DNA from: Klebsiella pneumoniae
GTDB lineage: Bacteria > Myxococcota_A > UBA796 > SXON01
Reading direction: 5' to 3'
DNA: 64,000 nucleotides
Assembly (NCBI GenBank): GCA_945861635.1
Contig: CAMAWH010000015.1
Span: forward strand, 36,858 to 100,857
Position 1 is the first letter of the stretch, and each line of letters starts with the position of its first letter. The notes beneath the pieces were generated by a model, which was not told the DNA's origin, searched no databases, and saw only the letters and a program-made list of their open reading frames with translations. This document shows, in pieces, positions 1-64,000 of this stretch. A program made the translations under genes and the position numbers.

Positions 1-26
1 TACGGCATCAACGATATAAGCGACGC

Positions 27-524
27 TCATCGGAAGCTCCCGCAAGTCAGCATTTGTGACCCGTAGTAGGGGTTTGCAATCGTATCGCCGGTTTGAATCC
101 AACCGGCGTCAAACATCGGGCAAAACGCTTCCCGCACTTTCATGTCGCCGCCCGCGTGCCCATGCACGTATCCGAGGAGGTCGGTGCTGACGCCCTTCAA
201 GCCCGTGCGCTTGTCGGCAATGGGTTTCCCAGCGAGCATGGCCAGCTTGTCAGCCACCGGGGCGAGGTCGGCGTCGGTGTGGATAGCCGCTGTGAGCGCT
301 GTCAATTCCGAGTCGCCGTCTTTGTCAGCGGCGAGCGCCGCGTTCAAGTCGGCGTACGCCTTCACGATTGCGGTGGACTCGGGGTTGTCACAGCAATCAA
401 GCGCCGCGGTGTTGACGACCGGCGTCGGGGCAGCGGGCGGAGGCGGCACGGCCGCAATTTCGGGCGCCGGGGGCGTCGAAGGGGCGCCGCCCGTACAGGC
501 GAGCGCGAGGAGGAAGGCGAGCAT
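27..524 (-). CDS. DUF3347-like metal-binding lipoprotein
   Basis: LALAC lipobox; C-terminal CPM...W.Q....IANPYYGS.MLTCG motif typical of DUF3347/CusB-associated proteins. ATG at 524 (GTG 533 possible). Confidence 0.7.
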   Translation of the reverse strand: MLAFLLALACTGGAPSTPPAPEIAAVPPPPAAPTPVVNTAALDCCDNPESTAIVKAYADLNAALAADKDGDSELTALTAAIHTDADLAPVADKLAMLAGKPIADKRTGLKGVSTDLLGYVHGHAGGDMKVREAFCPMFDAGWIQTGDTIANPYYGSQMLTCGSFR

Positions 525-611
525 CTGCGGCACCTAACCGGTCGGCAGCGAGGTTACCCCGCCCGCGCGAGGTAAGCGTCGTCACGCGCGGTTGCTTGCA
601 GGCGCTCGCAG

Positions 612-778
612 TACGGAGCCGTCCAAAAATAACTGGCAGCACCGAGGGCGTCGGCGCGCCGCGAGCGCAAGGCGAGAAGAGCGAGCATACGCCAGTATGT
701 GCGCGATGAGCAACGCAGCGATCGTGGATACGACGGCGGCCGAATGCGTCAGTTGTTTTTGGACGGCGACTACGGAGC
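612..778. mobile_element. MITE-like palindromic element
   Basis: Inverted repeat GCCGTCCAAAAATAACTG (618-635) / CAGTTGTTTTTGGACGGC (750-767), 17/18 match. Internal GCATAC-GCCA-GTATGT hairpin. TACGGAGC occurs at 612-619 and 771-778. Confidence 0.55.
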
Positions 779-913
779 GGGTCCCAGGGATCGCCGTGAC
801 GGTCGCTGGGCCGTCGCGTACGGGTGTACGATCCGCATGCGATCAACCGGAGACGGACCGCCACTTGATTCGACCGCGAGCGCGCGTTAGGCACGCGGGC
901 GAGTGAGGTTCCG

Positions 914-1159
914 ATGGGTCGCACGTTTGGCTGGGTGATCGGTGGCGCGCTGATGGCGTGCGGTGTTCTCAACCTGCTGTTCAGCTTCGGAACGCCCTAC
1001 GGTGACATTGCGCTGAGCCTCGACAAGGTCGGTGCGGACGCCATGGGAGATGTCGGGCCGTTCGATCGCATTTTTGTCACGATCGTTTGCTTTGCGATCG
1101 GCCTTCCCACGCTCATCGGCCTGAATGCCACGCAGTGGAAGAACACCGACGGCTACTGA
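914..1159 (+). CDS. small membrane protein (two TM segments)
   Basis: GAGG RBS upstream, two hydrophobic stretches, ends just before nadE. Confidence 0.65.
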   Translation: MGRTFGWVIGGALMACGVLNLLFSFGTPYGDIALSLDKVGADAMGDVGPFDRIFVTIVCFAIGLPTLIGLNATQWKNTDGY

Positions 1160-1163
1160 ACCG

Positions 1164-2768
1164 GTGCGAATACTCGTTGCTCAGGCTTCGCCGGTCGTGG
1201 GGGATGTGGAGGGGAACTACCAGGCTTGCATTGAGGCGATTGGCGCTGCTCATTCTGCCGGCGCGCGCATCATGCTTACGACAGAACTCGCACTTTCCGG
1301 GTACCCGCCGCGCGATTTGTTGGAGCGCGAGGACCTGATTGCCGCGTGCCGCCTCGCCGCGGAGCACGTGGCGGCGGCGACGGCGAACACGGCGGTCATC
1401 GCGATTTTCGGTTGCCCGTGGCAGGACGGCGGTCTCAGAAACGCTGCGGTGATCGCGGCGGAAGGACGGATCGTTGCGGTGTGCTACAAGACGCTTTTGC
1501 CGACTTACGACGTATTTGACGAGGCTCGGTGGTTTGTCGCGTGCGACGATCCACAACCGGTTGTCGTCGGCGGTCTCAGAATTGGCGTGACGATCTGTGA
1601 AGACATCTGGAACGAGCCGGGAATTGGACACCGCTACGCCGTCGACCCGCTGACCCGCATGGGGGGGTGCGACGTCGTCGTGAACCTGAGCGCTTCTCCG
1701 TTTCACGCCGGCAAGAGCGGCGTGCGCCTTGCGCTTTTGCGGCGGCAGGCCGAGCAGGTAGGCTGCCCGATCGTCTACGCCAATATGGTCGGCGGGAACG
1801 ATGAACTGCTTTTCGACGGCGGTTCGCTCGCCGTAGCGGCCGACGGGCGCCTGCTCGCGTGCGCCGGAAGGTGGCAGCCGGAGCGCATGTTGGTTGCGAC
1901 GGATGGCGTCGGCATGTCCCCGTCGGCGGAGGCATCGTTTGAGGAAGAGGTCATTGACGGATTGACGATGGGCGTCCGGGATTATGCGTCGCGATGTGGA
2001 TTTCGCACCGCGCTCATCGGCCTGAGCGGTGGCATCGACAGCGCGTTGGTTGCGACGCTTGCGGCACGCGCACTCGGACCGGAGCGCGTGGTCGCGGTCG
2101 GCATGCCGGGTCCGTTTTCGTCCGCGGGCAGCGTGGTGGATGCTCGCGCACTCGCGGATACACTCGGCATCGCATTTTCAGTAATGCCGATCGACGGGAT
2201 CGTAGGCGCGTTCGGCGGCGCGTTGATGATTCCTCCCGGAGCGCACGACGTCACCGCCCAGAACATCCAGGCACGTGCGCGCGGCACACTCCTGATGGCA
2301 CTCTCGAACCGTGACGGGCACCTCCTGCTCACGACGGGAAATAAAAGCGAGATGGCCGTCGGCTATTGCACGCTCTACGGCGACATGAATGGCGGTCTCG
2401 CGGTCATCGGCGACGTATTCAAGACGGACGTATATCGAATGGCGCGCTGGCTTAATCGAGACCATGAGATCATCCCTTCTTCAACCTTGGATAAACCCCC
2501 ATCCGCGGAGTTGGCGCCCGACCAAACGGATCAGGATTCTCTCCCCCCCTACGTAGTTCTTGATGCGATTCTGCACCTTTACGTGGAGGGTGTGGTCGAT
2601 CCTGACGCAATCGTTGCACGCGGTCATCCCCGCGAACTCGTTGAGCGCGTGGTACGGATGGTGGTACGAAGCGAGTACAAACGGTGGCAGGCCGCGCCGG
2701 TTCTGCGGGTGAGCCCGCGGGCGTTCGGCAGTGGACGCCGCATTCCCCTCGCGCAACGCTGGAAATGA
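1164..2768 (+). CDS. nadE: glutamine-dependent NAD+ synthetase
   Basis: Nitrilase domain (ELALSGYPP, YDVFDEARWF, ICEDIW) plus synthetase motifs GLSGGIDS, NIQARARG, TGNKSE, GYCTLYGD, KPPSAEL. GTG start chosen at 1164. Confidence 0.95.
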   Translation: MRILVAQASPVVGDVEGNYQACIEAIGAAHSAGARIMLTTELALSGYPPRDLLEREDLIAACRLAAEHVAAATANTAVIAIFGCPWQDGGLRNAAVIAAEGRIVAVCYKTLLPTYDVFDEARWFVACDDPQPVVVGGLRIGVTICEDIWNEPGIGHRYAVDPLTRMGGCDVVVNLSASPFHAGKSGVRLALLRRQAEQVGCPIVYANMVGGNDELLFDGGSLAVAADGRLLACAGRWQPERMLVATDGVGMSPSAEASFEEEVIDGLTMGVRDYASRCGFRTALIGLSGGIDSALVATLAARALGPERVVAVGMPGPFSSAGSVVDARALADTLGIAFSVMPIDGIVGAFGGALMIPPGAHDVTAQNIQARARGTLLMALSNRDGHLLLTTGNKSEMAVGYCTLYGDMNGGLAVIGDVFKTDVYRMARWLNRDHEIIPSSTLDKPPSAELAPDQTDQDSLPPYVVLDAILHLYVEGVVDPDAIVARGHPRELVERVVRMVVRSEYKRWQAAPVLRVSPRAFGSGRRIPLAQRWK

Positions 2769-3760
2769 TGCCCATGCCCCGCCCCGAAGGCCGATTCCGC
2801 CGCCCGCTCGCTGCCGAGATCGAGCGGTTGGCGGGGGATTTGCGGGGGTCGTTGGGGCCGATCGACGAGGCCCTGGCTTCGCTGGCGGCGGGAGACGGTC
2901 TGCCGCCCGGCCTTGAGCCAGAAGTCCTGTTTGCAGGTGGCGTGCCGCGTATTCGACCGTTGCTCGTCCTGCTCGCCAGCCGGTCTGGTGAATTGCAAGG
3001 ACAGGACCCGCAGGCCGCAGCGGAGGTCGCGTACATCGCTGAGTTGCTGCACACCGCCATCCGTCTGCACGACGCGGCCCTTGGTCGGCCGCACGGACGC
3101 CGGCGGCGTGCGGCTCGCAGGGTGCTTGGCAGCGCTGCGCATTGGCTCGGCGCCAACCACGTCATGCTGCGCGCGTTGGAGATCGCTCGACGCGCCCCGG
3201 CGCCGGAAATCCTGGGCGACGCGCTCGATACCTGGCGGGAAGTCAGCGAGGTTCACGCTCTCGGAGAAGCATTGCGCCGCCGACCGGCCACAGTTTCCGA
3301 CGCGGTGCAACTGGCGGAGGGGCACACGGGGGCCGTGTTTTCCTTTTCCTGCCGCGCCGGTGGGCGGTTGGGGGGGCTCGATCGACCGGTGTTGACCGCG
3401 TTGGGCCGCTACGGGCGTCATGTCGGCGTTGGTGTGCATATCGGTGAGGACATGGCGGTGTTCGAGCGCCCCGACAACTGGCGGATGCTGCCGCCGCGTC
3501 CCGCGCTTTTTCCCGTCGCAAGTGCGGGGGAGCGTGACCCGGGCGTCAACGACCTGTGGCGGAAAATGCTTGCGCGTCCCGACGGTCGCGTAGCCGAAGA
3601 ACTCGGCGAGCGCGTGCGCGCTGGTGGCGGAATGCAGGCCGGGAGAGAGGCGATGGTGCGCCAGAGTTGGGCGGCGCGGAAGGCGCTTACGGCCCTGCCG
3701 GAGTCGCCGGCGCGGGATGCTCTCGATCGGATCGCGGGGAGTTTGGGAAAGGCAGCGTAA
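2765..3760 (+). CDS. polyprenyl synthetase-family protein with degenerate Asp-rich motifs
   Basis: GG..RIRPLL, AELLHTA and HTGAVF segments match the family, but FARM reads LHDAALG and SARM reads HIGEDMA. ATGA overlap with the nadE stop. Confidence 0.75.
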   Translation: MMPMPRPEGRFRRPLAAEIERLAGDLRGSLGPIDEALASLAAGDGLPPGLEPEVLFAGGVPRIRPLLVLLASRSGELQGQDPQAAAEVAYIAELLHTAIRLHDAALGRPHGRRRRAARRVLGSAAHWLGANHVMLRALEIARRAPAPEILGDALDTWREVSEVHALGEALRRRPATVSDAVQLAEGHTGAVFSFSCRAGGRLGGLDRPVLTALGRYGRHVGVGVHIGEDMAVFERPDNWRMLPPRPALFPVASAGERDPGVNDLWRKMLARPDGRVAEELGERVRAGGGMQAGREAMVRQSWAARKALTALPESPARDALDRIAGSLGKAA

Positions 3761-4037
3761 GCACCCGTCTGAAACTCGGCGAGGTCCGCTTCCCAAGTGG
3801 AGCGCCGCGCCCCTCATCCCGTCTACCCTCCGCGCTATCCACAAACGACCTCCCCATCTTCCCCTTCGGCATAGATAGTTCGTAGCGGGAGGTTTACAAG
3901 CTGTTGACCATCGCGAAAGTTACCCGTTCATGGTACCAAGTCCGCGGGGTGCAGGCAACGTGGGAGACTGTCGAGGTCCGGCTCGGCCATACGCACTGCG
4001 GACGGTATCTCTCTCTCGATACAGGAAGGAAGGACCT

Positions 4038-4420
4038 ATGGCAGCGATCAAGCGGCGTTCACTTCGTTGGATGCGGTTCGGCGCAATCTCCACGACTTCG
4101 GTGTTCATCCCCGCCACCGAGTGGGAAGACATCGCGGGCATTACCGCCGCTCGTTCCGTGAGTGAAATGCGAGGAAAGACGGGCAACGCGAACGCCCAAC
4201 TCGGGTTCAGACCGCCAACGACATTCGAACCCCCGACTCGCCCGCCATCGGGATCGGCACGTTGATGACCGCGGACGGTATGTCGGACCCGGCCGGGGAG
4301 ACGAACATCGCCTCCGGGACGAAGCAGTACATCCGCGCGGGGTGGCTCGTTTCCGTGTCGTCGGGCAGCACGCTCGCCTGCGGCAGCGTCGCGGGCGAAG
4401 TGCAATTCATCTCCGCCTAG
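4038..4420 (+). pseudogene. hypothetical protein split by a single-base frameshift near 4208
   Basis: Strong AGGAAGG RBS and ATG at 4038. MAAIKRR...AQLGF continues in another frame as QTANDIRTPD...KQYIRAGWLV...VQFISA* with normal codon bias. Confidence 0.55.
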
Positions 4421-4430
4421 GCGGACCGGC

Positions 4431-5609
4431 ATGCCGTTCCCCGCTTCTCGCACGATTCCCCTTCACGCCGTTTTTCTGAGCTCGGTATGTGAGGGTCGCG
4501 TGCCGGATCCCGGCGGCACATATACGGGGAGCTGGTTGCACGCCGTCGTGGACGACGACGGCAATCTTGTGCTGTCCACCGAACACAGGATCAAGCCTCT
4601 GGATGACCAAGACCTCTACCTCGTGAAGATGGCGGAGGCGGAGGTCATCGACCCGACGATGGCGACGTGGTCGTCGTTGTCGTGGACGGCGCTGGGTCTG
4701 ATCTCCACGTCTCTGCCAGACACCCCTACCATTCGTTGTAGCGTCTCCGATCACTGGCACGTGTTCGCGGGGGGAACGCACTGGCTCTCGTTCAACGGCA
4801 CGCCCTCGGCGTCGATCGGTCTCGTCTCGGTTTCTATGAACCTACTGACCGTGTCGACGCCCATCACGGTGGCCACCGCCCTTGACGACAAGATCTCGAC
4901 AAACGATCACTTCCTCGTAGCCGCGGACGGCGATCTGGCGGTTGGGGCGCGGTACGGGAAAACCAGTGCGCTCAAGATCTTTCCGGTCGACTACTCGGGT
5001 TCGGTGGGGACGGTCGTCGAATTCGCGGGGCCGGCAAGTCGCTCTGCGTGTTCGGCCAACGCGGGCGGGTCCGCCGTGGGCGACCCGCAGACCAAGACGA
5101 AAATGGGATACCATGGGTTTTGGCCGTTCCTTTCGAAAAGCCACACGTTCGACTACGTCGATGTGTTGGTGCCGTCCGAAATCGGCATCGCGCCACCGAG
5201 CGAGGTGAATGTTCTGAGAACGCTTCCGCCCGCGTGGAGAACGCCTCTGGGCGCCCGAGCCACGATTCCGACACCGGCCGACCCGAACCGCAGCATCGGG
5301 TTCCCGACCGCAGTCGTCCTCTCCAACGGCTGGCGCGTTGTCACGTACCGCAGCGTGGATGTCACGATGGGAGACGACAATCGAGGCAGTATGTGCCCGC
5401 AGACCTACGATGACGACTGGAATGTCTGGGGACACGAGACCGTGCTGTTCGACGCAGAGTCAACCACGAACGCCGGGCTGTACGGCGCCCAGCGCCCACA
5501 CATGTGCCTGTACGGGGACTACCTCATCACCACCTGGGACGTCTGGGACATCGCGAACACCCGGGGCTACGGGCTGTACATGCGCGTGGATTCGATCACG
5601 ATCCGATAG
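4431..5609 (+). CDS. hypothetical protein (392 aa, beta-rich)
   Basis: Long ORF with GC3-biased codons, 10 nt after the previous gene; no family recognised. Confidence 0.65.
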   Translation: MPFPASRTIPLHAVFLSSVCEGRVPDPGGTYTGSWLHAVVDDDGNLVLSTEHRIKPLDDQDLYLVKMAEAEVIDPTMATWSSLSWTALGLISTSLPDTPTIRCSVSDHWHVFAGGTHWLSFNGTPSASIGLVSVSMNLLTVSTPITVATALDDKISTNDHFLVAADGDLAVGARYGKTSALKIFPVDYSGSVGTVVEFAGPASRSACSANAGGSAVGDPQTKTKMGYHGFWPFLSKSHTFDYVDVLVPSEIGIAPPSEVNVLRTLPPAWRTPLGARATIPTPADPNRSIGFPTAVVLSNGWRVVTYRSVDVTMGDDNRGSMCPQTYDDDWNVWGHETVLFDAESTTNAGLYGAQRPHMCLYGDYLITTWDVWDIANTRGYGLYMRVDSITIR

Positions 5610-5651
5610 TCCAGCGCTTGGCCGCTTCGCCCGTCAGCGCCGCGCCGCGCA

Positions 5652-6626
5652 TTACAACCCTTGACCGTAAAACAATTCATACCGGGGTGTGCCGTAGTAG
5701 CTGATCGCTGCGGCTCGCGTTCCGACCAGAGTGTCCGGGGCGCCATCCCCGCTCACGTCGCCCACCCGGAAGCATCGCTCTCCAAAGCTCACATCCTCCA
5801 CGGAGCCGGTGAAGGTCGCGTCACTCGCTCCGAGCACGTACGCACCGGCTTCTCGCGCGCCTCCGTAGATCAGGTAGGCTTGTTCGACATCCTCAGCGTC
5901 GGCGCTCGTCAGCAAATCGCCCTTGCCGTCGCCGTCGATGTCCCCCGGCGCGCCGACGAGGAGTGTGGCCACATCTACGCCGTCCGCATAGGAGGCGAGC
6001 CCCGCGCCATCCAAGTGGGATCTACCCTCGCCGACCAGAACGGCCCACGCATCGACGAGCTCTGACGCTCCGCTCACCCCACCGCGGGCGATGTACACGC
6101 CCAGACCACGGCCGGGCGTCGAATCGAGGTAATTGCCATCTTCGCCAAATGCCAGATCGCGAACGCCGTCTCCGTCCATGTCGCTGATGCCAACGATGGT
6201 ATCGTCTCCCGCTTCGCGCTCGGGCCCGGTGAACTGCGCATCGGCCTCGGCTCGGGTCGTGTCACCCGTGAGGCGGCAATCGTTCGAGGTTCCGTCACAA
6301 TCGTCATCGACACGGTTTCCGCACACCTCCGTTCCGCCAGGATGTGCGTCCGCATCATCGGGGGCACAATCCTCGTCGTTGCGATAGCCATCCCCGTCTC
6401 GGTCCAACGAGCCGGAGTCGATTTCACCCGAATCGTCGGGCACGGAATCGTCGGCGTCGGACTCCGTACGACCGTTCTTCGAGCCAGAAGCCACGGTGGC
6501 ACACCCGCCGACGGCCGGGAGTAGCGTCAGTAGCAACGCAAAGGCGGTCTGTGGGCGCGAAATGGACCCAGAGACACGACCCACTCGCTTAGCTCCAAGC
6601 CGAGGATGACATGCGTAGGTGCGCAT
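5652..6626 (-). CDS. secreted/lipoprotein with myxobacterial metal-binding motif and FG-GAP repeats
   Basis: DRDGDGY..DC.P.D...HPG..EVC.N.VDDDCDG motif; repeated GD.DGDG..DL FG-GAP units; start uncertain. Confidence 0.7.
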   Translation of the reverse strand: MRTYACHPRLGAKRVGRVSGSISRPQTAFALLLTLLPAVGGCATVASGSKNGRTESDADDSVPDDSGEIDSGSLDRDGDGYRNDEDCAPDDADAHPGGTEVCGNRVDDDCDGTSNDCRLTGDTTRAEADAQFTGPEREAGDDTIVGISDMDGDGVRDLAFGEDGNYLDSTPGRGLGVYIARGGVSGASELVDAWAVLVGEGRSHLDGAGLASYADGVDVATLLVGAPGDIDGDGKGDLLTSADAEDVEQAYLIYGGAREAGAYVLGASDATFTGSVEDVSFGERCFRVGDVSGDGAPDTLVGTRAAAISYYGTPRYELFYGQGL

Positions 6627-6638
6627 GTCATCCCCCTC

Positions 6639-7988
6639 TTAGTCCCGTGCAAGCTCGTAGTTCGTCACGTAGACGGCCGCCGCGTAGTAGCCGCCCTCCG
6701 CGACGGCGGAGGTGCTCGCTCCAGAAATGCGAACGAAATAATCCCCCGGATCAGCGGGTAGGTTGACGACGTGCGGGTCCTCGCCGTCGAACGCATCCTC
6801 GGCCAACACGCTTCCACTTGCGTCGAGCACCGCAACGGTTGCCGCGAGCATCGAGCCGTACGCCGAGGCCCACATGTCCACGGTAATGTAGGCGTCCGCT
6901 GTGGTGACGGTGATTTCGTAGACGTCGGCCAGGTCGTCGATCCCGAGCGTGCCCTGGGTCCCGCGCGACCACGCCTCTCCCGAATCGACATCGACCGCGT
7001 CCAGTGGAAGCGCCGTGGCCACGTCCACGTCGTCGTTCGGCTCCACTTCCCGACTCCTGGCGCCGAAACCCTCCTCTTGGACCTGTACGAAGGCGACACC
7101 CCACGTGTTCGCGTCCCCGGCCGCGCGGGCATCCTCCGCCCCCAAAACGTATCGTGTGCCGGCGGCGCCGACGAGCCATGCCGCATCTTCGGAAGTTGGG
7201 GCTGCCTTTTCGAGAATGGTCTCGCCATCCGTGTTGCGCAGCGTGTACACCGGCTCCGCCGTCGATCCATCGACGTGCGTTGCGCCAACGACAGAGAGCC
7301 AGGTGTCTGTATACGCAAGGTCAATCCTCTGATAATCGATATCTCCAGCCTCCCCGAGCACCCAGAGGAAAGGATAGATGTATCCGGAGGCAGGTTCGAT
7401 GTCGGATCCAGTGCTCTGGGGACTATCGGGCTCCGCGCCGGCGGAGGCTTCCTTGACCGTGAGCAGATAGTCGCTGCCGAATCCACCGACCGGTGACTCG
7501 CCATAAAATGTAGAATAATCCTCGACTTTGACGTAATATGTTCCCGCCTCGGCGAGGTACGCGAAGCACACCGAATCGTCGACGGAAACGCTTCCGGCCG
7601 GGTGCTCGTCCTCCCACGCAACGCGGTGACCAGCCGAGTCAAAAATACTGACGACGCTGTTGAGGTCGTTGTCGTCTTCAAAGGTATTGACCTGGACACG
7701 CGCGAATTCCCCGCCCTCCGCCGTGATCGCGAACCAATCGGTGTCTCCGGCGGGATTGATCAGGCCGCCGATCTCGGTTTCCCAGAAGATTGCGGTGGCG
7801 GTGGCGGCGTCGTTGTCGCGATCTCCGGCGGTGCACGCCTCCTGTTCGCAGATGTAGCCGGCCTTGCAGCCGTCGTCGTTTTCGCAGGTGATGGACTCGG
7901 CAGCGTCGGAGCCGCCGTCCGTCTTTGCGGAGGGGGCAGGGGTACAGGCGGGGAGGATCAGGAGGGGGAGGGGAAGAAGGAATTGCAT
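6639..7988 (-). CDS. lipoprotein with Cys-rich N-terminus and PPC-like (pre-peptidase C-terminal) domains
   Basis: LILPAC lipobox; C..DDGC..GYIC....C; repeated GDTDWF / EVEPND / GTYYVKV motifs. Confidence 0.7.
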   Translation of the reverse strand: MQFLLPLPLLILPACTPAPSAKTDGGSDAAESITCENDDGCKAGYICEQEACTAGDRDNDAATATAIFWETEIGGLINPAGDTDWFAITAEGGEFARVQVNTFEDDNDLNSVVSIFDSAGHRVAWEDEHPAGSVSVDDSVCFAYLAEAGTYYVKVEDYSTFYGESPVGGFGSDYLLTVKEASAGAEPDSPQSTGSDIEPASGYIYPFLWVLGEAGDIDYQRIDLAYTDTWLSVVGATHVDGSTAEPVYTLRNTDGETILEKAAPTSEDAAWLVGAAGTRYVLGAEDARAAGDANTWGVAFVQVQEEGFGARSREVEPNDDVDVATALPLDAVDVDSGEAWSRGTQGTLGIDDLADVYEITVTTADAYITVDMWASAYGSMLAATVAVLDASGSVLAEDAFDGEDPHVVNLPADPGDYFVRISGASTSAVAEGGYYAAAVYVTNYELARD

Positions 7989-8133
7989 GGGCGCCAGCGT
8001 AGCATTCGATCGGGGGAATGGGGTGGAAGTCGCCAAGGCGGGGTGCACGCCACGTTCGTGGTGGACGACGACAATGGATGCGGTTGCGCCCCATTTGATG
8101 TAGGATTCGCCGCCCTCGGAAGGACAGCTGTGC

Positions 8134-8366
8134 GAGCGCTCACTGGCATCAAACCGACCGCCGCGCCCCCCTCACGGTCGGCCTTTGCGGCCGACCTCCG
8201 TGGGCGGGCTACGCCGACTACCGGCCTTGTCGGCCGGTGCGCTCGCAGCGCTCGCGCCGTCGGCTCCGCGGGCGCGGCGGTCCTCCCGGTGGCTGGGGTG
8301 CAGCGGCCTCCGCATCGGAACTCCCGTTGAGAGCGCTCACTGGCATCAAACCGACCGCCGCGCCCC
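8134..8366 (+). repeat. 36-bp direct repeat of the trpS 5' end flanking a 161-bp palindromic insert
   Basis: GAGCGCTCACTGGCATCAAACCGACCGCCGCGCCCC is identical at 8134-8169 and 8331-8366. The insert holds hairpins GGTCGGCC..GGCCGACC and ACCGGCC..GGCCGGT. Confidence 0.9.
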
Positions 8367-9316
8367 ACATCGGCAACCTGCTGGGAATGATCGAACCCGC
8401 CCTACGATTACAGTCGGATCACGACGCCTACTACTTCATCGCCGACTACCACGCGCTTACGACGCTTCATGACCGGGAGCGGATGCGGACGTACTCGACC
8501 GAAGTCGCCGCCACCTGGCTCGCGCTCGGCCTCGATCCAGCACGCACGGCGCTGTTTGTTCAGAGTGATGTCCCCGAAGTCACTGAGCTTTCCTGGTTCC
8601 TGTCCTGCGTCATCGGAATGGGGGTGCTCGAACGCGCGCACGCGTACAAGGCGGCGCAGGATCAGGGTGTTGACATCAATGCCGGCACCTTCACCTACCC
8701 GGTGCTCATGGCTGCGGACATTCTCGCCTACGACTCCAACCTCGTTCCCGTCGGTCGCGACCAGAAGCAGCACGTCGAGATGGCAAAGGACATGGCGGCG
8801 GCATTCAACGCCCGCTTTGGCGGACCGGTGCTGACGCTTCCGGAACCGCTGATCCGCGACGACGTCGCGACGATTCCCGGCCTCGATGGCAGGAAGATGT
8901 CGAAATCCTATTCCAACACCATCGAGGTGTTTGCCGACCCGAAGGCGCTTCGAAAAAAGGTGATGGCGATCGTGACCGACTCCCGCGGCCTCGACGACCC
9001 CAAGGACCCGGACACCGACAACGTGTTTGCGCTCTTTCGATTGTTCGCCACGCCCGAAAGGACAGCCGATCTGGCCCGTCGGTATCGCTTGCCCGGCCTC
9101 GGCTACGGCCACGCGAAGCAAGAATTGTTCGAGGTGATGGAAAACAGACTTGCGCCAGCGCGCGAGAGGTATGCGGAACTCCTCGCCGATCCATCGCGCA
9201 TCGACCGAGTGCTAGAAGATGGCGCCGATCGGGCTCGTCGAGTGGCCACGGCGACACTAGAGCGTGTGCGCGACGCGACGGGAATTCGCCGCGCGCCACG
9301 GGCGACCCGCCAATGA
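8327..9316 (+). CDS. trpS: tryptophan--tRNA ligase
   Basis: TGIKPT..PHIGN (HIGH), YPVLMAADIL, VPVGRDQKQH and KMSKS motifs; TTG start at 8327. Confidence 0.95.
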   Translation: MRALTGIKPTAAPHIGNLLGMIEPALRLQSDHDAYYFIADYHALTTLHDRERMRTYSTEVAATWLALGLDPARTALFVQSDVPEVTELSWFLSCVIGMGVLERAHAYKAAQDQGVDINAGTFTYPVLMAADILAYDSNLVPVGRDQKQHVEMAKDMAAAFNARFGGPVLTLPEPLIRDDVATIPGLDGRKMSKSYSNTIEVFADPKALRKKVMAIVTDSRGLDDPKDPDTDNVFALFRLFATPERTADLARRYRLPGLGYGHAKQELFEVMENRLAPARERYAELLADPSRIDRVLEDGADRARRVATATLERVRDATGIRRAPRATRQ

Positions 9317-9396
9317 CCCCGCGCCCCTTGCACACTGAAAAAAGGGACTGCGCGGGATCATTACGTTCCCATGCGGACTGCAAGCCATTCGTTCAG

Positions 9397-9443
9397 TTCT
9401 TGACAACTTCTTGACAATCCGAGGAGAGGATTGGTTCTATTAA
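9397..9443 (+). promoter_or_regulatory. tandem TTCTTGACAA repeats (two TTGACA -35-like boxes) upstream of the sigma factor
   Basis: TTCTTGACAA at 9397-9406 and 9408-9417, followed by AT-rich TTCTATTAA at 9435-9443. Confidence 0.45.
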
Positions 9444-9577
9444 GGACCGCTCGCAACCGCGAAACCTTCCCGATCTTCCCGCCCTCGTCCCGCTCGCCGG
9501 GGAATAACTCCTCCCTCCCGGCCATTACCGCCCCCAACCCGCGTCACCCCCCGACGCACTTCCCTCTCGGGTGTCCC

Positions 9578-10624
9578 ATGTCGCTTCGCATCCGCTCTTC
9601 CGCTTCCGATGGTGCTCGCCGCCGGTCCGAACGGCTCACCGCTGAAGAAGAGAAGGCCATCGCACGTGAAATCCGCAAGGCCGAGCAGGTCGCGCGTGAA
9701 AGTGTTGCCGGCATTGACGCCGCTGAAAACATCCTGCGCCGCCGTCCGGATCGTGCCGAGCGCACCCGCGCGGGCGCGGTCGATCGCCTCGAAGAAGCCG
9801 TTCGCGCCGTCGCCAAGACCGCTCGGAAGGATGACACGCTCCGCCCGTACGCTCGCCGCGCGCAGGGTGCGTGGCAGCAGGCCGAGGAGCTGCGTTGGCG
9901 CCTTGCGATGAGTGGGCGGCGTATTGCCCATGGTGAAGCACGCAAGCTGGCCGGTCCATTCATGGACGAAGAGGATCTGGTGCAGGAGGGCTACATCGGC
10001 TTGCTGCGCGCGGCCAAGCGCTTCGATCCGGACCGTGGCATCCGGTTCTCCACCTACGCCCGTTGGTGGGTTCGCGCGCAGATGACGCGCGCGATTGACC
10101 ACACCGGTCGCCCGGTCCGCCTGCCCGGGTGCGCGGTCGAGCAGACGCGCAACCTCCGAAAGGCCATGAAGCGCTTCGAGGCCGACGGCGTCGAGTACAA
10201 CGTGGCCGATCTCGCCGAAGAGGTGGGCATCGACAAGGAGCGCGCCGAGTTGCTGCTTTCGCAGGGCAACACGATTTCGCTGGAGCAGCCCGTCGATGAC
10301 GGCCCGCGTCCTCGCCCGCTTGAGCGGTTTTTGTCCGACGAGGACGCCGTCCAGCCCGACGAGGAGAGCATCCAGGTGCAGGAACTCACGCGCATGCACA
10401 AGGCCTTCCACGGCGTGCTGTCGGAGCGTCAGCGCTTCGTCCTCACCCGCCGCTACGGTCTTGAAGACGGAGAATTCCGCACCCTGTCGGAAGTCGGCAA
10501 AGAAATGGGCCTTTCACGTGAGCGCGTGCGTCAGATCGAGCGTGAAGCGCTGATCCGCCTTCGCGAGCAGAGCGGCATCCGTGACCTGCGCGGTCTGGTT
10601 CTCGGAGAGCCGGGAGAAGCGTAG
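9578..10624 (+). CDS. RNA polymerase sigma-70 factor, RpoD/RpoS-like without region 1.1
   Basis: DLVQEGYIGLLRAAKRFDPDRGIRFSTYARWWVR (region 2) and TLSEVGKEMGLSRERVRQIE (region 4). Confidence 0.92.
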   Translation: MSLRIRSSASDGARRRSERLTAEEEKAIAREIRKAEQVARESVAGIDAAENILRRRPDRAERTRAGAVDRLEEAVRAVAKTARKDDTLRPYARRAQGAWQQAEELRWRLAMSGRRIAHGEARKLAGPFMDEEDLVQEGYIGLLRAAKRFDPDRGIRFSTYARWWVRAQMTRAIDHTGRPVRLPGCAVEQTRNLRKAMKRFEADGVEYNVADLAEEVGIDKERAELLLSQGNTISLEQPVDDGPRPRPLERFLSDEDAVQPDEESIQVQELTRMHKAFHGVLSERQRFVLTRRYGLEDGEFRTLSEVGKEMGLSRERVRQIEREALIRLREQSGIRDLRGLVLGEPGEA

Positions 10625-10645
10625 GTTCGTCGCGGGAAGCATCCC

Positions 10646-11566
10646 GTGCGTGACAATCCCGTCCAGTTCGCCGTAGTCCGTGAGGATCCGGCGGTGGAGC
10701 TGGCGTTGTTGGCGCGCTATTCGGCGCCGCGGGTGCTGCTCGTGGGGAGCGGCGGCTGCACGGCGCTGACGATTGCGTCAGCGCTTCCGGATGCGGACAT
10801 CCTGCTCGTCGACATGAATCGTGCTCAGCTGGCGCTCGTCCGTCGGAAAGTGGAGGCGCTCGCAGCGGGCGTCACGGAGGGGGACTGGGCGTTGGACGAA
10901 GACGATGCTGCGGCCCTGGACGGCTGTGGGAACTTCGAATCGCTCTTCCGTGTGTTTCGGACCATCCTCCACGAGTTTGTGGCGAGTGACGCCGAAATTC
11001 TCGAGGTCGTGCGCGGAACGCGCGGTGTGACCGCGCTGACGGAGGCGTCGTACTGGCCGGTTGCGTTCGAAATGTGCTTCGCGGATGCGCCACTGGTCGC
11101 CATGTTCGGACCGGCCGCGGTGCAACACGCGCCGAAGGGGGCGTATCCAGCCTATTTTCAACGGGCGATCGGGGAAGGATTGTCGGCCGCCGACCGCGCC
11201 ACCAACCGTTTTCTGCACCAGTTCCTGCTCGGACGCACGTTGCCGGAGGCGCGCCCACCGTTCCTGACCTCGCCGCCCGCTGCCCCGTGCTTCGACTACC
11301 GGCAGAGTCGCGTTGAGGAGGTACCTGGCCTTGATCGGTTCGATCTCGTCAGCCTGTCCAACGTGATGGACTGGATGCCCGATGACGCGGCCGAGGCGCT
11401 TTGCCGTCACGCCGCCGCGCACATGCGCGTCGGAGCAACGGTGGTCTGGCGGCAGCTCTACAATCCGAAGGATTATCGTCCATTTTTCTCGGAATTTTCG
11501 TGGGAACGGACAGTGCCGGACCGATCTTTGTTCTATTCTTCGGTGCATGCCGGCAGGAAGCGCTGA
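10646..11566 (+). CDS. DUF3419 / BtaA-like SAM-dependent transferase
   Basis: N-terminal FAVVREDP.VE; LLVGSGGCTAL SAM-binding loop; VDMNRAQL; LSNVMDWM. Confidence 0.7.
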   Translation: MRDNPVQFAVVREDPAVELALLARYSAPRVLLVGSGGCTALTIASALPDADILLVDMNRAQLALVRRKVEALAAGVTEGDWALDEDDAAALDGCGNFESLFRVFRTILHEFVASDAEILEVVRGTRGVTALTEASYWPVAFEMCFADAPLVAMFGPAAVQHAPKGAYPAYFQRAIGEGLSAADRATNRFLHQFLLGRTLPEARPPFLTSPPAAPCFDYRQSRVEEVPGLDRFDLVSLSNVMDWMPDDAAEALCRHAAAHMRVGATVVWRQLYNPKDYRPFFSEFSWERTVPDRSLFYSSVHAGRKR

Positions 11567-11567
11567 G

Positions 11568-12260
11568 GTGGGGGCCGAATTGCACGAGACGATCGAAGGC
11601 GTTCTCGCGGACATGCGCTGGCGAGAGAATCCATATTTCACTGCGTTGGAGGCTGGTAGCTTCGACCGCAAGGATTTTGTCGAGACGCAGATTCAATTCT
11701 ATCAAGCTGTGGTGTTTTTCAGTCGGCCGATGGCGGCGTTGTGCGGCAAGATTCCTTCCTCGGAGCAGCGCATCGCCATCCTCCGGAACGTGTGGGAAGA
11801 GCACGGCGAGGGAGATGCGCGGATGGCGCACGGGGCAACGTTTCGGCTGCTTTTGCGACGCCTTGCCGACATAGAACCAATCGATATCGACCGCCGAACG
11901 CTTTGGCCGGAGGTTCGGGTATTCAACACCACGCTGGCCGGGGTCTGCGTGCTGGACGACTATGTCGTTGCGTGTGCGGCGATGGGGATGATCGAGCGGA
12001 GTTTCGCCGAAATCAGCGGCTGGATCGGCCGGGGAATCGTGGCGAATGGTTGGCTCACCCGCCAGGACCTGGTTCACTACGATTTTCATGAGCGCGTGGA
12101 CATCCGCCACGCCGACGACTTTTTTGCGGTGATCGAGCCGGAGTGGCCAGCGGCGCGGTACGACATTGAGCAGGGCCTCCGCTTGGGTGCATCCGTTTTC
12201 TCGGGGTTGTACCGGGGGCTGTGGGACGGTCGGGCGCGCCGCCTCGTGCGGGGCGAGTGA
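11568..12260 (+). CDS. heme-oxygenase-like diiron enzyme (CADD/PqqC/TenA superfamily)
   Basis: NVWEEHG....AH, GMIE and FHERVDIRH give the E-H-E-H-D-H dimetal ligand pattern. Confidence 0.8.
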   Translation: MGAELHETIEGVLADMRWRENPYFTALEAGSFDRKDFVETQIQFYQAVVFFSRPMAALCGKIPSSEQRIAILRNVWEEHGEGDARMAHGATFRLLLRRLADIEPIDIDRRTLWPEVRVFNTTLAGVCVLDDYVVACAAMGMIERSFAEISGWIGRGIVANGWLTRQDLVHYDFHERVDIRHADDFFAVIEPEWPAARYDIEQGLRLGASVFSGLYRGLWDGRARRLVRGE

Positions 12261-13058
12261 GTGCGCATTCTTGTCATGGACGCGACCAACCGACAGCGAT
12301 GGGTACCTGGAATCGTGGCGTTGGAGGCTGGTGCGTCGTATCCGCTGGGGTCCGACCGGTTCACCATCGACCATGGCGCTGATTACTTCGCGTTTTTCGA
12401 GCGGATGGGCGAGCTACGGTACTATCTCGCGGTAGAAGGAGAGGAAGTTCTTGCGGTTGGCTGCGGCATTTTGCGCCGCGAGCCCCGCGTCTGGTACCTG
12501 TGCGACGTGAAGGTGCGGGCCGACGCGCGTGGCCGGCACATACCCCTGTGGATGATGGATCACGGATTTCTCCCGAACTACCTGCGGTGTCAGCGCGGGT
12601 ATGCCGTGACGATGGACCCACCGACGGGAGAAAACCGCGTGGTGCGCCTGGCTATGCGCTTCCGGTGGCTGTCGGTGGGGGTCGGGCCGAAATTGCGCAT
12701 CTGGTCACTGACGGCAGCGGACGCCGCGCGGGTGTCTCCGGTGCTGGAACGACACCGGGGCGTCGTAAGGTGGAACTCGTTGGTAGGCGTGAAGGACCTT
12801 GTTCTGGCCTCGACCGGGAGGCCGATGGCGTTGTTGCATGCGGAGTTTGGGCCGGAGAGAGGCCCGGAGAGAGGGCCGGACCGAGGGCCGAAGCGTCTGC
12901 CGGTCGATGGTGCGGTTCACATGTTTTGTGCGCCGGACGGGGACGCGCTGACGAGCGAGCTCGCGGCCGCGGGGGTGTTGCCCTCGGCGTCCGCGTCGAT
13001 CATTCACCATCGGATGGGCGCGCAGGATTGGCGGTTTGTGAGGACGGATGAGATTTGA
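12261..13058 (+). CDS. GNAT-fold acyltransferase-like protein
   Basis: YPLG.DRF.IDHG.DYFAFFERMG; WYLCDVKVRADARGRH resembles the acyl-CoA-binding motif A; starts right after the previous stop. Confidence 0.6.
   Translation: MRILVMDATNRQRWVPGIVALEAGASYPLGSDRFTIDHGADYFAFFERMGELRYYLAVEGEEVLAVGCGILRREPRVWYLCDVKVRADARGRHIPLWMMDHGFLPNYLRCQRGYAVTMDPPTGENRVVRLAMRFRWLSVGVGPKLRIWSLTAADAARVSPVLERHRGVVRWNSLVGVKDLVLASTGRPMALLHAEFGPERGPERGPDRGPKRLPVDGAVHMFCAPDGDALTSELAAAGVLPSASASIIHHRMGAQDWRFVRTDEI
12849..12896 (+). repeat. in-frame 12-bp tandem repeat x4 (GPER/GPER/GPDR/GPKR)
   Basis: GGGCCGGAGAGA GGCCCGGAGAGA GGGCCGGACCGA GGGCCGAAGCGT. Confidence 0.8.
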
Positions 13059-13072
13059 GAGGCCACGCCCGC

Positions 13073-13930
13073 TCAACTCCCCAAACGCCGCACCCACCGA
13101 CTCACATCCACCATCAACCTGGTAAAACTCGGCGCAACGAACAATGTGTCCTGGTACCGCGTCGGGTCGAATGGCGTCTGGGCCATCGCCTCCAGATCCC
13201 AGTCCAACAACCGTGCGTGCGTCGCGTAGTCTGCAAGTTCCCCGCAGGAAGAAAGCAATCCCGCCCCGAACGCCCGCGTGCCGCTCCCCTCGGCGACGAC
13301 GCCGAATTCCATCGTGTACCAGTACACCCGGTCGAGCGCGCGCATCTCCGGTTCACCGGCAACCTCCGCGGCACGACCAAGCAGGCGATTCAGCTCTGCA
13401 ATTCCAGGGTGGACGAGTGTCGCGGCGTGACCGACCAACTCATGGACGACATCGGGCTCGGGTGTGTAGAAAGGCCGAGAATCATGGCGTATGTACTGGG
13501 TAGACAGAAAAACGCGCCGGCCCAGGTGCCGCATGAACGTCCGGGGCGTCACCAACCCCGCCACCGGCTCCATCCGAAAGCCCGCGACCGCCTCAAGCAC
13601 AGGATTCAACACCGACAGTTGAGGAATTCGACGTCGATCCAACGGCAAAACCGCCTGCAGCTCAAGGATCTCGCGGCAGACATGCGCCTCGTGCAGGCCG
13701 CCCAGCTTCGCCCACACGGACGCCCACACGCCGTGCTCCGCTTCGGTGTACGGCGCGTCGGGAATCTCCCCGCCACTGGCATAGTCGAGAGCGATTCGCG
13801 CAATGGCGTTACGCCGCCGCCGATAGGTATCGTCCCGGAAGCCGGGGTGGTCGGGGTCGAGCGGAACGAGATCCGCCGCGCCGCCGGCGTGCGGGGTCAG
13901 GATGTCACCGTCGGGCGCACCGACATCCAC
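13073..13930 (-). CDS. phhA: phenylalanine 4-monooxygenase (pterin-dependent aromatic amino acid hydroxylase)
   Basis: DHPGF.D..YR.RR, TQYIRH, YTPEPDVVHELVGH, YWYTMEFG and GAGLLSS motifs; GTG start estimated. Confidence 0.9.
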   Translation of the reverse strand: MDVGAPDGDILTPHAGGAADLVPLDPDHPGFRDDTYRRRRNAIARIALDYASGGEIPDAPYTEAEHGVWASVWAKLGGLHEAHVCREILELQAVLPLDRRRIPQLSVLNPVLEAVAGFRMEPVAGLVTPRTFMRHLGRRVFLSTQYIRHDSRPFYTPEPDVVHELVGHAATLVHPGIAELNRLLGRAAEVAGEPEMRALDRVYWYTMEFGVVAEGSGTRAFGAGLLSSCGELADYATHARLLDWDLEAMAQTPFDPTRYQDTLFVAPSFTRLMVDVSRWVRRLGS

Positions 13931-14904
13931 AGCGCAGCCAGAACGTCCACACCGTCGTGAAGCCGGTCGGCAGGCGGGCGCTGCATCTCCCCCGGATAGC
14001 ACAGCCGCGGTGGCGGCAGCGCGGGGTGGACAAGTCCGACGGAAACGGGGTCAAACCCGGGAAGATCCGTGGCGATGGTGCCGAGGTGCACGCGATACTG
14101 CCCGATTGCGGCAGCGACCTCTGCGACGTCATTGAACGGGTGGACGGTGATCAGGCGCGGAAGGGCGATGGGCCAGAACTGCACCGGTGGAAGGCGTAAA
14201 ACGCACCAATTCGAGGCCGAGCGCCGTTCTCCCACCGCCCGGGCGAGCGTCACCCGTGCGCGGAGGTTGGCCGCCTCCTCCGGAGTCACGGGGCCGCGCG
14301 GCAAGGATCCCTCCAGTTCGCCAAGTAGCGTCGCAAGAAGGTCAATGTCGGAGGTGCGCGCAAACACCGCAGCAGGCGACATGCAGCCGCGTCCATCGTA
14401 GAGGACGTGGTCCATCACCGTCGCCTTGCCGGGAGCGCTGACGATGCTGATGCCGAACTTGGGACCGAACGGGAGGTAGCGGACCCCAGGGGGGATACGT
14501 TGGCCGATGGCGTTGAGCGTTTCCGCGCGACCAAAGCCGAGGATTCCATCCGCCTCGCGCATCGCCAGACCCTCGGCCGCCAAATCGCCGCCCTCCCAGG
14601 TGCGTACTTCGACGCCCGGAATGGCCGTCGCGATGGCGTGCGCGATGGACTCTTGCCCCGTCGCCGGCTTCAGGAGCACGCGAACGCCCCGATGCGCCAG
14701 TTGGACGCACCATTCCACGGGCGCAGTGAACACGTTTCCGCTCGCGATGATCAGCACGGCGCGCGGTGGGGTTCCGGGGATGGACCGCGCCAACGCGTCG
14801 GGACCGATGCACGAGAGCGCCGCAAGCCACGCCGCCCGCGAGCCCGCCGACGACAGCCCGGTGGGCCAGTCGGCGGGGTCCAGCGCGCGGAGCCGTTCGA
14901 GCAT
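13897..14904 (-). CDS. LuxC-like acyl-CoA/acyl-protein reductase
   Basis: IIASGNVF, LLKP, FGRAET, FGPKFG and DGRGCMSP (catalytic Cys) motifs. Confidence 0.75.
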   Translation of the reverse strand: MLERLRALDPADWPTGLSSAGSRAAWLAALSCIGPDALARSIPGTPPRAVLIIASGNVFTAPVEWCVQLAHRGVRVLLKPATGQESIAHAIATAIPGVEVRTWEGGDLAAEGLAMREADGILGFGRAETLNAIGQRIPPGVRYLPFGPKFGISIVSAPGKATVMDHVLYDGRGCMSPAAVFARTSDIDLLATLLGELEGSLPRGPVTPEEAANLRARVTLARAVGERRSASNWCVLRLPPVQFWPIALPRLITVHPFNDVAEVAAAIGQYRVHLGTIATDLPGFDPVSVGLVHPALPPPRLCYPGEMQRPPADRLHDGVDVLAALWMSVRPTVTS

Positions 14905-14944
14905 GGCGGGCGTTTAACGCAGCGAGCCACGGCCGACGACGGAC

Positions 14945-15916
14945 CTACTGCGCGCGCGCCAACAGCTGTTCGGCGCGCAGGGAACATCCCCGCGCCTCCG
15001 CGCCGGCCAATCGTCCCGTGAGCGTTACCCATTCGCCGCACACGGTGCCGACATCCTGCGTCTCGATCGCGCAGACGCTGTCCACGTTGGCCAGATCGAG
15101 GAAGCGGAGCGCACCGACGCCGTCGATGGCCGCCCCCGATGCAGGGTCCACGGCCCACGCGCGCATCCATGGGGGCAGTCGGAACGCGCCGGGGATTTCT
15201 CCTGCGGCCACGGGTGCCGTCCATAGCTGAGAAGAAAGCTCCGTCATGCCGTACTCACCGCGTACTTGAGCGCCGGGGACTCTCGCGCCGAGGCTTCGGT
15301 AGAGCGTATCGCTGTCCAGACGGTGCACCCGCCCCTTGAACCCGCCCGTCACCATCACCAGCGTCCCCGTCGTCAGCCGGCCCGCGTTCGCCTCCGGTTC
15401 CGACGCCGATCCCTCCTGCCTCGCAAGCAGCGCGTCCATGGCAAAGGCCGTGCTCGCCAGAAAGCATGGGCTCGACAGAATGCGGCTCCATGCGTCGGCA
15501 TGCATACCTGCCTCATCCATACAATAGTCCGGCGATCCCACGAGGCGAACCATGTGATCCAGCGAGGATGCATCGTCACGACTGACGAGCGAGACCACGC
15601 GCTTTGGAAATCCGCGCATCTGCCGGGTGGCCCCGAGGTCGTACAGCGTCGTATCGCGCATGCGATGAGCACCGCGGCGTCCCTCGGTTGTGCCGCTCGT
15701 AAGGAAGCAGATCGGGGCGTCCGGGAACGGACACAGGTCGAGGTCCTTGAACAACGACACCGGCACGGCGGGGATTTCGACCGGCCCACGCGGCCGCGCG
15801 TCGCCCGCAATCCGGGCGTAGACCGGGTTTGCGGCCCGCTGTTGCGCGAACAGCTCCAGCGCCAGTTGATCAAAGTCCCCAACACCCTTGACGAACGCTG
15901 CGATTTTCTCCTTCAC
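14945..15916 (-). CDS. LuxE-like acyl-protein synthetase
   Basis: FLTSGTT, TGGFKG, EYGMTELSSQ, DLAN.DS...IETQD and GR...AEARGCS motifs. Confidence 0.85.
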   Translation of the reverse strand: MKEKIAAFVKGVGDFDQLALELFAQQRAANPVYARIAGDARPRGPVEIPAVPVSLFKDLDLCPFPDAPICFLTSGTTEGRRGAHRMRDTTLYDLGATRQMRGFPKRVVSLVSRDDASSLDHMVRLVGSPDYCMDEAGMHADAWSRILSSPCFLASTAFAMDALLARQEGSASEPEANAGRLTTGTLVMVTGGFKGRVHRLDSDTLYRSLGARVPGAQVRGEYGMTELSSQLWTAPVAAGEIPGAFRLPPWMRAWAVDPASGAAIDGVGALRFLDLANVDSVCAIETQDVGTVCGEWVTLTGRLAGAEARGCSLRAEQLLARAQ

Positions 15917-17142
15917 GCCATGGCCTCGATGGCGCCGGCAAGCTGATCGCGCGTGATCGTGAGCGGCGGTGTGAACGCGACCACCTCCGCGTTTTCTCCC
16001 GCCGGAAGCGCAATGTAGCCGCGATCCAGCATTCTCCTGCATCTACCAAGCGAATCGTCGACCACCGCGCCGACCATCAGCCCGCGTCCAGTGACGCGGC
16101 GGACGCCGGGCAGGCGGTCCAATTCGCCACGGAGCCACTCCCCGTCCTCTCGGGCCTTCTGCAAAAGTCCGCCGAGCACGCGGAGAGATGCCAATGCCAT
16201 CGCGCATCCGACTGGATTGCCGAGAAAGGTCTGGGTGTGGATGGCCTGTCCGGTGGACGCGCCCCAGGCGTCCATGACCGAGGCGGTGCCGAGGCAGGCC
16301 GAAATGGGAAAACCTCCCCCGAGGGCCTTGCCTACGCACAACAGGTCCGGCCGCAGCTCCGAGGCCAACCATCCACCGGTTCTGCCGAGCCCGCTGAAAA
16401 TCTCGTCGTGAACCACGAGACATCCAGCGTCGCGCGCTTTGGCGTGCAGATTCAGCAACCACCCAGCGGGGGGCTCCCGCATGCCGCCGCGCCCCTGCAC
16501 GGGCTCCACGATGACGCATGCCATCTGCCGCAGATCGGGAAGTTCTCCGCCAAACTCCGTGAGGTCGGCATGTGCGCCGAGCATTGCCGCAAACGGGGCG
16601 CGAAACGGCGCCCGCTGGTACCCGAGCGCGGCGAGCGGCGCGCTCGCGAGCCCATGATACCCGCCTGAGAACGAGAGGATTCTCGTACGGCGCGTCGCGA
16701 TGATCGCCGACTTGATCGCCGCCTCCACGGCATCGCTGCCGGAGCTTCCCAGGATCACCCTCTCCATTCCTGTGATGTCGCACAAACGTTCCATCAGTTC
16801 GATGCGCCGGGGGTCGGCGAAAGCGTCGCCCATAGCGTGAGGAAGCGTCGCAAGCTGGCGCTGTCCTGCGGACACGATGGTCGGATTTCGATGCCCCGCA
16901 CTCGCGACGCCGAATCCCGCCGTGAGATCGACGAAAACGTTGCCGTCGACGTCCTTCACGTTCGCGCCGAGAGCCTCCGCCCAAACGATGGGGTCAGCGT
17001 CCGCCAGACCGAGAGAGGCTGCCCGGCGCGAGCGCCGCGACGTGATGGCGGGGCATTCGCGTAGCGCGAGTCGGTCCACCCAGGCCCGCGATCTTGGGCC
17101 CGGGATTGCGGTTGTCAGCCGTGGAAGGTCTGCGCCAGTCAC
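15913..17142 (-). CDS. class III PLP-dependent aminotransferase
   Basis: FVDLTAGFGV...GH, SGSDAVEAAIK, GGYHG, VEPVQGRGG, DEIFSGLGRTG and GKALGGGFP motifs; GTGA overlap with luxE. Confidence 0.9.
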   Translation of the reverse strand: MTGADLPRLTTAIPGPRSRAWVDRLALRECPAITSRRSRRAASLGLADADPIVWAEALGANVKDVDGNVFVDLTAGFGVASAGHRNPTIVSAGQRQLATLPHAMGDAFADPRRIELMERLCDITGMERVILGSSGSDAVEAAIKSAIIATRRTRILSFSGGYHGLASAPLAALGYQRAPFRAPFAAMLGAHADLTEFGGELPDLRQMACVIVEPVQGRGGMREPPAGWLLNLHAKARDAGCLVVHDEIFSGLGRTGGWLASELRPDLLCVGKALGGGFPISACLGTASVMDAWGASTGQAIHTQTFLGNPVGCAMALASLRVLGGLLQKAREDGEWLRGELDRLPGVRRVTGRGLMVGAVVDDSLGRCRRMLDRGYIALPAGENAEVVAFTPPLTITRDQLAGAIEAMA

Positions 17143-17209
17143 GCCCGCCGCTAACCCGTAGCTAGAGTTGGGGAAGCGCGGCGGCGCTCCCTCGGGTAGA
17201 GTCGGCGCG

Positions 17210-18664
17210 ATGTTCGCACTCCTCCTGTTCTGGCCGCTCGCGTGTTCGCCGCCCGAAGTGGTCACGATCGCCGGCCGTTCGGGGGCTGTCGAGGTGCGCC
17301 TCGTCAACCCCACGACGTGCTCAACCTGTGATCCGTTCGAAACGGTGGACACCCTCCGGATCGATGTCCTGAGGCATGGCGCCGTCGTCGCCAGTGATTC
17401 CTTCCGCTATCCGGAGGAAGATCCGGTATTGCCGGGTCTCGACGAGTACGGCGTTGTCCGCATTCAGTTGGTCGGCTTGTCGGCGGGCGTTGTCGTGAGC
17501 GCCGGACGCTCGGACGAGGTTTCGGTGGACCCGGAAGGCACGCTCTCCGTTCCCATCGTCTTTTTGCCGGTGAACCGAGACGTGCCGGTAACGGCAAAGA
17601 TGGCGTCGCACCGCTCGAACCACGTTGCGCTGCGGCTGCGCAACGGCACCGTCTTGATCGCCGGCGGTGCATCCGTGAAACGAGACGCCGCGTTTGCGAC
17701 GACCGAGGTCTACGACCCGGCATCGGGTACGTTCAGCGCAGGACCCGGGGAACTGCCGGGGAAGGTGGCGGAACCTCGCGTTGTGGTGCTGCCCGAAGGA
17801 GACACGATGTTCATCGGTGGCTACGCAATCGGCGCCGACACCTCCACGTCCGCGTCCACCGCCGTCAGCGTTTTCAGCGAGGAGGCCGGCACGATTACCG
17901 CCACCGGAAGTTTAGCTCAACCCCGTGCCGGTCACTGCGTCTCGCTGTTCCGTTCGCGCCAAGGCATCGTGTTTGGGGGAAACACCGACACGAATCAGGC
18001 GGACTTCTTCCGCAGTGACGCCGTCGGCGCCGCGTTCACGTTCAGCGGCGTGCCGATGCAGAATTTGGTCCAGGGAAATGTCACGGGCTGCGTCGCTCTG
18101 GCGGACGGTCGAACCTTCGTTCAGGGTTCGGATGCTGCAAGTACGGGAATCTGGAACTACACCGAGGAAACCGCTGGGCAGATCGACCCGGGCAATGCGT
18201 TCGAGCCGATCAACCCCGGCGCCCCCAAGGCGCGCTTTGTGGCCGGGGAGATCGTCGTGCCGTTGGCGGAAGGAAGCGCGTGGATCGCCGGTGGCGCGGA
18301 CACCACGACGGGTGAAGTGCTCAGCGTAGGCCGGGAATTTCGACCTGATTCCGCGGCGTTCGCGGACGCGGCCGGCCTCGCGCGCCCCGCATACGGCGCA
18401 AAGTGGACGCCGTGGATGGACGCTGGCCTTATTGCCGTGGGATGCGGCTGGCAGGATACCGCGCGCACGATTCCCACAGGGGGCATCGAATTGTTGGATC
18501 CGCTCGGGGTGGAAGTTGGCGTTACGATCGCCCTTGATCGGGGACGAAACGGATGTTCGATTACGACGCTCAACGACGGTTCCCTGCTGATCGCCGGCGG
18601 TTTCACGGACGGGGAGAAGAATAGCATCGACGCGGCCCTCGTGATTCCGTGGATAGAGGATTGA
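17210..18664 (+). CDS. Kelch-repeat lipoprotein
   Basis: PLAC lipobox; R..H....L.NG.VLIAGG and EVYDP Kelch repeats. Confidence 0.75.
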   Translation: MFALLLFWPLACSPPEVVTIAGRSGAVEVRLVNPTTCSTCDPFETVDTLRIDVLRHGAVVASDSFRYPEEDPVLPGLDEYGVVRIQLVGLSAGVVVSAGRSDEVSVDPEGTLSVPIVFLPVNRDVPVTAKMASHRSNHVALRLRNGTVLIAGGASVKRDAAFATTEVYDPASGTFSAGPGELPGKVAEPRVVVLPEGDTMFIGGYAIGADTSTSASTAVSVFSEEAGTITATGSLAQPRAGHCVSLFRSRQGIVFGGNTDTNQADFFRSDAVGAAFTFSGVPMQNLVQGNVTGCVALADGRTFVQGSDAASTGIWNYTEETAGQIDPGNAFEPINPGAPKARFVAGEIVVPLAEGSAWIAGGADTTTGEVLSVGREFRPDSAAFADAAGLARPAYGAKWTPWMDAGLIAVGCGWQDTARTIPTGGIELLDPLGVEVGVTIALDRGRNGCSITTLNDGSLLIAGGFTDGEKNSIDAALVIPWIED

Positions 18665-18711
18665 CCTTTTGAAAATGTTCCTGTAGAGGAGCCTCGTACC
18701 GGAGGATCCGT

Positions 18712-19437
18712 ATGCGCTCGGCCCCCGTCCCGCCCACCGTGAGCTTGCTGCTCGCAGGCCTTTCCGCTGGTTGCTCCTTCGGGCTTTCGTCGTCCATCGA
18801 GGTTGGCGTGGACACCTTTGCGTCGGGAGAAGACACGGCGGGCATCGACGCGGCGTCCGGATTGCCCCCCACCGCGGTTTCGTTGGTGGGAATGACGTAC
18901 GCCATCGGCGCCGACACGATGGTTATCGTCGATCCGCCGGGCCTCGACGGCTTCAAGGATCAGATCCTCGCTCGCGACGTGCTCGTGTTCGTCGCGGGGC
19001 AGGATCAGGAGGCCCTGAAGCTCAACATCGCGCTCGCGGGCGCGGACGGGGCGCAGGACGTTTGTGAGGCGGTTCGCACGTTCCCGACGGCCGACTACTC
19101 GCGCAACCCTGCGTTTGAGGCGGGCCCAGGAGAGTTGCACACGACCTTCGGCGGGGGCCACGCCGCCGCGTTCCGGGAGTTGGAACTGACGGGGATTTTT
19201 GACGAATATGCGTTCAACTGGCGAAACGGTACGTTGGACGCCATGCTTGACGGGCGTGAATTGGCGCCTGCCCTGCCCAAGGGGGCTGACGTCTGCAAGC
19301 TGGTCGATGGAATGGGGGGCGCGTGCGAGCCCTGTGACGACGGTGAGGAAGCGTGCTTCCACCTCCGTATCGAGCAGGTCGTCGCCGAACGGGTCGAAAT
19401 CGAATTCGACGTCACGCCCACGGGTTGCGACGAGTAG
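18712..19437 (+). CDS. hypothetical lipoprotein
   Basis: LSAGC lipobox; C-terminal CKLV...GACEPCDDG...C motif. Confidence 0.65.
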   Translation: MRSAPVPPTVSLLLAGLSAGCSFGLSSSIEVGVDTFASGEDTAGIDAASGLPPTAVSLVGMTYAIGADTMVIVDPPGLDGFKDQILARDVLVFVAGQDQEALKLNIALAGADGAQDVCEAVRTFPTADYSRNPAFEAGPGELHTTFGGGHAAAFRELELTGIFDEYAFNWRNGTLDAMLDGRELAPALPKGADVCKLVDGMGGACEPCDDGEEACFHLRIEQVVAERVEIEFDVTPTGCDE

Positions 19438-19859
19438 TGGGGTTCGGCGTTTTTGCGTTGATGTTCGGCGCGTGCGCGGACCACATTCTAACGGCGTCTC
19501 TCGGTCATGATTCGGGGGAGAGCGAGGCCGCGCCGGCCGGCGTGCCTGCCATCGACGTTGACCCCAGGAAGGTGGCGTTCGGGGGCGTTTCGGCGGGCGA
19601 GGGCGCGGAGCGTGTTGTCGTCGTCCGAAACGTCGGGAACGGCACACTGACCCTCGTGCAGCCGCAGGTCGACGGTGATGCGGCGTTCACAGCTGGGAAG
19701 CTCGCTTCCACGAGCGTCACGGCCGGGAAAGAAACGTCCTTCTCGGTGACGTTCAGACCTGCCGGGGGCGGTGAGGTAGCGGGTACCGTTGGCGTGCTCT
19801 CGACGGATCCGGAGGCTGGACTCGTCGAAGTCGCGCTGACAGGGTTCACGCTTCCGTAA
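19437..19859 (+). CDS. ASH / choice-of-anchor D Ig-like domain lipoprotein
   Basis: FGAC lipobox; IDVDP..VAFG.V, VRNVGNGTL, VTFRP, STDP and VALTG motifs. Confidence 0.7.
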   Translation: MGFGVFALMFGACADHILTASLGHDSGESEAAPAGVPAIDVDPRKVAFGGVSAGEGAERVVVVRNVGNGTLTLVQPQVDGDAAFTAGKLASTSVTAGKETSFSVTFRPAGGGEVAGTVGVLSTDPEAGLVEVALTGFTLP

Positions 19860-21273
19860 GCGCGTCCAACAGCTTCTGATGGAGCCCGCCAAACGCGCCG
19901 TTCGACAGGACGGCGACGACATCCCATGGGAGCGCGTTCGCGGCGACGACCGCCACGATCTCGTCGACGGTGTCGTAGCAGAAGGCTTCCTGTCCGCGCG
20001 CCCGGAGGTCGGCCACGAGGTCGCGGCTGTCGAAGACATCCTCTGCCTTCAACCGGTCGTCTCTTGCTGCGGCGATGATGCTGACCTCCGCCTCGCCGAA
20101 CGCGCCGGCGTAGGCTTCCTGGAAAATCTTGCGCCGGCTTGTGGCGGACCGCGGCTCAAAGATGGCCCATAGTCGGCGTTTTCCGAAGCGAAGCCGGAGC
20201 GCCTCCAGCGTGACCTTCACGGCCGTCGGGTGGTGGGCGAAGTCGTCAACGACCGTGATGTGTCGGGGCTCGCCGCGAACCTCCTGCCTGCGTTTTATCC
20301 CGAGAAACGACGAAAACCCGGGCGCCAGCATGCCGGGTGTCCACCCTTCTCGTTCCAGCGCTGCGACGGCTGCCACCTGATTGTAGAGGTTGTGCTCCCC
20401 GACGAGCAAACTGTCGAACTGCCCCCACGCATTTCCGTCTCGCAGGATGGTAAACCGCATCGTTCCCTTGTCTGTGTCCACCGAATCGATACGGCCATCC
20501 CACTCCTGACCCTTTCCGTACCTGCGGATCTCGGAACGCGCGTCGTTACACACGTCACGCACGTTGTCGTGATCCCATCGAGCAACGATGCAGCCCTCTG
20601 CGGGCACGATGGCAACGAGCTTGCGGAAACTCGACTGCACGTGGGCAAGGTCCGCATAGATGTCGGCGTGATCGAATTCGACGGACGTGATGACGGCGGT
20701 TTTCGGACGGTAGTGAAGGAATTTCGGCCCCTTGTCGAAGAACGCGGTGTCGTACTCATCGCCCTCGATGACGAAGTGCGGCCCGGTGCCGGTGCGCGCC
20801 GTCCGGTCGAAGTTGAGCGCGACGCCGCCGACGAGAAAACCCGGAGATCCGCCTGCTGCATCAATGAGGTGCGCCGTGAGTGCGGTGGTCGTCGTCTTTC
20901 CGTGCGTGCCCGCGATCACGATGCTCTGCCGGTCTCGAAGAAATCGGGCACCGAGCAGCTGGGGAAAGGAGCAATACGTAAGGTTGGACGCCAGAAGCGC
21001 TCGCGCCTCCGCATATTCCGCGCGGATGACGTTGCCGACGACGACCAGATCGGGTGAATGGTCGATATTTTCGGCCTCGTACCCAATCATTACCTCAATG
21101 CCGAGCGAGGCCAGGTAGTCCGACATCGGCGGGTAGACGCCGGTGTCCGAGCCGGTGACGAGGTAGCCCGCATCCTTGAGCATGCCGGCGAGGGCCGCCA
21201 TCGCCGTGCCGCCGATGCCCATGACGTGAATTCGCTGGATGGACGCGGAAAGATCACCGGTGAGGAGCGGCAT
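19846..21273 (-). CDS. mpl: murein peptide ligase Mpl (MurC family)
   Basis: GIGGTAM, YPPMS, AGTHGKTTT, EGDEYDTAFFDK, EFDHADIY, DDFAHHPTA and FEPRS motifs. Confidence 0.9.
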   Translation of the reverse strand: MPLLTGDLSASIQRIHVMGIGGTAMAALAGMLKDAGYLVTGSDTGVYPPMSDYLASLGIEVMIGYEAENIDHSPDLVVVGNVIRAEYAEARALLASNLTYCSFPQLLGARFLRDRQSIVIAGTHGKTTTTALTAHLIDAAGGSPGFLVGGVALNFDRTARTGTGPHFVIEGDEYDTAFFDKGPKFLHYRPKTAVITSVEFDHADIYADLAHVQSSFRKLVAIVPAEGCIVARWDHDNVRDVCNDARSEIRRYGKGQEWDGRIDSVDTDKGTMRFTILRDGNAWGQFDSLLVGEHNLYNQVAAVAALEREGWTPGMLAPGFSSFLGIKRRQEVRGEPRHITVVDDFAHHPTAVKVTLEALRLRFGKRRLWAIFEPRSATSRRKIFQEAYAGAFGEAEVSIIAAARDDRLKAEDVFDSRDLVADLRARGQEAFCYDTVDEIVAVVAANALPWDVVAVLSNGAFGGLHQKLLDALTEA

Positions 21274-21886
21274 TCAGGGCCTCGAGAAAGGCGCGCGTGC
21301 GGGGAGCGACGCTGGCGGGAAGGGTAGGGAGGTGCCCGGCGATAAAGGCGAGGTCGGCGGGGGAGTCGATGTCATACCAAAACGGAAGTGTTCGCAGAGA
21401 CAATTCGAGGTTTCGCGTACGTTCGACCTGCGACGCATAGGTGTCAGGCGACGACCACGGAATGTCCGCGAACAGCGCGGTCACGTCCACGCCAGCTTCC
21501 ACGCCAACCAGCACGTACCCGCCGTCGAACGCCGGCGCGATCACGACATCGGCTGTGGATCCATGCGCCTCGCGCAGAAGGGCCGCGGGCAGTGTGGGCG
21601 CATCCGTGCCGATCGCCACGCCACCGTCGCGAAGCGCGTGTGTGAGGCGTGCGCCGATATCTCCCTCGACCTGAGGTTCCACGACGGTATCAATCGTGCG
21701 TACCCACGGGTGCTTCACGTCCCCGGCGATGGACACCTTCCACGGCAGGCCGGTGGACCGCACGATGTCGAACACGTCACCTGTCATGGCCGCGGACAGC
21801 TGCGCTGCGCCGGCGGGTCCGAGGCGGGGAATCAATCGCGTTTTGGTCCGGCCCGGCTCCGGTACGCGCGCCATCACGACGATCAT
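21254..21886 (-). CDS. DUF2064 / TIGR04282-type glycosyltransferase-like protein
   Basis: MARVPEPGRTKTRL, Q..GDIGARL, IGTDAPTL, PAFDGGY.LVG, IPWSS and WYDIDSP.DL motifs. Confidence 0.8.
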   Translation of the reverse strand: MIVVMARVPEPGRTKTRLIPRLGPAGAAQLSAAMTGDVFDIVRSTGLPWKVSIAGDVKHPWVRTIDTVVEPQVEGDIGARLTHALRDGGVAIGTDAPTLPAALLREAHGSTADVVIAPAFDGGYVLVGVEAGVDVTALFADIPWSSPDTYASQVERTRNLELSLRTLPFWYDIDSPADLAFIAGHLPTLPASVAPRTRAFLEALNAAPHR

Positions 21887-21916
21887 GCCGGCAGATCTAA
21901 CGCAGGCCTCGCGCTC

Positions 21917-22585
21917 CTACCGATACTTCCAGCATGCCCACATGATTTTCGCGCCCGCCCGTACCACCCCGGCCAGCGTCCCCGAGATTTTCGACGTGCC
22001 GATGCGCGCCCGGTAGCGCACTGGAACTTCGTGGATGCGCAGGCCGATTTTCACCGCCTTCATCTGCATTTCGACGTTCCAGCCCCAGGTGAGGTCCTCC
22101 ATGGCGAGGGAAACCAACGCCTCCCAACGGATCGCGCGCAGCGGCCCCATGTCCTTGTACGGAAAGCCGGTTCGCGTCTGGATAAGTCGGCAGGCCAGCA
22201 GGTTGCCCCACCGCTGCTGGGGCGTCAGCGCACCACTCTCGGCAAGCGTCACCCGCTCACCGAGGACGAAGTCGGCTTCCCCCCGTTGAATCGGGGCGAG
22301 CAACGCCGGGAGATCGTCGATGAACGAGGAGTGATCGCCGTCGAGCACGACGACAATCTCCGGTGGATTCTTCGACAGCTCCTGCATGCCGCGCCGGACC
22401 GCGCCGCCATACCCCCTCACTGGCCAGAACACGACTTCTGCCCCAAGGGATCGCGCGATGGCGGGCGAGGAGTCGATCGAGCCGTTGTCACACACGATCA
22501 CGCGGAATTCGGTGCCGATTTCGCGGAGAACCACCGGCAGAGCGTCCGCCTCGTCAAGGACGGGTATCAGAATGGCGGTGCGCAC
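21917..22585 (-). CDS. glycosyltransferase family 2
   Basis: LIPVLDEA, DNGSID, GYGGA, LDGDHS, DMGPLRAI and GWNVEMQ motifs. Confidence 0.9.
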   Translation of the reverse strand: MRTAILIPVLDEADALPVVLREIGTEFRVIVCDNGSIDSSPAIARSLGAEVVFWPVRGYGGAVRRGMQELSKNPPEIVVVLDGDHSSFIDDLPALLAPIQRGEADFVLGERVTLAESGALTPQQRWGNLLACRLIQTRTGFPYKDMGPLRAIRWEALVSLAMEDLTWGWNVEMQMKAVKIGLRIHEVPVRYRARIGTSKISGTLAGVVRAGAKIMWACWKYR

Positions 22586-22629
22586 GGAGGGTGTCGCTTA
22601 TCTCGCGTGTTAAGAACGCGTCGCCCGAG

Positions 22630-24756
22630 GTGTGTGTGTTCGGTTTGTGGTTCGCCGCGCTCGTCGCAAAAGTCCTCGCCGTCGAAAACCCAGTTCACGC
22701 GGAAGTTTCTGACGTCACCGTGGCCCCCGGTGCCAACGGCGTCCTGCGCGTGACGGTCGTCGTCCCGGCCAAACACCTCGTGTACGCCGATCATCTGTCG
22801 GTGGTGGTGACAGACGACGGCGTACTGACCAGCGGCGTCGCCAGTCTTCCGCCGGGCGCGCTGAAGCCGGATCCCGCGAACCCTGCTGCAAGCCGGGAAG
22901 TTTTTGAGGACGACATCCTCATCGACGTGCCGGTGATTGCCCCGTCGGATGGCAAGGGTGATGTGGAGGTGCAACTTCACGTCGTGACGCAAGCATGCAT
23001 CGTGGGTCTCTGCTTCCCGCCAAAGGAAGAGGATCTGACGGCTACCGTACACATCTCTGGAGAAGAGGTGCCCGTCACGTTTTCCGGAGCGGTCGGCCGG
23101 CCGGGAGAAATCGTCGTGCACGCGGACCTCCACGGAGAATGGCACATCAACAAGGCCTTTGTCGGCGTGGCGATCCCGGCTGCGGCCGACGGCAGCGCAG
23201 GCGCGTACAGCCTCGGCGAGCCGAAGCTCCCGCCCGGCGTCACCTCCGGGAGTGAGGCGGATGGCTCGTTTCGGGAGGATCTGGAGCACGACTTCGACAT
23301 CGTCGTTCCCGTCACGGGCCCCGTGGGCGATGCGCGCCTGACGGTGGATGTCGCGTATCAGGCGTGCAAGGGCGTGGCGCTTTGCAAGATGCCGACGAGT
23401 GAATCGGTAGTGGTGCGTTTCAGCATCGGTGGGGCGGCGGTGGTACCGCTCACCGAGGTCACGCCGCGCGTCGCGGAGGCGGTGGCGCCAGCGCCAGCGC
23501 CGTCGGGTGGCTTCGCCGCTGCGGCTGCGGAGGGGACCTTTTCCTTGTTGTTGCTTTGCTTTGCGGCCGGGGTCGGGGTCAGTTTCACGCCATGCGTGCT
23601 GCCCATGGTGCCGATCACGATGGGCTTGATCGGCGCGCGGGGCGCGGGGTCCAGATTCACCGCCGTTTCCCTTGCGTTTGCCTACGTCATCGGCCAGGCG
23701 CTCGTGTACACGGGCTTGGGCGTGGTGGCGGGCATCACCGGCGCGCTGTTCGGCAGCGCGATGCAGTCACCGTGGCTTGTCGGCGGAATTGCTGCCTTTT
23801 TTATCGTCATGGGCGCAGGAATGTTCGGATTCTTCGATCTGCAGGTGCCGAGCGCGGTGCAGTCGAGGATCTCCGGTTTCGACAAGCGCGGCGGCTACAT
23901 CGTCGCGTTCGTTTTCGGCATGATCGGGGCGGTCTTGGCGGGGCCGTGTTCGGGGCCAGTCGTCTTCGCGATTCTCGGCGTCATCGCTACCGGAGGACAC
24001 GTTGCGTGGGGCGCCCTGCTCATGTTTTCGTTCGCCATGGGGATGGGAATGATCTTCCTGGTGACCGGCGCCGCAACCGGCTGGCTGCCCCAGCGCGGGG
24101 CGTGGATGATGGTAGTGAAAAAGAGCTTTGGTGTGGTGATGTGGCTCGGCGCCATCTACTACGCAAGGTCGCTGCTTTCGGATGTGCAGGTGGCCCTGGC
24201 GACGTCCGGGGTGCTGCTCTCCACGGCCGTGTTTGGCTGGCCCAACGTGGAGGATGGGGAAGGGTTCTTCACCGTTCGCGCGCGGCAGCTCTACGGTATT
24301 GTTGGCGCCTTGGTGGGGGGCTATCTACTCGTCGGCACCTTGCTCACCGAGGGATTCATTCTTCCCCCGCTCTCGCTGGGTGCTTCCGGTGCGAGCAGCG
24401 GCCCGAGCATTGCGTGGCTCCGTACGGAGGCGGATGGACTTGCCGCGGCCGAGGCGAGCGGAAAGCCGCTCATGATCGACTTCACCGCCGAATGGTGCAC
24501 GGCGTGCCATGAGATGGAGAAGTACACCTACACGAACGCGGACGTCATCGCGACGGCAGGCGGATTTGTGCCGGTCATGATTGATTGCACCGCGAAGGGA
24601 GATCCGGTGATCCAGGCGATCCAGAAAAAATACGGCGTGACGGGACTTCCGACCGTAGTTTTTGCGCGGGCCGATGGCACCGTGCTCAACATGACCGTCG
24701 GGTTTGTGACGGCGCCGGCGTTTGTCGGCGAGATGAAGAAGGCGTCTGCCGGATGA
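22630..24756 (+). CDS. dsbD: DsbD thiol:disulfide interchange protein with two N-terminal Ig-like domains
   Basis: QACIVGLCFPP and QACKGVALCKMP domains; SFTPCVLPMVPI and GPCSGP in the membrane domain; DFTAEWCTAC thioredoxin domain. Confidence 0.88.
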   Translation: MCVFGLWFAALVAKVLAVENPVHAEVSDVTVAPGANGVLRVTVVVPAKHLVYADHLSVVVTDDGVLTSGVASLPPGALKPDPANPAASREVFEDDILIDVPVIAPSDGKGDVEVQLHVVTQACIVGLCFPPKEEDLTATVHISGEEVPVTFSGAVGRPGEIVVHADLHGEWHINKAFVGVAIPAAADGSAGAYSLGEPKLPPGVTSGSEADGSFREDLEHDFDIVVPVTGPVGDARLTVDVAYQACKGVALCKMPTSESVVVRFSIGGAAVVPLTEVTPRVAEAVAPAPAPSGGFAAAAAEGTFSLLLLCFAAGVGVSFTPCVLPMVPITMGLIGARGAGSRFTAVSLAFAYVIGQALVYTGLGVVAGITGALFGSAMQSPWLVGGIAAFFIVMGAGMFGFFDLQVPSAVQSRISGFDKRGGYIVAFVFGMIGAVLAGPCSGPVVFAILGVIATGGHVAWGALLMFSFAMGMGMIFLVTGAATGWLPQRGAWMMVVKKSFGVVMWLGAIYYARSLLSDVQVALATSGVLLSTAVFGWPNVEDGEGFFTVRARQLYGIVGALVGGYLLVGTLLTEGFILPPLSLGASGASSGPSIAWLRTEADGLAAAEASGKPLMIDFTAEWCTACHEMEKYTYTNADVIATAGGFVPVMIDCTAKGDPVIQAIQKKYGVTGLPTVVFARADGTVLNMTVGFVTAPAFVGEMKKASAG

Positions 24757-25085
24757 AAGACTGGCGCGCTCGTGTCCAACAGTACGGCGCGCTCGGCCTC
24801 GGGGTGTGGTTTGCCATTTTCTTCTCCTCTATCGCTGGGTTTTATGTTTTGCTGGAGGCCGGCGTAGAGTGGCCGTGGTTGCGAGAAAACGTCGGAAGCG
24901 CGGGCTCGCTGGCCGCGGCGTATGTCGTGACGAAGCTCTTGACGCCGGCCCGCGCAGCGCTGACGGTAGCGCTGACGCCGCTGGTGGCCCGGTTCTCCGG
25001 TCGGTGGCGGCAGTCCCCGGTGCCGGCCCCCGATGCCGCCGCCAGCGCGTCCGCCGAACTTCCGCCGTCTGCACCGACGCCGTGA
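24753..25085 (+). CDS. DUF1279/FAM210-like membrane protein
   Basis: QYG...L..WF, AAAYVVTKLLTPAR..LTVALTP; ATGA coupling to dsbD. Confidence 0.65.
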   Translation: MKDWRARVQQYGALGLGVWFAIFFSSIAGFYVLLEAGVEWPWLRENVGSAGSLAAAYVVTKLLTPARAALTVALTPLVARFSGRWRQSPVPAPDAAASASAELPPSAPTP

Positions 25086-25480
25086 TGTTGCTGGGCGCCG
25101 CTTTGCTGGGCTCGTGCTGGCGGTCGGCAGATGACGCCGCGATTGAGGAATATCGCTGCATGGGGCCGCTGAGCGCGTTGGTCAGGTGGCGGGATGGTGT
25201 TGAGCACGAACGCGTGTTTCGGGGTGCCAATCTTTCCCCCGTGGCCCTGGCTGCCGACGAGCGGTTTCACGTCGAAGCCGCCGTCGCGGCGCTTCAGGGA
25301 GAAGCGACCCAGTGCGCCGGGGCGTGGCGAATGGTGCTCTGGTCCACGGCGGACAACCCCGGAGCCCGTCTGCGTGAGGAGGCGGTGCGCCGTCTCCTCG
25401 CGTTGCCCGCGCGTTCGTTTCCACCCGAGGCCATCGGCGCCGCCGGCATTCCCGTGGACGCGCCGGTGACCGATGAGTGA
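25082..25480 (+). CDS. hypothetical protein, possible lipoprotein
   Basis: LLGSC lipobox-like start; overlaps both neighbouring genes. Confidence 0.5.
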   Translation: MMLLGAALLGSCWRSADDAAIEEYRCMGPLSALVRWRDGVEHERVFRGANLSPVALAADERFHVEAAVAALQGEATQCAGAWRMVLWSTADNPGARLREEAVRRLLALPARSFPPEAIGAAGIPVDAPVTDE

Positions 25481-26315
25481 CGAACTTCGAATTGGTCGGT
25501 TCGTGGCTGCACTGACGGCGGACGGACGGGTACGCGTCATTGCCGCGGTTGCGGACGCACCGGCCGACGTACTTCGTGAACGCCACGATCTCGCCCCGGA
25601 CGCCGCGCGGATTGCCGCTGAAGGCTTGGTGGCAAGTCTGCTGCTTGCTGCCCACATCAAGGGGGAGGAGCGGTTGACGCTCGATGTCCAGTCGGAGGCG
25701 CCACGGTTTGCCCTTGTCGTGGACGTGAACGCAGATGGCACGGTTCGCGGCCGCCTCCGACCGGGGGATCTGGAATGCCCCGGCCCCTTCACGGGCCTGA
25801 TCAGCGTCGTGAAGTCACTTGGACGAAAGGAGTTGTACCGCGGCGTTGCAGAGGTGCGAGGAGAGAGCATCGAGGGCGCGCTCACCCGCTATCTGGCTGA
25901 CTCCCAGCAGACCGACGCCCGCGTACGGGTGAGAGCGGACGTGGCTGACGACGGAAGCGTCGTGTTTGCCACCGGTTTATTGCTGGAGCGACTTCCGGAC
26001 ATGCCCGCCGATGAGTTCGCGGCGCTGTTCGACGGAGCGTTGGCCGGCGATTTTCGCGAGCTGATGACCGCGTTCGCTTTCGGGCAGATCGCTGGCCAGA
26101 CGGTGGAAGTTCTCGGCGCCCGAGACATCGTGTTCAAGTGTTCGTGTACCCGGGAAAGGGTCAGCGCGATGTTGCGCACGCTGGGCCGTGACGAGGTGTC
26201 GTCCATCCTTGCCGAGTTCGGTCATGCCGAGGTGGTCTGCCACTTTTGCAACGAGCAGTACGATTTCGATGCTTCCACGCTCGAGGCGATGTTGACGGAG
26301 TTGGCCGACGCCTAG
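25473..26315 (+). CDS. hslO: Hsp33 redox-regulated chaperone
   Basis: C-terminal CSC...CHFC zinc motif; YLADSQQ; G.VRG. Confidence 0.9.
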   Translation: MSDELRIGRFVAALTADGRVRVIAAVADAPADVLRERHDLAPDAARIAAEGLVASLLLAAHIKGEERLTLDVQSEAPRFALVVDVNADGTVRGRLRPGDLECPGPFTGLISVVKSLGRKELYRGVAEVRGESIEGALTRYLADSQQTDARVRVRADVADDGSVVFATGLLLERLPDMPADEFAALFDGALAGDFRELMTAFAFGQIAGQTVEVLGARDIVFKCSCTRERVSAMLRTLGRDEVSSILAEFGHAEVVCHFCNEQYDFDASTLEAMLTELADA

Positions 26316-26339
26316 TCACCGCGCCGTTGCGACCACGCG

Positions 26340-26945
26340 CTACGCCAAATGAGGGCCGTTCCGGATCGTGAGGACGCGACGATCTGGGTGCCACTCGACG
26401 TCCGCCCACGCCGTGTTCGGGTGCGTGTACGACCGCCAACGCGTCAGCGGCTCCCCGGAGAGCGTGCAGAGCGTCGCAGCCAACGTCAACTGGTGGGTGA
26501 CGACGATGACCCGGCCCGACGCGTGCTGCGATGCGATGCGTTCGAGCCCGGCGAGCGCCCGATCCCGCACCTCTCCCATCGTTTCCCCCATCGGTAGGCG
26601 GGTATGTTCGGGATCCGCTCGCCAGGCGGCCATCATGCCCCCGTACTGGGCGATCATTTCCGTTTCGCCGAGCCCGTCCAGCTCGCCCTGGTCCATCTCG
26701 GTCAGCGCGGCCTCGATCCGGACCGCCTGCTCCGCGCCGCGGATCAACGCGCCAGCCGTCTCCCTCGCGCGGAGCAACGGGCTCGCCCATACCGCGTCAA
26801 ACGGCCCGACGACCCGGGCCAGTGCGCCCGCCTGGTGCCTGCCGGTGTCGTCGAGAGAAATGTCGGTTCTACCCAAAACTCTACGTTCGACGTTCCAAGC
26901 GGTCTGGCCGTGCCGGACGAGACAGAGGTGCAAAGATGTCGTCAC
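26340..26945 (-). CDS. histidine phosphatase (phosphoglycerate mutase family)
   Basis: LVRHGQTAWN, SPLLRARETA, L.EMDQG, GET and VVTH motifs. Confidence 0.88.
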   Translation of the reverse strand: MTTSLHLCLVRHGQTAWNVERRVLGRTDISLDDTGRHQAGALARVVGPFDAVWASPLLRARETAGALIRGAEQAVRIEAALTEMDQGELDGLGETEMIAQYGGMMAAWRADPEHTRLPMGETMGEVRDRALAGLERIASQHASGRVIVVTHQLTLAATLCTLSGEPLTRWRSYTHPNTAWADVEWHPDRRVLTIRNGPHLA

Positions 26946-26994
26946 GGGTGTGCTCCGGTTAGCCCGATTCGCGTTCTGAGGTAAACCTGTGCCC

Positions 26995-28056
26995 ATGCCC
27001 ACGTCCAAGAAAGGTTTCGATCCGCTCTCCAGTTTGTTCGATGTGCCGGCGCCTGGGCCCGTGCTGCCGGAAATTGACGATCCGGGTCCCGTGTTCGACG
27101 CGGCGGCCGATCTGCCGGAGCCAAGCCATGTGAAAAAGCCGCGAGCTACGCCCGTGGTTCCGCCGGTCGCGTTGGGCCCGGCGATAGAATCCGGCGCGGC
27201 GTCCCGGCCTGGCGCGCCTTCCGGCCCAGACCCGGCGATGCTCGCGCGCCTGATTGGCCGCGCCGCCCAGGCCAAGGCGGGCGCCCCTCGGCCGTCGTCG
27301 AGCCCGCTTTCGGCGGCCCTACCGCCGCCGGGAGTCGCTGCCGCTGCTCCGGGATCCGTACCCTCCGTTCCCGACCGCGCCGCGTTGGCTCGCGCCGTGG
27401 CTCGCGCGGCATTGGCGAACGCTGGCGCGCCGAAGCCCGCACCGGGTCGCACCGCGGCTCCGCCCTCGCGCGTCGCGCCGCCCGAGGCACCGAAGCCGGC
27501 CATCGGCGCGTCGCGCCTGTTCGCCGCTCCGCCACCGAAGCGGTCGATGTCGGTCGACGAGGCGATGGCGGCCGCGCGGGTCGATGAGGAAAAGGCGAAG
27601 GGTGCCAGCGCGAAATCACCGGCACCGTCACCGGCCGCAGTGGCGCCGTCGAGCGCATCGCCGGCTCGCCCCGCGGCGGATGCGGCCGCCGCCGCTTCGG
27701 TGGCGGCTACTCCCGTTTCCGCGGACGATCTGGCGGACGTCGTAAGCTCCATCTTGCACGCCGGCGTTCCGGGGCTCGGTCCTGTCTACGTCGCCAATGC
27801 ACTGAGGATGGATGATCGTGGTCTGCTGACCGCGCTCTGGCGGGCCCACCGCGCGCGATTTGCATCGGTCGGTGAAATCGAGCGGGCCGTCGCGTGTGGT
27901 GCGGTAATTCGAGCCGTCGGCAGTGTGGCGATTGGGCACCTTGTCGCCGCGCATGCCGTCACGGACAAGACCGACTATTTGATCTGGGTAGACTTGATCA
28001 CCCGCCAGCCGGTCGCCGCGTTTGCGGACGCTCGCGCCTGGTTCGCCAGCGAGTAG
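26995..28056 (+). CDS. Pro/Ala-rich hypothetical protein with globular C-terminal domain
   Basis: Long low-complexity ORF ending in ALWRAHRARF...YLIWVDL...AFADARAWF. Confidence 0.65.
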   Translation: MPTSKKGFDPLSSLFDVPAPGPVLPEIDDPGPVFDAAADLPEPSHVKKPRATPVVPPVALGPAIESGAASRPGAPSGPDPAMLARLIGRAAQAKAGAPRPSSSPLSAALPPPGVAAAAPGSVPSVPDRAALARAVARAALANAGAPKPAPGRTAAPPSRVAPPEAPKPAIGASRLFAAPPPKRSMSVDEAMAAARVDEEKAKGASAKSPAPSPAAVAPSSASPARPAADAAAAASVAATPVSADDLADVVSSILHAGVPGLGPVYVANALRMDDRGLLTALWRAHRARFASVGEIERAVACGAVIRAVGSVAIGHLVAAHAVTDKTDYLIWVDLITRQPVAAFADARAWFASE

Positions 28057-28079
28057 CAATTGGCGGGCTGTGCGGCCGG

Positions 28080-29138
28080 CTACGAGGCCGTGCGGCCGGC
28101 GTCCACCCAGCGCTGAAGGGTCGGGCCGATGACCGTTGGCGCCGAACGCAACGCGTTCACGTCTGCGCTGCCGGTGAGCAAGCACGCCACTCGCAGTTCG
28201 GCGATCACCGCCGTGATCGCGTATTCCAACGCCTGCACGCCCTGTGCCTGCGCCTTCAAGAACGGCCGGGCGATACCCACGGCATTCGCCCCCAGCGCGA
28301 GCGCTTTCGCAGCAGTCAGTCCGTCCGCAATGCCACCCGTGGCGATGATGTTCAGGCCGACGCCGCGCAGCTGCGCGACGCTGGCCGCGGTGGGGATGCC
28401 CCACTCCCGAAAGCGCGCCCCCAACGCCCTTCCGGGGCCTTCCGCGCGGTGCATCTCCACCGCCACCCAGCTCGTTCCGCCGGCGCCGCTCACGTCTACC
28501 GACTGCACCCCTGTTGCGACGAGCCTTTCCCCAACGCGTCGCGAGAGCCCACAGCCCGTCTCCTTCACAACGATGGGTAGACCGAGCTCATCGAGCAGCC
28601 GGCGGATGGTGTCGAGACCGCCCCGAAAATCGCGGTCCCCGTCGGGCTGTACCACCTCCATGGCTGGGTTCAGGTGCACCGCGAGCGCGTCGCATCCGCT
28701 CGATACGGCCATGTCCCGCAAGCGGTTCGTCGTCGTTTCGCGCGCCTGTACGATGCCGATGTTGCCGATGACGAGGGCGGTGGGTGCGACGTCGCGGATG
28801 CGGTATCCGTCCTCGATGCCACGGGTGAGCAGCGGCCGCTGCGATCCGAAGGCGAACCCGATGCCGAAGCGTTCGGCTGCCGCCGCGAGATCGCGGTTGA
28901 TGGCCGCTGCGCCGGGGGTTCCGCCGGTCATTGCTGCGATCACCAGCGGCGCGGCCAGCCGTTTTCCGAGGAGCTGGATGCTCAGGTCGATGCCATCCAA
29001 CGCAAGTTCGGGGAGAGCGTCGTGAATGAGCTCGACCTCCCCGAAAAGCGTAGTTTTTACCTCGAATCCGACGTCACCGTCGACGCAAAGCGCGATGTGA
29101 TCTGATTTTCGCGTCGTGATGTCCTTCGGGTCGGGCAT
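28080..29138 (-). CDS. fni: type 2 isopentenyl-diphosphate isomerase
   Basis: RKSDHI, HDALPEL, AMTGG, GSQR, HLNPAMEVVQPDGD, KETGCG and GAGGTSW motifs. Confidence 0.93.
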   Translation of the reverse strand: MPDPKDITTRKSDHIALCVDGDVGFEVKTTLFGEVELIHDALPELALDGIDLSIQLLGKRLAAPLVIAAMTGGTPGAAAINRDLAAAAERFGIGFAFGSQRPLLTRGIEDGYRIRDVAPTALVIGNIGIVQARETTTNRLRDMAVSSGCDALAVHLNPAMEVVQPDGDRDFRGGLDTIRRLLDELGLPIVVKETGCGLSRRVGERLVATGVQSVDVSGAGGTSWVAVEMHRAEGPGRALGARFREWGIPTAASVAQLRGVGLNIIATGGIADGLTAAKALALGANAVGIARPFLKAQAQGVQALEYAITAVIAELRVACLLTGSADVNALRSAPTVIGPTLQRWVDAGRTAS

Positions 29139-29232
29139 TGGGGAAGGTGCCCCGCCAAGCCTCACCCGGCAAGAATTTTGGGGTTTGCACCCGCCGCGAA
29201 GTTGGATAGCAAGGCCGGGATTGGAGGCTCTC

Positions 29233-29586
29233 ATGCGTTTTGCCATTCTCGCGCTCGGACTGACCGGCTGCTTTGTCAACGAAGACAACTACTTCGAGCA
29301 GGGCGCCAGTGTGTACTGTGAGATGTTGTTCAACTGCTACAAGGGCATGTTTCTCGCGGATGAGTCGGATGGCGGACTCGGGTACGACGACGTAGCGGAT
29401 TGTGTGGATGATCAGGATGACAATATCGATGACGCGGAAGACTCGGTGAGTGAGAGTGATTGCGACTTCGATCAGGAGCAGGCGGACAAGTGCATGGCGG
29501 CGAACCGTGCGTATGCCGGAACCTGTGGGCCCGATGAACTCGATGACATCAGTGATGAGTGTGAAGACGTTTGGGATTGCAGCTGA
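29233..29586 (+). CDS. small Cys/Asp-rich lipoprotein
   Basis: GGAGG RBS, LGLTGC lipobox, several Cys and very acidic composition. Confidence 0.7.
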   Translation: MRFAILALGLTGCFVNEDNYFEQGASVYCEMLFNCYKGMFLADESDGGLGYDDVADCVDDQDDNIDDAEDSVSESDCDFDQEQADKCMAANRAYAGTCGPDELDDISDECEDVWDCS

Positions 29587-29589
29587 TCT

Positions 29590-30438
29590 TCAGCGCTGCT
29601 TCGGGCTGATCCCCACGTCGATCACGAAGAAACCCTCCTCCGCAACCAAGCGGCGGAGGGTTTCGCGTTTTTCCACATCCGGGACAATCGCCACTGCGAT
29701 GTCTCCGCCGCCGGCGCCGCTGGGTTTCGCGGCGCCACCGACGGCTTGCGTGAGCGATGCAATGCGCTGAAAGGCGGGTAGGTCATAGTCGATGCCAGCC
29801 CTGTGCGACATCTCCTGAAGCAGCGCGTACGCCGCCCCCGTCACCCCGAGGGGATCATCCTCAAACGCATCGACGAGTTCACGGCTCCTGACGACGAAAT
29901 CAACGCGATCCGCCCAGGCAAGATACTGTTGGATGCGTGGCCCCGTCGCGGCGCTTTGACCGGACCATACGACAAGAAACGGTGGGCAAGCCACGGAACG
30001 ACCCGACGGATAGGCGCGCACGCCGCCGTTCACCGACGCGAAGACATCCACGCCCGACCCGCCACCTTGGACGGACGCATGCACGGTAAAGGCGTCTGCG
30101 TCGGGACGGCCCGCAGCGCGTATCGCCGCTACGGTTGCGGCGGCGCTCCCGCCGAATCCGGCTTTTCCGGGCAGATCAAGGGGGTACTGATCTCGGAATC
30201 GGTAGAGGCCGCGGGGCGCACCGGTCAGCGCTGCGCGCACGAAACGATCATCGCCGGGCGTCTCGATGCCGGCGCCTGTTGAAACGACGCAGACGACGCC
30301 GCGATCCACGGCGGCCACGATCGCTCCCCCGCCATCCAAAACGGCGTACTCCCCAAGGAGGACAAGCTTTCCGGGAGCAACGAATGTTCGTGGACTACCG
30401 ACGTAGGCGCCGTCTCCAAACACCGAACTCGCGTCCAT
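29590..30438 (-). CDS. phosphomevalonate kinase (GHMP kinase)
   Basis: APGKLVLLGEYAVL, KAGFGGSAA, QGGGSGVD and KPSGAGGGD motifs; coupled to mvaD. Confidence 0.8.
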   Translation of the reverse strand: MDASSVFGDGAYVGSPRTFVAPGKLVLLGEYAVLDGGGAIVAAVDRGVVCVVSTGAGIETPGDDRFVRAALTGAPRGLYRFRDQYPLDLPGKAGFGGSAAATVAAIRAAGRPDADAFTVHASVQGGGSGVDVFASVNGGVRAYPSGRSVACPPFLVVWSGQSAATGPRIQQYLAWADRVDFVVRSRELVDAFEDDPLGVTGAAYALLQEMSHRAGIDYDLPAFQRIASLTQAVGGAAKPSGAGGGDIAVAIVPDVEKRETLRRLVAEEGFFVIDVGISPKQR

Positions 30439-30440
30439 CG

Positions 30441-31418
30441 TCACGCCACGACGCTCGCCGGGCCGCCGGGGTGCAAGACCTCCACGCGATCGGCGACCGC
30501 AGCCAGCCGACTTCGCACGGCCTCCGCGTCCTCGGCCGCGCACAACACCTTGACGTTCGGGCCTGCGTCGATGGTGAAGGCGCACGCGATGCCACGCCGC
30601 CGCAACTCGCGCACCGCCTCCATCGCCCAGACGGTTCCTGACTTCCAGTAGAAGATCGGCGGATCGCTGGCCATCATGCAGGCGTGCATGCGGAGGGCAG
30701 AGCGTTCCATCACCTCGCCAAGCGCCTCCAGGTCACGACGCTGAATGTGTCCCCGCGCCTCAACAACGTCCGCTGGGGCCGATCCGAGCCAGCCCTTCCA
30801 AAACGGGGACGACCGTTCACAGTCGATCATCCCGTCGGTGGACGACACGGACTTCGGCCCGGAGTCGAAAATCGCAACGACGAGGCGCACATCCCAGTGG
30901 GCCACAGGCGCGATTTCCACGGCAAACGAATCCGCGCCGTCGGCGCGCTCCCCCATTTTCCACTCGGACCAGCCGCCGTAGATGCTCCGCGCGGCACTGC
31001 CGGAGCCTCGGCGGGCGAGCACGCTCAATTCAATCGGTCCGCGCTTGGCGGTGGCCGCCGCGTCTGCTGCGACGACCAGGGCGGCGAATCCCGAGGAGGA
31101 GCTGGCGAGCCCGGCGGCCGTCGGAAAGTCGTTGTCACTCACGACGCGGCACCGCGGCCGCCACGCGTCGAGCAGATCGAGCACGGCAAAGACTTTTTTG
31201 GCGGCTAATCCAGTGGTCAATTCGCCGTTCAGGACGAGTTCATCGGCCGTGGCCGCGTAGTCGGGTGCGGCCCCCCAATCGACGGTCGTCCGCGTCGAGA
31301 ACGGCGCCACCGTCAGGGAGATTGAGGGTGTAGCCGGTAGGTTCAGCGCCACGTCACGCTTCCCCCAGTATTTGCACAAAGCGATATTCGGGTGCGCGAT
31401 GGCGGTGGCGGTTGGCAC
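30441..31418 (-). CDS. mvaD: diphosphomevalonate decarboxylase
   Basis: AHPNIALCKYWGK, FPTAAGLASSSSG, ARRGSGSAARS and TIDAGPNV motifs. Confidence 0.95.
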   Translation of the reverse strand: MPTATAIAHPNIALCKYWGKRDVALNLPATPSISLTVAPFSTRTTVDWGAAPDYAATADELVLNGELTTGLAAKKVFAVLDLLDAWRPRCRVVSDNDFPTAAGLASSSSGFAALVVAADAAATAKRGPIELSVLARRGSGSAARSIYGGWSEWKMGERADGADSFAVEIAPVAHWDVRLVVAIFDSGPKSVSSTDGMIDCERSSPFWKGWLGSAPADVVEARGHIQRRDLEALGEVMERSALRMHACMMASDPPIFYWKSGTVWAMEAVRELRRRGIACAFTIDAGPNVKVLCAAEDAEAVRSRLAAVADRVEVLHPGGPASVVA

Positions 31419-31463
31419 GTCGCCGCTCTATCCCGTGGCGATAGGTACACGGTCGGAGTCCCG

Positions 31464-32075
31464 ATGCGACACATGTACCAAGGAATTGCAGGTGCCACTC
31501 TGCTGGCGTTGGCCGCGTTGCCGGGTGTCGCGGGGGCGGATGGGCTCGATGACCTGCTGAAAAAAGGCGAGCTCACCCTTCTGGAGACACTCGCCGACGG
31601 AAGCCTGAAGCAGGCGACCTGCATTTCGAACGTAAACGCCCCGATCGACCGGGTGTGGGCGGTGATCACCGATTTCGCCACCTACAAGGATTGGATGCCG
31701 CAAGTTCGGACGTCAACGGTCGTCTCGTCGTCGTACCTTGGTACAGGCGCGGGCACGCACCTGGTGATCGACTGGACGCTCGGCGTCGTAGGGCCGGATG
31801 TTTCGTTCCGTCAGGAGGTGGACGTAGACCCGGTTGCGCATCGCGTGTACCAGCACCAGCTCTCGGGTGCGCTGCCGGGGTCGTATTGGATGTGGGAACT
31901 CCAACAGACCGGAGAGACGACGATTGTCCGGCGCACGGTCCGCAACAACGTCGTCGATTCCAACTGGGTTGTGAAGCAGGTCGAGGACGAGAATCACACG
32001 CTGGACTATGGCATCAACAGTGCCGTGGGCGTCATCGAAGTACGTGGATTGAAGCGGAGACTTGGCGTTCCGTAG
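31464..32075 (+). CDS. exported SRPBCC/START-fold protein
   Basis: Signal peptide; VNAPIDRVWAVITDFATYKDWMP. Confidence 0.75.
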   Translation: MRHMYQGIAGATLLALAALPGVAGADGLDDLLKKGELTLLETLADGSLKQATCISNVNAPIDRVWAVITDFATYKDWMPQVRTSTVVSSSYLGTGAGTHLVIDWTLGVVGPDVSFRQEVDVDPVAHRVYQHQLSGALPGSYWMWELQQTGETTIVRRTVRNNVVDSNWVVKQVEDENHTLDYGINSAVGVIEVRGLKRRLGVP

Positions 32076-32084
32076 CGACGCCCG

Positions 32085-32435
32085 CTAACCCCGCGAGAGA
32101 TCCTGCCAGCCCGCTTCGTCCTTTCCCACCACCACCTTCCCGTCCTTCATCACGATCGGGCGGCGGAGGAGGTTCGGCTCGGCCGCAGCGGCCGCTGCGA
32201 AGGCGTCCACGCTCGGCGACGTTTCCTTCCAGCCGTTGTCCTTGGCGATCTCGTGGCGGGTGTTGAGCACCGCCGCGACGCCTCCGGCGGCCGCAACGAT
32301 TCGGCGAATCTCGTCCTCGGAAAGCGATGCTTTGCTATAGTTCGTTTCGGTCAGCGCGGGGAACAGGGTCTTCAGACGCACACGTGCGTCACGACAGGTC
32401 GTTCACGTTGACTTCCAATAGAGATGTGCGGGCAT
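32085..32435 (-). CDS. ArsC/Spx-family thioredoxin-fold selenoprotein (UxxC)
   Basis: ATG 32435 gives MPAHLYWKST-UGA-TTCRDARVRLK..., in frame with an ORF carrying the EPNLLRRPIV motif; hairpin GACGCA-CGTG-TGCGTC starts at +13 after the UGA. Confidence 0.8.
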
Positions 32436-32451
32436 TTCACTGCATAACGGG

Positions 32452-33297
32452 TCAGCCGACCGTGACAACGAAGGCGTTGGGTCCGGCTGCCAGCCTCACC
32501 CGCTCCTCCGTCGCCTCTGACACGGCCCCGATTACGACGCCGCCACCGCCGGCCCCGGCGAGTTTGGCGCCCGTTGCCCCCGCGGCGCGCATCGTAAGGC
32601 ACGCCTCGTCGAGCGCTGGTGTGGACACCCCAATGGCGCGCAGGAGACGGTGGTTTTCGGTCAGGAGCGGGCCGATGTCCTCACCCCGGAGGAGGTGGGC
32701 CGCCGTCATCTCCACGAGCGCGCCGATGCGACGAAGCTCGGCCGTGGGGTTGCGCTGGCGAACGCCGGCCACCATCTCCAACGTATTCCCCGGTGCACCG
32801 GTGTTCGCGACGACCAAACGGATCGGCCTTGAGAGCGACAGGCGTTCGGGCGGCTCCCCCTTTCGGTACATTACGGCGCCACCCAATGCGGATACGGTAT
32901 GGTCGATTCCCGAGGGAGTACCGTGGAAGATTCGTTCCATTGCAAAAGCGCGTTCGTAGATTTCGTCGAACGAGGCGATGCGCCCTTCCCGCTGGGCTAA
33001 CGCGCGAATGGTTGCGACGGCAAGTGCTGCGCTCGATCCCATCCCGCAGCCGATCGGCAGATCCGACGCGATCGTGACGCCAATCCCCATGGCGGGAATC
33101 AGCGTCGTGAGGGCCGGCCACAGGCGCTCGTCATCGATCCCGCCCGGCTGCAAGCACGACGGACCCTCTCGGTCCTGCAAAGTGACGCTCGTGCCGCGTG
33201 ACACCGCGAGCGCGATGGCTCGATGTCCGTAGACGACCGCGTGCTCGCCGACGAGGATCAGCTTGCCGGGTGCGTAGCCGGAGTACGCCGCACCCAC
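32452..33297 (-). CDS. mvk: mevalonate kinase
   Basis: PGKLILVGEHAVVYG, PIGCGMGSSAA, HGTPSGID and GAKLAGAGGGG motifs. Confidence 0.92.
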   Translation of the reverse strand: MGAAYSGYAPGKLILVGEHAVVYGHRAIALAVSRGTSVTLQDREGPSCLQPGGIDDERLWPALTTLIPAMGIGVTIASDLPIGCGMGSSAALAVATIRALAQREGRIASFDEIYERAFAMERIFHGTPSGIDHTVSALGGAVMYRKGEPPERLSLSRPIRLVVANTGAPGNTLEMVAGVRQRNPTAELRRIGALVEMTAAHLLRGEDIGPLLTENHRLLRAIGVSTPALDEACLTMRAAGATGAKLAGAGGGGVVIGAVSEATEERVRLAAGPNAFVVTVG

Positions 33298-33299
33298 CG

Positions 33300-34577
33300 T
33301 CAGCCTCCGCGGAATCGTCGTAAGGCGATCTGGGCTCGTTCCATCGTGAATTCACGCTCCGTCGCGAGGAGTGCGACGACTGCGGCAATTTCCTCGCCGG
33401 CGGCACCGGCGGAAATTGCGACGGTGCGCGCGTGCATGCGCATGTGCCCTTCCTGAATGCCTTCGGTTGCCAGCGCGCGCAGCGCGCCAAGGTTCTGAAT
33501 CAGCCCCACGGCCGCCATGAGCAGCGCCAGGTCGCGGGCCCCGGTGACGCCGGCGAGCTTCAGGTTCGCCTGAACCGTAGGATGAACGCGGATCGGCCCG
33601 CTCACGGTGCCGACCTGTATGGGCATTTCAAGCGTGCCATGGAGCACCCCATTGGCAACCCGCCACGTCGTAAGTGGGCGATACTGACCATCGCGAGCCG
33701 CATACGCGTGGGCGCCCGCCTCGATGGCCCGCCAATCATTCCCCGTCGCAAGGGCAATCGCATCGACGCCATTCATGACCCCCTTGTTGTGGGTCGCAGC
33801 CCGGTAGGGGTCGGCGTACGCAAACCGGTAGGCGGCGGCGATGCCGGCGGCCATTTCGGCGCCGCCCTTGCCCAGATCGCCAACCGGAACGGCGACGCGC
33901 GCCCGCGCCAACCGGCGATCGGCCAGATTGGACAATATGCGCATCCCGACGCGGCCGCCCGTGATCTCTGCGACCTCCGGCGCCAAACGCTCCGCAATGG
34001 TATTGACCATGTTGGCGCCCATTGCGTCCGCGCAATCGAGAAAGAAGTGAAGGACAACCAGATTTTCCGGCGTGCATCCCGGTTCATCATAGGTCACTTC
34101 CCGAACCTCCATGCCGCGAAGGCCACCGCCGAACGTCGGGAGCTGCGGGTGCACGGTGGCGGCAAGCTCGGAGAGCCGAGGAATCTCGGCGCGCAGGCGC
34201 GCTGCTGCCCCATCGTCACAGCCATCGAGTTGCACTTGCCCGATCATCACGCCGTCGTCCGCCTCCGCGACGATTCCTCCGCTCGCCCGCGTGATCCGCG
34301 CCATGTTGGACACCGCCGCCACGACGCTCGGCTCCTCCACAACCATGGGCACGAGCCTGTCCCTGCCGTTCAGCAGCAGGTTGACCGCGACGCCGATGGG
34401 GAAAGCGAAGATGCCGATGACGTTTTCGATCATCGCGTCAGCCGTGTCCAGCGTCAAACTTCCCGCGTCGAACGAAGCGTACTCGGCCTCGCTCAATCCC
34501 GCGGCGGCGGCCACGCGGGCTCGCCTGCCCGCCGCGGGCAGCTTGTAGAAACCGGGAATCCGCGACGAGGTTGCCAA
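33300..34577 (-). CDS. mvaA: HMG-CoA reductase, class II
   Basis: ENVIG, EEPSVVAA, DAMGANMVN, THNKGVMNG, GNDWRAIEAG and GIQEGHMRMH motifs. Confidence 0.95.
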   Translation of the reverse strand: MATSSRIPGFYKLPAAGRRARVAAAAGLSEAEYASFDAGSLTLDTADAMIENVIGIFAFPIGVAVNLLLNGRDRLVPMVVEEPSVVAAVSNMARITRASGGIVAEADDGVMIGQVQLDGCDDGAAARLRAEIPRLSELAATVHPQLPTFGGGLRGMEVREVTYDEPGCTPENLVVLHFFLDCADAMGANMVNTIAERLAPEVAEITGGRVGMRILSNLADRRLARARVAVPVGDLGKGGAEMAAGIAAAYRFAYADPYRAATHNKGVMNGVDAIALATGNDWRAIEAGAHAYAARDGQYRPLTTWRVANGVLHGTLEMPIQVGTVSGPIRVHPTVQANLKLAGVTGARDLALLMAAVGLIQNLGALRALATEGIQEGHMRMHARTVAISAGAAGEEIAAVVALLATEREFTMERAQIALRRFRGG

Positions 34578-34594
34578 CGATTCGCCCCGAGGGC

Positions 34595-36397
34595 CTATGC
34601 CAACGCGCCGGCGTAGAATCCATCGAGAATCTGCTTGTACTTGCCTTCGACCACCTTGCGCTTGACCTTCAGGGTCGGCGTCAAATCACCGTCGTCCTGC
34701 GAGAGATCCCGGTCGAGGAGCGCGAACTTCTTCAGCGTCGAGTAGCTCGGTAGCTCCTTGTTCAGCGTATCAACCGCAGCCGAAATTTCGCTGCGGACGC
34801 CTTCGTGGCGGGTGAGTTCGGCGTAGTCCCCGATGGTGACGTTGTTCGACTTGCACCAACTGCGCGCGGCGTCCTCGTTCACGGTGATCAGCGCGCTGCA
34901 GAAATTCCGGTTGTCACCGTGCACCACCACTTGCGAAATCAATGTGCAACGCGCCTTGAGCTTGCCCTCGATCTCCTGCGGGGCCACGTATTTGCCTCCG
35001 GACGTCTTGATCAGGTCCTTCTTGCGATCCGTGATCTTCAGGAAGCCATCATTGACCTCTCCGATGTCGCCGGTGTGAAGGTATCCGTCACCTGACAATG
35101 CCTCTTTTGTCGCCTCGTCACGGTTGTAATAGCCGCGCATGATTCCGCGACCTTTGAGGAGAATCTCGCCGTCCTCGGCGATTTTGACCTCCGTGCCGGG
35201 TACGGCCGGTCCGACGGTGCCGAACTTGAATTTCTGGGGCAGGTTGACGAAGCTCGCCGCGCTGGACTCGGTGAGCCCGTAGCCTTCGAGAATAAGCACG
35301 TCCGCGGCGTGAAAAAACTCACCGATCTCGCGCGAGAGCGGCGCGCCGCCGGAAATGAAGAAGCGAATCCGCCCGCCAAATCGGCCTTTCAACTTCGAAT
35401 ACACCAGCTTGTCCGCGATCATGTGTTTGAACGCCAGCAGCCCGCTGGCGTCCTTGCCCGCCTGCCGGAGCGCGGAAACCTCCTTCCCTACGGCGATGGC
35501 CCAATTGAAGATTTTCAGCGACACGCCGCCCTTTTCACGTTGGCCGGTGACGACCTTGTTGTAGACCTTTTCGAAGATGCGCGGCACGGCGCCCATGAAC
35601 GTCGGCTTGACGACCGCGAGATTCTCGATCAACGAGTCGATGTCACCGTCGATGGCTGTCGGGATGCCGATGCGAATGATGGCGGCTTCCAGGACCTTCG
35701 CAAACGAGTGCGCCAACGGCAGGAACAAGTATTGTTTGTCGGCGGGAGAGAGGATGCCGAGCGCGTCCATGGCCTCCCCTTCGTACACCCAGCAATCGTG
35801 GGTGAGCATGACGCCCTTGGGGGCGCCGGTCGTGCCAGAAGTGTAGATGAGCGTGGCCAAGCTCTCCGGACCTACGGCGTCCGAAATGCGGTCGTATTCA
35901 CCTGGATTCGCTTTGTCCCATTCGGCGCCTTTGGACTCCAATTCTGCGAGCGTCATGACCCCGTCTTCCGCGTCTCCCTCCATGACGATGATGCCGGCGA
36001 GCGTGGTGAGTTCGGCCTGCACCTTTTTCAGTTTCGCAACTTGTTTGGCGTTTTCGGCGAACACGAAACGCGTCCCCGAGTCGTTGATGATGTAGGCACA
36101 TTCTTCCGGGGTATTCGACGGATAGATGGTCGTCGTGGCGCCGGCCGCGCAGAGAATTCCCATGTCCGCGAGAATCCACTCGACACGCGTGCCGCAGAGG
36201 AGCGCGACCCGCTGTTCACTGTCCAGCCCAAGCCCGCGGAGTCCACAGGCGATGTTGCGGGACCGCGCACCGACGTCCTTCCAATTCATCGTCTGCCATT
36301 CACCATTCTTCCGGTAGTAGAAGGCATCCGTGTCGGGCGTCGAGCGGACGCGGTGATGAAACATCTCGGCAACGGACTTGAAGCTGGCGGCGGGCAT
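34595..36397 (-). CDS. long-chain fatty acid--CoA ligase
   Basis: YTSGTTGAPKG, EGYGLTE, TGDIG, DRKKDLIKTSGGKYVAP and LTPTLKVKR motifs. Confidence 0.92.
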   Translation of the reverse strand: MPAASFKSVAEMFHHRVRSTPDTDAFYYRKNGEWQTMNWKDVGARSRNIACGLRGLGLDSEQRVALLCGTRVEWILADMGILCAAGATTTIYPSNTPEECAYIINDSGTRFVFAENAKQVAKLKKVQAELTTLAGIIVMEGDAEDGVMTLAELESKGAEWDKANPGEYDRISDAVGPESLATLIYTSGTTGAPKGVMLTHDCWVYEGEAMDALGILSPADKQYLFLPLAHSFAKVLEAAIIRIGIPTAIDGDIDSLIENLAVVKPTFMGAVPRIFEKVYNKVVTGQREKGGVSLKIFNWAIAVGKEVSALRQAGKDASGLLAFKHMIADKLVYSKLKGRFGGRIRFFISGGAPLSREIGEFFHAADVLILEGYGLTESSAASFVNLPQKFKFGTVGPAVPGTEVKIAEDGEILLKGRGIMRGYYNRDEATKEALSGDGYLHTGDIGEVNDGFLKITDRKKDLIKTSGGKYVAPQEIEGKLKARCTLISQVVVHGDNRNFCSALITVNEDAARSWCKSNNVTIGDYAELTRHEGVRSEISAAVDTLNKELPSYSTLKKFALLDRDLSQDDGDLTPTLKVKRKVVEGKYKQILDGFYAGALA

Positions 36398-36419
36398 GGA
36401 GTCTCCGGGGAGCGCGAAG

Positions 36420-37151
36420 CTAACGCGGTGGGTGGGGGAGGATGGCGTTCAAGGTGACGAAGAGTGCGGCGCGGGCACCGATCGCCCCGTCGGCACGCGC
36501 CCACGCTCGAACAACCACGCGAACGTGCCCGTCATCGAACTCCGTTGGGGTGACCGTGCCCGCGGGAAGCCCCTCGTGTGAGGCGGCCGCCGCGAGCAGA
36601 GCCGCGAGAAGCGCGTCCGTGAGATCTTCCCGCGGAATGCGGACGACGATCTCGACGCGCGCGGCACCTTGGATGGCGTGGCGCTCGATGGGGAACGCCA
36701 GAATCTTGTCGTTTGTCAGGGTGACCCGTCGTCCGTCGTCCGTGTCCACGATCGTGGTGAGAAAGCCGATGCGCTGCACGGTTCCCGTCACCTTTTCTGC
36801 GAGCGTCACGGTATCGCCGATCCGGAACGGCGCCGTTGTCAGCAGAATGGCGCCGCTGGCCGCGTTCGAGAGCGAGTCCTTGAGCGAGAGCGCGACGGCG
36901 ATGCCGGCGGTAGAAATAACAGCGAGGAAACTGCCAGATGGTAGGCCCACCCCCTCCAGGACCACCTGCATGACGAGCAGCATCGGCACGAAGCGGACAA
37001 CCTGCGAGAGGATGGTGCGCCAGCTCGGATCGATGCGCGTTTCGAGGTAGCGTGACGCCACCCCGCGCAGCCAGCCACCGATCCACCACGCGGCGACGAT
37101 GAGCAGAGCACCGCGTACAATGCCGAAAATCAGCCAAAGCACGGAATCCAT
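36420..37151 (-). CDS. MscS small-conductance mechanosensitive channel
   Basis: GIAVALSLKDSLSNAASG, PFRIGD and G.V..IG motifs. Confidence 0.85.
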   Translation of the reverse strand: MDSVLWLIFGIVRGALLIVAAWWIGGWLRGVASRYLETRIDPSWRTILSQVVRFVPMLLVMQVVLEGVGLPSGSFLAVISTAGIAVALSLKDSLSNAASGAILLTTAPFRIGDTVTLAEKVTGTVQRIGFLTTIVDTDDGRRVTLTNDKILAFPIERHAIQGAARVEIVVRIPREDLTDALLAALLAAAASHEGLPAGTVTPTEFDDGHVRVVVRAWARADGAIGARAALFVTLNAILPHPPR

Positions 37152-38867
37152 CTACGTCTCCCTGGGGTTGCGTCGAGCTTCGATGCTCTCGAGGTCGCCG
37201 CGCGGAACGGCTGCGATCAGGCGCCGCGTATATTCCATCGCTGGCGCGCCATACACCGCCTCGGCGGGGCCCATTTCCACGACCTTTCCAGCATGCATCA
37301 CCGCAATCTCATCGCTCATGTGTTTGATGACGCTGAGGTCGTGGCTGATGAAGACGTAGCCGAGCCCGCGTCGTTCCTGAAGGTCGCGCAGGAGGTTGAG
37401 TACGGTTGCCTGCACGGAAACGTCGAGCGCCGACACCGGTTCATCGCAAATGATCACGGAGGGTTCCACGGCGAGCGCGCGCGCGATGACGATGCGCTGT
37501 CGTTGCCCGCCCGAAAATTCGTGGGGATACCGGTGGGCGTGCTCCGGGAGCATTCCGACCTCCTGTAGCAGTTCAGCCACGCGTTCCCGGCGCTCCTCCT
37601 CGTTCGCACCAATCCCGTGGAAGGCCATCGGCTCGGTGATCGCAGCGCCCACCGTCATGCGCGGATTGAGGGCGGCGTAGGGGTCCTGAAAGATCGTCTG
37701 TAGTTGCCGGCGGGCGCTGCGGAGGCCCGACCCGCGAAGCGCCCGAAAATCGCGCCCCATGAACTGTATGAAACCGGCGTCGGGTTCGATGAGTCGAAGG
37801 ATGGCACGCCCTGCGGTTGTCTTGCCACAGCCGCTCTCCCCGACGAGTCCAAGCGTCCTCCCCCTTACGACGGATAGCGATAGATTGTCCACCGCCGTGA
37901 ACGTCCCGAAACGAACGGTCAGGCCGGCACAGGACAGCAGCGTTTCACCGAGTCCGGGGGTGGATACGGCGGCGCTCTGGCGGAGGTTTGGCCCGGGGCT
38001 CGCCTCCGCGCCGCCCATGAAGTCCGCGACTGTCGGCAACCGGTCCCGCACCTGATCAAGGCGCGGCCGACAGGCCAACAGTGCGCGGGTGTAGGGATGC
38101 GCGGGCGCACGAAAAACGTCCAGAACATCGCCGCGCTCCACGATTTCTCCTCGGTACATGACCGCGACCTCGTCGGCGATTTCGGCGATGACCGCCAAAT
38201 CGTGGGTGATGAACAGCATCGCCATTCCGCGTCGCGCGCACGTGCGGCGAAGCAGGTCCAGAATCTGGGCCTGGATGGTCACGTCCAACGCCGTGGTTGG
38301 CTCGTCGGCGATCAGGAGTTTGGGGTCGCACGCCAGCGCCATTGCGATCATCACGCGCTGCTTTTGCCCTCCGGAGAGTTGGTGGGGGTAGCTGTGGATT
38401 CGCGTTCCCGGGTCAGGGAGTCCGACCTCCTCAAATAACGCCACAACCCGCGCCATCGCCTCGCTTCTCGTCGCCTTACGATGATGCTGGATCGACTCCG
38501 CTACCTGACGCCCCACGGGAAAGACGGGGTTGAGTGAGGTCATCGGCTCCTGGAAAATCATCGCCAGCTGTGCGCCCCGCATCGCCTCCATTTTTCGGCG
38601 CGGAAGGCCGACCAGAGATTGCCCCATCAGCGCGATTTCGCCAGCTTCGATCCTTGCTCCCACGTCGGGAAGCAGGCCCATGATGGAGAGGCTGGTGACG
38701 CTCTTTCCGGAGCCGCTCTCGCCGACGAGGCCCAGCGTGCGCCCGGCCGTGATCGAAAGCGAAACGTCGCGAATGACGCGCACCTCTCCACCGTCGGTGC
38801 GAAAGGCGGTTGTCAAGCCTCGAACATCGAGAATCGGCGGGAATTCAGTGCGCGGAGCGGGGATCAT
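37152..38867 (-). CDS. Opp/Dpp ABC transporter ATP-binding protein (two fused ATPase domains)
   Basis: GESGSGKS and GESGCGKT Walker A motifs; LSGGQKQR / FSGGQRQR; DEPT and DEPV Walker B motifs. Confidence 0.93.
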   Translation of the reverse strand: MIPAPRTEFPPILDVRGLTTAFRTDGGEVRVIRDVSLSITAGRTLGLVGESGSGKSVTSLSIMGLLPDVGARIEAGEIALMGQSLVGLPRRKMEAMRGAQLAMIFQEPMTSLNPVFPVGRQVAESIQHHRKATRSEAMARVVALFEEVGLPDPGTRIHSYPHQLSGGQKQRVMIAMALACDPKLLIADEPTTALDVTIQAQILDLLRRTCARRGMAMLFITHDLAVIAEIADEVAVMYRGEIVERGDVLDVFRAPAHPYTRALLACRPRLDQVRDRLPTVADFMGGAEASPGPNLRQSAAVSTPGLGETLLSCAGLTVRFGTFTAVDNLSLSVVRGRTLGLVGESGCGKTTAGRAILRLIEPDAGFIQFMGRDFRALRGSGLRSARRQLQTIFQDPYAALNPRMTVGAAITEPMAFHGIGANEEERRERVAELLQEVGMLPEHAHRYPHEFSGGQRQRIVIARALAVEPSVIICDEPVSALDVSVQATVLNLLRDLQERRGLGYVFISHDLSVIKHMSDEIAVMHAGKVVEMGPAEAVYGAPAMEYTRRLIAAVPRGDLESIEARRNPRET

Positions 38868-39916
38868 GCTTCTCGCCCGCGGAGGCGCGGATCCAGCGCG
38901 TCTCGCAACCCGTCTCCGACCAGGTTGAAGCTCATGACGGCCGCAACGATGCAGAGCCCGGGGAGGATGGTAATCCACGGGGCCGAGCGCATCTGCAACC
39001 GACCGTCGTTGACCATTACTCCCCAGGTCGGTGTCGGCGGCGGCACACCGAGTCCCAAAAAGGAGAGCGCCGCCTCCGTCAAGATGGTGCCACCCAACGC
39101 CAGCGATGCGTACACGATCACGGGAGCGAGCGCGTTGGGAACAAGGTGACGGAACAGGATGCGCATCGGCGGAAGTCCCAGCGCACGCGCCGCCAGCACG
39201 AAGTCCAACTCGCGGAGCGAGAGGATCTGCGACCGGACGATGCGGGCAACCCCCATCCAGCCGGTCACGCCGAGGATCACGACGATCAGCAGGAGGTTCT
39301 GGGCACCCACGCCGCGAAACAGGCCGACGATCGCGAGCAGCAGGACCAGCCGCGGCAGCGAGAGCAGCAGGTCGGTGAACCACATCAGCGCCCGATCCGT
39401 CCAGCCGCCAAAAAATCCTGCTGTGGCGCCGATGATGGTGCCCAGCGTCGCCGACAGACCGACGGCGATGAATCCGATGGAAAGCGAAATTCGCGCACCG
39501 TACAGGCACCGCGTGTACAGGTCGCGTCCGAACTCGTCCGTCCCGAATGGGAACGACGCGGAAGGCGGGACTGCATGCGGTCCGACGTCGATCGCGATGG
39601 GGTCGTGGGCCGTAAGCAGCGGTGCCATGCTTGCGACGAGGGTCAGCAGGAGTCCCGTATTCAAGCCAATCACCGCAGCGAGGCTCTTCCGAAACTGCAT
39701 CGCAACGTCGCCGTGCGGTGCCCAGCCGCGGCTTACGGCAATCACGGCAGCAGAGGCGAACGCCCAGGCGGCCAAGGCGACGACGGTGTGCGCGCGCTCC
39801 TGCATGGCATGGGGTGCCGGGAATAAAAGCTCCGGCACGCGTCCGAAGTGCGTCGCGGCCGACGCGAGCGCCATCGCCACGAGCAGCGCAAACACGACGT
39901 CGATTCGGCGGGCCAT
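38864..39916 (-). CDS. Opp/Dpp ABC permease (OppC-like)
   Basis: FGTDEFGRD, GARISL, AARALG...RHLVPN and EAALSFLGLG motifs. Confidence 0.9.
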   Translation of the reverse strand: MARRIDVVFALLVAMALASAATHFGRVPELLFPAPHAMQERAHTVVALAAWAFASAAVIAVSRGWAPHGDVAMQFRKSLAAVIGLNTGLLLTLVASMAPLLTAHDPIAIDVGPHAVPPSASFPFGTDEFGRDLYTRCLYGARISLSIGFIAVGLSATLGTIIGATAGFFGGWTDRALMWFTDLLLSLPRLVLLLAIVGLFRGVGAQNLLLIVVILGVTGWMGVARIVRSQILSLRELDFVLAARALGLPPMRILFRHLVPNALAPVIVYASLALGGTILTEAALSFLGLGVPPPTPTWGVMVNDGRLQMRSAPWITILPGLCIVAAVMSFNLVGDGLRDALDPRLRGREA

Positions 39917-40884
39917 CACCGCACCCGTACGCGCGGATCGATGAATCCGTACGAGATATCGGCCAACAGGTTCCCGAGTACGACCAACAACGTAAATACG
40001 TAGAAACAGCCGAGGATGACGGGCACGTCCTGCCCGTGGATCGCCTCCACGATCAATCTGCCCATTCCCGGCCATCCGAAAACGGTCTCGACGAGTACGG
40101 AGCCCGAAAACAGGAACGGCAGGCTCAGCCCCAACAGGGTCACGAGCGGAAGCAACGCGTTTCGAAACGCATGGTGGAGAATGACGCGCGCCTCGGTCAG
40201 TCCCTTCGCCCGGGCCGTACGTATGAAGTCCTGGCGCAGGACTTCCAGCATCGACGAACGCATGTACCGGGCGTCCTGCGCGGCCGCGGCGAGGCCGAGC
40301 GTCAGCGTCGGGAGCACCAGGTGCTTGAGTCGGTCCACCACCTGCTGCCCCGTCGTCATGTAGTCGTACGTCACCGGATCGGTCATGCCCGAGGTCGGCA
40401 AGATCGGCCACCACAGCGTGAACGCGAGCTGGAGCATGAGCGCCAGCCAAAATCCGGGCATCGAATAGAAGAAAAGCGTCCCGAACGCCAGTGTCGTGTC
40501 TTCCCAGCGGTGCTGGCGTATGGCCTGCACAATCCCCGTTGTGATGCCAACGCACTGGCCGGTGGCGATGGCGAGTACACTGAGGACGATCGTGTTGGGG
40601 AGCGCTTCCGCGATGAGGGAAGTGACGGGGCGTCCCATCTGAAGCGAGTCGCCGAAATCGAGACGCAAGGCGCGACCCACTTGCGTCGCAAATCGGAGCG
40701 TGCCCGGCAAGTCGCAGCCGAGGCGCGCGCGAAGGGCGGCGATGGTGTCGGGATGCATGTCTTCGGACAGGAACGCGTCACAAACGTCACCTGGCAACAC
40801 TTCGAGGAGCAGCCAGATCAGCGTGAGCACGCCGACCAGAAGTGGCACAGAAAGCGCGAGTTTCCTTACGACGACGCGGAGCAC
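39916..40884 (-). CDS. Opp/Dpp ABC permease (OppB-like)
   Basis: LPGD, DFGDS, RTARAKGL...HAFRN and ETVFGWPGMG motifs. Confidence 0.92.
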   Translation of the reverse strand: MLRVVVRKLALSVPLLVGVLTLIWLLLEVLPGDVCDAFLSEDMHPDTIAALRARLGCDLPGTLRFATQVGRALRLDFGDSLQMGRPVTSLIAEALPNTIVLSVLAIATGQCVGITTGIVQAIRQHRWEDTTLAFGTLFFYSMPGFWLALMLQLAFTLWWPILPTSGMTDPVTYDYMTTGQQVVDRLKHLVLPTLTLGLAAAAQDARYMRSSMLEVLRQDFIRTARAKGLTEARVILHHAFRNALLPLVTLLGLSLPFLFSGSVLVETVFGWPGMGRLIVEAIHGQDVPVILGCFYVFTLLVVLGNLLADISYGFIDPRVRVR

Positions 40885-40885
40885 G

Positions 40886-42634
40886 CTACTGTGGGTACTT
40901 GACCTGATCGGCCGGAACCGACCACCGGTTCAGGTTACGATACGGCGCAAGAATATCGATCGTTGGATCCTGAAAGCGCTGGTGGACCGCCACGATGTCA
41001 TCCATCCAATAGAGGAAGGTGTACGGCTGGTCGTCGTAGATGATCTGTTGAATCTTTTTGAAGATGGGCGCCGAGCGCTCGCCGTCCGGTTCCGCCATCG
41101 CAACAGCCATTGCTTCGTCGAGCTGCGCATTTCGGTAGCTTGAGAAGTTGAACTCGGCGTTGGCTCCCCAACTCGACCGCGGATCGGTGTACATCGACGC
41201 ACTCCATCCGCCGAGCGCCGCCTCGAAATCCCGCTTGCGAAGCCGATCGAACAGCGTTCCCATTTCCAGCGGCTCGATCTGCGCGTCGATGCCGACCGCC
41301 TTGAGGTTGGCCTGAATGATCACACCGGCCTTGGCGCGACGGGCGTTGCCTGCGGTCGTCAGCAGCGTGAACCGAAAGGGAACGCCGTCCTTGTCAATCA
41401 CGCCGTCGCTGTTCGTATCGACCCAGCCGAGTTCGGCGAATCGGGCGTTCGAAGCCATGGGATCGAAGGGGATACGCTTGATTTCGTCGTTGTGCACGCC
41501 GCAAAGCGCCGGAGTGATGTTCCCAACCGCCGGGCGTCCGTACACCTCTCCCGTGACGGTGGACGTGAGCACGTCCTTGATGAGCTTGTCGGCGTCGATC
41601 GCCATCGTGAGCGCGCGACGCACGGCCGGGTCACCGAATAGCGCGTTCGGCTTGACATCGTCGGGCTTTTTCCCCGCGGCCAAGCCCTCAGCCTTGCCCT
41701 TGTAGTCAGCGGCATCGACGCCGTTCCACGCTACGAAGTCCATCGTGCGCCAGCCGCGGCGGTGGAGGCGCAACTCCGGGTGCGCGGAGGCCAGCTTGTC
41801 GGCATCGGCCACGAGGACCTGCTCCATCAGGTCGATCGAACCATTTTCCAACTCGACCAAGCGCGTGGCGTATTCGGGGATGATCTTGAAGATCACGCGT
41901 TTCAGTTTCGGCAGGTCCGCCTTCGGACCGGTAAAATGCTCGTTCGTCTCAAACACAATCTTTTCGTTCTGTGTCCACGAGACCAGCTTCCACGGTCCGT
42001 TTACCAGCGGCATCGACGTGTTCAGGGGGTGCCCACGCAGCGAAGCGCGGTCGACCCCCGCTGCGGCGAGGATGTGCTTTGGCACCAACGCCGCACCCGT
42101 CGCGTGGGCGAGCATGGTGTTGCGGTCAAACGCGTGGTCAAAGCTCCAATGTAGATGGGTGGCATCGATGACCCGCGGACGCGCGTCGGCCTTCATTCCC
42201 TCGACAAATCCTGCGGCCGGGCTGGCCACGACCGGGTCCGCCAGCAGATCCCAGGTGAAGGCCACATCCTCTGCCGTCACTTTTTCTCCATCGTACCATG
42301 TGATGTCGTTACGCAGCTCCATGTCAATCGACATGCCGTCGGGGCTGAACGTCCACGATTTCAGCAGCGTCGGCCTGTATTTTACCGCGCAGTCGAAGTC
42401 TCCATCCGCCAAATTATAGTTGAACAATTCCGCGATGATGACGTCGGCGGCGTTCTGTTGTAGCGGGCCGAGCAGGTTTCTAGCGTCCGCCTGCAGCGCG
42501 ATGACGAGGGTGTCTCGCGGCCCGTCCGCCAGCGGCTGACCCTTCGCCGCTGGCTCCTCTCCTGAGCAGGCGGCGAGCGCGGCGACGCCGACGGCGGCGG
42601 CGTTGCGGACGACCACGCTGTACCTGTGCACCAT
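40886..42634 (-). CDS. ABC transporter substrate-binding lipoprotein (family 5)
   Basis: LAAC lipobox; LRNDITWYDGEKVTAEDV, NGPWKL and VRRALTMAID motifs. Confidence 0.9.
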   Translation of the reverse strand: MVHRYSVVVRNAAAVGVAALAACSGEEPAAKGQPLADGPRDTLVIALQADARNLLGPLQQNAADVIIAELFNYNLADGDFDCAVKYRPTLLKSWTFSPDGMSIDMELRNDITWYDGEKVTAEDVAFTWDLLADPVVASPAAGFVEGMKADARPRVIDATHLHWSFDHAFDRNTMLAHATGAALVPKHILAAAGVDRASLRGHPLNTSMPLVNGPWKLVSWTQNEKIVFETNEHFTGPKADLPKLKRVIFKIIPEYATRLVELENGSIDLMEQVLVADADKLASAHPELRLHRRGWRTMDFVAWNGVDAADYKGKAEGLAAGKKPDDVKPNALFGDPAVRRALTMAIDADKLIKDVLTSTVTGEVYGRPAVGNITPALCGVHNDEIKRIPFDPMASNARFAELGWVDTNSDGVIDKDGVPFRFTLLTTAGNARRAKAGVIIQANLKAVGIDAQIEPLEMGTLFDRLRKRDFEAALGGWSASMYTDPRSSWGANAEFNFSSYRNAQLDEAMAVAMAEPDGERSAPIFKKIQQIIYDDQPYTFLYWMDDIVAVHQRFQDPTIDILAPYRNLNRWSVPADQVKYPQ

Positions 42635-42745
42635 GAATCGGGCTCCCGGCCGCCGGCCTTATACCACGCACGCCGCCGGCAACTCGCGGCGCGGGCCGCG
42701 TGCTGACGTGGGGCGGGTCGACCGCGTCGGTGCTACGTTTCGGCA

Positions 42746-43990
42746 ATGGTCACGATCTTCGTCCTGCTGGCGTGCCGCGGCCCCGAGTCGGCGGGCGGCA
42801 AGTCGGGCGGCACGTTCGATTGGTATGACACCTCCATCGAGGGTATTCCTGGAGATTCCGGTGACACGGGGGACTCGGCAGATACGGATGACACCGGTGG
42901 AACGGTGCACGACAGTTCCGACTTCCTGTTCCTGCGGGACCGGGTGATTGAAATCGCCATCGAGATGGACGATGACGCACTGAACAGCTTGAAGCGTTCG
43001 CCCAAGGAATATGTGACGGCGAACATCACCATCGACGGGGAGCGTCTGTCCGACGTTGGCGTGCGCCTGAAGGGGTCGAGCTCCTTCCGAAAATTGCGCC
43101 AGAAGTCCGCGTTTAAGGTTGACGTCAACCGTTTCGACGACGAGCAGGACTTTTACGGGTTGGGCAAGCTCACGCTCAACAACATGCTCAATGACGAGAC
43201 ACAACTCCACGAGGTGTGCGCATACGCGGCATTCGCCGCCGCAGGGCTGCCTCATTCCCGTGTTGGATACGCATGGGTGACCGTCAACGACGAGCCGTAC
43301 GGCCTCTACGCCAATGTGGAAACGCCGGCGAAGCCGTGGATGGAGCGCGTATTTGGCACGCGCGAGGGCAACCTCTACGAAGGGGGCTATCCCTACTATC
43401 CGGAGAGTTGGGACCACGCCGATTTCTCCTCGGACGAAGCTGCGAACTTCAATCTGGAGTCGGGGATTGACGTCGCCAACGCAGACACGCTGGCGGTGGC
43501 CGCCGAGGTGCAGGCGAGGGGTGCCGATTGGGATACGCGCGTCGGTGCCCTCGTAGACCTCGACGAGTATGTGCGCTTCCAAATTCTGGAAGCGTGGGTG
43601 GGCCAGTGGGATGGCTACGCCTTCGCCTCGAATAATTACCGGGTCTATTTCCCCACGGACGGCACGGGAATGCAGATGGTGCCATCCGGACTGGACTGGA
43701 CGTTTACCGACTACGGCTCTGACTGGACCCAGGCCGCCGCACCGCTCGGGTTGCGCTGTCAGGCGGACGCGACGTGCCGGGACCGATTTGCGCAGGGGGC
43801 GTTGGACGTCACGAACGCAATCGAAGCGGCGGATATCCTCACCCTTCTCAACACCAACGCGGAAATGATCCGTCCGTATGTCGAGGATGACCCTCGAAAA
43901 GAGCTATCGATCAACAGCCTTGACAACGCGCAGGATCTGATGCGAGCGTGGGTCTCCGGACGCTCTGCAAAGGTCCTGAAATGGTACTGA
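42746..43990 (+). CDS. CotH kinase-family lipoprotein
   Basis: VGVRLKGSSSF, K.AFKVD, LTLNNM, YGLYANVE, WDGY...NNYRVY and GLDWTF motifs. Confidence 0.85.
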   Translation: MVTIFVLLACRGPESAGGKSGGTFDWYDTSIEGIPGDSGDTGDSADTDDTGGTVHDSSDFLFLRDRVIEIAIEMDDDALNSLKRSPKEYVTANITIDGERLSDVGVRLKGSSSFRKLRQKSAFKVDVNRFDDEQDFYGLGKLTLNNMLNDETQLHEVCAYAAFAAAGLPHSRVGYAWVTVNDEPYGLYANVETPAKPWMERVFGTREGNLYEGGYPYYPESWDHADFSSDEAANFNLESGIDVANADTLAVAAEVQARGADWDTRVGALVDLDEYVRFQILEAWVGQWDGYAFASNNYRVYFPTDGTGMQMVPSGLDWTFTDYGSDWTQAAAPLGLRCQADATCRDRFAQGALDVTNAIEAADILTLLNTNAEMIRPYVEDDPRKELSINSLDNAQDLMRAWVSGRSAKVLKWY

Positions 43991-44013
43991 CGGACCCGCG
44001 CTGAAGCGTCCGA

Positions 44014-44595
44014 TCAGTCGTCCTGGTTCGGCTCTTCGGGGGTCGGCGTCGCGAGCACCCACGCGCCCGATTCCTCATTTCCGTCGGGCATCCGCTGCGC
44101 AGATTTGTCTTTTACTTGCTCCTGCGTCCATTTAACCGCGTCCTTTCGGACACAGGTTTCCGGATCCTCGTAGTACCAAAGCTGCAGGTCATCCGCTTTT
44201 CGATCGAGCAGGAAGTTTGTGTGGAGCTCCGACGACGTCCCTTGTTCGTCGTCGTCGGCGTCGCACCAGACGATCAAGAAGTCGCCCGCCGCGATGCCGA
44301 CCCCCTCCGGAAACGCCCACTGCTGCGGTTCGGGCGGGTCATCCGTAAGGTAGAACCCTGTCATCTGGACGATTCGATCGCCTGCATTGTACAACTCGAC
44401 CCAGTCGTCGTACTCGTCCGCGTTGTCGGTATTCGTGGTCTTGTTGGAGGCGAGAAACTCGTTGATCACGATTTGGGGAGCATCGGCGCCGCTGCAATCG
44501 GGCTCGGAGCCGCTATCCCCGGGGTTGCCTCCATCATCCGCGGTGTCGTTCGGGGCGATGGTCGGCGCGCAAGCGAGAAGTGCGTAGAAAATCAT
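44014..44595 (-). CDS. lamin tail domain lipoprotein
   Basis: VINEFLASN, DWVELYN, FYLTDD, LIVWCD, HTNF.L and PTP..PN motifs. Confidence 0.85.
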   Translation of the reverse strand: MIFYALLACAPTIAPNDTADDGGNPGDSGSEPDCSGADAPQIVINEFLASNKTTNTDNADEYDDWVELYNAGDRIVQMTGFYLTDDPPEPQQWAFPEGVGIAAGDFLIVWCDADDDEQGTSSELHTNFLLDRKADDLQLWYYEDPETCVRKDAVKWTQEQVKDKSAQRMPDGNEESGAWVLATPTPEEPNQDD

Positions 44596-44735
44596 CGGAT
44601 CTCCGGTAACGACCGTCGGCGAGGGGGCCGCAGGGGAAGGAACACGTCGTACTATACACATTCTGTATCCGGGCCCGCATCGTGAGGCAGGCAGGATGCA
44701 GCAGCGGTGCTACGATCCATCGGCCTGAGGTGTCG

Positions 44736-46214
44736 ATGTCGATGAAGAAGACGAAGATCCTTTTCATCAAGTACCACGAGGCTGCGGATCAGCAGCCGCT
44801 CAGTCAGAAGGCCGCTGAAAAACTTGGGATTTTTCCGTCCCTCGCCCTTCTTCAGCTTGCTGCGTGGGTGCGTCAAGCCGGCTTCGAGGTCGGGCTCATC
44901 GATCTCCACGCGGAAAACCTGCAACCCCGTGACGCCGGCCAGCGCGTCCGGGATTTCGCACCGGACATCGTCGCGCTCACGGCGAAAACGCTGGGCTGGC
45001 CGGCGGTCATCGAGATCGCGCAGATGGTCAAGGCCGAGTACCCCCGTGCGCTTGTCGTGGTTGGTGGCCCACAGCTGGCAATCTATCCGAAGGAATCGCT
45101 CACGTGGGAATGCTTCGACATGGCTGTCGTTGGCGATGGCGAGGAGACGTTCCTCGACATTTGCGAACACATGGAAAGCGGTTCGGAGATGGACAAGATC
45201 CCGGGCACCGTTGTGCGCGTCGGCGGCGGAGACGTCATCATCAACCCGTCTCGACCGGTGCCAAAGGACATCGACAAGTATCCGATGCCCGCGTGGGATC
45301 TCGTCAATATCAACAGCTACAATTGCCTGACCCTGCTGAAGCCTTTCGCGACGATGGTGACGACGCGCGGGTGCCCGTGGCACTGTGGATATTGTTCACA
45401 GGTCTACAGTGACAAGCTGCGTTTTCGCTCGCCGGAGCTCGTTGTGGAGGAGATGGAGCACCTCGTCAAACAGTACGGCGTCAAGGAAATCGTCATGTTC
45501 GACGAGACCTTTACGATAGGCAAGAAGCGGATGCGGAAGCTGTCCGAGGAGATTCTCCGCCGTAACCTCAAGGTGAAATTCAACATTCGAGCGCGGGTTG
45601 ACACCGTCGATCGCGAGGTTCTGGAGTTGTTGAAGCGCGCCGGCCTGCGCTCGATTCACATGGGCGTCGAAGCAGGCACAGACCGCGTCCTGAAAATCAT
45701 GAACAAGCAAATCACGCGAGAGCAGACGGAGCGCGCGTTCCGCATCGCGCGTGAGGTCGGCATCGAAACGCGAGGGTACTTCATGGTCGGCTACTACGAC
45801 GCCACGCCGCAGGATGTGGAGGAGATGATCAACTTCTCCTCCTCGATCGGGCTGGATTGGGCGTCCTACAGCGTGGCGACGGCGCTCCCCGCCACCGACC
45901 TCTACCGGATCGCCCAGGAGCGGGGCTATGTCGATGGTGACTTCTGGCGGCGGTACACGATCAATGGCGGCGGTCCGATTCCCCAGCTGGAAACCGAGAC
46001 GTTCACTGCCGAGCGGCTGCGGCAGTACCGCACCAAGGCCTACATGAGCTTCTACCTGCGCCCCGACCTCATCCGGCGGAAGCTGTCCAAAAGCGAGGGG
46101 CGCGCGGAACTCCTCGAAATGCTGGGCGGCGTCACCGTCCTCTCTGAAATCGTCAAAAGCACGGTCCTCAAGAAAATCCCCAGCGTTGGCATCGGCAAAT
46201 GGGGAACTGTATAG
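44736..46214 (+). CDS. B12-binding radical SAM enzyme (class B type)
   Basis: N-terminal cobalamin-binding domain (PSLALLQLAA, VVVGGP, GDGEET); TRGCPWHCGYC motif; GVEAG. Confidence 0.9.
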   Translation: MSMKKTKILFIKYHEAADQQPLSQKAAEKLGIFPSLALLQLAAWVRQAGFEVGLIDLHAENLQPRDAGQRVRDFAPDIVALTAKTLGWPAVIEIAQMVKAEYPRALVVVGGPQLAIYPKESLTWECFDMAVVGDGEETFLDICEHMESGSEMDKIPGTVVRVGGGDVIINPSRPVPKDIDKYPMPAWDLVNINSYNCLTLLKPFATMVTTRGCPWHCGYCSQVYSDKLRFRSPELVVEEMEHLVKQYGVKEIVMFDETFTIGKKRMRKLSEEILRRNLKVKFNIRARVDTVDREVLELLKRAGLRSIHMGVEAGTDRVLKIMNKQITREQTERAFRIAREVGIETRGYFMVGYYDATPQDVEEMINFSSSIGLDWASYSVATALPATDLYRIAQERGYVDGDFWRRYTINGGGPIPQLETETFTAERLRQYRTKAYMSFYLRPDLIRRKLSKSEGRAELLEMLGGVTVLSEIVKSTVLKKIPSVGIGKWGTV

Positions 46215-46268
46215 GGGACAGTTGTTGCGTGTTTAGATTTCTTCTGGGCGTTGATAGGTAAATATTTC

Positions 46269-47570
46269 GTGAGCCACCTTTCCCCTCCCAGCATGCTTTC
46301 GGCATTACGCTGGTGGCTAACGCTGGGCTGCATCAGCTTCGGCGGCCCCGCCGGCCAAATCGCCATCCTCCACCGCGAGTTGGTCGAACGTCGCAAGTGG
46401 ATCGGCGAACGACGGTTTCTTCACGCGCTCAACTACTGCATGGTGCTGCCCGGCCCTGAGGCGCAGCAGCTCGCAACGTACATCGGCTGGTTGATGCACG
46501 GAACGTGGGGTGGCGTCGCAGCCGGTGCCCTGTTTGTGCTTCCCTCGCTGGTGCTCCTCATCGGGCTTTCGTGGCTGTACGTCGCGTTCGGCACGGTGCC
46601 GGTCGTTGCTGCGGTGCTCGCCGGGGTGAAGCCTGGGGTAGTCGCCGTGGTCATCGGGGCGGCCTGGCGCATCGCTCGACGTGCGCTGCGAGGCCGATTT
46701 CTGCCGTCAGTCACCGCTCTCTCCCTTCTCGCGGCGTTCGTCGCTCCATTTCCGCTGATTGTCGCGAGCGCTGCACTCCTCGGGTGGATCTTCCGCCGGT
46801 CGATCCCGCCGCACGCTCCGCACGCGTCGAACGCGCAATCCATGCCCGCATTCCTCGGCGACGACGATCCGCCGCCGACCCACGCAGCCCCTTCCTTCCG
46901 TCGGACGCTCTTGACCACCGCAGTCGCCGCCCTTCTCGGTGTTGGCGGCTATTTTATCCTGGATCACCTTGCGGACGGTGGGGCCGGCCCTTCCGGGGAG
47001 GGCACGCTGCGTGACATGGCCGCCTTCTTCACCTCCGCCGCGCTGCTCACGTTCGGCGGGGCTTACGCAGTTATTCCCTATGTTTTCCACGGTGCCGTGG
47101 ACGTCCACCACTGGCTCGACGCTCCCCAGATGCTCGACGGCCTGGCCCTCGGCGAATCGACGCCGGGCCCGCTCATCATGATCGTGGCGTTCGTTGGGTA
47201 TCTGGGCGGCGTTGGTGCGGGCTCGGGGTGGAACGACGGCTTCGCGGCGGGCATGGCGGGAGCCTGCGTCGCCACGTTTTACACGTTTCTACCGTCATTT
47301 CTTTTCATTCTAGTGGGCGGCCCGTTGGTTGAGCGAACGCGCACCATTCCGGCGGTGACCGCGCCATTGACGGCGATCACGGCCGCGGTGGTCGGATTGA
47401 TACTCCACCTTGCATTTTTCTTGGCTCGACACGCGATCATCGATGTTCCATCAGGCATACTCGCGCTCGCGGCGGGTGTTGCGTTGATGCGATTCGACGT
47501 GCCCATCCCACGTGTTCTGGCGAGTTGTGCGCTCGTCGGCATTCTGCGCCACTATGTCGGATTCGGATGA
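46269..47570 (+). CDS. chrA: chromate ion transporter (long-chain CHR)
   Basis: SFGGPAGQIA, LPGPEAQQLA, TFGGAYAV and ESTPGPLIM motifs; start uncertain (46251-46293). Confidence 0.9.
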   Translation: MSHLSPPSMLSALRWWLTLGCISFGGPAGQIAILHRELVERRKWIGERRFLHALNYCMVLPGPEAQQLATYIGWLMHGTWGGVAAGALFVLPSLVLLIGLSWLYVAFGTVPVVAAVLAGVKPGVVAVVIGAAWRIARRALRGRFLPSVTALSLLAAFVAPFPLIVASAALLGWIFRRSIPPHAPHASNAQSMPAFLGDDDPPPTHAAPSFRRTLLTTAVAALLGVGGYFILDHLADGGAGPSGEGTLRDMAAFFTSAALLTFGGAYAVIPYVFHGAVDVHHWLDAPQMLDGLALGESTPGPLIMIVAFVGYLGGVGAGSGWNDGFAAGMAGACVATFYTFLPSFLFILVGGPLVERTRTIPAVTAPLTAITAAVVGLILHLAFFLARHAIIDVPSGILALAAGVALMRFDVPIPRVLASCALVGILRHYVGFG

Positions 47571-47644
47571 TACAAATCATATTTCTGGGCGTTCGGTGCC
47601 CGAACGCGCTTGGCCTGCAGCACCGACGACGCTCCGCCGGAGCG

Positions 47645-48877
47645 CTATCGCTGGCTCGCCAACCGCGCCCGGAGTGCATCAAACGCAACCAATGGTCCGG
47701 CCGAAGGCGAAAAATCAACCTTTCCCGCCTTCACTTCGGCCGCGACGTCACGATACGCCTCCCGAAAGGGCTTCTTGCGACGGAGCGCTTCCGCAGTGGC
47801 GAACAGTGTCCGATCGAGCGGCTGCGGTGTTGCGACGATGGCCGGCGCGAGATGGGCCGCAACGCGCAGGCAAGCCCGCGCCGTCTCGATTCCGCGTACC
47901 AACGGCGCCTTGGTGAGCTGCGCGTCGCGATGGTACCCCCCCGGAAGCGCCATGATGTCCTCGATCTCGCGGCGTGCAGAGCGTACTTTTACCGAGGACG
48001 CGCGGAGTAGCTCCGCGACGTCAGGATTCCGTTTCTGCGGCATGATCGAACTGCCCGTCGTGAACGCGTCCGGCAGGCGCACGAGACTGAATTCGGCGCT
48101 TGAAAATAGGGTTAGATCCCACGCCCAGCGGGCGAGCAGCCCCGTTGCCGCCCCCAAGGCCCCGAGCGCGGAGGCCTCCACCAAGCCGCGCGTCAACTGA
48201 CAGGCGGTAACCGGCTCCTCGACAGCCGCGAAACCAAGCAACGTCGCGGCGAGGTCGCGGTCCAGAGGCACGGGCGTACCGTACCCGGCCGCCGAGCCCA
48301 GTGGGCATCGATTCGCAAGTTTGATCGCGGCGTCCAGGAGAGGCAACGCGTCCACGAGCGCGCCCGCATACCCCCCCGCCCAAAGGGCGTACGAGGACGG
48401 CATCGCCGGCTGCAGGTGGGTGTACCCGGTCAGCGGTTCGGGATTGCGTTCTCCCCACGTCAAGAGCGCTTCCGCTGCCGCACACCACTCGATCTTGGCG
48501 TCGCGCAGTTGCTCTAAAATCCACATGCGAACGTCCGTAAGCACCTGATCGTTTCGACTGCGCCCTGTGTGCAGCTTCCCGGCCAGGGGTCCGATTCGGG
48601 CCGTCAACAGCGCCTCCACCGCCGTGTGCACGTCTTCCTGCTCGCGCGTGATCGTGAAGCGACCTTTCTCGATGTCGCAGCGGATCATTTCCAATCCGAC
48701 GCAAAGCGCATCCGCCTCCGGGGCGGACAACAGGCCCGCGGCCTGCTGCACTCGCACATGCGCGATGGAGCCACGTACGTCGTGATCCGCCCACCGCATG
48801 TCCACGTCCGGATCGTCGCCCACGGTAAACGCCGCAATTAAGGCATCGATTTCCTCTCCCTTGTCCCACAGTCTCAC
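47645..48877 (-). CDS. argH: argininosuccinate lyase
   Basis: EDVHT, LHTGRSRNDQ, GYTHLQPA and TGSSIMPQKRNPD motifs. Confidence 0.95.
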   Translation of the reverse strand: MRLWDKGEEIDALIAAFTVGDDPDVDMRWADHDVRGSIAHVRVQQAAGLLSAPEADALCVGLEMIRCDIEKGRFTITREQEDVHTAVEALLTARIGPLAGKLHTGRSRNDQVLTDVRMWILEQLRDAKIEWCAAAEALLTWGERNPEPLTGYTHLQPAMPSSYALWAGGYAGALVDALPLLDAAIKLANRCPLGSAAGYGTPVPLDRDLAATLLGFAAVEEPVTACQLTRGLVEASALGALGAATGLLARWAWDLTLFSSAEFSLVRLPDAFTTGSSIMPQKRNPDVAELLRASSVKVRSARREIEDIMALPGGYHRDAQLTKAPLVRGIETARACLRVAAHLAPAIVATPQPLDRTLFATAEALRRKKPFREAYRDVAAEVKAGKVDFSPSAGPLVAFDALRARLASQR

Positions 48878-49956
48878 GCGAGCACCGCCTCTATCGCCGA
48901 CCGGTAGGCCGTCACAGCGGCATCCACCATCGCAAGGTCAACCCATTCGTCGGCGGTGTGTGAGACCTCCGACAACCCAGGCCCCCACTTGATCGCGGGG
49001 ACATGCGCGAGGTGCGCCCAGTCGGACAAGGTGGGCGACGAGAATTCGAGGGCCGCCGGAAAGGCGCGGCGCGCGGCGGTGAGGATAGCCGCATCGGCCG
49101 GTGTGGCAACCGGCCGGAATCGGTCGGATCGAACCACAACGGTTGCCCCGATCTGACTGGCGATCAAAGTCACCAGTTCGCCATGGGTGTAGGCCGCGGT
49201 CGTCCGCAGATCGATCGTCCATGTGGCGTGGTCGGGAATGACGTTGTGGCGATCTCCTGCGCGCGCCACGGTGACGACGCATGTCGTCCGGCCGCCGACG
49301 GGATGCAAGCGTTCAAGGAGCAATCCTTCGACGGCAAGGATGTCCCGGGCCATTGCGGAGATGGGATTGTCGGCCAACTGGGGACGCGCAGCGTGACCGG
49401 CGCGGCCAGCGTTCCGGCAATCGAGCACGAGCAGGCCGTTTTGCGCGGTTGCGATGTTCATCCCCGTCGGTTCGCCGATGATTGCCATGTCCGGCGCCGG
49501 AAGAAGCGGTAGAAATGCCTCCAATCCGCCTCTCCCCACCTCCTCTTCGCAGACGGAAGCGAAGATCAGGCGGCCGCGATTCACTCGCGCCGTCGCGCAG
49601 GCCATCGCCATGGCGGCCACGCACCCTTTTGCATCGTTGGCGCCGAGGCCGTAGAGGCGTCCATGTTCGACCGTCGGTACCCATGGCGGCCGGGTCCAGG
49701 ACGGGGTGGCCGGCACGGTGTCGTGATGCGAGCACAGCAGCAGCGTGGGTCCGGTTGCGCCACCTGCACGCACCATGGCAACGTTGTGACCGCTGCGCAC
49801 GACCTCTGCCGAGGCCGCATTGATCTCGCCGCCGACGCTCACGTCACGGCACCACCGTTCCATCAGGTCCGCCGCGGGACCTTCCTCATGGCTCGGCGAC
49901 CGCGCTGCCACAAGCCCACGCAACAGCGCCACAACGTTGACGGCGCCGTCGTCCAT
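48874..49956 (-). CDS. argE: M20 deacetylase (ArgE-like; acetylornithine/acetylcitrulline deacetylase)
   Basis: SHHDTV, YGLGANDAKG, EEE, GEPT and GPG....SHTADE motifs; arg operon context. Confidence 0.8.
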   Translation of the reverse strand: MDDGAVNVVALLRGLVAARSPSHEEGPAADLMERWCRDVSVGGEINAASAEVVRSGHNVAMVRAGGATGPTLLLCSHHDTVPATPSWTRPPWVPTVEHGRLYGLGANDAKGCVAAMAMACATARVNRGRLIFASVCEEEVGRGGLEAFLPLLPAPDMAIIGEPTGMNIATAQNGLLVLDCRNAGRAGHAARPQLADNPISAMARDILAVEGLLLERLHPVGGRTTCVVTVARAGDRHNVIPDHATWTIDLRTTAAYTHGELVTLIASQIGATVVVRSDRFRPVATPADAAILTAARRAFPAALEFSSPTLSDWAHLAHVPAIKWGPGLSEVSHTADEWVDLAMVDAAVTAYRSAIEAVLA

Positions 49957-49964
49957 CCGGACCC

Positions 49965-50861
49965 TTACCCGTCCTCGCGGCGGGTGACCAACATCGTTCC
50001 ACATCCTTCGTTCGTGAAGACTTCGAGGAGCAAGGCGTGGGGGCGCGTGCCGTCGATGATGTGGACGCGCGGAACGCCGCCTCGCAACGCATCGCCAACT
50101 GCCGCGAGCTTCGGCAGCATCCCCCCGGAAACGGCGCCCTGCCTGATCAATTCGTCGACCGTGCCGAGGTCGCCGTAGGACACGAGGCGCCGAGCGTCGG
50201 CAGGGTCCTCCAGCAAACCGGGGACGGACGTACAAAGGAGCAACTTTTCGGCGCCAAGCGCCATCGCCACGCGCGCGCCAATCGTATCGGCGTTCGTGTT
50301 GAGCAAGCCCCCCGCTCCGTCGCCGATCAGGGAGCAGTAGACCGGCACCATTCCCGCGTCAAGCAGCATGCGTGGCAGCGCGACATCGACCGAATCGATG
50401 TCACCGACGAAGCCGAAGTCGACCGTCGTTTCGACTCCTGTCGAGGGGTCACGCATCGTGCGCGGCGGGCGGCGATGGCCGACGACGCTGCCACCATCGC
50501 CCCCGCTCAGGCCGACGGCGCGCACGCCTTGTGCCGCGAGCGCGCCCACTAATTCACTGTTGAGCGCGCCGCGGAAAACCATCCGCGCGAGATCCAACGT
50601 GCGCGCATCGGTGACGCGACGGCCCGCCACGACTTCACGCGGAACGTCCATCTGCGTGCACAGGGCGTCCAATTGAGGGCCGCCACCATGGACAAGTGCC
50701 ACGCGAATGCCGACGTGGTGGAGGAGTGCGACGTCCTCGGCAATCGTGGCGCGCGCGCCGGCATCCGCAAGGATGGAGCCCGATACCTTGATGACGAAGG
50801 TCTTGCCCCGGAAAAGGCGAATGTAGGGGTGGGCGCCAAGGAGCGGGGTGATGCGGTGCAT
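49965..50861 (-). CDS. argB: acetylglutamate kinase
   Basis: FVIKVSG, VHGGGPQ, GRRVTD, DFGFVG, NTNADT and GGMLPK motifs. Confidence 0.92.
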   Translation of the reverse strand: MHRITPLLGAHPYIRLFRGKTFVIKVSGSILADAGARATIAEDVALLHHVGIRVALVHGGGPQLDALCTQMDVPREVVAGRRVTDARTLDLARMVFRGALNSELVGALAAQGVRAVGLSGGDGGSVVGHRRPPRTMRDPSTGVETTVDFGFVGDIDSVDVALPRMLLDAGMVPVYCSLIGDGAGGLLNTNADTIGARVAMALGAEKLLLCTSVPGLLEDPADARRLVSYGDLGTVDELIRQGAVSGGMLPKLAAVGDALRGGVPRVHIIDGTRPHALLLEVFTNEGCGTMLVTRREDG

Positions 50862-50966
50862 GGGGCGCGCGTCTATACCGTTTTGGGGGGGTCGCACGGA
50901 GGGAGTGACAATTCGCCTCAAGCGCGACGGTGGAATGCCGTACAGAGGGCAGGCACGAGGAGTCCC

Positions 50967-51170
50967 ATGCGATTCGGAAACATTGGTCCACCGCCGAACT
51001 TTGTGACCACCCGCGGCGCGATAGCGGCGGCGTTGGCCGAGCGCGTTGGCGCCAAGAACTCCGTCCTCCCGGTGCCCGCCGCAATTCCGGCGCGAGAGAC
51101 GCTGACCGCCGATGCGTGGGCGACGCTCGCGGCACGAGCGGGGGGCGATGCCGGACAGATGCACGGGTAA
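50967..51170 (+). CDS. small hypothetical protein (67 aa)
   Basis: GAGGAG RBS before the ATG; fills the gap between argB and argF'. Confidence 0.4.
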   Translation: MRFGNIGPPPNFVTTRGAIAAALAERVGAKNSVLPVPAAIPARETLTADAWATLAARAGGDAGQMHG

Positions 51171-51233
51171 TCCGCGCCCCTCAAGCCGCCACGCCTCCGC
51201 GCCGATCCACGGGACACTCCCCGGAATGGCCCT

Positions 51234-51329
51234 ATGGATCAACGCACGTTCGAAGAAATCCTGTTCCTGATCGCGGAAGAGTTGGGCGAAATCGACGTGA
51301 TCACGGACGGTCTCGAAGAGATCGTCTAG
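51234..51329 (+). CDS. 31-aa acidic microprotein
   Basis: MDQRTFEEILFLIAEELGEIDVITDGLEEIV*; mostly C/G-ending codons; too short for the ORF track. Confidence 0.4.
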   Translation: MDQRTFEEILFLIAEELGEIDVITDGLEEIV

Positions 51330-51335
51330 GGATCG

Positions 51336-52376
51336 CTACAAGAGCCAGCTGAGCAGCACGGCGGCTTGCACCGGTTCGCGGTTCGCGGCCTGAGGAACGA
51401 CGCGGCTCTTCGGTCCGTCAATCACTTCGTCGGTAACGATGACGTTGCGTCGGACGGGAAGGCAGTGAAGGAAAGCGGTAGCGTTGCGCATCCGTTTGGC
51501 ATCGACCGTCCAGTGTCCGAGGCCCTCGATGCGCGCTTCGTGCTCTTGGCGATTGCGCGCCCGCCAGCCTTTGGCGTAGACGGCGATGGCGCCATCCGCG
51601 GCCTCGTCGGGGTCACGCGTCACGGTGACCCGGGCGCCGGTGTCGCCGCAGAAGCTGCTCGCCCGCGCCATTTCGGCCTCGTCGAGGTCGAAGCCTTCTG
51701 GCACTGCGACGTGCAGGTCAGCCCCGCCGAGGATTGCGGCTCGAACGACGGACAGGGGCACCGCCTGCGGAAGCGGCTTCGGATGGGGCGCCCAGGTCAA
51801 ACACACCTTCCGGCCGGCGAAACCGCCGCCCCCGAGGTCGGATAACGTCAGTTGGTCGGCCAAGCCCTGACAGGGATGTGAAAACGCGCTCTCAAGGTTG
51901 ATGAGCGGCGCGCCGGCATGGGCGGCAAACGCGCGAATCACTTGCTCTTCCTCGTCACCCTTGGGAAATGCCCGGACGGCGAGCACATCGGCGTAGGACG
52001 ACAGGACAGGCGCAGCCTCGCGAACGTGCTCCTGGGCCGATCCGTTCATCACAACGCCATCGTCAAACTCCATCTTCCAAGTGCCCTCCCCGGCTTGAAG
52101 ATACACAAAGTGTGCTCCGAGCCGTCCGGTCGCGACCTCCATCGAGGTGTGCGTGCGAAGGGAAGGGTCGAAAAAGAGCCCCGCAACCGCGCGCCCGCCG
52201 AGAAGCCGCAAACGCCCAATCTCAAGTCGATAGGCGCGGTAGATGCGCGCGAGGTCAAGCAGAGCCGCAGTTCCGGCCACACCCGGTTCGAGGCCGTCAA
52301 TCAGCCGTGTGCCCTTCCAATGCTGCCGGACTTTGGCGACAGCGTCGTGGAGACGCGTTTCGAGGGTGGGTTGCAT
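51336..52376 (-). CDS. argF: N-acetylornithine carbamoyltransferase (ArgF'-type)
   Basis: SLRT, HPCQ and HCLP motifs plus the AOTCase-type WKMEF..GVVMNG..QEH and WAPHPKPLPQAV signatures. Confidence 0.88.
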   Translation of the reverse strand: MQPTLETRLHDAVAKVRQHWKGTRLIDGLEPGVAGTAALLDLARIYRAYRLEIGRLRLLGGRAVAGLFFDPSLRTHTSMEVATGRLGAHFVYLQAGEGTWKMEFDDGVVMNGSAQEHVREAAPVLSSYADVLAVRAFPKGDEEEQVIRAFAAHAGAPLINLESAFSHPCQGLADQLTLSDLGGGGFAGRKVCLTWAPHPKPLPQAVPLSVVRAAILGGADLHVAVPEGFDLDEAEMARASSFCGDTGARVTVTRDPDEAADGAIAVYAKGWRARNRQEHEARIEGLGHWTVDAKRMRNATAFLHCLPVRRNVIVTDEVIDGPKSRVVPQAANREPVQAAVLLSWLL

Positions 52377-53530
52377 CAGAGGCTCCGTAGGGCGTCGGCG
52401 AGCGCGGCGACGGCTTCAAAAGGAAGGTTGAGGGGGGGCATGAGGCGGATGACGGTTGGGTCGTCACTGCCGCCGACGATGAATCCGCGGCTGCGGAGTT
52501 CCGCGACGATCGGTTTCACGGGAGTAGGAAAAACCAGGCCGAGGAGGCAGCCGAGTCCGCGAATCTCGAGATCTGGAAGCGCGTCACGGAGACGACGTTC
52601 TACTTCGGAAGCGCGCGCGACGAGATCCTCCGTACGCAGTACGTGATGCGTGGCCAGGATGGCTGCGCAGGCCATCGGGCCTGCGCCAAACGTGGACCCC
52701 TGATCGCCGTCGCGGGCGGCTTCGGCCAACGCATGATCGACGAGGGTAACCCCGACCGGAAATCCACCTGCCGCACTCTTCGCCGACGTGATGAGGTCGG
52801 CGCGAACACCGAAATACTCCGCGGCAAAAGCGGCACCGAGGCGGCCCCATGCGGTCTGCACCTCGTCGAGAATGAGCAGTGCCCCAACACGATCGCATTC
52901 GGCGCGCAGCCCGACGAGAAACTCGGGTGTGGCCGTTCTCATCCCTGCCAACGATTGGACCGGTTCCAGAATTACCGCGGCCACAGTCGTGTCCAGCGCC
53001 GGCACCTCTCCCCAGGGTACGAATCGCGTGTGGCCCAACTGCACCACCGGATACGACCGATACTTCTCCGAGTGTGTCACCGCCAAGGCACCCATCGTAC
53101 GACCGTGAAAACCACCTTCAAAAGCTACGACATCGGTGCGTCCCGTGTGGTGTCGCGCCATCTTTAGCGCGACCTCGTTCGCTTCCGCCCCGGAGTTCGA
53201 CAAGAAAACGCGGGAGAGGTTGTCGGGCGCGAATTCGACGATTGCACGGCAGGCCGCCGCCCGAACCGGTGTGGACACGACATTGGAAAAGAACGCCATT
53301 CGCCGGGCCTGTTCACCGACCACCGCGACCCAGACGGGATGGGAGTGCCCGATCAGAGCGACCGCATGCCCGCCGTAGAAATCCCAGTACGCGCGGCCGT
53401 CGGCGTCCCACACCCGGGAACCGGCCCCACGGACGAGCGTGAGCGGGAGCTTGGCGTAGGTTGCCAACTGCCAATTCGATTCGGCGCCCGGATTTCCGAT
53501 CAGTTGGTCGAGCAGGCCCTCGTGTATCAT
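52376..53530 (-). CDS. argD: acetylornithine aminotransferase
   Basis: DFYGGHAV, NSGAEANE, FHGRT, LEPVQ, DEVQT and GSTFG motifs; arg operon context. Confidence 0.85.
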   Translation of the reverse strand: MIHEGLLDQLIGNPGAESNWQLATYAKLPLTLVRGAGSRVWDADGRAYWDFYGGHAVALIGHSHPVWVAVVGEQARRMAFFSNVVSTPVRAAACRAIVEFAPDNLSRVFLSNSGAEANEVALKMARHHTGRTDVVAFEGGFHGRTMGALAVTHSEKYRSYPVVQLGHTRFVPWGEVPALDTTVAAVILEPVQSLAGMRTATPEFLVGLRAECDRVGALLILDEVQTAWGRLGAAFAAEYFGVRADLITSAKSAAGGFPVGVTLVDHALAEAARDGDQGSTFGAGPMACAAILATHHVLRTEDLVARASEVERRLRDALPDLEIRGLGCLLGLVFPTPVKPIVAELRSRGFIVGGSDDPTVIRLMPPLNLPFEAVAALADALRSL

Positions 53531-54480
53531 TATGGTACGGCCTGCAAGCTGGTCAATCCCAGATCGATGGGCCAGCCCATCGAGAGGTTCAAGTTCGACA
53601 CGGCCTGTGAACCGGCGCCGCGGCACAGATTGTCGATCGCACAGAAAACAACGGTTGCATCTGGTGTTTCGACGACACCGATGTCAGCCCGCGGGGAGCC
53701 GAGGACGTGCAGGATTTCCGGGGGCCGTTCGATCACCCGAACGAGTGGATTCCCGGCATAGAACTCATGCCATAGCGATGCGGGTACGCGTGGCAGTTGG
53801 AGCGACACGAGGATGCCGCGACGAATGGGGGCAGAAATGGGCACGAAATCGAGTTGGATGTCTCCGATTGCGCGCTCAACCTCCGGAACGTGCTGATGGC
53901 AAAGCACCTTGTACGGGCGTAGGTTCTCGGCGCGCTGCGGGTGATGCGTGCCGCCGCCGGGTGTGACGCCGCTGCCCGTGGAGCCGGTGAGCCCGGTTGC
54001 CTGGATGCGGCCGGAAACCTTCCCGGAGAGCGGTAAAAGCGCGAGGGTCAGCGCCGTCGCGAAGCACCCTGGATTCGCGATGCGCTTCGCCCGGAGCAGA
54101 CGCTCAGCGCCCAATTCCGGCAAGCCGTAGATCCACTCGGGCGTTTCCCGGGGGAACTCGTAGTGGCGAGCGTGCAGCGAACTCGGCAGACGATGATCGC
54201 CGCTCAGGTCGATCACGATGTCAGCGGAAAGGCCGGGGGCCAGCAGGGCCGCCTGACCGTGGGGAAGGCAGAGAAAGAGTACATCTGCCGGTGGTATTTT
54301 GGCGGTCACGGGTACGGCTGGCAGTTGGGGCCAGACGTCACGCGTCGTTTTTCCATCGTGTTGCCGAGACGTCGCGCCGACGACCGTCAGCGCCGGGTGC
54401 TGGAAGCACCAACGCAGGGTTTCGGCGCCGGTGTACCCGGAGGCGCCGACGACGGCGACCGTGAGCTTGTCAGCCGGCAT
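53530..54480 (-). CDS. argC: N-acetyl-gamma-glutamyl-phosphate reductase
   Basis: GASGYTG, CLPHG, DLSGDHR, YGLPE, IANPGCFAT, HQHVPE and IDNL.RGAGSQA motifs. Confidence 0.93.
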   Translation of the reverse strand: MPADKLTVAVVGASGYTGAETLRWCFQHPALTVVGATSRQHDGKTTRDVWPQLPAVPVTAKIPPADVLFLCLPHGQAALLAPGLSADIVIDLSGDHRLPSSLHARHYEFPRETPEWIYGLPELGAERLLRAKRIANPGCFATALTLALLPLSGKVSGRIQATGLTGSTGSGVTPGGGTHHPQRAENLRPYKVLCHQHVPEVERAIGDIQLDFVPISAPIRRGILVSLQLPRVPASLWHEFYAGNPLVRVIERPPEILHVLGSPRADIGVVETPDATVVFCAIDNLCRGAGSQAVSNLNLSMGWPIDLGLTSLQAVP

Positions 54481-55531
54481 GGACGCCGAGCGCTGCGGCC
54501 ACGACCGCCGCCAGCGCGTCGCCGCTGGTCCGGGCGTTGACGGCCGGGATGCCAAGGCGATCCTCCACGAAACGCCGACCGACCGCGTTGTCCGTGGTGG
54601 GGCCCGAAATAACCGTCAGCGTGAGCTTCAGATCGTCGCGGAAATGCAGTGCCGCACCCCACGCGCCCACGGGATCGTTCGCGCAGCAGATGTGCGCCAG
54701 TCCCGGCCTCATGAGGTCATCCGCTCGGAGAATTTCAGCGACTCCGTAGTCACCCATGATGCCGTCCCCCAACTCAATCACGATGCAGTCGAGCTTGACG
54801 CCGTGCATCGGCTCGTTCAGCGCCCGGATCACGCCGCGAGCCACCGGCAACGATGTTTCCGGGCGCGTCGAAACGATGCCGGCGTCATTGAAGGACAGCG
54901 CTCGTGCGGCGCCGACATCCTCCATTTTCAGGGTGTCGCGGCGCAGCGAGACGCCCGTTAACTTGGCGGCACCCACCTTCAGGCCCCGGCGCGCCAGACC
55001 CCGAATAATCTCACATGCAGCATACGTTTTCCCCGCGTTCATGCACGTGCCGGAAACGTACGCGATCGGAATTGAGGCTTCGAGGTGATCGGCGAGGGGC
55101 AACGCACCGGTCCGGATGCTCGCCGGCAGTCCGCGCCGCTCACCCAGATGGGGGAAGGAAAGAATCTGCCCAAGCACTTCCACTCGGCAGGCCGGCCCGA
55201 CGTCGGGGTTTGCCGAGGTGCAGAGTCCGATGACGCCGCCAAGATTGAGGAGATGGAGGATGTCACCGACCGCAACTTTACTTGGAACGATGCCGGTGTA
55301 TCCATGCAGCGCACGTCGTTCGCCGAGGACGCCAGCCAGGACGTCACCCTCGTTGACCGTTGCCATGCGTCCGTGCTCGTCTTCAATTTCGTTGTAGACC
55401 TGTTTTCGATCCAGCGCCCGCACCGCAACGACGGATCCCTCCTCCGCGATGATGGTATCGGAAAGGGTCACCTCACGGGGTAGGCGGCAATTACGGGTCG
55501 CAGACGCGATTTTATTGAGGCGGACCTTCAC
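54470..55531 (-). CDS. DUF1611-like P-loop protein inside the arg operon
   Basis: KIASAT N-terminus; GTCMNAGKT P-loop; AAKLTGVSLRRD; F.DAG..ST; ELGDGIMG.YGV; SGPTTDN. Overlaps argG (GTGA) and argC. Confidence 0.7.
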   Translation of the reverse strand: MKVRLNKIASATRNCRLPREVTLSDTIIAEEGSVVAVRALDRKQVYNEIEDEHGRMATVNEGDVLAGVLGERRALHGYTGIVPSKVAVGDILHLLNLGGVIGLCTSANPDVGPACRVEVLGQILSFPHLGERRGLPASIRTGALPLADHLEASIPIAYVSGTCMNAGKTYAACEIIRGLARRGLKVGAAKLTGVSLRRDTLKMEDVGAARALSFNDAGIVSTRPETSLPVARGVIRALNEPMHGVKLDCIVIELGDGIMGDYGVAEILRADDLMRPGLAHICCANDPVGAWGAALHFRDDLKLTLTVISGPTTDNAVGRRFVEDRLGIPAVNARTSGDALAAVVAAALGVHAG

Positions 55532-56700
55532 TTCGCCTCCCGCGCGCGGGCGGCGAGAACGCCCTGGAGCCCGTACACCGCGCAAAAGCCGCGTGCGTCG
55601 GCGTTGGACCACAATCCATTTTCCTCGCCATATTTCCCCACCCGTTCGTCCATCATCGAGTAGGGAGAGCGAACGCCGCGAACCTCTACGCGGCCCTGTT
55701 CGAGTTGTACGCGCACATCTCCGCACACAACCGTCTGCGAACTCTCGAGAAACGCCTCGATATCGCGCATCACCGGGTCGAAGAACTGCCCTTCGTGCAG
55801 GAGCATTCCGTAGAAATTACCAAGCGTTTCCTTCTGCACCTGCTGCCAACGCGTCAGCACCAGCTTTTCCAACTCGCGGTGGGCATCGATCAGGATGGCC
55901 GCCGCCGGTGCCTCGAACGCAATCCGGCCCTTGATGCCGAGAATGGTGTCGCCGAGGTGGTAGTTGCGGCCGATGCCATGTCGGGCGCCCAGCGCGTTCA
56001 ATTCCTCCACGCGGGTGAGTCCGCCGATGGGTTCCCCGTGATCGAAAGAAACCACGATCTCCTCCCCTCCAATGGGAGCTCTGGACGGCGTCACGGTCGT
56101 CGGCCAGGCATCCTCGGGGATGGACTGCCAGCTGTCGTGGGTCTCGCGGCCGCCAATCGTGACGCCCCAGAGCCCGGAATTGACGGAGTAGTCACGTCGT
56201 GCGGCGGAAATCGGAAAGCCCTGCGCGGCCAGGAATGCCGCGCTTTGAGCGCGGGTGATCCGCTCGTCGCGGATGGGAGTGAGGATGTGGGTGCCGGGCA
56301 GGAGCGTCCGGATGGCGACGTCGAAGCGGATTTGGTCGTTTCCGGCGCCGGTGGAACCGTGGCACACGGCATCGCATCGCGACTGTTTCGCCGTTTCGGC
56401 GATCACCTGGGCCTGTACGACTCGCTCCGCCCCGACGCACAGTGGGTACACGCCACCCCGCCGCACATTCGCCCGGATGAGCCAGCGAATGTGTTGCTGA
56501 TACACGCGCTCTCGTGCATCGACGAGGGAATACTCTGCGGCGCCCATTTCCTGCGCGCGGTGGGCGATGGCGGCTCGTTCGGCGCCGTCGAGTCCGCCGG
56601 TATCGACGGTGACGGCGTGGACCTCATGCCCCTCCGTGGCGAACCGACGGAGCAGGTAGGACGTATCAAGTCCGCCGGAGTAGGCGAGGAGCACGCGCAT
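55528..56700 (-). CDS. argG: argininosuccinate synthase
   Basis: LAYSGGLDTS, HGSTGAGNDQIRF and GIKGRIAFEAP motifs. Confidence 0.95.
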   Translation of the reverse strand: MRVLLAYSGGLDTSYLLRRFATEGHEVHAVTVDTGGLDGAERAAIAHRAQEMGAAEYSLVDARERVYQQHIRWLIRANVRRGGVYPLCVGAERVVQAQVIAETAKQSRCDAVCHGSTGAGNDQIRFDVAIRTLLPGTHILTPIRDERITRAQSAAFLAAQGFPISAARRDYSVNSGLWGVTIGGRETHDSWQSIPEDAWPTTVTPSRAPIGGEEIVVSFDHGEPIGGLTRVEELNALGARHGIGRNYHLGDTILGIKGRIAFEAPAAAILIDAHRELEKLVLTRWQQVQKETLGNFYGMLLHEGQFFDPVMRDIEAFLESSQTVVCGDVRVQLEQGRVEVRGVRSPYSMMDERVGKYGEENGLWSNADARGFCAVYGLQGVLAARAREAK

Positions 56701-56725
56701 CGGGACACCCGGGAGGCCGCCGCGT

Positions 56726-57586
56726 CTATCGGGGCGGCTCCCCCCCGTCCAACCGCCCGGAGACGACCCGTTCGACGCCGGACAGATCACGATGGCATTC
56801 GGTCGTCAGGCCGAACTCCCGCATCACGCTCGCCACGGCTTCTGCCTGCCCTTTCCCCACCTCGACGAGCAAGCCTCGGCGCGCGCGGGCGGCCGCCAAC
56901 GGAATCAACTGGCGATAGACGTCGAGGCCGTCCAGGCCTCCGTCAAGCGCGAGCCGCGGCTCGTGATCCCGAACCTCGGGTTCCAGTCCCGCCAGCGCCT
57001 CCGTGGGGATGTACGGGGGATTGGAGACCACCCAATCAATCGGTCGTGAAACGGGAATGGCGCTGAGCAGCGGCCCGCGAAGCACACCGACGCGCCCGGC
57101 GAGCCCGTGCCGATCCACATTGATTCGCGTGACAGCCAGTGCCTCGTCCGAAACGTCAACGGCATACAGCCGGACGCCCGGGCGCTCCAGCGCCAACGTC
57201 AGGCCGACGCACCCGGTGCCGGTGCCCACGTCCGCAATGTAGATGGGATCGGCATCTCCGATGGCAGCGAGGGCCACCTCGACGAGCGTTTCCGTGTCTG
57301 GCCGGGGCACCAGCACGCCCGGGCCGACGGCGAACGGATGGCCAAAGAACTCCTTTTCCCCGAGTATCCACGCCAGAGGTTCGCGAGCGCCGCGTCTCCG
57401 CACCGGGCCCCGCAATGCCTCCAACTCCGGATCCGACATCGGCCGATCGAAGTTCAGATAGACCTTGACACGGTCGAGCCCGAGCAGGTGGCCGATCAAC
57501 AACTCAGCATCGAGTCTCGGCGTTCCGATGCCCCGCGAGCGAAAATATTCGGTCGTCCGGGTCAGAACGTCGATGAGCGGCGTCAT
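56726..57586 (-). CDS. prmC: release factor glutamine methyltransferase
   Basis: PRLDAELL, EPLAWILG, LVPRPDTE, DVGTGTG and SNPPY motifs. Confidence 0.95.
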   Translation of the reverse strand: MTPLIDVLTRTTEYFRSRGIGTPRLDAELLIGHLLGLDRVKVYLNFDRPMSDPELEALRGPVRRRGAREPLAWILGEKEFFGHPFAVGPGVLVPRPDTETLVEVALAAIGDADPIYIADVGTGTGCVGLTLALERPGVRLYAVDVSDEALAVTRINVDRHGLAGRVGVLRGPLLSAIPVSRPIDWVVSNPPYIPTEALAGLEPEVRDHEPRLALDGGLDGLDVYRQLIPLAAARARRGLLVEVGKGQAEAVASVMREFGLTTECHRDLSGVERVVSGRLDGGEPPR

Positions 57587-57593
57587 TCCTGCA

Positions 57594-58688
57594 CTATCGC
57601 CCTTCCACGGCCTTGAGCGCTTCCGCCTGGAAATACGAGGTCACGCCGGTGATCAGCTCGTCCATGTCTCCTGTGACGATGGCCTCGAGCTTGTACAACG
57701 TGAGCGTCGAGCCGTCGGTCGTGGTCACGCGGTGATCGGTGACGCGATTCTGCGGGTAGTTGTACGTGCGAATTCGTTCAGAACGATCGCCACTTCCAAC
57801 CTGTGATTTCCTGTCCGCTGCCTCCGCGGCGTCACGTTCCGAACGTTCCTTCTCCAGCAAGCGGGCGCCAAGCACCTTCATCGCCTTCGACTTGTTCTTC
57901 GTTTGTGACTTCTCGTCCTGACAGATGACCACCAGGCCCGTCGGCAGGTGGGTGATCCGGACGGCCGAATCCGTCGTGTTGACCGACTGCCCACCGGGAC
58001 CGCCGGCCCGGAAAACGTCAATTCGTAGGTCTTTGTCGCCGATTTTGATTTCGACCTCCTCGGGCTCGGGAAGGATGGCGACCGTGGCTGCGGACGTATG
58101 AATCCGGCCCTGTGTTTCCGTTGCGGGGACGCGTTGCACGCGATGGACACCGGCTTCGTACTTGAGGTAGCTGTACGCGGTATCGCCGATGAGCGAGGCA
58201 ATAATTTCTTTGTAGCCTCCTTGCGTGCCTCCGACGGTGACCTCGGAGGCCGACATGATCTCGAGGCGCCACCCCATTTTATCGGCGTATCGAGCGTACA
58301 TCCGGAAAAGATCGGAGGCGAAAAGTGCGGCTTCGTCTCCCCCGGTGCCTGCCCGAATTTCCAAAAGCAGCGGGCGACCTTCATAGGGGTCCCGCGGGAG
58401 CATCAGGAGCTTGAGATCCTGCTCCATCCGCGGGATGCGGGCGTCGAGGATCTCCTTTTCCATCAGCGCCATTTCCCGCATATCGGGGTCCGAGAGCAAC
58501 TCCGACAGTTGCTCACGCTCGGTCTCAGCCGCCTTCAGTTCCTCCACCAGTCCAGCCATACGCGAGACCTCCGAGTGTTCACGCGTCACGTCGCGAAAGC
58601 GCGTGCGGTTCCCGGAAAGGCTTGGATCCATGAGCTGACGGTTCAACTCATCGAGGCGACTCTGAAGCTCTTCGAGACGAAAAAACAT
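57594..58688 (-). CDS. prfA: peptide chain release factor 1
   Basis: EIRAGTGG, HRVQRVPATE (PxT), GGQ and RTYNYPQ motifs. Confidence 0.96.
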   Translation of the reverse strand: MFFRLEELQSRLDELNRQLMDPSLSGNRTRFRDVTREHSEVSRMAGLVEELKAAETEREQLSELLSDPDMREMALMEKEILDARIPRMEQDLKLLMLPRDPYEGRPLLLEIRAGTGGDEAALFASDLFRMYARYADKMGWRLEIMSASEVTVGGTQGGYKEIIASLIGDTAYSYLKYEAGVHRVQRVPATETQGRIHTSAATVAILPEPEEVEIKIGDKDLRIDVFRAGGPGGQSVNTTDSAVRITHLPTGLVVICQDEKSQTKNKSKAMKVLGARLLEKERSERDAAEAADRKSQVGSGDRSERIRTYNYPQNRVTDHRVTTTDGSTLTLYKLEAIVTGDMDELITGVTSYFQAEALKAVEGR

Positions 58689-58702
58689 GGGGCTCGGATG
58701 CA

Positions 58703-58736
58703 CGAAACCCCCGCAGGCGACAACGCCGACGGGGGC
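58703..58736 (-). terminator. possible intrinsic terminator after rpmE
   Basis: On the minus strand, a CCCCCG...CGGGGG GC-rich hairpin followed by a short TTTCGT tail. Confidence 0.45.
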
Positions 58737-58751
58737 CTCGGTGCGGTGCAG

Positions 58752-58997
58752 TTACTGCGGGATGTTGTATTTCTTGTTGAACTTGTCGATTCGGCCCGCC
58801 TGTGTTGCGGCCCGTTGCTTGCCCGTGTAGAACGGGTGCGAGGCGGACGAGCTATCTACGAATACGACGAAATGATCGACACCGTCGATGTTCTTCGTGG
58901 TCTTGCTGCTCATCGTCGAACGCGTCGGGAAGTCGGTGTTGGAACCGGAATCGACGAAGACGACGTTGTTGAGTTGGGGATGGATGCCGGACTTCAT
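58752..58997 (-). CDS. rpmE: 50S ribosomal protein L31, type B (no zinc-binding Cys)
   Basis: MKSGIHP...VVFVD...TRST...[12 protein letters not shown]...[10 protein letters not shown]; no Cys. Confidence 0.92.
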
Positions 58998-59050
58998 GGC
59001 GCTTTCCTCTACGGGGTCGGGCCGCGTTCTTACTCGATGGCGCGCCATTG

Positions 59051-60070
59051 TCAAGCGCGGCGTCGAACCCGAACCGCAGTGACGACGCCGTCGTCGACCT
59101 CAATGCGCGCGTTCTCGAGACCTGCGAGTTCCTCCGCGAGTGGGTCGGGCGTGTCGAGCACCCCGAAGAGCGTCAGACTGCCGCCGCCTTCGACAGCACG
59201 CGCGCTCGCGAGCAGCTTCCGAACGCTGCGGAGGGCCGCGACGTCGACGCCGGCGACGACTCGTCCGTTTGCCGGTGCTACGGCGTGCGCCGCCCGGACG
59301 TACCGACTGAGGGAATCCACAAGCAGAGCGACGTCCTGACGGGCCTCCACGCGGCGCCGTACGCGCTCGGCCACGATTTCAAGCACCTGAACGTGACGGG
59401 AATCCGCCTCGTCGAACGTGGTCGCAGCGACCTCTCCCGGGATGGTCCGACGCAGCTCCGGAACGTCTTCGGGGCGTTCGGCCACGAGGACGGTGAAGAT
59501 CGATATCCCCGACAGCGTGCCCAGATTCGCCGCAATTTGCCGTAGCGCGGTGGTTCTTCCCGATCCCGGCCGCCCCGTGATCAGGACGCGCGCGCCGAAG
59601 CAGAGGGGAGCCTGAGCGGCGAGTCCGGCGTCCCAACCGACCATGGGTCGCGTCGGCGGGGCCGCGACGAGATGATCGAAAAGTACTTTTTCCCGGCTTC
59701 CGTCAGCGGAGTCTCCGTTGATCCGTTCGACCTTGATCAGCGCGAAATACCGCTCATTTTCCTTGGGCGCACGAACCTGACCACCGACTGTATCTCCCGT
59801 ACGCAGATTGAAACGGCGTATTTGTGAGGGTGATACGTACACGTCGTCGGCTCCGGGCGCGTAGCCGAACTCGGGTGCACGAAGAAATCCGAAGCCGTCC
59901 GGCAGGATTTCCAGCACGCCCTCACCTTCCGCGTTTTGCTCCCGCATCATCATCTGCGCGACCAATTCCTGCGCGGAGAGTCCGGCCGCGTTGTCCACGC
60001 CGGCATGGCGGGCCCGGGCAACCAGCTCGGATTGCGACATGGAGCGCAGTTGGGCGGGGTCGGTCGGCAT
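59051..60070 (-). CDS. rho: Rho transcription termination factor homolog with degenerate, truncated ATPase domain
   Basis: Intact [33 protein letters not shown] and ERYFAL. Walker A reads GSGRT; KGTGN and SGTRKE are absent; about 339 aa. Confidence 0.8.
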
Positions 60071-60071
60071 G

Positions 60072-60380
60072 TCAGACGCCGAAGGCATCCTTGAGAAGCA
60101 TCAACAGAGCAGGGTCGTTTGTTTTGAATTTTCCGCGGGCGATGTCGATCGGGCCGGGCGCCTTTCCGCGGGCAATCAAGGCCTCAAACACCGCGGGGTC
60201 ACTTTTGACGACGCAGTCGGCGTTCTCAATCTTGCCTTCGACCACCTCACATGCCGTGGGGCCGATGCGCAAGGAGAATTTGTCAGGGCCTACCGAAAAA
60301 TAGTAGCTGACGTTTCGGTTGACCTTTCCAGCGCGGAAACGGCTCGGGAAGGCACTGAGGAGTTCTGCGGTCGTGGGCAT
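60072..60380 (-). CDS. SCP2 sterol/lipid-binding domain protein
   Basis: V.EGK.ENADCVV..D...F...IARGK...GKFKTND..LL motif pattern. Confidence 0.65.
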   Translation of the reverse strand: MPTTAELLSAFPSRFRAGKVNRNVSYYFSVGPDKFSLRIGPTACEVVEGKIENADCVVKSDPAVFEALIARGKAPGPIDIARGKFKTNDPALLMLLKDAFGV

Positions 60381-60390
60381 GCCGGCGAGT

Positions 60391-60702
60391 CTACGCCGTG
60401 GCGTCGGCTGCGGCTACGTCCGCGAGTTCGCTGCCCGCTTCGACGCGCGCCCCGGTGGCGATGGCCCGACGCGTTCGCTTCGCGAGCAACCCCTGTTCTT
60501 GCAGCGCCTCCCGCAACGCCCGGGTGGCGCCGGCCGCTTCTTCGCAGGCCAGGGATTCGGCGATATCCGTCCACCAAAGGTCGCGCTCACGCAGGGCAAG
60601 GCGATTTGCGATGACGGCGCCGCGGAGGCGCGCGCTGCCCAAGTTCGGCGCGGCGTCCAGCCTCCGGAGCAGGTCAGCGAGCTCTTCTCGGTCAGCGTCC
60701 AT
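60391..60702 (-). CDS. hypothetical protein
   Basis: GAGG upstream of the ATG; helical, charged ORF divergent from ligA. Confidence 0.5.
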   Translation of the reverse strand: MDADREELADLLRRLDAAPNLGSARLRGAVIANRLALRERDLWWTDIAESLACEEAAGATRALREALQEQGLLAKRTRRAIATGARVEAGSELADVAAADATA

Positions 60703-60748
60703 CCGAACCTCGGGCGTCGAGGGTATCACATCGGCTTGCCACGGTTAA

Positions 60749-63519
<2,771 letters not shown>

Positions 63520-63522
63520 TGG

Positions 63523-64000
63523 CTAAAAAGCGGCGCCCACCCAGCCGGATAGACTGGTGCGAAACCCGAGCGAGCCGTCCACCCCGGCAATCAGGCGCCC
63601 GCGCCGTGCCGGCCGCCCCGCGAGCGGCTCAGAAAGGAACAGGATGCCGCCCACGACTTCTCCCGGCAGCATGGGCTCGAGCGTGAGCGTAAGCGCTCCG
63701 TCCAAAACGACATCTTGCTCGACAGACCAGGGGATAGCGCAGAGGCCGATCCACGCGACCACGTTGTCGGCCGTGCTTCCGGTTCCTACCGTGAGGCCGA
63801 CGTCCACCTCGGTACGGGTGGACGATTCGCTTCCCGCCTTCGTTTCCGAGTGACTCAGTCCGGCCCACGCGTCCACGGACAGCGTTGGCGTAACCGCGAA
63901 GCCCGATTGGAGGCCGCCGGCGATCGCCCACCCTTCACCACCCGTCGATGCGCCTGAAAGCGTGTCGGCAGCGTGGTCAACCCGGGCGTACGCTCCGAGC
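63523..64000 (-). CDS. partial probable outer-membrane beta-barrel protein (5' end outside window)
   Basis: Frame is open to the window edge; alternating beta-strand pattern; C-terminal ...SGWVGAAF with terminal Phe. Confidence 0.5.
   Translation of the reverse strand, partial: LGAYARVDHAADTLSGASTGGEGWAIAGGLQSGFAVTPTLSVDAWAGLSHSETKAGSESSTRTEVDVGLTVGTGSTADNVVAWIGLCAIPWSVEQDVVLDGALTLTLEPMLPGEVVGGILFLSEPLAGRPARRGRLIAGVDGSLGFRTSLSGWVGAAF

Follow-up and report, generated by a model that had tools for sequence, protein, structure and literature searches.

The DNA analysed here (the window, the whole stretch of 64,000 nucleotides) raises the question of what is made by three tightly packed genes, g1, g2 and g3, which the open reading frame listing and a reading of the junctions place on one strand between positions 10646 and 13058. 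A sequence-only reading had assigned them to the DUF3419, heme-oxygenase-like and GNAT families and suggested a small uncharacterised pathway making a metabolite, metallophore or lipid head group. The features discussed are as follows.

9431-10624, + strand: sigma-70 family factor, with Sigma70_r2 and r4 Pfam matches (context only)
10646-11566, + strand: g1, predicted short DUF3419 (BtaA-family) class I SAM-dependent transferase, 306 aa
11568-12260, + strand: g2, predicted heme-oxygenase-like dimetal oxidase, 230 aa; alternative start ATG 11547
12261-13058, + strand: g3, predicted compact tandem-GNAT acyltransferase of NMT-like architecture, 265 aa; alternative start ATG 12276

Organization of the locus

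The sigma-70 open reading frame stops at TAG 10622-10624, 21 nt before the GTG start of g1 at 10646. The g1 stop (TGA 11564-11566) is followed by a single nucleotide and the g2 start (GTG 11568), and the g2 stop (12258-12260) directly by the GTG of g3 at 12261, so that the 1- and 0-nt gaps reported earlier are borne out, with alternative starts possible. The listed reading frame holding g2 extends from 11382 to 12260, and use of ATG 11547 would give a 20-nt overlap with g1; the database product of g2 (P0001, 230 aa) agrees with the start at 11568, and that of g3 (P0121, 260 aa) with ATG 12276, which leaves a 15-nt gap. The packing is tight whichever g2 and g3 starts hold.

The position directly after a sigma factor, also remarked on earlier, is real here but is not a property of the family, as tblastn recovered the sigma factor in 0/80 related loci; it scores under every NCBIfam equivalog cut-off. 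The genes that follow g3 are likewise no conserved partners. Scanning of 9200-13400 for promoters and terminators gave no signal above shuffled expectation, searches of the window and 19 loci for riboswitches and other RNA families returned tRNAs only, and the PADLOC (defence) and PHROGs (phage) libraries contain no match for g1, g2 or g3. No membrane segment is predicted in any of g1, g2 and g3, and none is markedly hydrophobic (GRAVY -0.1 to -0.2), which speaks against a lipid product; the pI is 5.8 for g1 and 5.9 for g2, both acidic, and g3 is basic (median pI 9.0).

Conservation and distribution of the three genes

We collected 80 genome loci selected by the oxidase (g2) alone, and 80 metagenome loci selected by the acyltransferase (g3). 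All three genes are present in 77/80 genome loci, 74 of them in the order g1-g2-g3 (median gaps 12 and 24 nt), and g1 adjoins g2 in 79/80. The full set is present in 56/80 metagenome loci, where no fewer than four arrangements occur (g1-g2-g3 in 31, g2-g1-g3 in 22, plus others). Two metagenome loci (L120 and L127) have g1 directly followed by g3 and no oxidase was found in them; where a partner is missing (L120, L014 and L011), no replacement oxidase or acyltransferase is present among the neighbours. Oxidase-acyltransferase fusion proteins also occur (P0241, P0242 and the partial P0245), and the pairwise-identity matrices of g1, g2 and g3 correlate with r of 0.84-0.91, a level reached by 0/500 permutations. 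Together these are strong evidence that the three genes are functionally coupled.

Three contigs from giant-virus MAGs carry the full trio and were reached via the g3 profile, and a g3-like gene is present in a 1.26-Mb viral record (L088); searching viral contigs with the oxidase profile gave 36 pattern matches, none of which was confirmed. The sequence-only reading had staked its proposal on the triplet recurring in other genomes, and with genome, metagenome and giant-virus loci all containing it, the objection that it is not conserved fails.

Carriers are bacteria labelled as at least eight phyla, with free-living, predatory and host-associated lifestyles, in addition to the giant viruses. 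They include a contig labelled Candidatus Vogelbacteria and a 1.4-Mb endosymbiont genome. Carriage by intracellular bacteria, predators, sponge symbionts and giant viruses would raise the question of a role at cell-cell interfaces. Within the phylum the distribution is patchy (11/301 genomes), and the other genomes of the same family lack the trio (0/4). We tentatively propose that the trio constitutes one self-contained and horizontally mobile pathway. No Pfam or NCBIfam model, solved structure or paper that we found names its product, in keeping with its earlier description as uncharacterised, and we found no literature linking DUF3419/BtaA or aminocarboxypropyl transfer to a heme-oxygenase-like oxidase. 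None of the papers that surfaced for DUF3419 deals with the trio; in a passage of PMC7923214, DUF3419 appears just as a listed neighbour gene. Papers on heme-oxygenase-like oxidases in gene neighbourhoods with methyltransferases or GNATs were unrelated.

This distribution bears on whether the trio could modify a macromolecule, such as tRNA, rRNA or a protein N-terminus. Its retention in a 1.4-Mb genome and on giant-virus contigs would suit such a role, as would the basic character of g3 and its resemblance to the protein-modifying NMT (described below). Aminocarboxypropyl groups, hydroxylations and acetylations are all known on RNA. However, patchiness of this kind is what accessory metabolism typically shows, unlike core modification of RNA; the g1 and g2 products are both acidic; and neither Pfam nor NCBIfam detected an RNA-binding domain, so that we regard macromolecule modification as very unlikely.

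g1, a putative short-form DUF3419 enzyme

The g1 product matches Pfam DUF3419 (PF11899) in two stretches with 67.1 bits (cut-off 28.2), and the genome-wide profile search gives the same gene 38.7 + 27.9 bits. Using hhalign, the g1 family aligns with the full-length paralogue from its own genome (98.7% probability, 300 columns) and with a 330-bit full-length DUF3419 member (98.5%, 294 columns), sharing the motifs (R/W)EDP, S-G/A-G, D-x-N/S-x-x-Q, G-x-FE, NYF and DW(M). At 306 aa it is short for the 385-position profile, with weak or no match near profile positions 78-125, and is about 80-100 residues shorter than full-length members; relatives aligned by tblastn are about 247-335 aa, compared with about 385-415 aa for the BtaA-proper architecture. 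Judged from these alignments, g1 is a distinct short DUF3419 subfamily, other than plain BtaA.

To our knowledge BtaA is the sole DUF3419 enzyme with a characterised function. It converts diacylglycerol and SAM to diacylglyceryl-O-homoserine, as described in PMC10685587. To BtaA-type proteins g1 is homologous over its whole length. The BtaA/BtaB system makes the betaine lipid DGTS in bacteria and is fused as Bta1 in algae and fungi; the trio differs from it in lacking a linked BtaB N-methyltransferase and in having a dimetal oxidase and an acyltransferase as fixed partners. Nothing BtaB-like lies next to the trio here, as had been pointed out before, and no methyltransferase, BtaB included, is a conserved neighbour in the 80 + 80 loci. 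The amine that BtaB would methylate is more likely acylated in this system.

Another account of g1 is that it is a plain BtaA making DGTS with a distant BtaB, with g2 and g3 as unrelated neighbours, and its score above the DUF3419 cut-off is as expected for this. The linkage data largely refute such an account, as g2 and g3 are kept with g1 in 77/80 loci despite changes in gene order; furthermore, g1 is shorter and falls in its own subfamily, and a second, full-length DUF3419 gene (206.8 bits) lies elsewhere in this genome, among other neighbours. A full-length paralogue is present as a separate gene in only 9/40 carrier genomes. We find the plain BtaA account scarcely credible, and the earlier suspicion that betaine-lipid synthesis is not the obvious role is upheld.

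The AF2 model of g1 (pLDDT 95.2) has a Rossmann core with a helical insert of about 140 residues, a cap that is conserved in the family. Among the best 50 matches, a fold search with VIA returned only generic class I methyltransferases (Z 11-13), headed by the N-methyltransferase domains of OvoA and OvsM (Z 13.1 and 12.1); MtNAS and CntL appear among weak Foldseek matches (E ~3e-3) and are absent from the best 50 with VIA. From fold searches with the predicted model, aminocarboxypropyl and methyl transfer cannot be told apart.

One interpretation is that g1 is an ordinary methyltransferase, in a pathway of methylation, dimetal N- or C-oxygenation and acylation of an amine-bearing substrate, following the logic of SznE/SznF. 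The fold-core matches agree with this, aminocarboxypropyl transfer is known for one DUF3419 member only, and g1 has weak matches to Methyltransf_25/12/11; however, these Pfam matches are below or at their cut-offs, whereas the DUF3419 motifs occur along the whole length of g1, and we think an ordinary methyltransferase unlikely. Similarly low in likelihood is an intramolecular reaction in which g1, as a SAM lyase or cyclase, would form homoserine lactone or azetidine-2-carboxylate, with N-acylation by g3 and oxidation by g2 leading to a signal resembling acyl-homoserine lactones or a detoxified analogue. Class I SAM folds are capable of such reactions, as with AzeJ-type enzymes, and the trio would require only universal substrates (SAM, acyl-CoA and O2), as would suit a module carried by reduced genomes and viruses. 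Against a lyase or cyclase, the BtaA precedent is one of intermolecular transfer, the conserved helical cap is typical of an acceptor pocket, and the trio has no linked receptor gene.

g2, a predicted heme-oxygenase-like dimetal oxidase

The g2 product matches Pfam Haem_oxygenas_2 (PF14518) with 49.6 bits (cut-off 28.9), placing it in the same family as HrmI/BelK, CADD, SznF, UndA and BesC, and like CADD it consists of one domain, about 230 aa long. Its profile matches include HrmI, 4-aminobenzoate synthase and CT610. The putative ligands E78, H88, E143, H174, D178 and H181 are invariant in 30/30 aligned homologues, and all six coincide in the alignment with the E/H/E/H/D/H positions of HrmI and CT610/CADD, which we take to be the metal ligands in HrmI and CT610; the complete ligand set seen in the single sequence thus extends to the family. 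Homologues of g2 are 52-64% identical across phyla, with a mean pairwise identity of about 60%. The nearest solved relatives are HrmI (E 2.6e-7) and pABA synthases (1e-5 to 1e-2), and any solved family member scores only 18-33 bits.

CADD and CT610 suggest a further candidate function, as self-sacrificing pABA synthase, in which Tyr27 and Lys152 of CT610 are presumably the residues consumed. In the HMMER alignment their counterparts in g2 are Phe24 and Ile153, each of them conserved in the g2 family, and because of these replacements such a function is unlikely; g2 scores 20.2 bits with the CADD NCBIfam model TIGR04305, for which the cut-off is 200. Research on heme-oxygenase-like dimetal enzymes is active, and the g2 family is unusually conserved for one with no assigned reaction. 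As far as we know, each new substrate of such an enzyme has so far led to new chemistry.

g3, a predicted tandem-GNAT acyltransferase

The relationship of g3 to the GNATs is not evident from sequence comparison: it scores 17.4 bits with Acetyltransf_1, under the 20.7 cut-off, has no match among NCBIfam models, and a sequence search of solved structures found none. The AF2 model (pLDDT 93.3), however, gives 62 Foldseek matches at E <= 0.001, of which the best ~50 are all GNAT-type acetyl- or acyltransferases, with tandem GNATs at E ~1e-5 and probability 1.0. With VIA, 133 chains match at Z >= 8, and the best are tandem GNATs (Z 11.2-12.9, 203-219 residues aligned, spanning model residues 1-250/265), at sequence identities of 4-12%. 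N-myristoyltransferases match at Z 11.5 and 11.2, with 210 aligned residues that extend to the final one, and the small-molecule GNAT tabtoxin resistance protein at Z 11.1. The structural matches include a histidine acyltransferase solved with N-myristoyl-histidine, and the long-chain acyl users among them speak for an acyl step.

The predicted fold is clearly that of a GNAT with two lobes in one chain, as in N-myristoyltransferase, the clavulanate tandem GNAT, Eis-like proteins, MshD and histidine N-acyltransferase. Thus the families named in the sequence-only reading stand, g1 and g2 through Pfam and g3 through its predicted fold, and the structural comparison it recommended returned a GNAT for g3 and a class I methyltransferase-like fold for g1. 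At 265 aa g3 is much smaller than NMT (> 380 aa), although both have a C-terminus fixed in length and sequence. The family match reaches the final residue (C-terminal ...TSDI) in 145/150 listed g3 members, and the ending ...TSD/E-I is conserved, giant-virus copies included. In NMT the terminal carboxylate is the catalytic base, and the fixed end of g3 recalls this catalytic carboxylate.

Neighbouring genes and the lipid context

Beyond the trio itself there is no further conserved neighbour in the genome or metagenome loci, and an exporter, transporter, receptor or regulator is not a conserved neighbour in the 80 + 80 loci. Lipid-type neighbours are present in a minority. In 16 of the 22 loci with the order g2-g1-g3, a membrane FA_desaturase gene (138-148 bits) is directly upstream, and four of the six without it are cut by a contig end; the 16 include near-identical contigs and represent about 11 distinct sequences. 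This desaturase has no sequence relative in the PDB and was not found in the 64-kb window. L006 and L016 each have a membrane methyltransferase of the ICMT/PEMT type close to the trio, at distances of 6 and 17 nt, and an LCM carboxyl methyltransferase gene overlaps the end of g3 in L063. A multi-pass membrane protein of 245 aa adjoins the trio in nine loci; it has no Pfam match, useful Atlas match or PDB relative, is not related to the ICMT-type neighbour (hhalign 0.1%), and was not found in the window or in this genome (88% complete).

The natural substrate of ICMT is an N-acylated amino acid with a side-chain lipid and a free alpha-carboxyl, an outline that is also that of the product proposed below, and we counted it toward a lipid. 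Such occasional neighbours are a weak hint of a membrane lipid whose carboxyl group is free. Of the product classes envisaged earlier, the lipid head group thereby gains weak support from context and the metallophore gains none, as no transporter or receptor is conserved beside the trio.

A candidate pathway

A plausible, if tentative, scheme is that the trio catalyses SAM-derived homoserine ether formation, N-acylation and O2-dependent oxidation; each chemical step, the acceptor and the product we infer solely from family membership. The g1 enzyme would transfer the 3-amino-3-carboxypropyl (homoserine) part of SAM onto an acceptor hydroxyl, most likely of a membrane lipid or other hydrophobic alcohol, yielding a homoserine-ether head group and methylthioadenosine. 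The free alpha-amino group would then be acylated from acyl-CoA by g3, and g2 with O2 would carry out hydroxylation, desaturation or oxidative decarboxylation of the product, although acylation and oxidation could occur with either first. Such a pathway would end in a homoserine-type lipid or lipo-amino acid that is N-acylated and oxidised and keeps its carboxyl group free. That this product represents a class of membrane lipids or lipo-amino acids not described so far, made by a portable three-gene module from universal precursors, is a more doubtful extension. If true, a new lipid head group would enlarge the small set of bacterial membrane lipids that lack phosphorus. The module requires no other dedicated partner and is directly testable in E. 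coli.

A soluble pathway, which we consider rather unlikely, would begin with transfer of homoserine by g1 to a small polar acceptor, followed by desaturation, N-oxygenation or cleavage by g2 and acylation of an amine or hydroxylamine by g3, the last as tailoring or self-protection, to give for example an enol-ether/vinylglycine-type antimetabolite or a small hydroxamate. In favour of this, g1, g2 and g3 all appear soluble, the nearest solved relatives of g2 act on free amino acids or their own side chains, and the structural matches of g3 extend to small-molecule GNATs, the tabtoxin resistance protein among them; pairing an N-oxygenase with a GNAT is moreover classic hydroxamate logic. However, no exporter, receptor or regulator is conserved beside the trio, no riboswitch is present in the window or 19 loci, the membrane-enzyme neighbours suit a lipid better, and an antibiotic or siderophore fits poorly with carriage by giant viruses, Candidatus Vogelbacteria and a 1.4-Mb endosymbiont.

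Rhizobitoxine offers a precedent for a soluble product, in that a homoserine ether is converted to an enol ether by the desaturase RtxC, presumably a member of the FA_desaturase Pfam family to which the gene in the 16 variant loci also belongs. According to a passage of PMC6304460, RtxC yields the enol-ether amino acid rhizobitoxine from a homoserine ether. By this analogy a soluble homoserine ether can likewise serve as substrate for enzymes of the FA_desaturase family, which counts against reading the desaturase neighbours as a sign of a lipid. The rhizobitoxine ether is made by a PLP enzyme and not from SAM, and unlike the trio that pathway has no GNAT and no heme-oxygenase-like enzyme.

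A parallel in gene content is microcin C, in which MccD (aminocarboxypropyl transfer from SAM) and MccE (with a GNAT domain) are encoded in one small cluster. By description, the trio is without the MccA peptide, the MccB adenylating enzyme and the decarboxylase, and the microcin system is without a dimetal oxidase, but the two have in common the pairing of a SAM aminocarboxypropyl transferase with a GNAT.

Organization of the cassette

Four ORFs run in tandem on one strand, and a group on the opposite strand converges on them, as follows.

9431–10624, +: sigma-70 family factor, first of the four ORFs
10646–11566, +: g1, 306 aa, short DUF3419 (Pfam) SAM enzyme
11568 (GTG)–12260, +: g2, 230 aa, heme-oxygenase-like dimetal oxidase (Pfam Haem_oxygenas_2)
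12261–13058, +: g3, 265 aa, compact tandem-GNAT acyltransferase (sub-threshold Pfam GNAT match)
within 13073–17352, −: biopterin-type aromatic amino-acid hydroxylase (Pfam, 241 bits), converging on the cassette
within 13073–17352, −: LuxC-like acyl-CoA reductase (Pfam, 47.7 bits)
within 13073–17352, −: 365-aa ORF, no Pfam match
within 13073–17352, −: class III aminotransferase (Pfam, 251.9 bits)

The sequence-only reading had placed g1, g2 and g3 1 and 0 nt apart with a sigma factor just upstream, and the junction sequences agree, with gaps of 21 (sigma/g1), 1 (g1/g2) and 0 nt (g2/g3). Alternative starts are present at ATG 11547 (g2) and ATG 12276 (g3), and the database gives the g2 product as 230 aa and the g3 product as 260 aa; the g3 and hydroxylase stops are 14 nt apart. 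Pfam scores are 67.1 bits for g1 (cut-off 28.2), 49.6 for g2 (cut-off 28.9) and 17.4 for g3, the last below its cut-off of 20.7. None of the three has a specific NCBIfam model; the score to the CADD model is 20.2, where the cut-off is 200. Median pI values are 5.8, 5.9 and 9.0 for g1, g2 and g3 respectively, and none is hydrophobic overall. Elsewhere in the window, a 469-aa protein (6639–8048, −) combines an N-terminal hydrophobic stretch with a pre-peptidase C-terminal (PPC) domain and is probably secreted.

Linkage of g1, g2 and g3

A g2 profile built from 30 homologues was used to scan one genome per species, giving 237 pattern matches, 192 of them encoding relatives, and the best 80 of these 192, picked through g2 alone, constitute the genome sample. 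By tblastn, g1 adjoins g2 in 79 of the 80 loci and g3 is present in 77; by profile HMMs, 74 have g1-g2-g3 on a single strand, two have g1-g3-g2 and one has g3 upstream on the opposite strand, with median gaps of 12 and 24 nt between matched parts. Of the three loci without g3, one has a contig edge inside g3 (L043), one has a contig that starts within the cassette with g3 absent downstream (L011), and in the third (L014) g3 was not found within 6 kb. A second, independent sample comprises 80 metagenome loci of 106 relatives, picked through g3. Gene-neighbourhood conservation, the check proposed by the sequence-only reading, is seen in both samples, with all three genes in 77/80 genome and 56/80 metagenome loci. 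The metagenome orders are g1-g2-g3 (31) and g2-g1-g3 (22), plus three further orders seen once each, and most loci lacking a complete trio are on contigs that end less than about 1 kb from the match. At two loci (L120:3870-5813 and L127:347-2192) g1 is followed directly by g3 and the oxidase was not found, L120 having 5 kb on each side.

Because the linkage outlasts this shuffling of gene order, it is strong evidence for a shared function, which is further supported by three fusion proteins, two joining g2 to g3 (P0241, P0242) and one joining a partial g2 (the C-terminal half) to g3 (P0245). Pairwise-identity matrices of g1, g2 and g3 from 74 loci correlate with r = 0.84–0.91, reached in 0 of 500 permutations; this is consistent with inheritance of the trio as one unit, with common organismal descent adding to r. 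The window's sigma factor, hydroxylase and LuxC-like genes occur at 0/80 genome loci (tblastn), no member of the convergent group accompanies the trio in other genomes, and all-vs-all clustering of flank ORFs gives other gene families common only within single lineages.

From the linkage data we regard it as close to certain that g1, g2 and g3 act as three steps of one pathway. Family membership suggests the chemistry: g1 would move the homoserine moiety of SAM onto a hydroxyl group, g2 would oxidise with O2, and g3 would acylate an amine; modification of a macromolecule is less likely. No paper found in a literature search links these families, and no curated model (Pfam, NCBIfam) names them.

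The three enzymes

Conserved motifs in an alignment of 53 g1 sequences are QFAVVREDP, SGGCTA, D-x-N-x-x-Q, GNFE, NYFLHH, LSNI-DWM, RQLNN and DRSLFYS, and hhalign of this family against two full-length DUF3419 proteins gives 98.7% and 98.5% over about 300 columns with the same motifs in register. In the AF2 model (pLDDT 95.2) a class I SAM-binding Rossmann core carries a helical insert of about 140 residues, and fold searches return generic methyltransferase cores only (about 160 of 306 residues aligned, Z 11–13). Methyl transfer by g1, or an intramolecular SAM lyase route, is less likely than homoserine transfer. BtaA, the only characterised DUF3419 enzyme, converts diacylglycerol and SAM to diacylglyceryl-O-homoserine (PMC10685587). 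That g1 is a plain BtaA, the alternative raised in the sequence-only reading, is not supported: the same genome has, on another contig (L082:1483-2589, −; G000:C31:54148-55194), a full-length DUF3419 gene of its own scoring 206.8 bits, and g2 and g3 are kept with g1. Plain DGTS betaine-lipid synthesis is likewise less likely. Judged by eye, the full-length gene lies beside a large membrane ORF and a 462-aa ORF whose C-terminus resembles PEP-utilising enzymes, and it may belong to a different DUF3419 system; such a paralogue occurs in only 9 of 40 carrier genomes. In four Legionella species (loci L059, L070, L074, L077; ~7320-8860) a second, full-length DUF3419 gene (~370 aa, 120–132 bits) follows g3 by 7–33 nt. 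An ankyrin-repeat protein is encoded upstream in L074.

The 30 g2 homologues have 66% mean column identity, with E39, E77, E78, H88, E143, H170, H174, D178 and H181 invariant. The g2 profile matches the solved structures of HrmI (E 2.6e-7), a 4-aminobenzoate synthase (1e-5) and CT610/CADD (0.0098), and E78, H88, E143, H174, D178 and H181 align with the corresponding E/H/E/H/D/H residues, bearing out the full ligand set first read from the sequence. Since the ligand positions are invariant and aligned with solved relatives, g2 is predicted to be an intact dimetal enzyme. It is not, on these alignments, a CADD-type 4-aminobenzoate (pABA) synthase, an identity rejected because the sacrificial tyrosine and lysine of CT610 are replaced by Phe24 and Ile153.

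The g3 AF2 model (pLDDT 93.3) resembles tandem-GNAT proteins. Foldseek matches (E ~1e-5) are Eis-like proteins, the clavulanate tandem GNAT and a histidine acyltransferase, one of whose entries contains N-myristoyl-histidine, and VIA Z scores to tandem GNATs of 12.9–11.2 include two N-myristoyltransferases (NMTs) aligned through the model's last residue. The family comprises 305 clusters at E <= 1e-30 (783 at 1e-10, 990 at 1e-3) among 1.84 billion representatives. Among the matches listed, the match reaches the protein's final residue in 145 of 150 members, and the end (...T-S-D/E-I) is conserved. In NMT the C-terminal carboxylate is the catalytic base, which the conserved g3 C-terminus may recall by analogy.

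Neighbouring genes and the possible product

There is no universal extra partner among the flanking genes, and occasional co-directional neighbours lean towards membranes. In 16 of the 22 g2-g1-g3 loci a membrane FA_desaturase gene (PF00487, 138–148 bits) is directly upstream (L135–L178, e.g. L142:1990-3000), giving the operon order FA_desaturase, oxidase, DUF3419, GNAT; near-identical contigs are among the 16 metagenome loci, which amount to about 11 distinct sequences, and of the remaining six loci four are truncated at the start of the contig. This variant is probably cyanobacterial, as it has a CpeT/CpcT neighbour in L154. An ICMT/PEMT-family membrane methyltransferase gene follows g3 by 6 nt in L006, and another precedes g1 by 17 nt in L016; an LCM-type carboxyl methyltransferase gene overlaps the end of g3 (L063), and a VTT/DedA protein and a phospholipase/carboxylesterase each occur once (L042 and L081, respectively). 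A 245-aa conserved multi-pass membrane protein (motifs WWGPGF, SAWI-DQIE and DADRTRRTF) adjoins the trio at nine loci (L003:1413-2213, L024:4262-5023 and seven more; gaps of 4–8 nt in four) in records of Oligoflexia, Gammaproteobacteria, Coxiellaceae and Finniella, and searches of Pfam, PDB and the Atlas found no relatives. Assigning 65 close co-directional neighbours to Pfam families gave otherwise lineage-specific genes only; no riboswitch was found in the window or at 19 of the loci, and no defence or phage family matched.

A lipid product would be consistent with the desaturase and membrane neighbours, and a product with a free carboxyl group with the carboxyl-methyltransferase neighbours. 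The product tentatively suggested here is a homoserine-ether lipid or lipo-amino acid that has been N-acylated and oxidised. A soluble metabolite of the homoserine-ether or hydroxamate type is the main alternative and less likely; in its favour, rhizobitoxine offers a precedent for desaturase action on a homoserine ether (PMC6304460).

Distribution

By record title, carriers include Bdellovibrionota-type groups (Oligoflexales, Bacteriovoracaceae, Bdellovibrio), Myxococcota, Planctomycetota, Candidatus Poribacteria, Pyrinomonadaceae/Acidobacteria, Legionella, Coxiellaceae, Lysobacterales, Burkholderiales and Candidatus Finniella, together with one Bacillota and one Candidatus Vogelbacteria MAG, labels that for MAGs can be wrong. 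The module is accessory and patchy, since the oxidase occurs (E <= 1e-40) in 11 of 301 sampled genomes of the window's own phylum and in none of four other genomes of the same family. The g3 profile also matched four viral records. In a 1.26-Mb record (L088) the 6 kb around the match show a g3-like gene but neither partner, and three giant-virus MAG contigs (L085:1309-4288, L086:4726-7684 and L087:3876-7289; GC 26–28%) have divergent g1-, g2- and g3-like genes side by side, their g3 copies keeping the ...LTSDI end.
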